From contig CM109709.1 of assembly GCA_048771875.1 (NCBI GenBank), forward strand, positions 44,324,541 to 44,388,540: a stretch of DNA of 64,000 bases, written 5' to 3'. This document shows, in pieces, positions 1 through 64,000 of the stretch; the stretch's first letter is position 1; the number at the start of each line of letters is the position of its first letter. The stretch comes from Ctenodactylus gundi (taxonomy: Eukaryota). The notes beneath the pieces were generated by a model. It made no database searches, was not told the DNA's origin, and saw nothing but the letters and a program-made list of their open reading frames with translations. The position numbers and the translations under genes were made by a program.

Positions 1-187
1 TCAAGGAGAAGATCCTGGGATCAATCCCCAGTACTGATTTCTGCATTGAAAAAGTATAAGGTGCCTGTAATTCCAGCTCTCAGGAGGCTGAGGCAGGAAG
101 ATTGCTGTGAGTTCAAGGCCAGCCTGGGTTCCACAGGCAGTTCAGGACTAGGACCAGCCTGAGCTGTAAATAGCAAGACACCGTTTT

Positions 188-191
188 CACC

Positions 192-258
<67 letters not shown>

Positions 259-262
259 TATG
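188..262. repeat. (GA)n microsatellite, ~37 units with one interruption
   Basis: Directly visible as agagagag... Confidence 0.95.
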
Positions 263-845
263 TGAGCTGAACTCGATAATCTGTAAACTAATCCTTTGTA
301 ACTTTAAACTTTCATGTGCCACATTCTGCTCCCCAGGTGACGGGTGCCACGGGCGGGCTCCGGCGTGGAGGGAGAAGGCCAGCAGCGCACCGGCTCCAAC
401 CCTGGTTCTCTGCGAGCCGCCTGCTCCGATCTCCCCTAGAGACAACCGTGCCCACCCACTAGCACTCAGCAAGAAGTCAGAGACGGCAGGACAGGAATTC
501 AGGGGACCTTGTGGGATCTAAATCACAATCAACACATTAAACCCTAGTTTCCCTGTGCTGCGCTGTGAACTTGAGAGCGCACGCTGGTGAGCATCGGCAC
601 GGTGGCAAGCAGGACCCGACCTTGCTGCTCAGCTGCCAGAACCCACAGGTCCACCAGAGGACACCGGGAGTGCCCCCCTTTCCCAGTACACTCAAGAGGA
701 AATGCCAAGGGCCTTTGGGTAATCTGTTTGTGTCAATCACCTTCTGCTTGTTCTAGTGCCATGAACTGTACCCTTAGTTCCGGCCAGCTGGCTGAGAATT
801 CCTTGTTACAGGACCAAAAAAAATCCGGGAGCCTGGAGGGTCAGT

Positions 846-1715
846 TTAAATCCACCCTGAGCCTAGGAAAACAACGCAACTGCGCATGTGCGTCTCTCGG
901 CAGGGCGGCTGGGCGCCAAAGGCAGCCCAGGGAGACCCAGACCCCGAGCGCAGCGCCCGCAGGCCCTCACCCCGCAGCCGGCAGCCGCCCGCCTGCAGCT
1001 CCAGGTCGCAGCCCGCGCCCTCCCGGCGCAGGAGCTCGATGCGGCGCAGGTTGTCCCTGAGCGCCTCCGCCTGCCGCAGCTCCGCGTCCTCCCCGGCGGC
1101 CCCGGGCCCCTCGCTGCTCCGCCGGGCGGCGGCCTGCACCTTGGGCGCCCCCAGGGCCTCGGCCGCCGCCAGCACGTCCCCCGGCGGCGCGGGGCCCAGC
1201 ACCCCCTCGTAGGCGAAGCTCAGCACGGCCTCCCAGCCCGCCGGGGTCACGTCCAGGCTGAGGCCGGGCCGGGCGCCGCCGCCGCCCAGCAGCCTGCTGC
1301 GGAAGAGCCCGCTGACGGCCGCCAGGATCACTCGGTGCACCCCGTACACGCGCCCCGCGACGGCCACCTCCTCGTCCAGCAGGAGCCCCTGCTCCCGCAG
1401 CCGCCGCGCCTCGGCGAAGAACCGGCGCGGGTGCTCCTCGCTGCGCAGCGCCCCCGGCTCGGCCGCGTCCTCGCCGTCCCCGCCCTGCTCCTCTCCCTCT
1501 GGGGCCGAGTTTGGAGAGGGCAGGTGTCCGGGGGCCGGGGATGCGGGGTCAGGCTCTCGCAGAGGCAAGGAAAGGAGGCCGGGCTCGTCCTCCGGGGAGG
1601 GGGGCCCAGCGGGAGTCCCTTGGGCGGGCACGGGGAGGCTGAGTCCATCCTTCTGGACGGAAAGGGACGCAGCCTCCGGGCCAGAGGAAGGATGGGTGCC
1701 GTCGTAGCCGCTCAT
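846..1715 (-). CDS. KLHL33: 5' coding exon of a BTB/Kelch-like protein, probable KLHL33 ortholog. The ATG is at 1715. The real splice donor lies somewhere before the in-frame stop at 846 and is not resolved. Downstream exons lie left of the window.
   Basis: The 289-aa ORF has a Pro/Ser/Glu-rich N-terminus followed by a BTB/POZ-like core (VYGVHRVILAAVSGLFRSRLLG...VLSFAYEGVL...LAAAEALGAPKV). Its position and strand match KLHL33 upstream of OSGEP in human synteny. It sits in a GC/CpG-rich island. Confidence 0.5.
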   Translation of the reverse strand: MSGYDGTHPSSGPEAASLSVQKDGLSLPVPAQGTPAGPPSPEDEPGLLSLPLREPDPASPAPGHLPSPNSAPEGEEQGGDGEDAAEPGALRSEEHPRRFFAEARRLREQGLLLDEEVAVAGRVYGVHRVILAAVSGLFRSRLLGGGGARPGLSLDVTPAGWEAVLSFAYEGVLGPAPPGDVLAAAEALGAPKVQAAARRSSEGPGAAGEDAELRQAEALRDNLRRIELLRREGAGCDLELQAGGCRLRGEGLRALRSGSGSPWAAFGAQPPCRETHMRSCVVFLGSGWI

Positions 1716-4700
1716 GGCACAGGCTCGCCGGCTTGCTGCAGGGGAACAGACAAGAGAAGGCGTCTCAGGAATCCCGGAGTCCAGAGGAACCCGGTCCCCG
1801 GCTCAGGGAACGGTCAATCCCCCCCTCTGTTCTAACTTTCCACTCCCATCCCGAGGTGACATCCCAAGGCCTGAGCAGTGGCCTAGAAAGTGCCATCTCC
1901 AGGGGCTTTCAGGCCCGGGGGAGCTACCTAGGGCTCTGGGCAAACCCCGCTCACCTCCCGTCCAGACCTTCACCCCCTCAGGAGACCCCTGGGCTTCTGC
2001 TTGCCCCTCTCACTTGAGCGTCCGACTGAGCTTGGGTCTGTGGTGTGTACCCGGAACTCACCCGTTTTCCAGTCAATGGCCCCACATGGCTAATTATAGC
2101 TGAGACTGGAGGCCTCGACACAGGGCAACCAGTGCCCAAACTGACACCCAATCTCCTGGGTCAGCCTGGGACGAACCCCCCCTTCCACCTGTAGGTCACA
2201 AGGGGATGCTGAGTGAGGGGAATTCAGAAGCCAAAGGAATGTGGGGTAGAGAGTGCCAGGCTGGAAGGGCTACACTCACCACAGGGCGCTGAAAAGTCTA
2301 AACCCCACCCAAGGGACGAGAAGAGTGAAATATGCTTTGGCTGTTGGTTTTGACGCGTGAAATGAAGCTGGGACCCTGAAGAAAGCAACACTGATGTGAA
2401 GAGCAAACAGCCCAGCCCTGGGGACAGAGGAGAGGGAGTTAGTAAGGAGGCAGGGGGCAGGATGACAGGTCCAGGTGACTTGCTGTGCCAGGGCTGCCTG
2501 TCCCAAGGTCCCAAGGCACACAGGACCCAACCCTGTGTCTTCAGAAAAGTCCTGAGGCATCTGACCTGGCCAAGTGGATGAGGACCAGCCAGTGGAATTC
2601 ACGGTTGTCTCCCCTGCAGTCTTAGACTAGATGTGCTGGGAGCCCAGGTATTCTCACTGTTCAAGGCAGAACATTAATAGCCATACCCTCCTCTACTCGG
2701 GATAATGGCTCCCTTTCATCCTGAGACCTAGTACTTGGCAGACACCCCAAAATGATGTAATCTAAAGCAAGGCAGTCCGAGGAGTCATTCTGGGGAAAGG
2801 ATTTAGAGAGGACAGCAAGGTGCCTCCCTGCCCTCTCTACAGGTAAGACAGGCCAACGTTAGCTAGAGGCTTCCAGGCCTACCAAGTGGCTGGTCTAGGC
2901 TAGACAGGTTGGCCAGATAAGTAGACTTAAGGACCGTACTTGATCCATGTAATTCAGGTGAGAGGGTTCTTGAGGTGAAGTAGGAAGGTGAACTGACTAG
3001 CATAGCTACCCATCTGGCTGTATTTTTTTGAGACAGGGTCTCAGTCTGTAGTCCAGGCTGGTTCTGAACTATGTAGTCCAGGCTCTCATTGAACTCATGG
3101 CCATCCTCGTCTCAGCCTCCTGAGTGCTGGGATTACAGGCATGCACCACCATGCCCAGCTTGTGTAGCGCTAAGAAATTAAACTGAGGTACTTAGCACTT
3201 GCTAGGCAAGGACTTTACTCTTCCTCGAGCCCTCCAGTGCCTCTCCCTTTAGAAACTATTTTTCCCACTTACAACCTGGGTATCCCAACCAACTCAGTAG
3301 CATTTCCTAAGGTTGAGTCTAGCTCAGGGCTGCATCCCTCACACCCTAATTGTCCTGGTTGGTGAAAGGAAAGATATCAGCTCTGCACCTTCTCCTCCAG
3401 GGCAGATGTTACAGACTACTCTCATGGACTCCCTGCAGCAAAACAAGGCCATGATCTTAAGTCAACAGCAGAAAACAGAGGACCTATTGCTTGCAGACCT
3501 CTGCCTGCCTAAAAGGACACAGAGACTGGATTTTGCTGTAAGTGCTTGCCCACTCCATGGTCCCAGTTTAGCTCCATTGCAGCCAACCTCTGTAGGGTGT
3601 GTGTGCCTCTACCACGGTAAGACCCATGCCCCAGAGCGAACTCCCAAAGGTCGGAGATCTGTGGCCTGGACCAATACTCATTAGAGCCTGGGGACCTCTC
3701 TTCCTTGATTGGACCTCCAGGTCCACTAGTCAGTCCTTCTCCTGCTGGCAGACATGCTGCTTGGGTGCGCTCTTGGCATTTCAGTTACACAGGTGCTGTC
3801 TCAGATAGGGCATAGCTTGACTTCTACCCATACATATGAGCCATGTGCCAAGGCACAACCCCAAGATGACCCAGGGAATCCTTCACCAGGCCCGGAAAGG
3901 CCTAGCACTGCTTGGCTGTGTCATGAGAGTCATGGTAATGGTCTGGAGCCCAGGTTCCCCAAAGTTTGGGGATCTAAATGGGTGAGAATTTCATCCCACA
4001 GATCTTAAAGGGGCTGGAGGAGGGGTGTGTGTTTATACACCCCCTCCACCTACACCACTCTGCTCATAGATTTGCTGTGTGCTAAACATCTGGTGTGTCA
4101 TCCTTCACTGCAACTGCCTGGTCACTGCCCAGGTGGGCAAAGGCATGAGATCTGAGCTCCCCTGGGCAAGAGGAAGGGGCTCAGCAGATGAGGTCCAAAT
4201 GAATTAATTCCCCTCCCCAGCCCAGGGCTCACAGGGCTTGCTGTCCTACTTTCAGTCTCAGTCACTGCTGTTGTCCCTCTCAGCCACCTCCACTAATGGC
4301 AAAGTCAAGACGTGTGAGTCTGTTGCTATCCTGCTGTCTCAGAATGCCCTGTTCTGTCAGCTTCATCTCAGAATGCCCAGAACTGCTTACATCACAGAGC
4401 AACTCCTCCTTCCCCTCCTCTGGGGGGCGGGAGGGCACATACTTCTCCATCTCTCACAGCCTGGGTCCGGGGCTTGGTGGTTCCATGGGGATCATCTTTG
4501 CCTTTGTCAACTTCAAAGCTGTGGTTATGCAGCCAGTGGGCTTTGCAGAGATCCTATTGGACCAGCTCTGGTAGGTAGTGTCTATTTTTTTCTTCTGCTG
4601 TCTTTTTCAGTTTTGCTGACCTTGGAAGATGTACCCTACGTATGATTGTAGCCTGGAAACATCATTTAAAAAGTCACATGGAGGCAGCCAATCAGTGAAT

Positions 4701-7700
4701 CATGTCTACAGACCCTGTAATGTCTACATTCTGCCCTCCAAGAAACATGGGGTACAGCTGCACAACATGGACCCCAAGGACGAGGCACGAGCTGTGAGTG
4801 CAGTGGCTGTGACTAGCCTTCCAGTCATGGCACTGGCCGGCATGCAGAGGGAGTCTGAGGCAGATGTATGGAATAGAAGTTGGGGCGAGGAGGGGAGGGG
4901 ACGGTGGTGGGACTTGGACCAAATGGCAATAGTAGACAGAGGATTGGGGGGTGGGGGGAGTAAAGGCAGCTGCTGCCTGAGGGGCCCTGCTAAATGGGAG
5001 GAACTGGTGGAGCAGATTCCCATGGAAGGCACCCTGAAATTGGGTGGCCTGGCTGGGAGAGACTCTGCACCCAAGCTAAAGGGGAACAAATATAGACCTC
5101 ATTCTGAAGACCTGCTGGGATGATCACCAGACAAGCCCAGCAGAAGATAGCAGATGAGAAACATCACATAACTGCTCTCAGGTGTCTACAGTTTTAATAT
5201 ACCCCTCCAGCATGAGCAGGGATGCTTTGCAGTTGAGGGAAGGTGAAAAGGATACCCATCTGGCCAGAACCTCTTTATGGGAACAGGTTCGTGGAACAGG
5301 AATCACAGAGGACTGAGAGGAGCATTGGGATGGGACATGAGTTTCTCCTGATTCTCTTTTGTCACCATTCTTTCTGATCCTCATCTCTTTTATCAACTAC
5401 TTTCTGGGGACACTCATCCCCCTCAAATCTCAGTTGAGAAGCTACTGGCTTTTTTGGGTATCAAGGTGAGACAGTTGGAACCTGGCTCAGAAATGTATTA
5501 AACAGAATTAATGTCTCAGAATGTCACTCCTCTTTGCAGTAGGAGACCTCATTAGCTCAGGAAAGTCTCAGAAAGAACCCTTGACTTCTAATTCCACTTC
5601 TCACTTCAAGTTGTCCATCAGATTTGCCAGAGTAATGTAAGTCCCTGGGCTGGCCAGTTGACACAACTCCCTTACTCTTCCCAGCCTTGCCCAAGTCACA
5701 CTAAACTGGGTGGGGAGTAATACAGATCTTGACTGAATGGAGGGAAGACAGAATGTCCTCCTGAAAATCCTTTTTCCTTTCTGTTCTTTCACATAGGAAG
5801 CATTTTCTTGGCAAATATGGCACCACAGTGGCATGGTTCACAGGTAAGTTTCCTTAGCATGTTTTCCATATTATTCCTCTCAGCCACTGGAGTCCTGGCT
5901 AGAGCTCAATGTGAGGCCGACTAGGCCCAGGGCAGGCTCACTGCAGCCCCTCTCTTCTGTCACCAATAGCCCCAGGCTTGTTCCCAGGACCGCTCCTCTT
6001 ACCTTCCCTAGGTGACTGTGCTGATCCCCATCTACTGATACTTAAGAAAAATATGAGCTCAAAGTCCTTTAAGATTTTTCCCGAGCTGCTCTCCCTGAGC
6101 AGCTGCAAGAAAAATGCCAAGAGTGAGCGGAACCCAGAAGTTCAAAGTTACAGCTACAAGCCCCAAAATGCAGAAGACAGAGAGGGGGAGGGAAGAGTAT
6201 CAGGACACTCACTGTAGGTGGAAAGGTAAGACTACACTACACAGGAAAACTGGCAGAAATATCCAATTTCAGGCTGGGATGACACTCAGTGGTAGAGCAC
6301 CTGTTCAGCAGTGTGCCAGACCCTGGATGTGATTCTCAGTACTAAAAAATAAAATACAGCTCCTGCCTTATTTTTCCCTAGGATATATCCCTTCCTCAGA
6401 AGGCTCAGGTTTGGCTTCCAACATGTGAGAGATCTCACAGGCAAGCCACAAAAGCAGAGGTCAGGACCAAGTCCCGAGCCCTGTATACTTTCCTTCCTGT
6501 CCTCCTTCACAGCTAAGAACCTAAAGGAGAAAGTGTCACACAAGTTACAACTTAACCGAACAGGTGGTAAGCGAAATTGGACACAATATGACTACTGCGA
6601 GACAATGGCTGTGGGGAACAGCGGACTGGTTTCTGTTTGCATCTGAATGTGCTTATGATCACTAGTTTGGAAGCGCATGACTCGGCAGCAGAATAGATAC
6701 GAAGTGAAAAGAAGCCTATTGGTTCTTATTTCCCAAAGACAGAAATTTCAGGAGGTGACAGATACTTTCTGCTGTATGTTCCATCTTTGATTCTGGTTTG
6801 CAGCCAAAAGGCTTTTGGGGACTTGGTGGCTTTACATCAGTTGCAAGAACCACCATCAAAGAAGCCTGGAACCCACTTCTCTCCAAGACCCCTCCTGCCT
6901 CCAGCTACATCTCAGAGCAGGATGTGCAGGCGAACCAAAGGATTATATGGGAAGACGACAGGACAGTGATCTCACCGCAGGACTCAACAATGGCCGCTCG
7001 TGCTGTCCTCTGCTCCTTCTTCCTAGCCATGTAGCTGGAGTAGCACGTGTCTTCATCAAGTACTCCGGTAATATTCTGAGGATGCTGCCCTCATAGGGAC
7101 AGATCCCAGGGAACGGGATAGTTCAATGAATGAAAAGCTGAGAATACTCTCCATTCCTCACACTGTCTTCCATACCAGCCTACCTGTGACCCCGTGGGCA
7201 GCCTGTCCTGGAGCCTTCCTTGTACATGACCTGGCTGGAGATGCTGTCCAGGGACCTGACATCCCCCACTGCCTTCACTCGTGGGAATCAACAGGACTCC
7301 CTGACCCTCTCCCATCAGTAACAGCCTTAGATGAGATGGAGCCAGGGAGAACACCCCACAATTTAGGATTTAAGGAGCTAAGGAGCTTTAGTTCTCTTTT
7401 TCTTTTCTCCTGTCTGTCTGCCTGCCTCTTGTTGGGGCTAGAACCCAAAGTCTCACATGCATTCCAGGCAACTACTTTACTTGTAAGCTACATCCTAGCC
7501 TGATTTTTGGCCTTTAAATTTTTGGCCCTTGGGAAGCCTCGGGCAAGAGCTCAAGGCTTCCTAAGGAAGTCCGCTATGAAACGTGAGGTGGAATCGTTCT
7601 AACTCCTGTCAGTGAAAGCTTGCAAATCATACTTCAGTAATATACTTGCTGCCCATCTGTAAAATGAATTCCCCCAAACCTAGGCAGAGATCATTTTATT

Positions 7701-8099
7701 CTCAAATATATTTAAGGATGGGAATTTAACTGCTACTTGCGTCCCACGCCACCTTCCATCCTCAAGTTTCTGATTTTAAAACCTCCATTTCTCAGTGCAT
7801 TTTAACCAAATTATCTCTTGTAATTAAAGGTATACACAGACAATTTATACCTAGTGAAACACCAGAAATGTACTCTTTTCCCCAAACTTGTATGATCTCT
7901 GCATTTTGGCTTCTGGCCCAAATTACTGTATAGAACTCTGATCCTAGCTTTGATTTACCTTCCCATTAACTTATTCATTTAGTAAACTTCCCACTCCATT
8001 CTAAGTGTTAGAAAATACAGCAGTAAATAAAACAAGAAAAAAATGCCCCCATTCTTAGGGGAGTTTACATCCTAATATTAAGTAAAAAAAAACAAAACA

Positions 8100-8310
8100 A
8101 GGGGCTGGAGGAATGCCACAGTGGCTAAAGCAATTGCCTAGCAAGCACAAGGACATGACTTCAATGCCCCAGCACCACATAAAGCTGAGTGTGGTGATGC
8201 ACTCCTGTAATCCCAGCACTTAGGAGGAAGGAGGAATGCTGTAAGTCCAAGGCTAGCTTGGGATACACAGCGAGTTCAGGAGCAACTTGGACTACAGACC
8301 GTTTCAAAAT
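8100..8310 (+). mobile_element. Dimeric SINE (tRNA-derived ID-like head + 7SL-derived B1-like unit, B4-like), sense orientation with A-rich tail
   Basis: ggggctggaggaatgccacagtggctaaag...ccccagcaccacataaagctgagtgtggtg...cctgtaatcccagcacttaggagg...caaaataaaaaaa. Confidence 0.7.
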
Positions 8311-9650
8311 AAAAAAATTACATGTCATAAAAACAGGGAAAAGGATTCGGAAGTGCTGGAGGAGATGAGGGGTGTTCAGTAGCTATAAAGTATTCAGTGA
8401 AAAAAAGCTGAGCAAAGGCTTAAAAGAATATGATGGTGTCACCTTTACTGGGGGAAGAATGATACACAGAGGATCAAGTACAAAGGCCTGAGGCCTGAGG
8501 AAGGCATCAGAATCAACCTGGGAGAAGTGACCTGTCGTGGCTTCGCGTTACTCTGGCTTCGCTGAGAGCAACTGTCAGCGGGCAACCGTGGAAGCAGCGG
8601 TATCAGTTACTGCTCCAGTCTTGAGGTAAGTCAGCCTACAGAAGTGACAAGAAATGGCATTCTGGTTTAATTCTGAAGGTAAAGCCAAGTGGATTTACTG
8701 AATGGGAACAGATTAAAGAAACACGTGAAGGACAATACCAAGGTCCCTTGGCATGCACTAGGACAGAGTTGTCATTAACCGAGAGTAAAAATAAAGACTC
8801 TACGATTAGGATAAGGACAATCTATCAATTTTTTACCCACATAAAATAAATTTTGAGTACTGGAGATGGAACCCAGCACCTTCACACTGAACCATATCCC
8901 TAATTCACTTCTCTGTGTGTCTGTCTGTCTGTCTGTCTGTCACTGAGGATTGAGCCCAGGGCTTTTACAGTCATATCCCCATTTCAGTCTTAATTTTGAG
9001 ACAAGATCTTGCTAAGTTGCTAAATTACCCACGTTGAGCTTGAACTTGTGATCCTCCTGGCTCTGCATCTGACTGCTGGGATTACAGGCCTGCACCACTG
9101 GGTCTCACCTTGTTTTTTGGAACAGGGTCTGCTTAAGTCACTATGTTGCCCAGACTAGGCTCAGACTCAAATCCTGCCTCAGCATCACAGAGTGCTGAGA
9201 TTTCAAGTGTGCGCTACCAAACCTGGCTTTATATTTTATTTTGAGAATGTCTCATTAGGTTGTCCAGGCTGGCCTCAAAACTTCTGATCAAAGAAGTTAA
9301 GAATTTACGGAATTTTTCAAATGACTGGCTGTTCAGAAAACAAGGCAGAAGGGTTCAGGAGTTGGAAGAGGGAAGCAGATGTGGACAAGAAGAGAGCTAG
9401 AGAATAAAAATGCAGTGATCTGGTGGCTCAGGACTTCATACACTATCCACAAGATAAGGCAAGTGGCAACAAGTTCTCACAGCTGAGGGAAGAGGACCGC
9501 ACATGGATCGTGGCCAGTGGTGGCACATGCTGGAGAATATGGGAGGAAGCTTATGAAGAAGGCAGTTTTATCCTTGAGTTACAAATTAGATCTCCAGGCT
9601 ATTTTGGGGGAAGTCTTTAAAAGATTAAAAACATACAAAACCAAAAATAT

Positions 9651-9656
9651 TTTATT
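9651..9656 (-). terminator. OSGEP: Candidate OSGEP poly(A) signal (AATAAA on the minus strand), ~160 nt after the stop
   Basis: TTTATT on the plus strand at ~9651-9656, downstream of the OSGEP stop in the sense orientation. Confidence 0.45.
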
Positions 9657-9812
9657 GCCAAGTTATCTTGAGATTCCACAGGGGACCCCGCGTTGTACGC
9701 AGTGTCCACAGCCTTGCCAGGGGAGGGCAGAGTCCATAGCATTACCAGACTCCCACACAACGGAGAGATCAGATCGATGTCAGGGTCCCCTGAGCTCCAC
9801 TTAGGGAACTAG

Positions 9813-9873
9813 CTACTCTGATGCTGTTGCCTGTCGGTCTCTCCATGTCACTTCTACTTCATCTGTCCGATAC
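9813..9873 (-). CDS. OSGEP: OSGEP terminal coding exon ((R)YRTDEVEVTWRD RQATASE*), stop TAG at 9813-9815
   Basis: Anchored on ORF 9813..10010(-). Acceptor ttttctacag. The summed CDS is 1029 nt = 342 aa, i.e. human OSGEP (335 aa) plus 7 extra C-terminal residues. Confidence 0.85.
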
Positions 9874-10009
9874 CTGTAGAAAACAGGAAAACCGTGGTGC
9901 GGTCTATGCCGTGGCATTTTCCTTCCTTCCCTACCCTGCAGTGCCTGGACTTCTCTTCCCTTCTCGTTTCCCCTACCTCCCATATCTATTCCCGTCTGCG
10001 ATTCTCTCA

Positions 10010-10268
<259 letters not shown>

Positions 10269-10415
10269 CTGAGGAGGGGCAGGGATGGAGTGACCTTGAA
10301 CTCTTTCCACAGCCCATTCATGGGACACCTCGTGTGTAGACAAGAAGACTTGGGGCAAGGACAGGGAAGCACAGGGCAAGAAAAGATGCTAATAATTTCC
10401 CCAGCCCCTCAGCTA

Positions 10416-10631
<216 letters not shown>

Positions 10632-10669
10632 CTATGGACGCTCCTCCAGCCTCCAGCCTCCACTTCCAT

Positions 10670-10875
10670 TTTTTTTTTTTTCTTGACAGAGTCTCACTCT
10701 ATAGTCCAGGCTGTACCTGAACTTGCTATGTCCTACCTGCCTCAGCCTCCCAGTGCTGGTATTACAAGGTGTGCACTGCCACACCCAGCTTACATGGTAC
10801 TAGAGAATCAAACCCACAACCTTGAGCTTACTAGGAAAGTGCTTTAACCGCTCACCTATACCGCTAGCCCCAGCC
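10670..10875 (-). mobile_element. Dimeric B1/ID-type SINE, antisense, in an OSGEP intron
   Basis: The plus strand shows the reverse complement: tttttttttttcttgacagagtctcactctatagtccaggctg...cctcagcctcccagtgctggtattacaaggtgtgcac...gctttaaccgctcacc. Confidence 0.7.
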
Positions 10876-10909
10876 TGCACTTTCTTTCTCAGCTTTTCTA
10901 TCCATTACC

Positions 10910-10975
10910 TGCAGGGAGAAACACAGATCCTCAGGTGTACACTCGCCTGTGACTAACATCCGCTGGGCCGCATCC
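10910..10975 (-). CDS. OSGEP: OSGEP exon 7 ([22 protein letters not shown])
   Basis: Minus-strand match to human [22 protein letters not shown]. Acceptor ttgtag, donor gtaatg. Confidence 0.75.
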
Positions 10976-11460
10976 TACAATTAAAGAGGAAAACAAAAGC
11001 TGGGTGTGATGGCGCAACTCGTGAGGCTTAGGCAGGCGGACTGTTCTGAATTCAAGGCCAGCATGTGCTACCTAGTGAGTTTAGAACAGTCTGGGCTACA
11101 GGGCGAGACCCTGACTCAAAAAAGAAAAATAAAGAAGAAAACAATCGAAAGAATGAAGAGTCAGGTATGATGGAGCAGGCATGTAATCCCAGCACTCTGG
11201 GCAGCTGAGGAAGGAGGACTGCAAAGTTTGAGCCCAGATTGGGCAACTTAGCAAGAACCTATCTCAAAATTAAAACATTTCTTAAAAGAGGGCTGGGGAT
11301 ACAGCTCAGTGCAGAGGCTCTGAGTTCAATCCCAAAATATGATCCCACTCCACCACCACACATGAACCAGAGACATGGGTTTTTGTTTTGCTCCACACTG
11401 TGTCCCTATTAACTAGAACAGCAGCTGGCACACGAAATATTTGCTAAATGAATGGATTCA

Positions 11461-11670
<210 letters not shown>

Positions 11671-11779
11671 TCAGCAGGTTGCTACTCTCCAATGCCCCCG
11701 CTCCTGTGAGCTTCATTTACATTCAGGAAAAGGCCCCAAACCCCAACACCAAGATTTCTTCCACCATGTTCCTTCTCAC

Positions 11780-11829
11780 CGTTTTGCCATCTGTTCAATA
11801 TTGTAGCCTGGACTTGGGTCATTGGAAAT
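11780..11829 (-). CDS. OSGEP: OSGEP exon 5 (ISNDPSPGYNIEQMAK + CG)
   Basis: Minus-strand match to human ISNDPSPGYNIEQMAKRG. Acceptor ctgctag, donor gtgagaa. Coordinates +/-2. Confidence 0.75.
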
Positions 11830-12249
11830 CTAGCAGAAGAAAAAAGAAAGGAGGAGACAATCAGCTGGGTGTGATGGCACACGTAGGAGGCTAGGGCAGG
11901 AAGACTGCAAGATCAAGGGCAGCCTGGACTACACAGTGAGACCCACATCTCAAAAGAACCTAACACAAGCTGAGGGCATGGCTCTGCAGTTAAGAGTGCT
12001 GGCCCAGCAAGCGCAAGGCCCTAGGTTCGATTCCCACTACATAAGCAGGGTGTGATGGCATATGCTTCTAATTCTAGTACTGAGATTGAGGAAGGAGTGC
12101 CCTGAGTTTGAGGCCAGCCTGGGATGCAGAGCTAAACTGTCTCAAAAAACAAAATAAAACCAAGTATAGTGGCCACGTGTCTGCAAACCCGGCACTCTGG
12201 AAGGCTGAGGCAAGAGGTCACGGTTCAAGTCCAGCCAGGTTAACTTATG

Positions 12250-12545
12250 GATTTTGTAATGGTCTGGTAATCAATCATGGAGGCTAACTGATTTCCTGTG
12301 CTGGGAAGACACAGGGCCTGGTTGAAAGGGGTAGATCACGGGGACTTGGCCTAGAAGTGGTGATTTCCTTGCCAGTTCCACCCTTCATTCATTCTCCTTC
12401 CTATCTTGCCAGGCTGTGAACAGTTTTTCTCCAGCTAGATCCTCTGCTACTGCCAACCTGTCATGAGTGGACTGAGACATTCTGAAACTGTGAGCTAAAA
12501 TAAATCCTTCCTCCTGAGTGTCAAATTTTGTGTCCCAGCTACAAA
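12250..12545 (+). mobile_element. MaLR-type solo LTR (rodent ORR1/MT or MST/THE1-like), 3' portion
   Basis: Ends in the family-typical ...ctgaaactgtgagctaaaataaatccttcctcc... It lies in an OSGEP intron and is followed in tandem by a second copy. Confidence 0.5.
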
Positions 12546-12589
12546 TATGTGATGAAGTTACTTTGTGAGATCCTGTCTCAAAATAAAAA

Positions 12590-12975
12590 GGGCTGATATT
12601 ATGGTTTGGACCTTGAATGGTTCCCAAAAGTCTCATGTATTTAGATTCTATAGATTATGGATTCCATATGCTGTTAAAATACAAAGGTGAGCAAAAGACA
12701 TGCGCCATTCAAAGGTGGGGCCTGGTTGGAAGGGAAAGATCACTGGAGCTTAACCAAGATGGGGCTGATCAGTGGGACATAACCTGCAAGGGTATGTGCT
12801 AGCTCTGCCCTTCTTTGTGGTCTTGGCTTCCTGTCCACCGTGCTGCAAATAGCTTTTCTTCTGCTAGGCCTCTGCCAGGGCCTTCTACCACTGCTGGCTG
12901 CCCGTGAATGCAATGAAACTTTCTGAAACTGTCAGTTAACAAACCTTTCCTCCCTTAAGCTGTGAATGTCAGGAC
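12590..12975 (+). mobile_element. MaLR-type solo LTR, second tandem copy
   Basis: ...ggtggggcctggttggaagggaaagatcactggagc... to ...ctgaaactgtcagttaacaaacctttcctccc, the same consensus architecture as the 62.7-63.0 kb copy. Confidence 0.5.
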
Positions 12976-13184
12976 ACGTGTTCCAGCAATGAGAAAGTAA
13001 GAAAGTTGGATGTGTAGCTCAGTGCAAAGGTCCTGGGTTCAATCAATCCCCAGTAGGACAACCATAAAAACAAAGCAAATGGAAGATGAAGATGATGAAA
13101 TCAGATATACAAGACACACAAGAAGCTACTGGTGACTTCCCTTTCCACTGCTTCCTAGAAGTTCAACCACACTTTCTGGCCTCA

Positions 13185-13289
<105 letters not shown>

Positions 13290-14270
13290 CTAAGGGTGAC
13301 GAGGATGTCCATGAAATCTCAGGTCTGCAAAGAGGAGTATGTGGCTTTGGGGAAGACAGTAGCACAGTATCGACATGGCCATCTGTGCTACATTAACACA
13401 CAAAGACATGAGATGTCCCCACTCCCCTCCTTGTGCTACCAGGGATTTCCTGCCTTCCTGATATAGACCTTCCTCTGCTGTCAGCTTGTTTCTCTCGACA
13501 GAAGTATTTTGGTGTCTCATACCTAAGCACACGTCAGAGGGGAAGAGTGCTTCCCCACTGCTCCTTTCCTCAGCCCCAGGGCCTCACTGCTTTCTGTCCA
13601 CTCCCTTCAGCCCCGTGAAGACACCTGCCCCTACCCGCAGAAGTTCCCACAGAGCTCTCATGCGCTTTGTTTGGAATAACTACTTCAGAACACCTAACTT
13701 CAGGACACGATCTTTTCAGAAGCTGGGGACAATGCAGAATAAACTATTTCTAGCAGCAACCTTATCATGGGTTCTCCCAGACAGGAATCCAAGAGCAACC
13801 TTGAAAAGTCATATGAAGTATCCCAAATAATGTTAGCTTCATCTGTAAACTTAAAATTCCCTTCCATCATTTTAAACAACTTTTTAATAAGTTATTTATA
13901 CTTTAACATTCTTGGAGTAACAAATTCCATCCATTTATCCCCAGTTAATATAAAACAATACAATACATGCAGTTATACTGAAGAAATGTTGGGTACTGCC
14001 CTTTAGCTTTAATTACAAACATTTACTTAAACAATAAACTCCATTATTTGAAAGCTTCAATCTTTACTATTCTTTTCTAGACTAGAAATTCCTAATCTTT
14101 ATAATCATATACACAAATTATATAATGTTGTAATTAATTCTCTTGCCCAAATATGCAAGGTTACAAACTGTTGTCAGTTTTCTGTAAGATCTTAGGTTCA
14201 GAAAAGCCAGTTTTATTCTACTAGTTTCTACACTGCAGAAAGAACAGGAGAGTTGCTGGCTGAGTGCTCA

Positions 14271-14504
<234 letters not shown>

Positions 14505-14601
14505 TCAGAATTCTAGAGATCAGAAAAAACAGGTGAGAAAAAGGGAGATGTGAGCACGTGTGGCAGGAGCGGCAGCACAGAGGCCAGGCAGAGCTACTTT
14601 A

Positions 14602-14811
<210 letters not shown>

Positions 14812-16465
14812 TCAGTAAGTTTTTTTCTGTAGTAAAGGCAGAAGTTGGAGAGCAGCGGGAAGAAGCCATTCAGGGTTCCATGCTCGCAGACAGTCTCTTT
14901 GCAGGCTCTGCATATGTCATTTGGCCTTCAGAATGCCCTTCTTCCTACTCCTTCTCGGCCTGCACTCGATTCAAGTGACATACCTGATGCACTCAGTGAC
15001 TTTCCCTGTGACCTTAGAGAACCGTGACTATCCTGATTACACATGAACACACATGGTTACACTGTTGTACTCGACAATTATAGCACAACAATTGTAGTTT
15101 CCCTAGTTTAATCAAAATTATCTCAGAGAGCTGGTTATTTATCTTTGTATTTCCAGTGCTCCAATGCCTACAGTAATAAACCTCAAGCTGGGTCCAGAGG
15201 GGGCGGGCCTGTAATCACGGTACTCTGAACGGCTGAGGGAGGAGGATGGAAACACTGAGCCCAGCCTCAGCAACTCAATGACCTGCTGAGACCCTGTCTC
15301 CAAATCAAAACTGAAAAACTGATAGTCTGGAGATATAATTCAGTGTAAAGGACCTGGGCTCAATCTTCAGTACTGCAAAATGAAAACAAAACAAAGCAAA
15401 ACAAGTTAACCTCCAAGAAATCTGTCACATCAGGAGACTTGTTACATACATGTCCATCAGCTGCCTCTTCTACCTGTACAGGTATTTAAGGGGATAGGCA
15501 AGATAATATCTTCTAAGTAATAGTAATTAAGAAGTTGCAATTTGTCTAGCACATTCATTTTGTCCTCAAGATTCAAGTACAAGTATTATTATCCCCTCCC
15601 CTTGTTTGCGATAATAGGGATTTAGTCCAGAATCTTCACAGGGAGCGACATTCCCAGCCCATTTTTATTTTTATAGGCCAGGTCCCATTAAGTTGCTGAA
15701 TTGTCCAGGCTGGGCTTGAACTTGCAATCATACTGCCTCAGCATCCCAGAGTGCTGGGATTACAGGCCCGAACCACTGGACTCAGCATGTTATTCCTATT
15801 TGAAAAGAAATAGGTGTCCAAAATATCGAGTGTAAATATCATAAAGCCAGCTTGTTCTGAGTGGCTTCTAGGCTAGGTATCTTATCTTCCTTTCTTTGAA
15901 ACAGGGTCTCACTCTGCAGTCCAGGCTGGTCCTGAACTCATGTGTGGCCCAGGCTGACTTCAAACTCATGGCAATCTGGCAATCCTCCAGCCTCAGAGTC
16001 CCAAAGGTTGGGGTTACAGGTGTATACCACCACGCCCAGCTTATGTGCTGCTGGAGCATCCAGCTCAGAGACCTGCGCTCGCTAGACAAATGCTTGCTCT
16101 AACCACTGGGCTATTCCCCCACCCTTCCCTTAAGTATCTTTCAGTTATCTCCTTACAAAATATTTTGAATTCTATCTCTGGCATAAATCTATCATGCTGT
16201 AAGATCTGAGGGCAGTTTGACTCCATGGTAGGCTCATAACATATCTGAACATAAAAGCACATAAAAGGCACTCAATAAAATCTGGACAAATCCAATTATT
16301 TCGAGTGCCTGTCACTCTTCTAGCGCCTTTTAACAATGACTATCACATAACGTCAATGTCACTCAGATTAAAAGCTGTGAAGGGGGGAAATGCGCTCCAG
16401 ACCCCACAGCACTAGAGTTTAGGAAGATGGAGAACGAGCCGGTGCAGGAAGGAGGACTCCATTTA

Positions 16466-17488
<1,023 letters not shown>

Positions 17489-17546
17489 ATGCCAAAGCGT
17501 GGGAAAAAGGGAGCGGTGGCAGAAGATGGGGACGAGCCCAAGAAAG
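17489..17546 (+). CDS. APEX1: APEX1 (APE1/REF-1) first coding exon ([19 protein letters not shown] + G)
   Basis: Anchored on ORF 17402..17983(+), Met30. Donor GTAAGAGC. Confidence 0.93.
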
Positions 17547-17747
17547 GTAAGAGCACGAAATGGACCCCTCTCCTTACAAGCTGTGGCAGTGTAGTACTAA
17601 CTCCTTCGATGAGTGATAAATACACATCGAGTTGTACTTTGGCTGCAGTTTGTGGAGAACTGGAGCAACTACAGATAGGGGATTCAGAATTCTTGATTGA
17701 GGTCGGAAGCCACCAGCTTTTATCGTTATCTTTTGCTGATTTTACAG

Positions 17748-17935
17748 AGCCACAGGCCAAGAAGAGTAAGGTGGGGGCAAAGAAAAACGAAACAGAGGCG
17801 GCAGGAGAGACCCCGGCCATGTACGAAGACCCGCCAGATAAGAAAACCTCGCCCAGTGGCAAATCTGCCACACTCAAGATCTGCTCCTGGAATGTGGATG
17901 GGCTTCGAGCCTGGATTAAGAAGAAAGGTTTAGAT
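17748..17935 (+). CDS. APEX1: APEX1 coding exon 2 ([63 protein letters not shown])
   Basis: Same ORF frame. Acceptor tttacag, donor GTGAGTGG. Confidence 0.93.
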
Positions 17936-18479
17936 GTGAGTGGAATTTGGGCAGGGGGAGAGATCCCTAATAATAACTACTAGAAAAATCTTGGCTAGCT
18001 GTTTGTGGTACCAGAGGCCTGCAATTCTAGCCCCGACTGGGCAGTTTAGTGAGACCCAGTCTCAAAATCAGAACTAAAAGTCGGTTGGGAACGTAGCTCA
18101 GTGTGAAAGACCCGGACTCGATCCTCAGTACCTCAAAAATCAAAAAGTCTTAGCTGGGTGTGGTGTGGTGACTGGCACATGCCTGTAGTCCCAGCAGTCT
18201 GGGAGGCTGAGACAGGAGGATTCCAAGTTTGAACCTAGCCTGGACAGTTCAGCCATATGGCAAAACCCCATCTCACAGAAGGCTCTGGGTTCAATCCCAG
18301 TCTGCACAAAAATGAACAACTGTCCATGACCTCCTTGGTAAAATATATAAGACCTTTCAACTGTTGTCAGTCACGTAATTTATAAGTACTGTGCTTTGTT
18401 GAATTCTTAAGCACAAGGACTGTCTTTTTTTATGAAATAACCGGGTTTTTTAAAAAATAGCTAGTACTTAGCATGCATT

Positions 18480-18715
18480 GTTTGGTTTGGTTTGGTTTTG
18501 TTTTTTGAGACAGGATCTTGCTCTGTAGCCCAGGCTGGCCCTGGACTGGCAGCAATCCTCCTGCCTCAGCCTTCCAAATGCTGGGATTACAGGTGTTTGC
18601 CACCACAGGCATATGCCCAGCTTAGTAGTTAAGGGCAATCAAACTCCAGTGTTTAGCACTTAGTTTAGCACTTACTCGGCAAGGGCTTTAACCACTGAGC
18701 CATTCCACCAGCCCC
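18480..18715 (-). mobile_element. Dimeric B1/ID-type SINE, antisense, in APEX1 intron 3
   Basis: ttttttgagacaggatcttgctctgtagcccaggctgg...ctgggattacaggtg...ggctttaaccactgagccattcc. Confidence 0.7.
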
Positions 18716-18778
18716 GCACGTGTTGTTTGGTATCTGTTGAATTAATAGTACTTTTCCCGTGTTTCTTTTTGCTCCTAG

Positions 18779-18971
18779 TGGGTAAAGGAAGAAGCCCCAG
18801 ATATCCTGTGCCTCCAGGAAACCAAATGTTCAGAGAACAAATTACCAGCAGAACTCCAGGAGCTGCCTGGACTGTCCCATCAATACTGGGCAGCACCTTC
18901 TGACAAAGAGGGATACAGCGGTGTGGGCCTACTCTCCCGCCAGTGCCCACTCAAAGTCTCTTATGGCATTG
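18779..18971 (+). CDS. APEX1: APEX1 coding exon 3 ([64 protein letters not shown] + G)
   Basis: Acceptor gctcctag, donor GTGAGATG. Near-identical to human APE1 residues 67-130. Confidence 0.92.
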
Positions 18972-19250
18972 GTGAGATGCTGGCAGTTGTTTTTTCCTCC
19001 TATAGTAGGATGGAACCCAAAGCATTAACACTGAACTATGTCCCCAGCCCATTTCACTTTTTGAGATAGGATTTTGCCAAATTGGTGAGGCTGGAGTCGA
19101 GTCTGCAATCCTTTTGCCCCAGCAACCCTGTTGGTTCTTCAAGTCAGGCCTCTTTTAAACCAATTATTGCTGTTCCATCCTAGACCTGGGTGTTAGCTGC
19201 TTTCCCTTTTCTTAGTCCTGTTTATGCTGACTCTGTTTTCACTTGTTTAG

Positions 19251-19768
19251 GAGAGGAGGAACACGATCAAGAAGGCCGGGTGATTGTGGCGGAGTTTGAC
19301 TCATTTGTGCTAGTAACAGCCTACGTCCCTAACGCCGGCCGGGGTCTGGTGAGGCTGGAGTACCGGCAGCGCTGGGACGAAGCATTTCGCAAGTTCCTGA
19401 AGAGTCTGTCTTCCCATAAGCCCCTTGTACTATGTGGTGACCTGAATGTGGCTCATGAAGAAATTGACCTTCGTAACCCCAAGGGAAACAAAAAGAATGC
19501 TGGCTTCACCCCACAAGAGCGCCAAGGCTTTGGGGAACTGCTGCAGGCTGTGCCACTGACCGACAGCTTCCGGCACCTCTACCCGAGTGCCGCCTACGCC
19601 TACACCTTTTGGACTTACATGATGAACGCTCGGTCCAAGAATGTGGGATGGCGCCTTGATTACTTTCTGTTGTCCCATTCTCTTTTACCTGCATTGTGTG
19701 ACAGCAAGATCCGTTCCAAGGCCCTCGGTAGTGATCACTGTCCCATTACCCTGTACCTAGCGCTGTGA
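19251..19768 (+). CDS. APEX1: APEX1 terminal coding exon (…[15 protein letters not shown]…[10 protein letters not shown]), stop TGA at 19766-19768
   Basis: ORF 19190..19768(+). Acceptor ttgtttag. The total CDS is 957 nt = 318 aa, the same as human APE1. The exonuclease-III family nuclease domain is intact. Confidence 0.95.
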
Positions 19769-20002
19769 CACCTGCCCCAGTTACTCAGCCTGGAAATCCC
19801 CTGCCCTCCATATAAGTATTCTTTAACAGCTTTCTTAAGGGATCCCCACTATCTCTAATGAGAATATGAATCCTTTGACCAGGCTTCTGTGACAAGACTA
19901 AGGTTTCTTGTAAGCCCAAGGTTTTTGTTCTGAGTTCCCCCTTTTAAGAAAAAAAAGTTAAAAAAAAACTACTTATGACTTCCTTTGAACTATTCATGTG
20001 AA

Positions 20003-20008
20003 AATAAA
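20003..20008 (+). terminator. APEX1: APEX1 poly(A) signal AATAAA, ~235 nt after the stop
   Basis: gtgaaaATAAAAggctc reads ...AATAAA..., the only canonical hexamer in the short 3' flank. Confidence 0.55.
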
Positions 20009-20125
20009 AGGCTCTAGTTTCAACATTACTGTCTTTATATTTTACCCCTTTCTGGGGCTACAAATCTCCTTCCTCCTTTTTCATTCATACAAGTTAACAC
20101 CTGAAAAAGGTTAGTCATGACCTTA

Positions 20126-20131
20126 TTTATT
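20126..20131 (-). terminator. PIP4P1: PIP4P1 poly(A) signal (AATAAA on the minus strand), ~670 nt after the stop
   Basis: ccttaTTTATTtac on the plus strand. Predicted cleavage near 20.10 kb, within ~100 bp of the predicted APEX1 cleavage site on the opposite strand. Confidence 0.45.
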
Positions 20132-20798
20132 TACAAGCACAGGATGAGCCCCTAACCTCCCCCCAAGACAGCAACCCCACCCATTCCAGTTAAATAGTGC
20201 AACTGGGGGTAGGGAAGGTCGGAAAGAGGAACTAAGGGAAATAGAGGACTGGGGGTATACCCCACATTAAATAGTTGTATGTACATCAGTTCCTGTGGTT
20301 CTGTACAGAGCAGCGGCTGGCCCTGCCCCCACAGGACACAATGTGGGGACAGGAGCCCGGGGGTACTGAGGCCAGAGCCAGCCCCTGTTGAAGTGCAGTA
20401 GCAGCAGCGAGGTCCTACAGGGTGCACAAGAGGGAGGGGACCGCCCAGGGCTACCCACCCCAACCCTGTCTGGAATGTCTAAGGGACAGGAATGGCTCTG
20501 GGGAGCGTAGAGGAAGGACGAGGCTACAGCCATCTAGGACCCAGGTTTAGGGTCAGTATCTTACCCACTTCACCCTAAACACAGCAACCCTTGGAGGAAA
20601 GCAGGTGGCACAACAGTGGATTCATCTACTTCTCCAAACCTAAGTGAGGGCCTGGTTCCTTCCTACCTCTCCTCTGGGAAAAGGCAGCTGCTTGGCTTCC
20701 TTCCAGAAGCCCAGGGAGCCTTTTACTCCAGCTCCCTCTGTAGTGTCACTGTCCCTACCAGGGAGGGGCCAGGCACAGTCTGTGATTCATGAAGGGGC

Positions 20799-20942
20799 TC
20801 AGGAGAAGTTCTGGACAGGGTGGCTGACCTTCATACAGGCCCAATAGAGGGCCCGGCCCAAACACAGCACAGCCAACAGGATGACAAATGCCCAGGCTGC
20901 ATAGATACCTCCGTATCGTCGTGCATGCTCCCATGTGCCAAA
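20799..20942 (-). CDS. PIP4P1: PIP4P1/TMEM55B terminal coding exon ([47 protein letters not shown]). Encodes the second transmembrane helix.
   Basis: Minus-strand translation. Acceptor cctcatcag, stop TGA at 20799-20801. Confidence 0.85.
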
Positions 20943-21439
20943 CTGATGAGGAGGAAGGAAAGAAAGATGAGGTTACTGCAGATGTCCCTCTACTCCTAGA
21001 AGGCCTACGAACAGTTAACAGCTCACTTCAAATGCCCTTCAGGGACTTCCAAAAAGGCTAGGTTGGCTTGTAGCCATACCACCCTCAGTACAACTGATTT
21101 CATCTGATCTGGGAAGCCAGAGTTGGGCCTGAATACTACTGGATGGGAAAAAAAGGCCAGGTTGTTCAGTTCCCTTCCCTGGGTCAGGAAAATATCATCA
21201 GACTGTCCCAGACATGTCAGTATTTCTTAGGTCTGACAATTGACCTAAGCTTCCTACTGGCAACCCCACTTAAGCCACCATCCTAACTAACTGCTGAGAA
21301 AGGACAAGCTTTTTAAATTTCTCTAATTAACAATAGAGTTAATAAGTCATATATACCTTAAAACTCCCAATTTGTTACTTTTAATAGGTACCAACATCCC
21401 AAATAGGCTGACAAAGGCAGCGGGATCAGGGTTACTCAC

Positions 21440-21530
21440 AGCAAGCCCTGTGGCAGTGACTGCCAAGAGTAAGCCAAGCAAGAAGCAGCAGATACATCTC
21501 TTCCGGGGGTATCTGCGGCCAATAGATGAC
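21440..21530 (-). CDS. PIP4P1: PIP4P1 exon 6 ((V)SSIGRRYPRKRCICCFLLGLLLAVTATGLA)
   Basis: Acceptor tcccgcag, donor gtgagtaac. Encodes the catalytic CX5R-type motif region (RKRCICC) plus TM1. Confidence 0.82.
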
Positions 21531-21618
21531 CTGCGGGAGGCAAACCATCCGAAACTTGCAACAGCCCAGCTGTTTTCTACTCATCACAAAATTGCCAGCT
21601 TCATCCCTAATCACTTAC

Positions 21619-21671
21619 ACTTTCCTGCAGTGAGGGCAACGCGCCAAGGTTCGGTCAGTGAACTCTGTCCA
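21619..21671 (-). CDS. PIP4P1: PIP4P1 exon 5 ([17 protein letters not shown] + GT)
   Basis: Acceptor ctccacag, donor gtaagtg. Confidence 0.82.
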
Positions 21672-21762
21672 CTGTGGAGAAAGAAAAAGACAAAGTAATT
21701 GTACACATCTTTTCAGAATTCATAACCATTACCCATCCTGGCTTTCCAATATCCCTCCTCAC

Positions 21763-21868
21763 CAGAAAGGTATTCTTGCAGTGTCCACAGATGACCCGAA
21801 CACCCATTGGCTGTGGTTCTGGACTCAGAGGTCCTGGATGTACAGGCCCAAGGTTGATGATTCTTTTG
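21763..21868 (-). CDS. PIP4P1: PIP4P1 exon 4 ((C)[35 protein letters not shown])
   Basis: Anchored on ORF 21655..21924(-). Acceptor tgtgtag, donor gtgagg. Confidence 0.88.
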
Positions 21869-22281
21869 CTACACAAGAGAAAAATAAAATGTTTGACAAA
21901 GTTTTTCATCTTCGAGATTCCCACAACTGTCCATCCTTCACAACCCCAGTCCTTGTCACTGAGTTTCTCTACTTCACTGAATGTAAGATCCTAAGTCTTC
22001 AGCCCAACCCCAGAGAATTCCTAACAAGAAAGCATTACTTCAGGTCTCAGGGTAATTCACCCTATCCTTGGCTCCCCGCTCTTGTATAAACTCCAATTTT
22101 CAAGCCAATCTCTTTACCAAGAAACGAGGAAGAAGGCCATAACAGTTTTAAAGTACAAGAGCCCAAAGAGCATTTTTTCCTAAAACACCAAGCTCTGACC
22201 GTCACGTTTTCTACATGCATTTCAATGTTTTTGGCTTTCCAATTTTCTCTACTTATACTCTTCCCACCTCACACCTCTTAC

Positions 22282-22388
22282 CAGTAGGGCCGAGGACAGG
22301 CAATCCTCTGGGATGTCACTTTGCAAATAAGGAGACAGTTACAGGGGCATCGAACATATTTTTTCCCTGGGGGTGCATTCTTGATTGG
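22282..22388 (-). CDS. PIP4P1: PIP4P1 exon 3 ([35 protein letters not shown] + TG)
   Basis: Acceptor ttttccag, donor gtaagagg. Identical to the human segment. Confidence 0.82.
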
Positions 22389-22726
22389 CTGGAAAATAAT
22401 GGGGACATCAGCAAGCAGACCACTAATCCCAAGCCCTTCCATTGCCTTCCAACACACTTTCTGAGAAGAGATCAGAGTTCAGGTTTTAGCCAGGGAGGAA
22501 AAACAAAAGACACATATCGTGAAGTTTGCAAATGAGAAGTACACTTAAAGATCCAGGCCAGGTATGAAGGAGAGAACTCTGGTGACTGGCTTTTGGGGAA
22601 ATGACTGTCTGACACACAGGGAACTGAAACTGGGTTTCATGCAATGCCCTTGTCAGGGTCTAGAATCAGAGGAGCATAAAGAGGATCCGGAGTACAGGGC
22701 CCATCTTGAAGATACATATAACTCAC

Positions 22727-22917
22727 AGTGGCTTCATTGCAGACACCACATTTGACTACATGCTGATGCATCTTGCCTTCCACGTTGATGAGAGACTGGC
22801 AGACGCGGCAGGTGATCATGGGGGCATTCCCACTGTCCGGGCTGGTCAGGGGTGAGTAGGGGGGTGGGTCCTCCCCAGGCAACACGGCGGGATGCCCCTC
22901 CGGAAACGGGGGAAATG
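22727..22917 (-). CDS. PIP4P1: PIP4P1 exon 2 ((A)[63 protein letters not shown])
   Basis: Anchored on ORF 22637..22885(-). Acceptor tttgcag, donor gtgagt. Confidence 0.88.
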
Positions 22918-23235
22918 CTGCAAAGTAACCAGATGCAAAGAATGGGGGCGGGGATCACTTGCAAACACCCCACTGATGCTCCACGGGGTCGGGGACTCTG
23001 ATCTCCAACCCTCCAAGGCTCGGCGGCTTGTTCATGATCGGTGCTTCGACCCGCTTTCCCAACACGCTTCTCAGTTCCCAGGATCCGGCCGAGATTGCCG
23101 AGGAGGAAAGGATCGCCCATTACAGGTGCAACAGCTCCGCACCTGGCTCTCGGGTCCCGCCCCTCCCCGCCTCTTCGAGTACCCCCGGGACACCTGGGAC
23201 CCGCCCCGGCTTACCCTGGGGCGGGGCATGTTTAC

Positions 23236-23377
23236 CGGCTCCATACGGTGGTGCGGAGGGGGTCAGGCCTCCCCCGGGCCCAGCCCCACTCCCGCCCGGC
23301 CCCACTAAGCCGTTGCCGCCGGCGCCACCGTCGATGGGTTCTGACAGCAGCGGGGAACGTTCTCCATCTGCCGCCAT
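23236..23377 (-). CDS. PIP4P1: PIP4P1 exon 1 CDS (MAADGERSPLLSEPIDGGAGGNGLVGPGGSGAGPGGGLTPSAPPYGA). An in-frame upstream ATG at 23389 would add MVAA.
   Basis: Anchored on ORF 23120..23389(-). Donor gtaaac follows PYGA. The summed CDS is 834 nt = 277 aa, as in human. Confidence 0.85.
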
Positions 23378-23950
23378 GGCCGCCACCACCGCCTCCCTCC
23401 CGGGTCAGCTATCCAGCTCCCTTCTCCGCCGCAGCTGCCGCCGCCGCTGCCACCGCTACCGCCACTGCCGCCACTGCCGCCGCCGCCGCCGCCAGCGCCG
23501 CTACCGGGTCCCCAGGGCGCCTGCGCGCGGCGATCCCAGCGCACCCCGCAGGCAGAGGCCAGCCCCGCCCTGCTCCGTACCGCTCACGTGACAGGCAATC
23601 CCCACACCCACTGGGCTGTCATTGGTAGAGATAAACTTGTTCCCGGTCTGTGAAAGCGGTTCTTGTTTTCCATTGGGGGGTGTCGTACTGACGCCAGCAT
23701 CACATGACCTTCCTAGAGCGGCTGAGCTTGCAAAAACTGCACGTGACTAGAAGTTCTGCAAGCCATTGGAAGCGTGGCCCATCGCGCTACCTCCAGACCA
23801 GGAGGCGGGTCTGAACTTATTCTGCTCACTGGTTACGTTTGGGAGGCGGTGCGCCCTCGTGTGGCGCGCCATCGCTTCTGATTAGACTTTGCTTTGCTTT
23901 CAAAGTGGCCTCCTATTGGTCATTGATTTCCTTTCCTTCGTCTTGTGACC
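23378..23950 (-). promoter_or_regulatory. PIP4P1: PIP4P1 CpG-island promoter / 5'UTR region
   Basis: GC-rich, with a (GCC)n tract at 23.44-23.50 kb. Two CLEAR-like E-boxes: CTCACGTGACAG at ~23584-23595 and GCACGTGACTAG at ~23739-23750. At least four ATTGG (inverted CCAAT) boxes lie between 23.61 and 23.93 kb. Confidence 0.6.
23437..23500. repeat. Imperfect (GCC)n/(GGC)n trinucleotide tract in the PIP4P1 5' region
   Basis: ccgccgccgctgccaccgctaccgccactgccgccactgccgccgccgccgccgcc. Confidence 0.85.
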
Positions 23951-25624
23951 CTTAGGGCGCCCCTTTACTGGCTCGTATTTAGCGCCACAACTTATGGGGC
24001 TTGGCTTCAGCCACGGAGGGGCAATAAATGAGAGGGAAGCTTGAGGTTTTCGGGTGCCATGCCGGAGGGTTAGCAGTAGCTACGCCATTCAAGAAATACT
24101 TTTAAAAAGCCAAGGTAGGTGAAGGTGGTGTCACATGCTGGTAATCCCGGCACTCTGGGAGGTTTAGACAGGAGGGCCAGAGATTTGATTACAGGTTGGG
24201 CAGTTTAGCTCTTAGTGAGACCCTATCAAGATTTTTTTTTAAAAAATCCCTTTAGGTGGTGAGTTCAAAACTCTTGGCAAGACCCCCTTAGTTATTCTAC
24301 TGAAGTACTCATCACCTCCTACCTACAGTTCTGAGCGGAATACCTTAGGGGAGTCTGAGATCACTGAATTTGGCCTTTTCCTCAGTGCTGTTATGATCTG
24401 GTAGTGGTCAGAGGATACATAAACAGAAAGCAAGGTAATTTGTGGGGAAGGCCATCAAAGAAGTAGAAGAAAACATCATCGTAAAAGAATTCTTTTTCCG
24501 GTCTTTAGTTAACTCTCACTGTACAGTGAACAACCCCGCAAACATAGTGATGTAGCTCTTTCTCATGATTCTGTAGTGTTAACTGACTGGGTCTTTTACT
24601 GATCTTAATTGAGCTCATTCATGAACGTGCAATCAGAAGGTGACGTGGACAACACCATGGTTCAAGGTAGCCTCACGAGGATGGTCATTGTTTGTGCTAT
24701 CTGGGCTTGACTTCTTCATAGTTCAACTGTCCTTAAGATGATAGTCCAAGAGGGATAAAGGAGAAGCTTCAAAATATCTTTAAGTCGAACTCCCCTTACC
24801 ACCCCCCACACTGTCGTATGTTCATTTCTGCCACCTCTAGGATTCACAGCCAGCCTTCACAAGTGCCAACATCCAAGGTGTGAGGGCTAGTCTCCACCTC
24901 TTAATGGGAGGATCTGCAAAGCAGTGTGGCTCTGCCTCTCCTTTTTTTTTTTTTTGGGGGGGGGGGAGGTGAGGGGAGGAAGTGAAGGGACAGAGTCATT
25001 TTATGTAGCCCAGATGGACTTCAACTGTGAGCCTCCCCTCAGCTTGCCAAGTGCCAGGATTACAGGTATGTGCCAGCACACCCAGCTGTTAACAACTCTT
25101 TTCTTTTCTTTTTTCTTTTGTACTGTGAATCAAACCTGTAGTACTGTGCACACTAAGTAAGTAGGTAAGTATCCCACCATTTAACTACACCCCCAGCTCC
25201 AGTGGCTATTTTTCTGAAAGTAGGAAGAATCTCAGTGATCAATATATTGGCAAATTTTATTAAGTATCTACTTTTTATGGAAGATGCTCTATGATAGGGC
25301 CCGGGGCTTGCATCTACCAGACCAAAGATATGAAGCAATATGGCCTTATTAGTGGATGCAGGCAACATAACCTGTCAATAGCAAAGTACAAAGTGCATAC
25401 CTGCACTAACTTCAGGCACCACCTTATGACTTTAGACTGTAGCTTTTAGGTAGCCAATAATAATTACCTCTTTCCGTAAGGGAAATAAAGAAGTCAACAT
25501 TGTATCTAAGAAAAAGCCTTCTTGTATTCTGATATGCTGGCACTAATAAAACTACTTCCTGCATAAACATTGGTATTGCATTTCTGTGTTCATCTTGCAA
25601 CAACTCCTTAAGACGCTTACTCAG

Positions 25625-25830
25625 GAGCTGGGGGAATGGCTCAGTGGTTAAAGCGCTTGCCTAGCAAGTGCTAAGTCAAGTGCTAAGTACCAGAGTTTCA
25701 TTCCCCAGCACCACATGCCTGTAATCCCAGCACTAGGGAGTCTGAGGCAAGAGGATTGCCAGAGTCCAAGGCTAGCCTGGGCTACAGAGTGAGACCCAGT
25801 CTTAAAAATTAAAAATATAATAAAATATAA
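25625..25830 (+). mobile_element. Dimeric B1/ID-type SINE, sense
   Basis: gggaatggctcagtggttaaagcgcttgcctagcaag...cctgtaatcccagcactagggagtctgaggcaagagg...gagacccagtcttaaaaa. Confidence 0.7.
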
Positions 25831-28800
25831 ACTTTAGTAATATTTTATTTTATTCTATTTTATTTGAACTCACAGAAATTCTCCTGCTTCAGCCTCTCAA
25901 GTGCTGGGATTACAGGTGTGTGCCACCACCCCTGGCTTATATGGTTCTGGGAGGCCCTGCAATTGCTAGGCAAGCGCTTTAACCATTAAGATGTGCCCCC
26001 AGAGCAGTAATTTTTAATTACATGAGAAAAAAAATAGAAACTCATGGTACAGTATATGCTTCATAAAGAATAAACAATGTAATTCAAATTCATGGAATAG
26101 CTAACCAGAGCAGCCGGGGAAAACTTTTTATGTACTTTTTTTTTTATTTTTTTGGGGATTGATCTCAGAGACTTTACACTGAGCTACATCCTCAGTCCTT
26201 TTTACATTTTTTTAAAAAAGTTTGAGATAGGATCTCACTAAATCACCAGTTGCCCAGGATGGCTAGAACTTTCAGTTTCCTACCTTGACCTCTCTGAGTG
26301 ATGGGTTTATTGTAGGTATAAGCCATCACACCTCACTGGGAAAACCTTTAAAATACAAAGAAAAGTTATACTGTTTTGTATGAGTAACTCAGATTTGAGT
26401 TCTATCTTGAGTAGGTCAGGAAGCAGAGAATGGTAAAAAATGACGATATTGCTAACTTGCCCGGTTACGATGGCACTTCCTTATCTGCGTTTGGTTGGTT
26501 TCCACCCCCACGGGATGGACAGGGAAGCCAAGACCATCCTTCTTTTGTAGATGTGGGTACTGAGACTGACGAGATGTCACTTAAGCTAAGATTGAAATGG
26601 GACTGATGGGGGACTGGAGGAATGTCTCTGCTGTTAGCGCTAAGTACACGAGTTTGATTCCCCAGCAGCACCTCATAAGCTGGGTGTGGTGATACACACC
26701 TGTAATCCCAGCACTAGGGAGGCTGAGGCAGGAAGATTGCCTTGAATCCAAGGCCAGCCTGGGCTACATAGTGAGTTCAGGACCAGCCTGGACTACAGAG
26801 TGAAACCTTGTCTCAAAGAAAGGAAGAAAGAAAGAAAGAGAGAGAGAAAGAAAAAGAAAAAGAAAAAATGGGACTGAAAGCTTAGGTCTTCTGAAGTAGT
26901 ATATAAAAACTAAAGTAAAATAGTATTTTAATTTCAGTGCTGCAGAAAATAGGAGATCAAAGATTATTGGTGGTGGTGGGAGTGTTTGAAGAGAAAGACA
27001 TCTAGCCTGAGAGAATGAGAGGTCTCTATGGAGAGTACAGGAATGGAACAGGCTGCTCACCTGAAGAATCCTGAGATTCTTCTCTAAGAATTCCTGTGGA
27101 AGTCAGGCATGGCAGTTACAGCCCTGCCCGTAATCCCATCATGCAGAAGGCTGAGACAGACAGATCATGCCCAGCCTGAACTAGCTAGAAAACTTTAGGC
27201 CAGCTTGGACTACAAGGCAAGATCTTGCCTTAATATCAGAGAAGCTGATGGGAGAGACATAGCTCAGTATTTAAAGTGTCTGCCTAGCACGTGCAAGGCA
27301 TTGGGTTCGATTCCTCAATACCACATAAATTGGGCATGGTGGTGCACACCTGTAGTCCCAGCACTTGGGAAGCTGAGGCAGGAAAACTGCCATGAGTTCA
27401 AACCCAGAGAGAGAGAGAGAGTTAAAGTTACTACCCGGAGGCACTTGCAGTTCCACAGACAGTACCCCGGTGACTTAGAACCTGTCTGCCATACCTGTTT
27501 TTCAGCCTCCTTGATTTGAGGGTGGAGAATGCAAAGTTTGTGGCTAGACACAGGAGGCTGTCTGAAGAAAGAGAACTGAGGAGAAGAAAGAGTAATAGTT
27601 AGTAATGAACTATAATTACCCTAAGGTTGATGATTAATTACTTCTTGACTATAGGAACTCTAAAAATGGCATTACCCTGAAAGTAAAGAGTAAAACAGAG
27701 TTCTGGCTTCTTTGATGGGAATAGAAGGCAGCAGGAACTACAAAAGATAAGGGGGAAATAAAAACAAAGAACTCAAGGAAGAAAACAGACCAAACAAAGG
27801 AAGTATTGTGCAACAGAGCTGTCTGTGCTGCGCGGCTGGCTAGATGGAACTCCTGGCTGGAGGGATAGCACAGCAGTTAGAATGCTTGCCTAGATTTGAC
27901 TTCTGAGTGGTTGAAATGTCGTTAGTATGACTAGGGAACTGAAGTTTTACTCTCTGTCACTTTAATTAAGTTTAGTACAATTATACAGCCCCATGTGAAT
28001 GGTGGGGGAGTCCAGTTTATGGTTGTAATTTTATTGTGTTTTTTGTTTTTCATGGAGAATTGAACCTAGGACTTTTACACTGAGCTACATCTCTCGTCTA
28101 TTTTTTTGTTTTGTTTTGTTTTGTTTTGTTTTGTTTTTGAGACAAGGTTTTGCTCTGTAGTCCAGACTGGTCCTGAGTTCACTATGTAGCGCAGACTGGC
28201 CTGGAATTCAGGGCAGTCCTCCCTGAGCCTCTTGAGTGCTGGGATTACTGGAGCGTACCACCATGCCCAGTTTATGTGGCATTGAGGAATCAAACCCTGG
28301 GTCTTGGGCTTGCTGGGCAAGTGCTTTAATTGCTGAGCTATGACCCCAGCCCTCTCCAGTATATATATTTTTTACATTTTTGAGATAGGATTTTTCTAAG
28401 TTGTCAAGTTGCCCAGGCTGAGCTAGAACTATGACCATCCTACCTCAGCCTTCCAAAGTACTGGCATTACAAGTGTACACCATACCTGACACACTACTGG
28501 ACTACCTCTTTTTTTTTTTTTTTCTTGTTGTTGACACTGGGTCTGGTTCTGTAGCCGAGACTGGTCCTGATCTCACTGGGGTAGCCCAGGCTAACCTTGG
28601 CTCAGAACAATCCTCCTGCCTCAGCCTTCCGAGTGCTGGGATTACAGATGTGTGCCACTATGCCCAACTTTTTTTTTTTTTTTGAGACAGAGTCTCGCTC
28701 TGTAACACAGGCTGGTCCTGAAGTCATTATGGAGCCCAAGCTGGCCCTAGACTCATGGCAATCCTCCTGCCTCAGCCTCCCAAGTGCTGGGATTAAAGGC

Positions 28801-30004
28801 GTGTGTCACCATGCCCAGTTTACATGCCCAGCTTTATGTGGTGCTGAGGAATCAGCTCAGGGCCTTGCACTTGCAAGGCAAGCACTTTAACTGCTGTGTC
28901 ATTCCTCCAGCCCCCCCTTTTTTTTTTTAAACCCAACTTATGGTTAACTGACTTTAAAAAGATCAAAAGGAATAGCGACAATAGGAAACAATAATAGCTA
29001 ACATTATTGTGTTTATTAATTATAATAAGGCTAGGCATCTACTTAAACACTTAGTAGCAGGTGCTTTATATAGTCTTGTAACAGTTATAGGTACTATTAG
29101 TATCAACATTTTACAGATGAGAAAAAGGAGACAGGGGTTTTGCTTGCATATGATCACACAGCAGGCAAATAAGAAGTAGACAGAATTTATATACAGGTAG
29201 TTTTTTTTTAATGACAGAGCTCTCTTATTTACACCACATACATTCAGGATTGAGGTGGCCCTGGAGCGCATGGAGCCACGAGTCCCAAAATTGTAGCCAT
29301 GTGCAAATCCAAACTTGCAGGGGTACCATGGGATATTTTTGTTTGTTTGTTTTTGAGATCTTGGTCTCACTATGTTGCCCTGCATGGTATCAAGCTCCTG
29401 GGGTCAAATGCAAGTGATCTTCCCTTCTCAGCCTCCTGAATAGCTGGGCCTATGGGCCCTCTCCACTTCTCCCAGCAATATATTTTTAAATTTCAAGGGA
29501 AACAGCAGTATTTGTTTGTGCTAGTACATTGTATGAATTATTAGCTTGAGGCCATTCATAGTTCAAACATTAGATTATATTATGCTACATTCTCTTTGGT
29601 GAAAATATCTTCACAAAACTTTTTAGGAGATTTCTCTAATAAAATGTGAGTGCTATGCAAAAAAACAGCACGGAACAGAAAATTAATGTGGATGTGATTC
29701 TGGGAATTAAGAGGTACAACATTCAACAGGTGCATATAACCTGTTAGAAACCACGATTATTTAGAATGAAATAAATGTATTTTTTTTAATTGTGTGTTTT
29801 TTGAAAGCAGCTACCATGTTATTAGAACCAACTCCTCTTAAAGCAAAACTAGAGAGAGAATAAAAGAGACAAAAGTTGGGGATTTCTTTGGACCTAATGA
29901 CTCTGTGAAATATTGCTTAAATACTAAGTACACTGTGAGCTGAGAAACTGGGAACTCTGAACCTGGGTGGTAAAAATAGATTGAAATAGTCATAAAAGTG
30001 GTAG

Positions 30005-30240
30005 TGGGGGGCTGGAGGAATGGCTCAGCGGTTAAAGCACTTCCCTAGCAAGCTCTAAGTACACAAGTTTGACTCCCCAGCACCACATAATCCGGGCATG
30101 ATGGCACACACCTATAATCCCAGCACTCAGGAGGCTGAGGTAGTAGGATTGCCATGAGTCCAGGACCAGCCTGGACTCTATAGTGATATCAGGACCAGCA
30201 TGGGCTACAAAGTGAGACCCTGTCTCAAAAAAAATAAAGA
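30005..30240 (+). mobile_element. Dimeric B1/ID-type SINE, sense
   Basis: ggctggaggaatggctcagcggttaaagcac...ccgggcatgatggcacacacctataatcccagcactcaggaggctgagg...gagaccctgtctcaaaaaaa. Confidence 0.75.
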
Positions 30241-32327
30241 GCCATAAAACTGTATTCTCTGTGGTCATGCTCAACCACTGATTTGGTTGGCTGTTTTTTA
30301 GTGGGCTTTTTGTCCCCTTGATTTTTGGTAGTGTTGAATATCCTACCCAGGATCTTTCTACTGAACTACATCTCCCACCCACTGTTTTTTTCAAGTTTTG
30401 ATTTTGAGATAGGCCCTCACTATGCTGTCCAGGCTTGGCTCAAATTTACAATTCTCCTTCCTCAACCTCACAGAATGGTGGGATTATAGGCCTGCTGCTC
30501 CAGGCCTGTCTGTCCTTGTTTCTGAATGAAGAAAACCTGTCTGGACCACACATAAACTATTCATATAAGCTGGGCCTGGTGGTGCAGCCTTGTAATCTCA
30601 GCACTTTGGGAGGCTGAGGTGGGAGGGTCACAAGTTCAACCCTAGCCTAGGCAAATTAGCAACTTAGTGAGACCCTATCTGGAAAGAAAAATAGAAAGCA
30701 GGCTTGGGATGAATTCAGTGTGAAGGTCCTATGCTCAATATTCAGTACCACAAAAATAAGTAAATATACAGATAATGTAGTTAATGTATGTAAGTACAAA
30801 CACTTCCTTTTAAGTTTTCTTAGTATATTTTTTTAAAAAATCAAGAACAATAAAATCAGGAGGTCACAGGGTTGGACCCCGTCATTAGTGGTTAAAAGAC
30901 TCTGAGGAAAGCAGTAAGAGATGTAAAGATGGCTTGCCAAAGACAGGCACCAGACAGGACCCCAGACAGGGTTCAGTGCACCCAAAGCCTGTGCTCTCTT
31001 GTAGGACAGAGTACCTGCGAGGCCTTATGGGACTCACTCTTCTAAGACTTCATCTGTGAATCCAGGATAAGAAATATTAGGGATCCAGTCAGGGTTGGTG
31101 GCACATGCCTATAATCCCAGTTACTCCAAAGGCTGAGGCAGAAGGATCACAAGTTTGAGGACAGCCTAGCTAACTTAACAAGGCCCTGTTTCCAAAAAAA
31201 AGTCTGATTTTTACTTATTACTGATTTTCATTATTTAAAATACTGCATTCACTGTTCCAAGCCTTCATAGTCTCATTGCTAAAGTGAAACTTTACTTTCA
31301 TATTACTTGGTTCTTATTGTGGCTGAAATTACTAGATGAGAAGAATGATAATGGTAATAAGGCAGTAATAACAATAATCACGATAGAATAAACCACCTAT
31401 TTAGCATTGGGCCTAGGTCTTTCTATGTTGTGCTTAAAAAATATTACTGTTGTTATTATTATTTGAGACAGGGTCTCACTCCATAGCCCAGGCTAGCCCT
31501 GAATCACTATGTAGCCCAGGCTGGTCTTGAACTCGTGGCAATCCTCCAATCTCAGCCACCCTAGTCCTGGGATTACAGGCATGTACCACCACACCCAGGT
31601 ATTACATAATGCCGGGGGAACCAAAACCTAGACCTCACATTTTCTGGGCAAGCACTCTGATCACTGAGCTACGTCCCTAGCTCACGCATGCCATTTTAAC
31701 TGTTGTGTCCACAACCCTAGCACACTTATGTTGCACAGTTGATGCTCACTGAATATTTGTTAAGAGAGCAAGGGATACAGAGCTGGGCTCCATAGTGAGC
31801 TCAGGACCTGCCTGGGCAGCAGATAAGACTCTATCTCAAGACGAAACAACAACAACAACAACAGAAACACTGGCTTGAGTCACAGTGGTAAGTAGGAAGG
31901 CCAGCAGGAAAGATAAGAGGGCAAGAGGGAGCCCCTGGAGAGACTCCAGGAGTTACAAAAGGGCCATGGACATGGGATCTGGTGCCAGCTGAGTTAAACT
32001 CCTGAGTAGGAGAAGCAGAAGCTGAATTCCTATGAAGATGTCATACTGTGCTTTCCTGTTGCAAAACTCTTCGCCCCCTTGGTCATGGGGATTGCTTGGA
32101 TCCAGTACTGGTCACCACCCAGCCTGTCACCATCCTTCCTGTATGATACAAACAGGATTCACCAAGTCTTGCACTAGAACTTTCCCTCTCCGCCGTCTGG
32201 ACTTGCACGTGTTTCCCCAAAGCTCTGCACCTTCAAGTAACCCTGCTGTATGTGAGAATGTGCTTCCATTTCCGGGAAGGGACTACAACCTGGCTCGCTT
32301 CATTTTACTCCAGGATTGCATGATCTG

Positions 32328-32328
<1 letters not shown>

Positions 32329-32376
<48 letters not shown>
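32329..32376. repeat. (CT)n microsatellite ~320 bp upstream of the PNP TATA
   Basis: tctctctctc... run. Confidence 0.9.
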
Positions 32377-32659
32377 CGTTTGTTTCAATGCACAATATGA
32401 GGTTCGAAATTTTCTCTTTTCACTCCCTGGCGGTTTCCCGTTAACACAGCCCGGGCTGGGAGGCGATTTGCCGGGCTTTCCGCCCACTGCGTCGCCCTTC
32501 GTCTGGGGCTCTGAGGACCTGCAGGGGTGACGGGTTGAAACGCTGATGTCCCCGGAGCGGAGACGGTCCAGCTCAGGAAAGAACTGTGATTAGGTTTTCA
32601 GCCCCGCCTCCGGCGGCGGAATCTGGGTGGGTGTCGCCATGGAGACGGGCCCGCCTGCT

Positions 32660-32808
32660 CGGCTGTCATTGGCCGGGACGCTCCCGCTGGGCTATAAGGC
32701 AGCGCCCGAGAGCGGCGCCCTCACTAAACCTGCCGGCCTGCCACACTGCTCCGGGGCGCGGGTGGGAGCGGAGAGCCGCGGGATCTGTGGGCACGCGTCG
32801 ACGGGACC
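32660..32808 (+). promoter_or_regulatory. PNP: PNP core promoter (inverted CCAAT ~32668, TATA-like CTATAAGG at ~32693-32698) and 5'UTR
   Basis: TATAAG lies ~110 bp upstream of the ATG, with ATTGG ~25 bp upstream of it. Kozak context gggaccATGG. Confidence 0.6.
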
Positions 32809-32819
32809 ATGGAGAGCGG
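32809..32819 (+). CDS. PNP: PNP exon 1 CDS (MES + GG), 11 coding nt
   Basis: ATG GAG AGC GG|gtgaga. Position fixed against the frame of the overlapping ORF 32627..33070. Matches human MENG with N3S. Confidence 0.8.
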
Positions 32820-33102
32820 GTGAGACGGGCCGGGCCGGAGCCCTCCGAGGCTCCTGGCGAGGGGGAATGACGGTCGCCGAGACCTGGGAGCCGGCACCCT
32901 GGGTCATGGGGGCAGGGAGAGGGAGGGGTGCCCCGCAGATTCGGAGAGGCCTGGCACGGAGCCTGGAGGCAGGGTCAGGGCGACAGCACGGTGGGGCGGT
33001 CGGTGTGCGCGCGGGAATAGAGCTGGGTGGCGTCGTCGGAGGAGGAAGGGAGCAGGTTTGTGAGGTGTAGGCTACTCCGAGAAGGAACTGTTTGCGTCCG
33101 TG

Positions 33103-33104
<2 letters not shown>

Positions 33105-33172
<68 letters not shown>
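33105..33172. repeat. (GT)n microsatellite (~33 units) in PNP intron 1, followed by GCGCGCGC
   Basis: gtgtgtgt... run ending tgcacgcgcgcgcc. Confidence 0.95.
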
Positions 33173-33173
<1 letters not shown>

Positions 33174-35737
33174 ACGCGCGCGCCGGGGTAGGCGGGGGGG
33201 TCAAGCGTGCAAGTGGACAGGGATGTGTACTCCTACTCCGTACCACAGAGCTGATCTCCCTGCTCCGTCTGCTGCTCACAAACGACCTTTGTAGGGTCCG
33301 GTAAAGCCACGAGGTGGTTGTGGGGCAAGCCCGCAGGCCCTCTTCCAGAGGGAGGGTCCTTCCTTCCCTCCCTGGCCAGCGCCCTCGGTCAGGTTCCCAC
33401 GTTGGAAATGGAGTCTCCAGAGAGGACAGCCTCATTCACGGACGGGGCAATGGCCACCATTAACTTCCCTCCCCTCCTGACACCTTTGAAAAAAAAAATT
33501 CTTCTCTCTGCTTTGGTCCGAGTCACCAAAATAGGGATCTCAGTGGCTTTGGATGTCCAGGGACCCGGGATGTCCTTGGAGGTCGGATACCAACGAGGAA
33601 GTCCGGTGAGCGCGTGCTCACGGCTTCTTTCGTTTCCTTTGCGCCCCTTGGGCGTGATGTGGTTAATTTCGAACCAATCTAATTGTCACCCCCAACCCAT
33701 CACCCCGCCACTTCCCTGAGAAGATAGCCTACCTGGAGGGAAGGGGTAACGCTCCCCACCTCCTCCAACCCCCCCTCCCCGGCCCTCCTCTCCCCACCAC
33801 AGAGACAGAACCCAGGATGTTCACACTGAACTACACTACTAGCCGCAGCCTCTTCCTCCGGCTCCCCCTTCATCTTAAATTTTGAGAATCAGTCACTAAG
33901 TTGCTCAGGCTGGCTTTAAACCTGCCATCCTCCCGTCTCAGCCTGCCAAGGTTCTGGGGTTACAAGTGTGTGCCACCACTTCCAGCTAGGCGCATCTTGA
34001 ACTCTGGTCCGGAAGATCCTGTGTGTCTGCCTGGCAAGGTGCCTGTTACTGTGCCTGCCTCCTAGGCTCTGCTTTTGGAAAAAAAAAAAAAAATCCACTG
34101 GAGATTCAGTTATGTTCAACTCCCTCACACCTGAACACCTCAGTTCCACCTGGGAGAGCAATCTTTGATCTTTGTATGTGTGTGATGGACCTAGAATTGG
34201 AGCCGAGAAGTTTCAGATTAATTCTTGCCGGTAACATAGGAGTCCTGGGTGGGGTGATGGGATGTCCTTAGATCCTGAGGTAAGAAAGCTTGAACTGAAA
34301 AGGGGGTTGGCAGATAATAGGAAGAGGCCAAGAGATCACAGGCTGAGGAGGCAGGTAAAAGGTTCCAGTGCTGTGTGAGACAGATCCAAAGGCCACTGGG
34401 CTTTTGAAGCAAGATTTTAACCTGTAGGAGTGGGCTCACAGTCTGTATTGTAGGGTGGTGAGAGTGGGGACAGTCCAGGACCTTCACACTGAGCTGTATC
34501 CCCAGCCCATTTTTTATTTTAGATTTTGAGACAGGCTTTTGCCAAGTTGCTGAAATTATTCAGGTTGGGCTTGAATTTTCAGTCCTCTGCTTCGGCCTAC
34601 AGTATGCTGGGATTACAGGTCTGTGCCACTGGGCCCAGCTACAGTTTGTAGCAATTTTTAACAAGTCTACGAAGATTTCTGCAGTCAGTCCTAGTTTGTC
34701 CTTGGGCAAATAGCCAATGTTGTGGACTTTCTGTAGTCTGTATTTGTGCAATAGTGTAGTGTCTGGTCTTAGATAGCGTTGCCTGTCCTTCTGACAGGGG
34801 ATCTCTGTGGCTCTGGAAATTTCAAAAGCAATGATCCCAGGGAAACTCAGAATGGCATATGTACTTCTACTAGGGATGTTCCCACTGCTTTTTTATTGTT
34901 GTTTTTTATTGTTTTGTCAATGAAAAAATTTAGCCTCAAGGGCTGGGCATGTGGTAGTGCCAGCTACTTGAGGCAAGAGGATCACTTGAGCCCCAAAATT
35001 GGAAGAAGCCTGAGATACAGTGCAGTTCCTCTAAAAAACAAAGCAAAACAAAAAAAATGTATGGGTTGAAGGTGTGGCAGCTCAGTGGTAGAAGACTTAC
35101 CTGGTACCCTTGGGCCCTGGAAAGCGGGAGGTAGATTTTAGTATTTGGCTGAGGAAGGAGTTGGAAGGTAAAGGAAGGTCCAAAAGGAAATTAGATTTTG
35201 CCTTCCTTTAGGGCAGGTAGTCCTAATTATATTTCGAGTGTCCTTAGGGGGTAGGTCAGGTACTAAGGAAGGTTGTACTAGGTTTGTCACTGTGCCCAGG
35301 AAGGTTTCCTTCTGAGTGCTCTCCTTAATTTGCTTATTTCATTATACTCTGCATTGAACCCTGTTGTCCTCTGTAAATCTTTGTTGTAGGAGAGGTGTTA
35401 AACTCACCAGTGCTGGGAGTAGCCTCAGTGATAGAGCACTTGCCTAGCGTGCCAGAGGCCCTGGGTTGGGTCCCTGGCACTGCCACAAAACAAGACCTGC
35501 CAGCGTTCATAACACTGGAAATGGTGCAACAGGATTCTTTTCCTTTTGCCATGCTCTCAAGTAGACGGCGCTTCATGACTGATGTGCAACCAAGCAATGT
35601 GATTTCTGCCTGTGGGCTCTATTCTCTATCCCCTGATAACTCAGTATATGTGCCAGGCTTTCAGCATTGAAGATCACCTGTCCATGATGCCCTTGGGAAA
35701 GGAGCAGGATTCACCGTGGTTTTCTTTTGTCCCCTAG

Positions 35738-35907
35738 ATTCACGTACGAGGACTACCAAAAGACAGCAGATTGGCTGCTCAGCCACACCAAGCACCGGCC
35801 TCAGGTGGCAGTGATCTGTGGTTCTGGGCTGGGAGGTCTGGTTGAAAAATTGACTCAGGCCCAGGGCTTTGACTACAGTGAGATACCCAACTTTCCCCGA
35901 AGCACAG
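35738..35907 (+). CDS. PNP: PNP exon 2 ((G)[56 protein letters not shown] + G)
   Basis: Anchored on ORF 35727..35918(+). Acceptor cccctag, donor GTACTGAC. Confidence 0.92.
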
Positions 35908-37748
35908 GTACTGACTAATGGGAAGGAAGGGATGGAACTGAGGAGTAGGGATGGGATTCTGTGGGACCCAATCGGGGGGCCAACGTTTTTACTGGATCTA
36001 GAATTTAACCAAAGTCAAGTGTGAGAGAGGGGAAAAAGACTACCAAGAGTTGGAATGGCGTTATTAGGAAATTCTCTTAATAGAAATTTCCTAAAAAATG
36101 CAACATGTGTGTGTCAGTGGCACTGTGATACCAGCTTTCCTATGTGTTACTGATTTAAAGCTCTGCAGCACCTCCCCCTGGTTGCACCTCCTCCATACAC
36201 CAGGGTCACCACATACACGCACAGCACATTCCTCATGTTCCATCCAGGCGTTAGCGTAAGTGAGAAGAGCACGATCTCCAGCTCCTCAGGACAGGGTCTT
36301 ATTGCTGTTCTCCACACCTGTACTCCAGGCCTAGAATAATATACATGCTGGTACATGGTCACAAGGGAACACCCACACACCACCAGTACAGGTGCACATA
36401 CAGCTAAGAATGAAAAACACAGTACCTGATTCACATGGATCTTTTTCTTGGAAGTGGGAGGAATAGATAAATGTTCTCCATGCACAATGCAACTTTGAGG
36501 AATCTGAAGATAGCTCATGCAGATTTCTACAAACAACCAGAAAGCTGTAAGGCTGAGATGTAGAAGGGAGTAGTAAGGTCAGATGTGGTGGCACACCTGT
36601 AACTGGAGCACTCTGGGAGAATAACAGGAGGATAACAAGTTTGAACCCAGCTTTGGCAACTTAGAGAGACCCTGTCTCAAAATCAAAAATGAACAAATGG
36701 CTGGTGATGTAGCTCAGTGTGAAGGCCCTTGTTTCAATTCCCATGTCAATTTCAACTTCTCATGTGAAACAAGGCATATAAAGGACAAGATTTGTTTGGT
36801 TAACTTATTCTCAAATTATTAACTTCCTTTGGGTTATTTATTAATTTTTTTAAAATTTCAAACTTTCTCTTTTTCCTGAAGAGTTAAGACATTTGACAAT
36901 TTTTTAAAAACCACTAGGAGCAAGACTGGGAGGCCAGATCAGGGAAGCGTGGGAACAGAGAGAAAGAAGGGACTATCGAACAGAAAGGGGCAAAGGGAGA
37001 GTATAGTTCTTGCAGGGAGATGGTGGGAGGAGTTCCTACCTCCAGTGAGCAGAGCACTACAGTAAGTGATAAGCAAGCTGATACTAAGTTTATCGATCCA
37101 TTTTTTTATACTATGCTTGGATTTTACTGGGTGAACTTTGTTCTCTTACTAGTACCTTGTTGTAAGGTCCTCTACCTCTGCATTTGCCTCAATACTTCCT
37201 CTTGGTTCTGGTTCTTTTCCAGACCATTATTACCTCAGGGATAAGTTGGCCACCCATGAGAGGAAACTGCCAGATGAGGGGATGGTAACAAAGGCCGTTA
37301 GGCCTGTGGGGAGTTATCTTTGCATCCCCCCGCCCCTCCATGGGCGTGTGTTCTCAAGGGACTGTTCTGAGGGTTTGAAAGTAGGAGAGCGATGTGGGCT
37401 CAGGTCCAACCACTATCTCCCTATTCGGTAGCCTCCTCCTCTCTAGGAAGCCAACATGTACCATAAGCTCCTGGGATATGGGAGGCAGGTAGTTAGAAAG
37501 GCAATATATAATAATATGCATTCAAAATTTTGACAACTTTTGAAGAGGCCTGTAATTATTGCATTCATCTTTACTCCCTTTACTCCATTGCAATGCAGCT
37601 TTCTCATACTTTTGAAATTTCTTTTAAAAATCTTCCTTTTTTGTGAATTATCATTGAACATTCTTATGCCTGTAGCTCTAAACTCGGGTTGCCTTGAATG
37701 ACAGATTGTCTTATCAAACGTCTAATGTTTTTTATTTTTCAATTATAA

Positions 37749-38102
<354 letters not shown>

Positions 38103-38105
38103 TGA

Positions 38106-38327
<222 letters not shown>

Positions 38328-38400
38328 TAGGTGTTGTCTGGAATTCGGGCACTAGCTCCTTGAACCTCGCTTCTCTGAGATGACCTAATGTGTGCCCTAG

Positions 38401-38591
38401 GTTTGGAGTTCGTTTTCCTTCCATGTCAGATGCTTATGACCGGAATATGAGGCAGAAGGCATTCAGCATCTGGGAGCAAATGGGGCAGAAGCGAGGGCTC
38501 CAGGAAGGCACCTATGTGATGCTGGCTGGCCCCAACTTTGAGACCGTGGCAGAGTGTCACTTGCTGCAGAAGCTGGGAGCTGATGCTGTTG
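38401..38591 (+). CDS. PNP: PNP exon 5 ((R)[63 protein letters not shown] + G)
   Basis: ORF 38390..38674(+). Acceptor gccctag, donor GTGAGGG. Confidence 0.93.
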
Positions 38592-39405
38592 GTGAGGGAA
38601 GGGGAGCTTGGCTGGAGGCTTGCGGGAAGGATCTGGCAACAGAGGGGAGGGGAGGAGTAGAGGACAGGCTCTGAGAGAGGGTCTGGTATAAGGGAAGGCA
38701 GATTAAAATGTCTTGTAGGAAAACAGCAGGGAGGTTGGTTGTGCTGTAGCACAGTGCTCAACAGCTTCAGTGCTAATCACCTAGTCATGACTTGACTGTT
38801 CCTAAGAATTATTCTAACAAATATCAATATAGTCAACTTCTTCACTTGTGATTTATTTGAATGTAGACATCTGTCATTAGAGTTGACTTCCGAAGTACCA
38901 CAGATAGAGAAATAACACATTGTATTTACAATGTTTATAAGAAATCCGTGAGACCTTCTTAGGCCCCACTTCTTTTAAGCAGCACTGCACAGTATGAGCT
39001 CCATACCAATTTACTGCCTCTGGATGCTCTAGGACCTGTGCACTACACATTGTGAACTATATCCACAGCCCATTTTTATTTTTGATTGTTGAAACAGGGT
39101 ATCACTAATTTGCTAAGGTGCCTGGGCTGGGCTTGAACTTGAAATCTTTCTGCCTTAGTGTCCCAGAGCACAGGGATTATAGGCCTATGACACCAGGCCC
39201 AGCTTCTTGTGTTTTGGTGTTATCATTCTTAACTTCATAGATAATTTAAAGTTTCAGAAAGCCCTGGACCTAGTAGAACAGGCCTGTAATCTCAGCACTT
39301 TGGGAGGATGGAGCAAAAGGATTGCACATTTGAGTCCAGCTTGGGCTATAAAAGAATGAATTGGGGATGTAGCTCAGTATGAAAGCACTGGGTTCAATCC
39401 TCAAT

Positions 39406-39410
<5 letters not shown>

Positions 39411-39460
<50 letters not shown>
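39411..39460. repeat. (AG)n microsatellite (~25 units) ~50 nt upstream of the PNP exon 6 acceptor
   Basis: agagagag... run. Confidence 0.95.
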
Positions 39461-39464
<4 letters not shown>

Positions 39465-39507
39465 TTTGTGAATCTTAACTGTTGCTGTCCCTGTTCCTTC
39501 CCATTAG

Positions 39508-39725
39508 GCATGAGTACAGTACCGGAAGTTATAGTTGCAAGGCATTGTGGACTTCAAGTCTTTGGCTTCTCACTCATCACTAACAAGGTCATCACAGATT
39601 ATGAAAGCCTGGAGAAAGCCAATCATGAGGAAGTGCTCGAGGCTGGCAGACAAGCTGCAAAGAAATTGGAACAGTTTGTCTCCCAGCTTGTTGCTAGTGT
39701 TCCACTCCCTAACAATGCCAAATGA
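39508..39725 (+). CDS. PNP: PNP terminal coding exon ((G)[71 protein letters not shown])
   Basis: ORF 39468..39725(+). Acceptor ccattag, stop TGA at 39723-39725. Total 870 nt = 289 aa, the same as human PNP. Confidence 0.93.
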
Positions 39726-40149
39726 CCAGCCCTGGAGTGGTGCCATCCTGATGGGATCCAATTGGTTACTGCCTGCTTTGGCCTCTTGCTGGGGTCACGT
39801 GCCTCTGCCTTTAGGTAGTAGTAGAAAGAGAAGGGGATCTCTGTCCTTTGCCTTTCCCATTCCCCCCCCCCCCCCCACCCCAGGCCTTTCTGGTTCCAGG
39901 TCCACTGGCTCAGTCGTCATCTCAAAGCAATTTGATGCCACCTCTAGTCTTCTGTAAGAGCAGGAGCCCAGGGCCTACAGAACTTGGGAATATGCCAATA
40001 ATTTGACTTTAGCCTTCAGGTTTCTGACCAGAAGATGCACTAGCCCTGTGAGATGGTGCCCTCATGTTTTCGGGGCTCAGTTCTGCCTCCCCCTAAATCA
40101 CTAGAGACCAAACAAAGATTGGTCCATACATACATCACAGTGTTTTGAG

Positions 40150-40155
40150 AATAAA
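40150..40155 (+). terminator. PNP: Candidate PNP poly(A) signal AATAAA, ~425 nt after the stop
   Basis: gagAATAAAgaaatg, followed by a T-rich stretch. Confidence 0.45.
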
Positions 40156-42724
40156 GAAATGAAATGTTTTTTTTTCTTTTTTGTGAAGCTTGGGATAAGG
40201 CTGGAGCACAGGCTAAGACTGGCACACAAACAGCTCTGTGATTGCCCATCTTGGGTGACTCTCAGAAGAGCTGTTAAGAACTGAAGTGAGGTGGCTATGT
40301 GAGCAGCAAAGGCGAAATGAAAAAAGGTGTTAAAGCCGCGGTTGCCACTTCTTTATGATTCTCTTCGTTGCGTTCTGTGCTCCCTACTCATTCTGTAAAC
40401 ACGGTCTCCTTCCAACAGCGGAGTCGCCAGTATCCCTCTGCCTGGTGCAGCTGCCCCGCTGCTGGCCAGATTCCTTCCTGCCACCCAGCCACTCATACTC
40501 CTGTCCTCTGGAGCACCTACTCTCCTCCTCCTGCTTCCTCTCTGGGCTCCAGGCTATCATGTTCTCCTGGTCAGACCTCCCGTGACTCCCGTGGTCCTTT
40601 GTTGGCTCCCCAGGAGGCTTCTGCTCATCAATTTATAATCAGCTGCCTGGAGTGTTTGGAAACCACACTACCTTCCCAGGCATGGGTGCCTTTTGAGAAG
40701 AGACAGTGCTGCTGGGTGCAGACGGGTACTGAGACCCTGTCCCCAAAATAAAACCAGAAGGGCCGGCCCTCAGTGGTGGAGATCCATTCCCAGGGTCCAT
40801 CCTTAGGGTTACAAAAAACAACAACAACAAAAAGACAACGCTATAGATGAGCCTCGACTACTAGTGGCCTTTTGGTTGTTAGTAATATAACATGAGAGAT
40901 TTTGGACAGAGGCTTTCAGACCTTTTGTTTGATAACTGACATACTTAGCTGAGCTCAGCCCAGAGGAAGAGCCCCTGGAGTGCCACTGCTGTCACTGCTC
41001 TTCACAAGTTCTTTGTACATCTGCTTACCCCCTAAAACACCCTAGACCATTAGGCCAAATGCCAGAGTCTTTTGTCCCTGAGAGTTAGTTTAAAGGGAAT
41101 TACTGTGCCTCCTTTTGATATATACATAACTGTGGCTTGTTCACTTAATGAGAGCTTATAGACATTTTAATCATTATTAAATATTTCTTTGTATAACACT
41201 TAGCTAATAAAATGGTAAATCGAGTATATATAGATGGTCCTTCCTTTCAAGTGGCCTGTAATAAGATTTATGAAGCATCTGTTTTATAAGGTTTGTGTGA
41301 AATACATACAAGTTGGTGGCTTTATTCTTTTGAGTGCTGGAAATCAAACCTAAGAAGTACACTCATAGCTCCTGAGCTTAGTCTTGAAAGGGGAAGGGGA
41401 AGAAGTAGATTTCATGTTAGGACTAACCAAACAGTGGACCTTGGAAGAGTGTTGACACTTGAGCAGGCCATTGTCACAACTGGTGACTAGGCCAGGGCAT
41501 CAAGTGCTCTTGTGGGACACGTGCAGAGGTAATTGGAGGTCAGAGGAGGGTATGGGGCTACCCCTGCCCTAACTCTTGGTCAAACTGAACAGGAACCAGA
41601 ATGGTGCCACTTGAGACATACATCCTGGAGATACCAGAGAAGGATATTAAGGGTATTTTTAGATTTTATAAATGGGTTTTCTAAACTTTTAGGTACTTAG
41701 GAAGACATAAGTTGTCTTCAGTAAATTTTTTTTTAAACAAAGACAGGAGGATTGCAATTCAAGGCCAGTGTAGTACACTTAGCAATTTAGTGAGACTATC
41801 TCAAAAAAAAAGAAAAGCTGGAGAGGTAGCTCAGTACCAATGCCTTAGTTTCAATCCTCAGTACTGCAAACAATAACAAAATGAATTTATATTTAGATAA
41901 GATTTATATACCATAAAATTTATTTATTTACAGAGTATAATATTTAGTATACTCACAGGTAAATGCAATTATCTCCAGCCAATTTTAGAACATTTTATCA
42001 CATTAAGAGGAAACCATACCCACTTCAACTCTACCCATCTCCAGTGCAGTGGTAGTGCCAAACCACTAATCTATTTTTTGACTATAGATTTAACTATTTT
42101 GCACTCTGATATGAACATAATTACATGAGGAATCATGTAGACATTTATGCCTGGATCCTTCACTTTGCATAATGTTTTCAAGGTTTCTTCAAGTTCTGTC
42201 AAGTATGGGTACTAATTTTTTTATGGACAGATTCTTTGTTGATACAATACTTTGTGAAACATCTTTAATTTTAAAGTGTTGACCAACCAAGCCCAATCTG
42301 TATCTGTGTAGCCGAACATGACAATATTGGCTCAAGTCAAGGGAACTAGGTGTAGAAGGGCTCCCTAGATAAAAGAACTTATTGGAAAAATCTAGCGAGG
42401 AGCCCATTCCTTTCTAGGGGGGCCTTTGGGGTGTCTGCAGAATGGATTGATTTTCTGAGTCTCATAGTAGGTGTCAAAACACACACTCAGGTCAGGCTTT
42501 CTTCCCTGCTCCTGCCGTGATCAACTTTATCAGCATCAATAAGTGTTTGTTGACCATAGACTATGCATAGAGCACTGTCCTAAAAATGATCATAAGTCAG
42601 TAAAGACCCGGTACATACAATCTATGTGGGAGAGAGATTATATGCCTAGAGAGACAAAGTTGAGTCAGCTAGCCATACCTAGAAGCTGCTAATGACTACG
42701 TCTAGTCTTTTTATATGTAGTATT

Positions 42725-42960
42725 GTCATTCTTGGGATTGGAGGAATGACGCAGAGGTTAAAGCATTTGCCTAGCAAGCTCAAAGCCCTGGGTTTGATTC
42801 CCCAGTACCCCATAAGCTGGGCAAGGAGGCACATACCTGTAATCCCAGCACATGAGAGGCTGAAGCAGGAAGATTGCCATGAGTCCAAGGCTAGCCTGGA
42901 CTCCATAATGAGTTCAGGACCAGCCTGGGCTACAAAGTGAGACCCTGTCTTAAAAAAAAA
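42725..42960 (+). mobile_element. Dimeric B1/ID-type SINE, sense
   Basis: ttggaggaatgacgcagaggttaaagcatttgcctagcaagc...cctgtaatcccagcacatgagaggctgaagcagg...gagaccctgtcttaaaaaaaaa. Confidence 0.7.
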
Positions 42961-45640
42961 AATTGTCATTCTTTATAGTTGACTTTCTCCACTGAACTGC
43001 AAGCAGACAGCATAATTGAAGAAACCACAATAATACGCAAACAGGTAGCATATGTTAAATGTTAGAGACCATCCATGTTACAGGAATTCAAAAGAGGATC
43101 AACACTTATGGGAGCTGGGGTTGAGGGTCATGGAAAAGGATTAATGAGACTTAAATCAAGCCTTACAGGATGCGTAGATGGTGAGGATGTGGCAGATGGT
43201 ATCCCATGAGGAAAATCCAGGGATGTTTAGCACTTCACAGATTGCAATGGTTAAACTGAAGAAAAGTAGGAGAAGGCGAAAGAGAAAGGGAAGAGGGACT
43301 AGACTATTTAGGGACTGTGGTTCCAGGCTGAGGCATAGAACCTTACTTTTTAGGCTAGATGGGCAGCCATTGAGAAGTTCAAACTAAGGACCAAAAGGTA
43401 AAAATTGCACTGTCTTATTTTGATGACTACACACCTAACTAAGAGCTAAGAGGCTGTTTGGATGATAGCATTACTTTCACCAGATCTCTATAGAATGATA
43501 TTTTTGTTGGTGTTAATTACTTTTTAAAATCAGGTTGTACTCTTTTTGTACTGTCTTTAAGAATAAGCTGTTAAGAGGTGGGGCATAGCTCAGCAGTAGA
43601 GTGCTGGTCTGCCAGGTACAAAGCCTTGGTTTTGGCTTCCAGGGCCCCTCAATAAAACTGTCATAAAATAAAATGTAAAGCAGAAGTACAAATAATTTGA
43701 AGTAGCTTAGAAATGAAAATACACACTGGAGGCATCATGACCATCACAGAATAATTTTTAGAATTGGTGTTATCTGAGTAAAATTCCTGCCTCTGGCCTC
43801 ACCCAATGACAAATACCACCACTACAGTGTATGTAAGAAATCTGCTTGCACAAGACTGCTTTGCACTGGCCAGTGGGGCAGGGCCTTCATGAGTTGTGTT
43901 TCACCAGGTCACAGCTCTGCTCCCGTCCTGTCTGTAAGGAACAGGAAGTTATGAAAGATAAGCTTTGCCCTCAGATGACAGGTCTGCCCCTAAGTGTGCA
44001 TATAGTCTTGACTCGCCTATGAAAATGTAAACTGGTAAACCCAACACTCTGGGATGCTGAGGCAGGAGGATTACAAGTTCACGACCAGCCTGGGCAATTT
44101 AGTAATTCAGTAAGATCATCTTAAAATAAAAATAAAAAGTGGGATGGGCTGTATATCAGTGTGAGGCCCTGGGTTCAATCCCAGTACAAAAAAATAAAAT
44201 TGCAGAGAGCCAGCGGTCTAAGAGCATCAGGGAGAGGAAGGGAGAAAGTGGGGAAGAAGAAGGGAAAATTTCTTCTCCAACCACTATCAGCTAATCCACA
44301 GACATTATTTTATTAGTAGTAATTTTCTGAGACAGGGTCGTGCTCTGTAGTCCAGGCTGGTCCTGAATTCACTACGTTGCCCAGGCTGGCCTCAAACTCA
44401 TAGCAATCCTCCTGAGTAGCCTTCAAGTTCTGGCTGTGATTGCAGGTGTGCTCTACCACACCCACTTATTATGTGCTGCTGAGGGATCAAACTGGGACCT
44501 GGAACTTCCTAGGCAAGTGTTCTAATCACTGAACTATGTCCCCAGGCCCTAGGCAGTATTTCTTAAGCCAGCTACTTTGCAGCATGCAGATTTTTCTCTT
44601 ACTCTGTATTTTTTCACCCAAGTATTATTTATGTAATGTTTCAGATAATATTTATCTAAATTTTTAGTACTCAAAATAACATGCCCCTATTTTTAAAAGA
44701 AAAGAAAATACCACACTCAAGAAAAACGAATGGCTTTCTTTTTACTTTAAAAATGTGAGTGGTTAACATCACAGTTAAAAAAAAACAACTAAGCAACATA
44801 AAATGTAGACACTGAAGTCTTCTATCCTAACCCCAACACTGGTCTTCCCTTCCCTACCCCTTGGTAACCACTTTGATTACTTCGTTTTACATTCCTCCAA
44901 GATTTACATGAATACAGATTTTTATTTTTTCTTCTCATGTATGTCATCTATACTATCCTGTGTCTTGTTATTTTATTTGTATTTAATATATTTTATTGAT
45001 GATTTCTCCTGAGTAACTTGGTGTGCTTCCTTGTTGATTAGATCAGGGCTGCCAAAGATACAAGTCTGTTCCTTCAAACATTTTAGAAGCAATTTTTGTT
45101 TTGCTTCTTAGTGTTTTTCCAGTGTGTGTGTGCTGGTTATCAAGAGGAATGGAAACAGAAAGCTACCACCACCTGCTTCCCATTAAAACTAACTGTCAGG
45201 AAGGGCGCTGCCCCTGTTATTGCACTGTGCCCTCCACCTAAATTCAATTTGGCTGACATTGGTGTTGCCTTTTCCCCTGTGAAAAAGGCCTCTTCTTTCA
45301 CCATGTTTTATTTCTAAGGGCTATTTCTTGAACACTGGCTGTCTGCCTGGTTTTTCTATTACTCTAACTTTGGAATTCAATAAAAATAAAAGTTTTCCTG
45401 TTTTTCATCTTTTTGCCTGATTTTTTGTTTTGGTCTAACTTAGAATTGGTATTTTTTTCCCCAGGATTTATCTGCCTTTCTTCCCTTGTTTTTAGGTCGG
45501 AGAGCCCTTCCTCCTCATTCGGCTTTTCACTTTCGCGTCCATCATTCCTTCTGAAAAGGTCGTTTTCTCAAACTTGCCAATTTCTTTTATTTTTCTTTTT
45601 TCTTGTTATCCTGCTCTTTTTTTCTATACACTTTTGTGTG

Positions 45641-45648
45641 TGTGTGTA

Positions 45649-45700
<52 letters not shown>
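45641..45700. repeat. (TG)n microsatellite
   Basis: tgtgtgtg... run ending gcgcgcgcc. Confidence 0.9.
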
Positions 45701-45702
<2 letters not shown>

Positions 45703-47489
45703 CCAGTTTGCTTATTAGCTATTTGATTTCGGCCTGAGACTTTTCTTTTCCTGTTTTATTCTGGACTGTTTCTACCTGAGTCCTGCTATAGTTTGAAATA
45801 AAAGATTAGCAGAAATATAGTACTACTTTATGTGTAGCCTGATCGGGCCTAGTTCTGTCAAATGTTCTTTTTACCTCGCAGAGGTAGTTTCTCATCAATT
45901 CCTGCTCACAATGTCAATCCCCTTTGCTTTGCCAAAATAATACACAGCAATCACTGTTGTTACTGTCCCACCAACTCCGTTCAACAAAGTAAGAAAATAA
46001 TTTTACAGCCATTAAGATAAAGATGATCAAGGTTGGCACAGTGGTTGGTTTTAATATTGTTAACTTGGCAGTGGGGGTGTTCTTACTCCTAATATCAGAG
46101 ATAAGATGTCAGGAAGAGCAGGAAGCACATGAAATGCCAGATTGTGAGTGTAACTGTCTGAAAGTTCTTGGGCAGGTGGTCGTCAGGTTTCCAAGAATGC
46201 CAACTCCTTTTCTCTGCTCACGAATGGATAAGAACCACTGTTATTAACTACGTTATTTATTTTGTTTAAAGTATTATTTGCTATGTTAAGAGTAATTTAA
46301 AAATTTTTCTCCTAACCTGCCATTCTTATTAGCTGTCTACCTTCAAACTATTTTCTGTTTACTGATTCTTCACTGCAGGGTAATCCAATTCACAGTAGGA
46401 AGAGCTTCATAAAAATAATTTGTTGAATTGCATTCCTGAGATGTTGAAGCAGGAGGTCAATGAATAATTGACTAGGCTGTGAAGTTTTGACCTTAGAATT
46501 GCTAGAATTCTTGTCAAATCGTGTCATCTAAAGCACTGGGGTTTGTGTGCACAGCTTGAATAACAACAGCACGGGTCCTTCACACTGATACAGAAGGTGC
46601 TGCGACGTTACACCATACACACATGTCACAATGGTTACAAATCCACGCGTGCACTTCTGCTTGATCCACTTCAGGGTGGGACCCGAGGAGCTGGGTGCTT
46701 GGGCCTGGAAAAACAGGGACAGTAACCAGGATTCAAGACAAATAGACGCAACCTACTGCTACCTTAGTCAGGGAGGACCAACTTTCTAGCTTAGCAATTG
46801 AGGAACCTTCAACCTTGCAGAAATTTGCTTAGTTGTTCTCATCCGTGGGTGATCCTTTGTGCAGGAAAAATATCTGATTTGTAAATTGAGGTGTGCTAGT
46901 GAGTGCCCACCTTAATGACCTGGGGGTTTTGCTTTTGTTTGTTTGCGTTCATCTTGACTTAGGCATTTTTTGTTTTGTGTGCATTTCAGATATGGTTGTT
47001 GGCAATCCTTGAGTTTGCCCAGGTGTTGAAATGTAAAAGAATGAAAAAAATAAAAGAAAACAAAGAAAGAAAGGAAGAAAGAAAAAAGAAAAGAGGGAGA
47101 CTATAAGTTAGGTTTTACAATTCAGGAATCTTCAGGAAAACCACACACATCTAAAACTGAGCTTGAGCTATTCGACCCATTGTGGTTATCTCCTTCTTAT
47201 GAAAAACTTTTTGGCAAGTTTGCTCATTTAATTATTTATTTATGAGACTACAAATAGGAAAATGAAGTGGTGGTGATTCATAAATATAATAGCACCATTT
47301 CTCCAAAATGTAAAATTATCAGTACCAGCTGAGATTTGAATTAAGACAAATCAGTACTGGGTAACTAATTAGCTACCATTTTCAATATTAAACCATCCTA
47401 AACTCCCAATCTACGAGAGAAGGTGGGGCTAAAAACCCACAGCTCCAGCTTTGGGGACCAAAATGCAGGCTTCGAGAAGTGTAGAATAT

Positions 47490-47700
47490 GGGGTTGAAAG
47501 AACAGCACAGCGGTTAAAGCACTTGACTAGCAAGCACAAGGCCCTAGGTTTGGTTCCCCTGCACCACATAAACTGTCTGTGGTGGTGCATGCCTGCAATC
47601 CCAGCACTTGGGAGGCTGAGGTGGGAGGATTGCCAGGAGTTTGAGGTCAGCCTGGACTCCATAGTGCTTTCAGGACCAGCCTTTGTCAGCAATCTTTACT
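47490..47700 (+). mobile_element. Dimeric B1/ID-type SINE, sense
   Basis: agaacagcacagcggttaaagcacttgactagcaagcac...cctgcaatcccagcacttgggaggctgaggtgggagg. Confidence 0.65.
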
Positions 47701-50700
47701 TCGCGGCTCACGCTTAGTGTCGAAGACTTTCATGCTCACAGGGCATTGTCCAGAGTTCCTCGTTGTGGGTTCCTCCAAGAAATCATCTCTATATCACCAT
47801 ACGTTTTTCTGTCTACAAAGGAACTTCCAAGAGTCCAACAGACCTGAGTTCAACTACTGACTTGTTTACTAGATGTATGGGGATCGTGGGTATTTTTGTA
47901 AAACCAGAATGCCCTATTTCTTTGTTTATAAAATGAGGACATAGTGAGGTCTGGACTTATAGAACAAGATCATGTCTCTAATTATTTTTTAAAACAATCT
48001 GTGGGCCACATTACTAGCTGTCCAGTGCTGCACTGAGATAATGTTTATTTATTTATTTATTTATTTATTTATTTTTGAGACGGGATCTCACTCTGCAGCC
48101 CAGGCTGGTCCTGAACACATTATGAAATCCAGGCTGGCCTTGAACTCACAGCAATCCTCCTGTTTTAGCTTCCCAAGTGCTGGGATTACAGGCGTGCACC
48201 ACCCACACCCAGTTTATGTGGTGCTGAGGAATAGAACTCGGGTACTTAGCATTTGACTAGCACTTGCTAGGCAAGTGCTTTAACTGCTCAGCCATTCCTC
48301 CAGCCCTGAGATAATGTAAATATAGGGTAAAAGCAACATTTCTGGCAATCAGGCAGCATTTTATAAACATTAGATTTATCTCTTTGTATCCCCCCTGGGG
48401 CAATGAGTATGTTTGTTATATGATATCATGATATAAACTCAGAGTTCCATGTGTAGTGCCTAAATTTCTCTTTTGAAAGGAATCATAAAGTAGAGGAAGA
48501 ATACTGAAGTAATGTAACTTGAATGGTCAATTCTTATACAGTGTGACCACTTTTTTTAACATGTTCTTGGAAGAAACCTCAAGAATGTTCTGTCATTAAG
48601 GCAATTTTTACTTTTTTGTGTGTGATACTGGAGAGCCAACCCAAGGCTTTCACACGGAGCTACATCCCCAGCACATTTTTTAGTTTTGATTTAGAAACAA
48701 GGTTCCATTAAGTCACTAAATTGCCCAGGTGGGATTCTAACTTGTGGTTTTCCTGCCTCAACCTCCCAGAGTGCTGGGATTAACAGGTCTATGCCATCAG
48801 GCCTGGCTAGTTTTTACCTTGTGTTTACAATAAGGCTGGCACCAAGTGCGCCTGTGGGGACAGGAAGGTGACCTGAAGTGGCACTTTGAGGCCAATGCAA
48901 ATGAGCCCCGCGCATTTTCTCTCCTGCTTCCTCTCTCCTAGGGTCAGGCCAAGGCTCTGGCTCTTGGTGTCCCCTAGAATCACGGTTGAGGGCCTCGAAC
49001 GACAAAAGAAGGCCCAGTGTCTCTCGGAGGACTCCAGGGCTAGGTCCCCCTCCCGCTCTCTGAGCTCCGTGAGCCTTCCTCGCTCACGGTCCTCGTCCCG
49101 CCAGCTTCTCCTCTCCGCTCAGGGTGAACCCGCGCTCCCTCCCTTGGCTCTCCTTCAAAAACGTTTGGTGTTTTGTAGATCCTCTCCGGGAACAGAGGAG
49201 GAAGCCAGAGGCGGAGCCCCGAGCAACTGGAGCTCCTGGCTGCAAAGCTCAGAACTGCCTGACCTTACCAACACACCGCTTCGTTTTTTAAGTGTGTGAT
49301 TTTTCAAGTGGAAAGACGGTACAGCTGATCTCCAAGCGCCCTTCTCACGCAGTCCTAGCAGTCATCAGCATTCGGTCCATCTGGTTTCATTTCTCTTGGT
49401 TTTATTTTATTTCCATGCTTATTGTTGAATATCTTAAAGCTCACCATGAATTTGTTTTTGGTGGAGTCTCCCGCCTTCCTGGCAATAAGGCAGGCGGTCA
49501 GCAGAGGAAGCCCCGCACCCTTCCTCCCTTCCCTTCTCCCTGGCTCTCTCTTGCTGACTTTTGTCAGATCAGGCCTAAGTACTGTTTCCTAGCCGGATCT
49601 GTATTCTGATAACGATGGTTGAATACCTTCCTTATGACACACACTGTCTTTGACACCGAGAGCAAGAAGAAGAAAAATAAGATTAAAAACACAAGTTCCA
49701 CAGCAAAGAGAGAGGGAAAAAAGTAAAAGAGTAATGCTTGCTGCCCCTGTGGGGTTTCCCTAGCACCAGGCTTGCCCACTGCGCGCTGGGTATGCTGACT
49801 CCTGTGATTTCCCCAAATGCGGGAACCTCGACTACGAATGTGCGTTAGTTGGGGACTGTGTTCTCGAATTTCCCCTCGGGAGAAAACTACTGATAGGTTG
49901 GCTTGATCATTTCCACTCGTGCAGCAGGCCTCCGGCTGTTTGCTTTTTCAGTTTAGAACCATAAGAGTATCGACAAGGCCACAGAATGAACTTCCTGCAG
50001 GAACTTTCCTTAAGGAGTCTCTGGTTTGACTTTGAAACGTTTCTTTTATTTGCTCTTGTGTGTTCAGAAAAACCCAGCACAAGAAGCATTTTTTTCTACC
50101 AGATTTCGGTAAATTCCTTCTGTGTGCAGGCCCTCCATTTTCTTAGAGTCTTGGCCAATTTAGAAGACCGTTCTTCCCTCCTGCAGGACCGAGGCCCTAT
50201 GAGTCAGAGGCTTGGGCGGCTTCTCCAAGAAGACTGCAAGTGTTGACTCATTCATTGTACCTGATTGAAGGAGCACTGTTTTCAAAAGTGACATTCTGGT
50301 CAAGACCTTGGTTGTAGAATTGATTTTTTGAAAACCAACTCTGGTAGAAAAGAAAGCAGATATTGCAAATACTATATTGTCATGAAAAGAAAAGAGGTGG
50401 TGAGATTTTCTGAATTCTTGGCTGGGTTGTATGGATCAATGAGAATTAGATATCATTTAAATTTTCTTCTGTTTAGCAAAGCAGAATCTACTCGTTCTAA
50501 GTCATGGAGAGCTTAAGAAGAAAGTGAAACATTTTCACACATGTTCAGAATAGATCACTGAGACGTCAATATCGATGTAGAACTGTAAAACAATATTCTA
50601 GACAAAAAATGACACATTTTGCATGTCAGTTGATTCAGTTCTGTATAATCCATTATTATTCTGTTGGAGCTTGGGTTTACAGTCTCCCGGAGCTGTCTGC

Positions 50701-53700
50701 TTTCTGACTAAATAGAGTTCTTGAAATATTGAGTCAGTCCGTGGGTTTGGCCAAAAATTGTCTAAGTCATGTGAAAACAAAAGTCTGTGTGCATGTGTGT
50801 TTTAAAGTGCGAAAATTTTCAAGTGTCTGGTGCAGTTCCATGAGGTTCTGAGACCGTCCTTTATGGAAGACACAAAATCTGGCATGCAATTTACAGCAGA
50901 TATCTCCGGCAAACATTAGAAAAGACAAGAACTTCCTGTTGGTGACAGCTTTCAAATCTTTGTAGTTAATTACTGATAATTTTCAAATGTGAGGTTTATG
51001 AAAGCTCATAAGAAGAGCAATGTGTGTCAAAAGAAATAACCCACCAGCTGTTCTGTAGATCCTTGAGGAAAAGACTTTACCTGGGTCTTGGCAGGTGGTG
51101 TAGCAGAAGGAATTATGGGTGGGTGTCAGCGGATCAGAGGTCTGATCCTGTTCTGTCACCCATTATTTGTGTGGCCTTAGGCAACTCACTTAGCATCATC
51201 TTTGGGCCTCAAGTTTACTGTAAAAGGGGAGAAATAAATTCTAGGTCTTTGGGCCTGGCAGAGAAGTTGTGAAAGGCACGTAAGGCTGTGTATGTACAAG
51301 CAAGCTAAAATGGAAAGTCATCTCTTTAGATCCCAGAGACCCTAAACAGCATATTTGCATGAGTTGGAAGAAAGATCTTCTCTGCACCAGTTTCTGCATT
51401 TGCTTAGAAGAGCACAGGTGAGGTTTCAGGCTCTACCTATCCCCTTTGCTGGCCACATCTGAGTAGAGTATAACCTGAGAACTGTCTGTAAGAAGAATTA
51501 CACACTGTAACATTAGAAGGCAGAACTCCCTAAGGAGAGTTTTGCTGCATATTTTTACCTGGCCGGGCCCCCTTGTGTGCTGATGAGTCACAGGAAACTG
51601 GTGCTCTGTGCTGCCCAGAACTGAGCATTTTTGGAGCCTAGCAGAGAGCAATATTTAGACAGTGGCTCATTCCAAATAATGTGTCAGGAGCCATATGAAG
51701 TGGCACATACGGGGTAATCTGAGCCTTGGCAGGCCGAGGCAGGAGGACAGCAAATTTGAGGCCCACTAGAGCTACATAGGGAGACCGCATCACAAAGCAA
51801 CAAACAAAAACAACAAATGATGTATCAGTCTTTGAAAAAAAATGCCTCCTTCCATCACACTGGACTTTTTGTATGTGGGGGGTGTGTGAGTGGCAACAAC
51901 CTTGGAAAAGAAGATAGCAGCTTGTTGGAGACCCTCAGCAAGGTCGGATGCCACACTATGCACATATTGTTTAGATCTTTTTCTTCTAATGTTTTCATGT
52001 CTTTTGTCCTAAGAAACTCAGCGACAGAGCTCAAGGCTGAGCTGTAATCTTGTAACTAGTCAACTGATACCAGGCAGTCACAGAGAGCTATACCTGCAGA
52101 ATGAAGGAAATCTCTTGTGTGTGGAACGTAGCAAGACCCCTGCTAAGCAATTCTGCTAGTCAAGGCTTCTCAACCATGCTGCCACATCCACCCTCAGGTA
52201 GCAAACGTGTTGGGTGTCCCTATCCTGAAGTGCAATTTCTGGAGCATAATATATGTATGTATGTAAGCCCGGATAATCCATTCATATTCTGAGCACTCAA
52301 TTGCTTCAACAAGTCAATCCTTTCCTGCATTCTCGAATTTTCCTCTCTACTGGGTCTTTATTATCAACAAACAAGCTATTATTTTTCCCATCTTAAAAAC
52401 AAGCAAAGGAGAGGAGTGTAGCCCAATGATACAGAGTTGCCTAGCATCATGAGGCCATGAATTTGAGCAGCACAGCAAAACAAACACATACAAAAAAAGG
52501 AAAAGGGTAAAAAGAAACACCTTCTCTTGCCTTTCAGTCTCATCTAATCTTGTGACTTTAGATACCTAATCACATGTTCATAATGCTCAAATTGTATACA
52601 TAGTGTCTTGGTTACTTTTTCATTGCTGGGACATAATACCCATCATCCACAACTTAAGGAAGGAAAGATTTATTTAGCTCATGGTTTCAGAAGGTCACAG
52701 TTTGTTCATAAGTGGGTGGATTCATGGCAGCGTTGGAGCCAGAGCCAGAGGTCCTTATGGCATGGCAGAACAGGAAGCCTAGTCAAGCCAAGTTAAGTCC
52801 CAGAAGGAAGACAGGAAGCAGCATATTTCCTTCCTGGTCCCGTCCTACTGATCCACCCCTTCTTGGTCCAGCCTCAGTGTTCTGTCTCTTCCAGGTTTAA
52901 GGCCCCGTCACCTGCCTGCAATCCAGTCCTCACACCTATAATCCACCAAACACCCATAATCCACCAGTCCATACCAGGCCCTCATCTCCCAAGAGCACAT
53001 GGTTCTATAGATAACCCATAATGTTCCTTGTTAGTAAGGCTTTTGGGGAACATTCCAAACCCAAACGACAATATATAGAAAAGTGTGAAGCCAACACACA
53101 GAGCTCTCCCATTCTGTTCACCCAATCTTCCCCAGTGTATGTATGTTACCTGACTGTAGCCCAATACCGAAACCAGAAAAATTGACATTAACATCATATG
53201 TGTGTGGGTGATCTTGTTATTTGTGCTGCCATCAGTCTGTCACAACACAGATCTATTTCATCGCTGCAAAGATCTCCCTTGGACACTCCTTTTAGTTACC
53301 CCACCATCCTAACCACCAGCCACCTATAATTGGCTGTCCATGTTACAGAAATGCAATCCTGCGAAGCATGACACCTTTGTTTTTCCTACTCAGCGTAGCG
53401 CCCTTGAGATCCATCCACACAGCTTGTTGCACATATCAGTCTTGTATCCCTGTTAATTGCTGAATGAAATTATGTGGTGATCATGTACTGGCTTGTTTAA
53501 CTCTTCTCCTAGTGAAGGACATTTGGACTATTTCTCATTTTTGGCCACTATGTTTAAAACTTGCCATTTTACTGATGCCCTGGGTTTTTGTGTGGACATA
53601 CATTTTCATTTCATGTACCTCTAAAGCACAATTGCTAGGTTATAGAATAAGCAAATTTGGTATTTTAAAAATCTATAATGATAGTGCAGCCTTGGATAAG

Positions 53701-55335
53701 CTCCTATCTAGGGCTGAATAATTGTAGCTGCAAATTCCAGATGTTCTAAGAGGCAGTGGAGAGTAGAGGGCTGGGTAAAGGCATAAATAAAGGGGAAATT
53801 TACAATTAACCTAAATACCCCAAATCTCCAAATGGAGTCACAATACTGATGTAAAATGGGAAAAGCAAAATAATCACCTTGGAGAGGTGATTTGAATAAA
53901 CGACAAACATTTCAGCATCCCAGAAATGACAGGAAAGGGTTTAAGGAAGTACATGTGAGGAACATAAGATAAGTACATTTCAAATTTATGCACAAAGACT
54001 GTTACAAACCACAAGTCAGTGGGTGTAATTTAAGAGTGATAGGATAGACTGTTAACATCAAACTGTTTTCAATTTCCGAGGCTAGAAACATTTCCTGTCT
54101 TGGATGCCTGGACCTGCTTTATTGTCCAAATAGCTTTTCTTCAAAGCATTTGTGGGAACAGAAAGGCAATTGGCTGAGTATGTATGTCGGTGCTGGGTGG
54201 AGGAAGAGACAGAGGAGTGGGCTTAGGTAGTCAGTCTGCATTTAAGAGCCCACAGACCACCAGCAGGTAACCATTTTTATGCCGTCCAACGTCCAGGGCA
54301 GTGCTCACCGAGGAGAGGACCCTGGGAGGTAGGAACGTGGGGAACAGGGCTTCAAATATTCTGAAGTTACATAGGTTTGTAGGTAAGTCACCATGGTGTT
54401 GGTTGCCCCAGGGAGAAACATAGAAAATTCTTTTCATTTTTAAGTAAAAATGCTTGAGTGTGAAATATTCTCAACTTTATAAGAGTTGATACCGGAGAGG
54501 GGAGTCATCATGCACTCATACACATATGCACATATCTGTACTCTAGATTGAGAGACGGTTGCACAAACAGAGCTTTTTAATATGTCAGTGTGCTTTTTCT
54601 AGGAGGAAGCACTTTCTGCTAATTGGAGTATAACTTCAAAATTGAGTATATCAAACACTGACAGAAAAAATTTAGCTATTTTTATTTGTTTCAATAATGT
54701 TATTTATAGCTGTAAAAACAAAAAATAAAGATGGCTTTATTCCGTGCCTTCACAGCTAGCAGGATCTTAGTTAGTAAGGAAACCCCGGCAAGTCAGTAGT
54801 TTGCTTGCCTTGGTTTCTTTCCTCAGAGCACAAACCTGATCAGAGGAATACCCAGGTGCACAGAGGTCTACAGTCAGCCAAGGAATCTGGCACGACAAGA
54901 TACAGCTAGTTTTCCCAGCGGCCTGAAGTATGAAACTTCAGTTTAGGAGTGGGAATAGATTATGGTGCTCTTTTGTATTTATTTTTATCTTATCGAGGGA
55001 GCAGACTAATATTAATATGCAAAAGTAATTTGGAGATAAAAATAGAGACATTATCTCCTGTGAGAATGTAGTACCTTCACTGTATTTTTTCTTTTTTTTT
55101 TGCACTGAGTATCGAACCCAGGACCTTCATACTGAGCTACAGACTCTGCCCTTTTTATTTTTAAAATCTTTGTCACAGGGTCTCACAGAGTCAGTGCATT
55201 GACCAGGCTGGGCTTGATCTTGCGGTTTTTCTGCTCCAGGCTCTCAAAGGCCGGAATTATAAGCCTGCACTGCCGGGCCCAGGTCTGTAAGAATTTCGCA
55301 GTCTTTAGGATTCACAGTTTGTAACACACTAGTAA

Positions 55336-56154
<819 letters not shown>

Positions 56155-58879
56155 GGCCATTCACCCTGCCCATCTCCTTCCCTCCACTCCCCCTCCGCTC
56201 TCTCTGCGGCTCTCCTCGGTAGGTAGCTGCAGAGAAGGTCCTGGGAACACAGGAAGGACTACTCTCTATCATTCTCCTCTGGAAATAGAATTCTTTGCTT
56301 AGGGGTCACCCCACCTACATTTTGCTCCTGGGAATAGAGGTGGCAGAACAGATGGATGTTGCACAATTTCCAACCCCTGCCCTGGAAGGGGAGGAGCAAA
56401 GAACCATTCCAGTCCTTAGCAGGGCCCTGGAGTCATCAGTCTGTGCCCAGTCTGAGCTCACCTTTGGGTGTGGACCAAAGAGTTTAGTGCATCCATTACC
56501 CATCTCCTCCCTGCTGCCCACATTGAGGCCCTACGGCAGTCGGCAGTTGTGTGAGACTCCCAGGCTTTGTACAACTGCACTTCTCCCCTGTGGATGTGAT
56601 TAAAGTGACTGTATGACGGTATATGAAAATCCACAAGGATCAGGTTTCTTTGTCTGAGCCTGGAAAGAACACGGGCCGAGGTTTAGGGGTGTACCAGTCA
56701 GCTGTGCTGCAGCAGAGACACCATACTGACACCCTCAACCTACAGGAGGAGAGGTTTAACATGTCACAGCTTCAGTCTGTTACCAGCTGGTTCCAAGGCA
56801 GAATCATCAGGGCAGGAGGACGTGAAATATATCCAGAAATAAGTAAAGTCAGATATGCAGAGGGCTGGGGAAAATTGGTGAAAATTGTTAGAAGGATTCC
56901 TTCTGAGATTAGATTTTGAGATTTCCTCCTTTGGAATTTCATCTTACTCTTCTCCATCCTAATCTATATATACATAACAGATCAAGAATCGGGCACAAGG
57001 CACACATAGGAGCCTGGAGGGAATAAAAGATTTGATTTACTCTAACCTGCCTTTTATTTTCCTGGCTTTGCCCCTCATTTAATTCTCAATTTTCTTTATC
57101 CTTCCTGCTCTTGCAGGGAAACAACCATTTTGCTATGTTGACTCTAGGACCTGGCTAGCGTTTCCTGATTCTGTTACAGAGGTGAAGGGCTGTGCTACTT
57201 CTTGCACCCCAAGAGGTAGATATTTTGGAGAAAAGAAAAGGGGCCTCATTGCAGTGTTCTGCTGTGCACAGGCTTTTATCACCACGAAGGGGTGTGCGCT
57301 AAGGGAGATAGGACACAAGGAGTCAGTGGAAGAGGAAATTCCCAGGTTGTTATCTCCCAGGCTCCCTCCTCCCTTGGTGAAAGAGAAACCAGATCCTGAC
57401 CTCCTGGCACTAGCATCTGTGTATTTTCATTTCTAGATGGATAAGCTATTTTTCTGAGTTACTTCATTGTTCTCTCATGTGCACTGAGGAGAGAAGGGGA
57501 TGGTGGTTTACACTGTCAGCATGAGCAAGATGGGGAAGAAGCCTATCTCAAAAAGAAAGAAATAAAGAAAGAGAGAAAGAAAGAAAACAAGTTTTCATTT
57601 TTAAAGGCCCTTCTCAACTCCCAGTTAAAACTCAGTATTTCCCTTTAAGCTCTGGCTGACAGTTCCTGGCAATAAACTCTTAAAAACAATGTTGCTGGCC
57701 AAAAAGTTGCTCTCCCCAGTGGCTGCTCTGACATTTTAATGGTGGTTGAGTGGCAAGAGGTGATGCCAGACCCTTCTTCCTGGCTGGAAGGGGAGAAAAG
57801 ATTTCTAAGGCAAAGAAGAAAATGAGAAGCGATGTAAGAGGAGATGATAAAAAGAGTAGGTGTCAGGGAGAATCAGCCACGTTAGGAATCTGGTAGAAGA
57901 AGCCCAGGGTGTTAGGATTGGGAGTGGGTGTGACAGGGTTCTAAGTCTCACTTCACCTCAACCAAAAGCCAACTTCGCCAGGGTATGAAATGTACACTTA
58001 AGAGACACGAATGACCAGGGATTTTGAAAATCTGTATCTGCTTATTTGCATACATGGCTCACCAAGTCTGGACAGCTTCCTGTCCCTCCCTAAAGGCGCC
58101 CACACTGCTCAGGAAGGAGCCTGTCTCCCCCTTCTGGTCTCCACTGTGGATGACTCTCAGGGGGCAGGCTGACCATGAAGACTAGCTCAGGAAAGTGGTT
58201 TCTGAAACGCACTACAGGCTCCTAGAGGCTCAAGCAGGAAAGCACAGCTCCCACAGTAGCCGAAATACCATGAGGACTAGACTGAAGACATCCTACCCCC
58301 AGAGCAGAAAAACTCACCACGGCCCGAAATCTCCCTCACACAAAATCTTCACCTATTCTTCTTAGCTGTTTCTCTGTGCTCCTGTTGTTGGTGGCTTAGC
58401 CCAGAGGAGAGGCCGCTGAGCCCTCACCTAAGGTCTTGAAATCCTGAAAGCTCTAAAAAAGCCAATAGCTTAAAAAAAAAATGACTTCAAGACTCATTTA
58501 GATGTGACACCTTACAATGTGGTCCTGAGACTAATTGTGTTATGTGACTATTACACATTAAACTGTGTTTGATTACGAGTTCTTCTCAGGTATAATTTTC
58601 TAGGGGCAATTAGGTAACATTATGTGTGTTTGTGCACATGCATGCATACATATACACGCAGTATTGCATTTTAAAATTCAAAAATTTCTAAGTTCCAAAA
58701 TGTATAGGCCTGGAAAGTTTCAGGGAAGGGATTGTGGACCTTCATATAGCATTTAATTAGTCTTTAATTCATTTGCATATACCGTACATGATCCTGGTTA
58801 GACTATACGTACTTTTTGGAAACAGCTGTATTACAAATTTCATCTATTTTTATAGATGGGGGTTGAACTCAGGGCTTTT

Positions 58880-59110
58880 ACAGGGAGCTAAATGAGCTAT
58901 ATCCACAGTCTTGCCCTGTAACCCTGGCTGGTCCTGAACTCACTGGTGTAGTCTAGGCTGGCCTTGGACTCAGGACAATCTGCCTGTCTCAGCCTCCCAA
59001 GTGCTGGGATTACCAGCATGTGCCACCGCACCTGGACTATGTGGTACTGGGGAATTGAACTCAGGGCCTTGTGCTTGTAAGGCAAGCGATTTAACTGCTG
59101 TACCATTCCT
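58880..59110 (-). mobile_element. Dimeric B1/ID-type SINE, antisense
   Basis: ...cctcccaagtgctgggattaccagcatgtgccaccgcacc...gcgatttaactgctgtaccattcctccagcc (reverse complement of the SINE head). Confidence 0.65.
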
Positions 59111-61467
59111 CCAGCCTCTACTGTCATTTTTAAAAAAATTATTATTTATCGTTTTGAGAGAGGGTCTCACTAACTTGTTAAGTTGCCTGCGCTAGGCTTG
59201 AATTAGCAATTGTCCTACCTTAGCCTTCCAGAAACTGGGGTTACAGGCCCCTGCCGCCACACCTCCATTCCATGGGCCTCATTGGCACGTTTATTAATCA
59301 ATGGTACCCTATTCATTATCCAGTATCTCCTCAGAAGATTATAATCACAAAGAAACATAAACTTACAGAAGCAATAGGTTCTTGAAGTCCCATCAAGTAC
59401 TACAAAAATAAAACAAGTAAGCTAATTTATGTTTCTAAGAGCTTCATAAAAATTCTTTTTTTTCCAAGGTGAGCAGGAAGGAAACTACCATCATATGCCA
59501 GGTACTTTCTCAGATGCTATTATAAATACATATATGCATGATTCAATTCTTACAAGGAGGTGGATTATATTAGTTCCATTTACAGATAAGTAATAGAGGC
59601 CATCTATATTTACATTTGTTCATTTTCTGTTGCTATAACAAAATCCCTGAGGCTAGGTACTTAAAAAGAAAAGTTCATTTAAGTCAGAGTTTTGGAGTCT
59701 GAAATCCAGGATTAGTGGCTCTGTCCACTCAGCTTGTGGTGATGACCACCTGCAATCGGGTGTCAACACAGCAGATGGCATCAGGGTGGGAGTGTGTGCC
59801 GGAGGGATAGGTGACAGGCAGGATAGGAAGTCGGGGACTCAGGAGGGGTAAATCTTGCTCTTTCAAAACAGCCACCTCTTGCAAGAATCTCCCACACCAG
59901 CATTGATCCCTCTGAGAGCAGAGTTCATGTTGATCAAGCCCCACCTCTGTGTGTGTGTGTGTGTGTGTGTGTGCCCTACTGGGGATCAAGTCCAGTGCCT
60001 TCACACCAGGCTACATCCCCAATTCACTTTTAGCTTCTGATTTTGAGACAGGGTCTCACTAAGTCTCTATTTCTCTTATCTGTAGCTTGTGCTGGAATTT
60101 GTTATCCTCCTGCCTCAGCCTCCCAGAGTGTTGGGATTACAAACCTGAGCCATTGGGCCCAGAAAAGCCCCCACCCTTCAGGATTCCACTACCTGAACAT
60201 GGCCACATGAAGACCAAGCAACTAACGCACAGACAGTTAGGGGCAGACCACATCCGAGCCGTAGCAACACCTTCACTGACCAGGGTCGCCAGCTCGTCAG
60301 TGGCCAACCCATACCTCCACGGGCAGCTCCCTGCTGTTCTCTCTACTTCCTGCTTCTCAACTTGGGGGTCCTTTCAGTTTGCTTTCCTGCAAAGGGATGA
60401 GATTTGGCTCTAAGAGACTGAGTCCCAGAGTCTGTATTCTAGATCTTGTTCAGTCAAAAAACCTTTATTGTGCTAAGACCTATGTCCTGGGTATTTTAGG
60501 GAAATGAGAGCGCAGGAGAGACGGAGTGAGGAAGAACTTCAAAGGAGGAGCCGGGCAACTCCAGGTGCTGGGGCCTCCCTGTGGGACATGGGCACAGGGC
60601 CTGGAAGGCTGCATGGTTGTAGACACTTTGCTGTCTGACACTCAAAAGACATCCTAACCAACCAAACCATAATATTCACTTAAGTAAGTTCAGTAAAAGA
60701 TGATGACTTTATGAAATACAAAACTTTTTCAAAGACATATGTGGAGGTTGAGACAGAACTCTGAGTTTCCGGCCAGCCGGGGTCCTATTTTACAGCACTG
60801 TTTTCCTACTCCTCTGAATGAGGTCAACCAGGTATCTAGAAAGAGTTTTAAGGCTTACATATGTGGGATCATTCTGAGTCCCTTAGGCCAGGCCCTGATC
60901 CCAGAAAGGTGGCCTCATAAGTGGGTTGCTCTCCTGGCTTGTGTAGGGTTTTTTCTTTTTTTTTTCCTCTGTGGGAAACAACTTAGAGCCTTCACACTAA
61001 GCTACATTCTCAGCCCATTTTTATTTTTAGTTTTGAGACAGGGTCTTGCTAAATTGCAAAGTTGTCCAGGCTGGGCTTGAACTTGCAATCCTCCTGCCTC
61101 AGCCTCCTCAGAGTACTGGGATTATAGACCGTACCACCAGGCAGGGCTGGGTATGTCTTTTGTGAGATGAATCATGTTGATACTGAGCCTCCAGAATGGT
61201 GCTGACATACTTATTTTGGATGATGCAAACATACCCTAGACGCGAGATGGATTGCGCCATCGTGGTGAGTAGAGTCTTGGGTTTGAGTGAGTCACAGGTA
61301 AGAGAAGCTGTCCCTGTCCCTGTTCTTGTTGCTGTATCAGTTCTGACTTCGGTATTAAGTGAATGGCAGGATGAAACTGTGGCGGAAAGCTCCAAATTGT
61401 TCCAGTCCAGCCAGGTTCTGAGACCGATAGCATCTTGTCTTTTTCTTGTGGTAGGAGATATGGAGTT

Positions 61468-61612
61468 ATCCAGGAATGGTACATTTGACAATAGAGAATG
61501 TGAGGAAATGGTTTCTAGATCCAAAAGAAGACGAGGGCCTGGAAACTACAAAGAATCTGCCTGAGCACTGACTGGACAATAAGCATGTCTATGTATTTTT
61601 TCTCTATCCATT
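61468..61612 (+). repeat. Left arm of a ~145-bp inverted repeat. The partner is at 62240-62404, ~95% identical, with a ~630-bp spacer.
   Basis: atccaggaatggtacatttgacaatagagaatgtgaggaaatggtttctagatccaaaagaagacgagggcctggaaactacaaagaatctgcctgagcactgactggacaataagc... recurs as the reverse complement at 62240-62404. Confidence 0.8.
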
Positions 61613-62239
61613 ATTCTAAATTTTCATTGTTAAAACTGCTATTCTTGGTTATAAGATTTTAAAAATATATATGAGTGTTTAAACATCAAATTGTTCTTAT
61701 GGATGCCTACCTCTCAAAACAAATATTTAGCTCAGACACACACATCCTAGAGGCTGCTCTGCTGTGGCCAAATCAGGTCTCGAGTGTCACATCCCTGCCA
61801 GGCTCTTGTCATGGACTTTGCTCTTTATACCCGTCAAGTGCTCATTGTTACTTGGGAAAGCAGACTTGGCTAAGCTCCTTCAGGCTTTCTTCTTCCTGAG
61901 GTGAAGCCAAGTCTTTCACCAGAATCTCATTGCTAGTGGAATCCAGAGGACCACAAGGGACAGAGTTGCTGCTCTGTTCCCCAACATGAGTGTGCTGTGT
62001 TCATGTCATTTGTTGGTGTCCCTCCCTCTGTACCCTGCATCCTACCCACAGACCCCTCCTTTCTCTCCCTCCATGTTTGCAGACTGGGCTCCAGTTAGTT
62101 TCCAGAAAGTGATTCTAATCACATCAGTGTCCTCTGTAAGAACAGTAAGGCTTGTTCTTTATTAATAATATGATTTTAAAAAGATAAAGGTTGGATGTGG
62201 GGGAAGAGGAAGGAAAAGAGGAAAATGGTGTATTAAAGG

Positions 62240-62404
62240 TAAACCGCAGGGATAATGGATAGAGAAAAAATACATATACATACTTGTTGTCCAGTCAGTG
62301 CTCAGGCAGATTCTTTGTAGTTTCCAGGCCCTCGTCTTCCTTTTGGATCTAGAAACCATTTTCTCACGTTCTCTATTGTCAAATGTACCATTCCTGGATA
62401 GTGA
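62240..62404 (-). repeat. Right arm of the inverted repeat, reverse complement of 61468-61612
   Basis: The supplied ORFs 61196..61564(+) and 62162..62419(-) share the peptide LSRNGTFDNRE.EEMVSRSKR. This is because of the nucleotide-level inverted duplication, and a 1-bp indel breaks the shared frame. Confidence 0.8.
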
Positions 62405-62639
62405 GGGAATTGCGAGCACTCGCTTTATCTAAATGGGACTCAAGGAGGCCCCAGCCTGCCCACTGCTTGACTGTGCCAGCTTCTTTGCTGTAGCATGAAG
62501 CTGGTGCTTGGAATTGTATCCTTTTAAATTTAGTCCTGCTAAATAAGTATTGTGGTTAGAATCTGGAATGTCTTCTGAAAGTCTCATGTATTTGAATGTT
62601 ATAGATTGCCTATGGAACCACGTGCTGTTGGGAGCGTGG

Positions 62640-63010
62640 GGTCTCATCTGGAGGGGTGGATTACAGGCATGTAAATTGGATTACAGGCATATAAATTGGA
62701 TTATAGGCCTGTAGTGGGGATTTACCACACTTTCCATACCTGGATCCAGGAGGGGCTGGTCACTGGGAGGAGACCTGGAAGGATATATAAGCTGCTTCCT
62801 GCCTTCCTTGGAGGACTAGTCTCAACTCACCTTGACTTTGCTTCCTGTGTGTGACGTCGTGAGAAGCTGCCTCCACCCCTGCCTCTGCCATGTACTTTCA
62901 CTGTTGCTAGTGGCCCCTGAATGGACTGTGACCTGCTGAAACTGTGAGCTAAAATAAACCTTTCCTCCCTAACTTTGCAGATGTTGGGTATTGAGTCACA
63001 GCAAGGGCAA
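62640..63010 (+). mobile_element. MaLR-type LTR copy
   Basis: ...ggaggggctggtcactgggagg...gctgcctccacccctgcctctgccatg...ctgaaactgtgagctaaaataaacctttcctccc. Shares the terminal motif with the 12.5 kb and 12.9 kb copies. Confidence 0.5.
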
Positions 63011-63533
63011 AGTAACTAAGACAATGAGCAAAGTTAAAGAGAAATGGAAGAAAGTAGGGCTTTGTGGAGAGGGAAAGGGGATATGTTGGAGGCCCCGGGG
63101 GTATGAAGGGGGAAGGGAAATAAACACATTCAAGATGTGATATGTAAGTGCACCAATTCCTCAAGCTGATTGTTATTATTATGTATCACAGATACATTCT
63201 TTTAGGTTTGAGGTTGGGCTTTTGCTAAAATCATACCCCTCTTTAGTTTCTGTACATAAATTAAACTTATTGCTTTCAAAGAATGAATGAAATTTTCAGC
63301 ACCATTGTCAGGTAACAAAAAGAAAAGGAGAGAAGTCAAGATTGGTGGCACAGCAATGCCAGAACCCTGGGAGGCTGAGGCAGGAGGATCACACGTTTGA
63401 GCCCAGCCTGGGCAACATAGCAATATAACAACTTAAAGAGACCCTTTCTCAAAATTGAAACTAAAAAATGGACTGGGAATACAACTTAATGTGAAGGCCC
63501 TGGTTGGGTTTCCATTACCCCTCCCCACATAGA

Positions 63534-63537
<4 letters not shown>

Positions 63538-63585
<48 letters not shown>

Positions 63586-63592
63586 ACACACA
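63538..63592. repeat. (CA)n microsatellite
   Basis: acacacac... run. Confidence 0.9.
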
Positions 63593-64000
63593 CACAATGC
63601 CAAATTACCCTTACAAATGCTCTCATTAGAGCTTGGTACTGTGCTTACTTGGTGCACATTCACTGATGCAATGAGGGGCTGTATGTGCCTTTGTGGTACA
63701 ACCGCAGATGAGACTTGGCCAGCATAGCTGTGATGGGAAGAGGAAAGGGATGTAGTTAGACCTGGCACTGGGCACTGCCCTGGAAAGCTGAGATAGTGAA
63801 AGACCATCATACAGAAAATAACTGGGAAGCCCACGGCCAATGGCTGACTGATATGGATGAACTAGCATCTGGACTTCTTGCCTAAATTTCAAGTCTTAGA
63901 GCTCCCGTAGGGTCAGGTTTGAGGTCTGACCTTTGCTGAAATCACCTCTGTTTCCTTCTTTCTTCAAGTGTGTCCTGCTTCCTGTACTTCCTCACGGCTT

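What the first reader, a model, noticed from the sequence alone, without database searches (positions are those of the whole stretch)
48850..50000. Orphan CpG-rich, repeat-free ~1.1-kb segment between PNP and RNASE10
Against a background of CpG-depleted, SINE-saturated intergenic DNA, this stretch is unique sequence with many CpGs (gcgc, tcgaacgac, ctcgtcccgcc, cgcgctc, ggcggag, ccgcttcg, gacggtac, ctgcgcgctgg, ctcgactacgaatgtgcgttag...). It has no convincing ORF: the 137-aa ORF 48886..49299 is low-complexity Ser/Arg/Leu-rich. CpG retention suggests an unmethylated island. It may be an unannotated promoter of a lncRNA or alternative transcript, or a conserved enhancer. The flanking 50-52 kb is also unusually repeat-poor.
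Basis: seen in the sequence. Interest (0 to 1): 0.5.

Follow-up and report, generated by a model that had tools for sequence, protein, structure and literature searches.

The report
Weak CpG patch plus dead U1 copy
The flagged stretch between the gundi PNP and RNASE10 genes is a patchwork of an old rodent non-coding block with a mildly CpG-rich middle and a decayed lineage-specific copy of the U1 splicing RNA, so it is borderline and fairly ordinary rather than one clean orphan CpG island.

Summary
The window is Ctenodactylus gundi DNA. The finding lies 7.5 kb past the PNP 3' end and 4.3 kb before RNASE10 exon 1.

The CpG enrichment is real but weak. The whole segment has O/E 0.54 and GC 0.52. 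GC-matched non-island DNA in the window has median O/E 0.18. Island thresholds are met only with hand-tuned boundaries, and a UCSC-style caller ignores the region.

The segment is a mosaic of three parts:
- **48,806-49,395:** an old block with orthologues in chinchilla and mouse. Two short anchors are conserved. The CpG-rich core between them (48,850-49,350) is CpG-enriched in chinchilla too (O/E 0.49 against 0.21 background). In mouse it is a CpG-poor tandem repeat.
- **49,399-49,606:** a block shared with caviomorphs but inverted in them.
- **49,607-50,515:** DNA with no counterpart in any fetched locus. It holds a decayed U1 snRNA pseudogene (49,734-49,877, Rfam E 1e-7, below threshold) with no stem-loop I, no Sm site and no promoter.

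No coding signal and no conserved promoter motifs were found.

Best reading: a partly methylation-protected distal regulatory block next to a dead U1 retro-copy. Methylation and transcription could not be tested.

The parts
48601..48808 (.). B1-type SINE that forms the left boundary of the unique segment. It is not part of the feature.
   Evidence: It matches five other in-window copies at 68-76% identity and SINEs in all other rodent loci.
48806..48842 (.). Conserved anchor 1. It includes a forkhead-type TGTTTAC core that is invariant in gundi, mouse and chinchilla.
   Evidence: nhmmer alignments to mouse L013:143 onward and chinchilla L010:1 onward. In alignment A3 the stretch TAGTTTTTACCTTGTGTTTACAATAA matches mouse at 24 of 26 positions.
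48850..49350 (.). CpG-enriched core: 24 CpGs, GC 0.58, O/E 0.57, with peak 500-bp windows at 0.63-0.65. The + strand is pyrimidine-rich.
   Evidence: It is orthologous to chinchilla L010:1-454 (nhmmer E 2e-16, 61% identity, 19 CpGs in each species, 5 of 18 aligned CpGs shared). Against mouse it aligns only at noise level, and mouse has a tandem repeat there with O/E about 0.1.
48886..49299 (+). It is not coding.
   Evidence: Listed. No Pfam match in any frame. Frame-breaking indels against chinchilla.
49296..49395 (.). Conserved anchor 2.
   Evidence: Four-rodent alignment A2 (gundi, mouse, chinchilla, degu) with 73% mean column identity. This is the high-posterior part of the mouse nhmmer alignment.
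49399..49606 (.). Block B. It is shared with caviomorph rodents but lies in the opposite orientation in them.
   Evidence: nhmmer against degu L007:1173-956 (minus strand, E 2e-8) and against chinchilla L010:2003-1898 (minus strand, E 8e-5). The Smith-Waterman control gave z = 14.5. It is not detectable in mouse.
49607..50515 (.). Block Y. It has no counterpart in any fetched locus and carries the U1-like element. GC is 0.36-0.41 outside that element.
   Evidence: No nhmmer hit in any of 13 loci. It is not the reverse complement of the caviomorph-specific block X. Collinearity with porcupine and degu resumes at 50,515-50,518.
49734..49877 (+). Decayed U1 snRNA pseudogene holding 7 CpGs. Most of stem-loop I is deleted. 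The 5' end reads AUGCUUGCUG where U1 has AUACUUACCUG. The Sm site AAUUUGUGG has become AAUGUGCGU.
   Evidence: Rfam RF00003 hit at 49,738-49,876: 38.6 bits against a gathering score of 69.5, E 9.8e-8. Nothing passes at gathering threshold. It is 77.6% identical to U1 nt 40-163, with no similarity in the flanks. No PSE-like or 3'-box-like motif. Absent from the chinchilla, degu and porcupine loci.
49714..49725 (+). Upstream copy of a candidate target-site duplication (GGGAAAAAAGTA). The partner GGGAGAAAACTA is at 49,878-49,889.
   Evidence: 10 of 12 positions match, with p about 0.02 by shuffling and by empirical window sampling. This is suggestive only, because the upstream copy is 8 nt short of abutting the U1 start.

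Best explanation
The 1.15-kb segment is a mosaic, not one element.

Part 1 (48,806-49,395) is an ancient rodent non-coding block. Its two ends are conserved from gundi to mouse. Its fast-evolving interior holds an intermediate CpG density (O/E about 0.5-0.6) in both gundi and chinchilla. I infer that factor binding at the conserved anchors keeps the roughly 500 bp between them partly unmethylated in the germ line. CpG-to-TpG decay is then slowed and CpG settles well above the 0.2 of surrounding methylated DNA. That would make it a weak non-methylated island or low-methylated distal regulatory region in the PNP/RNase-A neighbourhood, not a classical CpG-island promoter.

Part 2 (49,399-49,606) is a neighbouring block that was inverted in either the gundi or the caviomorph lineage.

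Part 3 (49,607-50,515) is DNA found only in gundi among the loci fetched. It contains a dead U1 snRNA pseudogene, most likely a dispersed RNA-mediated (class II/III-type) copy. Its leftover and newly arisen CpGs form the second CpG cluster that made the segment look like one long island.

Shown: the mosaic structure, the orthology, the CpG statistics and the U1 identity and decay. Inferred: germ-line hypomethylation, regulatory activity and the retroposition mechanism.
For: Mosaic structure and orthology.
- Chinchilla L010:1-454 and 782-1099 align to gundi 48,822-49,394 in the same orientation (E 2e-16 and 9e-5).
- Block B is inverted in chinchilla and degu.
- Mouse L013:143-831 aligns at E 6e-11, with two high-confidence anchors.
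- Block Y has no match anywhere.

CpG regime.
- Core O/E is 0.57-0.65, against a median of 0.18 for GC-matched non-island DNA.
- There is no TpG/CpA excess.
- Gundi and chinchilla each hold 19 CpGs in the core, although it is only 61% identical between them.
- 5 of 18 aligned gundi CpGs are retained in chinchilla and only 4 of 18 are TpG/CpA there. In the control blocks 6 of 44 are retained and 25 of 44 are TpG/CpA (Fisher p = 0.024 for the TpG/CpA share).

Not a promoter island. The UCSC-style caller does not call it and thresholds are met only marginally. The gundi CCAAT, octamer and GC-box motifs are not conserved.

U1 pseudogene.
- Rfam gives E 1e-7 but the score is below gathering.
- It is 77.6% identical to U1 nt 40-163, with no similarity in the flanks.
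- It has no PSE or 3' box.
- It is absent from the orthologous interval in chinchilla and degu.
- It is flanked by a 10/12 direct repeat (p about 0.02).

The dispersed class II/III U1 pseudogenes are defined by the lack of flank homology (PMC3561869).
Against: - Germ-line methylation, chromatin state and transcription are untested.
- The core is not under detectable sequence constraint. Its 61% identity is lower than the neighbouring blocks at 65-73%. A purely mutational cause such as GC-biased gene conversion therefore fits as well.
- The CpG-retention difference is not significant on its own (p = 0.27). The TpG/CpA deficit falls to p = 0.15 against non-coding controls only.
- Mouse has the anchors but no CpG enrichment (O/E 0.06-0.11), so the property is not rodent-wide.
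- Only one species (chinchilla) could be compared across the core, because the 10-kb flanks of the other six species did not reach it.
- The U1 flank comparison used human RNU1 flanks recalled from memory, not gundi U1 genes.
- The direct repeat does not abut the 5' end of the U1 copy.
Confidence: 0.55

Rival explanations
1. There is no function. The core is a neutral compositional patch, for example a long-lived GC-biased gene-conversion or otherwise low-decay spot. The rest is junk DNA plus a U1 pseudogene, and the conserved anchors are unrelated small elements.
For: The core diverges faster than neighbouring non-coding blocks and is full of indels. Mouse lacks both the sequence and the CpG enrichment. 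The region is only marginal by every island criterion. The CpG-retention statistics are weak.
Against: O/E is about three times the GC-matched background. There is no TpG/CpA excess. The same enrichment sits at the same position in chinchilla, a lineage separate from gundi. From general knowledge, PRDM9-type recombination hotspots are not expected to persist that long. The patch is bracketed by anchors conserved to mouse.
Confidence: 0.28
2. This is the first reader's view: a bona fide orphan CpG-island promoter driving an unannotated lncRNA or a distal alternative promoter of RNASE10 or PNP.
For: CpG enrichment is shared with chinchilla. Orphan islands often mark unannotated promoters, and distal islands can act as alternative promoters (PMC2944787; PMC5378174). 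The strand skew would fit minus-strand transcription. Transcription can cross this interval in other species, as the cattle PNP-RNASE10 read-through model P0212 shows.
Against: It is not called by a UCSC-style scorer and is only marginal elsewhere. Its CpG density is far below the window's four promoter islands. No core-promoter motif is conserved between gundi and chinchilla. The RNASE10 promoter and exon 1 lie at 53.7-54.4 kb in a much better conserved block. Mouse has no island here.
Confidence: 0.13
3. The U1-like element is an expressed variant U1 snRNA gene, and the CpG-rich DNA upstream is its promoter.
For: The Rfam alignment covers the full length of the model. An ATGCAAAT octamer is present at 48,895. 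Variant U1 genes once dismissed as pseudogenes are expressed in human cells (PMC3561869).
Against: The score is 38.6 bits against a gathering score of 69.5. Stem-loop I is reduced from 29 to 5 nt. The 5' splice-site-pairing end and the Sm site are mutated. No PSE-like motif (4 or fewer mismatches) exists within 240 bp upstream and there is no 3' box. The octamer lies about 840 bp upstream where about 220 bp is expected, and chinchilla does not conserve it. There is no flank homology.
Confidence: 0.02
4. The segment is a decayed protein-coding relic (a processed pseudogene) or an unrecognised transposable element such as an LTR.
For: It is unique in the window and has two ORFs over 100 aa. An A-rich tract lies at 49,640-49,733.
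Against: No Pfam similarity in six frames. No further copies appear in the 64-kb window or in about 240 kb of fetched rodent and bat loci. The block lies at a collinear orthologous position in three species.
Confidence: 0.02

Closest known systems
Orphan CpG islands (Illingworth et al. 2010, PMC2944787)
   Same: It is an intergenic cluster of CpGs remote from annotated promoters. Its CpG density is lower than at promoter islands, and the position is shared between species (gundi and chinchilla).
   Different: The density is only borderline (O/E 0.54-0.65) and a standard caller does not call it. The unmethylated state, H3K4me3 and transcription initiation that define the class experimentally are untested. 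The mouse orthologue is CpG-poor.
Low-methylated regions at distal regulatory elements, where transcription-factor binding lowers methylation locally (Stadler et al. 2011, cited from my own knowledge and not retrieved here)
   Same: This is the mechanism I propose. Conserved factor-binding anchors flank a region that escapes full methylation, which gives intermediate rather than island-level CpG content.
   Different: LMRs are defined from methylomes and are usually CpG-poor. No methylome is available here, and the germ-line activity needed to leave an evolutionary CpG footprint is assumed.
Dispersed class II/III U1 snRNA pseudogenes (Denison & Weiner 1982, as summarised in PMC3561869)
   Same: It is a U1-derived sequence with no detectable flank homology to U1 genes. 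It lies away from any U1 cluster, is mutated and internally deleted, and is flanked by a possible short direct repeat.
   Different: It is full-length at the 3' end with an internal stem-loop I deletion, not 3'-truncated. It has no A-rich tail. The direct repeat is imperfect and offset by 8 nt. The empty site could not be recovered, because the surrounding 0.9 kb also has no counterpart in any fetched locus.
Variant (class I) U1 snRNA genes (O'Reilly et al. 2013, PMC3561869)
   Same: It is an imperfect copy of U1.
   Different: Class I copies keep the DSE, PSE, 3' box and long flank homology, and they are transcribed. None of these features is present here.

Membership tests
CpG island (Gardiner-Garden & Frommer sequence criteria) | At least 200 bp with GC >= 0.50 and CpG O/E >= 0.60 | tested here: inconclusive
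   The finding as delimited fails (GC 0.52, O/E 0.54). A 401-bp core passes (GC 0.589, O/E 0.62). The longest passing interval, 48,975-50,072, sits exactly on both thresholds (0.500 and 0.601).
CpG island (Takai-Jones criteria) | At least 500 bp with GC >= 0.55 and O/E >= 0.65 | tested here: inconclusive
   Only one boundary-optimised interval passes, 48,909-49,426 (518 bp, GC 0.550, O/E 0.653). It is at the limit on all three measures.
CpG island (UCSC-style scoring caller) | A maximal-scoring CpG cluster longer than 200 bp with GC >= 0.5 and O/E > 0.6 | tested here: not met
   My one-pass re-implementation calls five islands in the window but none here. The best local segment is 48,983-49,134, only 152 bp.
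Orphan CpG island / non-methylated island | Unmethylated in germ line or tissues (CAP-seq, BioCAP or bisulfite) | not testable with these tools
   No methylation data are available. Indirect sequence signs are the lack of TpG/CpA excess and fewer CpG-to-TpG/CpA replacements than in controls (p = 0.024 or 0.15).
Orphan CpG island / non-methylated island | Promoter-type chromatin or transcription initiation (H3K4me3, RNAPII, CAGE) | not testable with these tools
   No such data are available. No conserved core-promoter motif was seen.
Conserved non-coding (regulatory) element | Orthologous sequence retained at a collinear position across distant species | tested here: met
   This holds for the anchors. 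Gundi, chinchilla, degu and mouse align over 49,296-49,395 at 73% mean column identity. Anchor 1 matches mouse at 24 of 26 positions. For the CpG core it holds only for gundi and chinchilla, at 61% identity.
Functional U1 snRNA gene (Rfam RF00003) | Score at or above the Rfam gathering threshold (69.5 bits) | tested here: not met
   The score is 38.6 bits, and there is no hit at gathering threshold.
Functional U1 snRNA gene (Rfam RF00003) | Intact 5' splice-site-pairing end, stem-loop I and Sm site | tested here: not met
   The 5' end reads UUGCUGCCCC against the model's AUACUUACCUG. Stem-loop I is cut from 29 to 5 nt. The Sm site AAUUUGUGG has become AAUGUGCGU.
Functional U1 snRNA gene / class I variant U1 gene | PSE at about -55, DSE/octamer at about -220, a 3' box, and flank homology to U1 genes | tested here: not met
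   No PSE-like site with 4 or fewer mismatches and no 3'-box-like site. The only octamer is 840 bp upstream and is not conserved. No flank similarity to human RNU1 flanks. Caveat: those flanks were recalled from memory, and gundi U1 genes were not available.
Dispersed (class II/III) U1 pseudogene | Significant U1 homology confined to the RNA-coding part | tested here: met
   Rfam E 9.8e-8. blastn shows 77.6% identity over 125 nt (E 2e-23) and nothing in the flanks.
Dispersed (class II/III) U1 pseudogene | Insertion signature: flanking direct repeats, and absence from the orthologous site in relatives | tested here: inconclusive
   A 10/12 direct repeat is present (p about 0.02), but it is offset by 8 nt at the 5' side. 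Chinchilla, degu and porcupine loci have no U1-like element. However, the whole surrounding 0.9 kb also has no counterpart in any fetched locus, so a clean empty site was not recovered.

The most novel reading that the evidence does not exclude
Between two anchors conserved across rodents, a weak non-methylated island arose or was kept specifically in the gundi/hystricognath lineage, while mouse carries a CpG-poor tandem repeat at the same spot. Under this reading it is a case of lineage-specific CpG-island birth or turnover at a fixed regulatory position. It might serve as a distal alternative promoter or germ-line-active enhancer for the epididymal RNase-A gene cluster.
Probability: 0.12. 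Interest if true: 0.4.

Novelty: new member of a known kind. Interest (0 to 1): 0.2.

Why it matters
If the core is a germ-line hypomethylated regulatory element, it would be a small example of CpG-island-like composition turning over between rodent lineages while the flanking anchors stay fixed. It would also be a candidate distal element for RNASE10, an epididymal gene required for sperm maturation in mouse (PMC3513842). Otherwise the result is mainly a caution for sequence-only scans. An apparent 1-kb "orphan island" can be a chance juxtaposition of a weakly CpG-enriched old block and an snRNA pseudogene whose CpGs lengthen the signal.

Tried and rejected
- **Exact-protein look-up of gundi RNASE10.** It is not on record, so no gundi annotation or context could be had.
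- **10-kb flanks that fell short of the finding.**
  - From the RNASE10 side, porcupine, squirrel, degu and bat reach only as far upstream as gundi 50,515, 50,801, about 50,518 and 51,043.
  - For the blind mole-rat, only the RNASE10 promoter and coding exon aligned.
  - From the PNP side, guinea pig and degu stop aligning at about 46,050.
- **N-terminally extended RNASE10 isoforms as a route to upstream exons.** They map to exon 1 at 54.24-54.39 kb, not to the finding.
- **Inverted copy of RNASE10 exon 1.** A weak tblastn hit of the bear exon-1 peptide to the minus strand of the core (E 0.001) suggested this. A four-species DNA profile and sensitive blastn found nothing, so it was rejected as chance.
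- **Class I (DNA-level) U1 copy.** No flank similarity was found.
- **Coding relic.** No Pfam hit was found.
- **Caviomorph block X as the reverse complement of gundi block Y.** This would have supplied an empty site for the U1 insertion. It was rejected by nhmmer --max and by Smith-Waterman (z <= 2.5, with inconsistent orientation, against z = 14.5 for the control).
- **Polarising the block B inversion with mouse.** Block B is not detectable there.
- **Guinea-pig Logan contigs as transcripts revealing upstream exons.** These were uninformative.
- **Two metagenome-contig scans for the anchor motifs**, in the hope of finding host DNA from other mammals. Both returned zero hits.
- **The third protein search.** I left it unused, because ORF translations of non-coding DNA at about 60-65% nucleotide identity would not share the required 5-residue words.
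Full report
**Source and context.** The 214-aa ORF at 55,510-56,154 (+) is 100% identical to the inactive ribonuclease-like protein 10 of Ctenodactylus gundi. PNP coding exons lie at 35,739-39,719 on the + strand. A guinea-pig PNP cDNA contig places the end of the 3'UTR near 41,230. N-terminally extended RNASE10 models from other species map RNASE10 exon 1 to 54,241-54,387. That exon lies inside the block 53,748-54,452, which is conserved in every rodent tested and in a bat. The finding (48,850-50,000) is therefore intergenic, 7.5 kb beyond the PNP transcript and 4.3 kb before RNASE10 exon 1.

**The observation.**
- The segment has 42 CpGs, GC 0.52 and O/E 0.54. The window-wide O/E is 0.31 and the median 500-bp window is 0.21.
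- The enrichment is concentrated in two clusters. One is 48,850-49,350 (24 CpGs, GC 0.58, O/E 0.57, peak windows 0.63-0.65). The other is 49,750-50,000 (11 CpGs). The stretch between them is poorer (O/E 0.36).
- It is not a by-product of GC content. GC-matched non-island windows elsewhere have median O/E 0.18 and 90th percentile 0.37, and only one other locus (about 19.25 kb) reaches 0.64.
- The core lacks the TpG/CpA excess that marks methylation-driven decay in the bulk (1.03/0.90 against about 1.2-1.35).
- As an island it is marginal. The delimited segment is below 0.6. Gardiner-Garden/Frommer and Takai-Jones criteria are met only by boundary-optimised intervals that sit exactly on the thresholds. 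A UCSC-style scorer recovers the four promoter islands (O/E 0.82-1.04) and the RNASE10 exon but finds only a 152-bp segment here.
- The stretch 48,810-52,000 has no in-window repeat copies. Many other bins are equally free, and a SINE fragment sits at 51,667-51,884.
- No reading frame has Pfam similarity.

**A U1 snRNA relic explains the second CpG cluster.**
- In E-value mode, Rfam finds U1 (RF00003) at 49,738-49,876 (+), with 38.6 bits against a gathering score of 69.5 and E 9.8e-8. Nothing in the window passes any gathering threshold.
- The alignment spans the whole model, but stem-loop I is cut from 29 to 5 nt. The 5' splice-site-pairing end and the Sm site are both mutated.
- Against the human U1 cassette, which I recalled from memory and used only as a lead, identity is 77.6% over U1 nt 40-163 (E 2e-23). 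Nothing significant appears in either flank.
- There is no PSE-like or 3'-box-like motif. The only upstream octamer is 840 bp away.
- This matches the dispersed class II/III U1 pseudogenes, which lack flank homology. It does not match the class I variant genes, which keep the DSE, the PSE and flank homology (PMC3561869).
- A 10/12 direct repeat (GGGAAAAAAGTA / GGGAGAAAACTA) brackets the element with p about 0.02. This is suggestive of retroposition but not conclusive.

**Orthologous sequence.** Ten-kilobase flanks of RNASE10 or PNP were fetched from porcupine, grey squirrel, degu, guinea pig, chinchilla, a bat, blind mole-rat and mouse. Most stop short, because the gundi interval (15.8 kb) is unusually compact; in degu it is about 47 kb.

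- *Chinchilla* just reaches the finding.
  - Gundi 48,822-49,214 aligns to L010:1-454 (nhmmer E 2e-16), and 49,148-49,394 aligns to L010:782-1099.
  - A transposable element is inserted between those two pieces in chinchilla.
- *Mouse* aligns over L013:143-831, which is GRCm39 chr14:51,235,566-51,236,254 (E 6e-11).
  - Only two anchors align confidently. They are 48,806-48,842 (24 of 26 identical, with an invariant TGTTTAC) and 49,296-49,395 (73% mean column identity across four rodents).
  - The core between the anchors aligns at noise level. In mouse it is a roughly 49-bp tandem repeat with O/E about 0.1.
- *Block 49,399-49,606* is present in degu and chinchilla but inverted (E 2e-8 and 8e-5).
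- *Block 49,607-50,515*, which includes the U1 relic, has no counterpart in any locus.
  - Caviomorphs instead carry an unrelated block of about 800 bp on the other side of the inverted piece.
  - No U1-like element exists in the chinchilla, degu or porcupine loci.

The "1.1-kb island" is thus a mosaic of three pieces with different histories.

**The CpG-rich core compared across species.**
- The chinchilla orthologue is also CpG-enriched (GC 0.58, O/E 0.49, against a locus background of 0.21).
- Gundi and chinchilla each have 19 CpGs in the core, although it is only 61% identical between them and carries many frame-breaking indels. That is lower than neighbouring non-coding blocks at 65-73%.
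- Of 18 aligned gundi CpGs, 5 are CpG in chinchilla and 4 are TpG/CpA. In the control blocks the figures are 6 of 44 and 25 of 44. The TpG/CpA deficit gives p = 0.024 against all controls but 0.15 against non-coding controls only. The retention difference is not significant.
- Promoter-like motifs seen in gundi (CCAAT plus octamer, and a GC box) are not conserved in chinchilla.

**Interpretation.** The structural conclusions are well supported: a mosaic, a dead U1 copy, an old block with conserved anchors, and a borderline CpG enrichment shared with chinchilla but not mouse. The mechanism is inferred. An intermediate CpG level that persists in two lineages, without sequence constraint and without TpG/CpA excess, is what partial protection from germ-line methylation would produce. 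Conserved anchors on both sides suggest bound factors as the cause. That makes the region most like a weak non-methylated island or low-methylated distal regulatory region, not a CpG-island promoter.

The main rival is a neutral compositional patch, for example from biased gene conversion. It is not excluded, because the core itself is unconstrained and the statistics rest on small counts. As Illingworth et al. stress, some CpG-dense regions are in fact methylated, and sequence criteria cannot decide the matter. Mouse islands are also systematically CpG-poorer (PMC2944787). The CpG-poor mouse orthologue therefore does not prove loss of function there either. A working variant U1 gene, a coding relic and an inverted duplicate of RNASE10 exon 1 were each tested and rejected.

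**Verdict.** This is a new instance of known kinds of sequence and of low to modest interest. Methylation, chromatin and CAGE data, or a whole-interval multi-species alignment, would settle it.

Noticed in passing
window 51,043-52,400: This non-coding block aligns not only to porcupine, squirrel and chinchilla but also to a bat (L011:1199-1842, 66% identity, E 1e-36). It is more deeply conserved than the finding itself and is a better enhancer candidate in this interval.
   Followed up: no
window 53,748-54,452 (RNASE10 exon 1 at 54,241-54,387): This is the most conserved non-coding block upstream of RNASE10 (66-76% identity in porcupine, squirrel, degu, chinchilla, bat, mole-rat and mouse). 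It contains the exon that encodes the N-terminal extension of the long RNASE10 isoforms, so it is the likely RNASE10 promoter and first exon.
   Followed up: partly
window 49,399-50,515; L010:1100-2003; L007:180-1173: There is a local rearrangement between gundi and caviomorphs. Block B is inverted. Gundi has a unique 0.9-kb block Y on one side of it, and caviomorphs have a unique 0.8-kb block X on the other side. The lengths fit a simple inversion, but X and Y share no detectable similarity. This remains unexplained.
   Followed up: partly
L013:~240-470 (mouse GRCm39 chr14, about 51,235,660-51,235,890): The mouse orthologue of the CpG-rich core is occupied by about four tandem copies of a roughly 49-bp unit (GCCCTCTGACTGGCACATGTGAGCCCTGGCACACTGACCCTTGAAAGAT).
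   Followed up: no
window 55,688-55,940: Part of the RNASE10 coding exon is called as a small CpG island by the UCSC-style scorer (GC 0.67, O/E 0.75). Gundi has 29 CpGs in the CDS against 16 in chinchilla, and 17 of 28 aligned gundi CpGs are TpG/CpA in chinchilla.
   Followed up: no
window ~19,250-19,800: This is the only other non-island locus in the window with a comparable borderline CpG enrichment (GC 0.54, O/E 0.64).
   Followed up: no
protein P0212 (Bos indicus x Bos taurus, UniRef): This is a 445-aa model that joins PNP exons 1-5 directly to the RNASE10 coding exon. It is a read-through or fusion annotation, which implies that transcription can cross the PNP-RNASE10 interval in cattle.
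   Followed up: no
L011:10,688-10,795 (-), Saccopteryx bilineata: A full-scoring U6 snRNA (103.8 bits against a gathering score of 44) lies about 40 bp downstream of the bat RNASE10 stop codon.
   Followed up: no
window 39,720-55,510 vs degu JH651704.1: The gundi PNP-RNASE10 interval is only 15.8 kb, against about 47 kb in degu. It is much more compact than in the other rodents sampled.
   Followed up: no
L010:455-781 (chinchilla): An interspersed repeat is inserted into the chinchilla orthologue of the core. It has copies in the degu, guinea-pig and porcupine loci and at gundi 12.8, 52.6 and 62.9 kb. It contributes 12 of the CpGs counted in chinchilla L010:1-800.
   Followed up: partly
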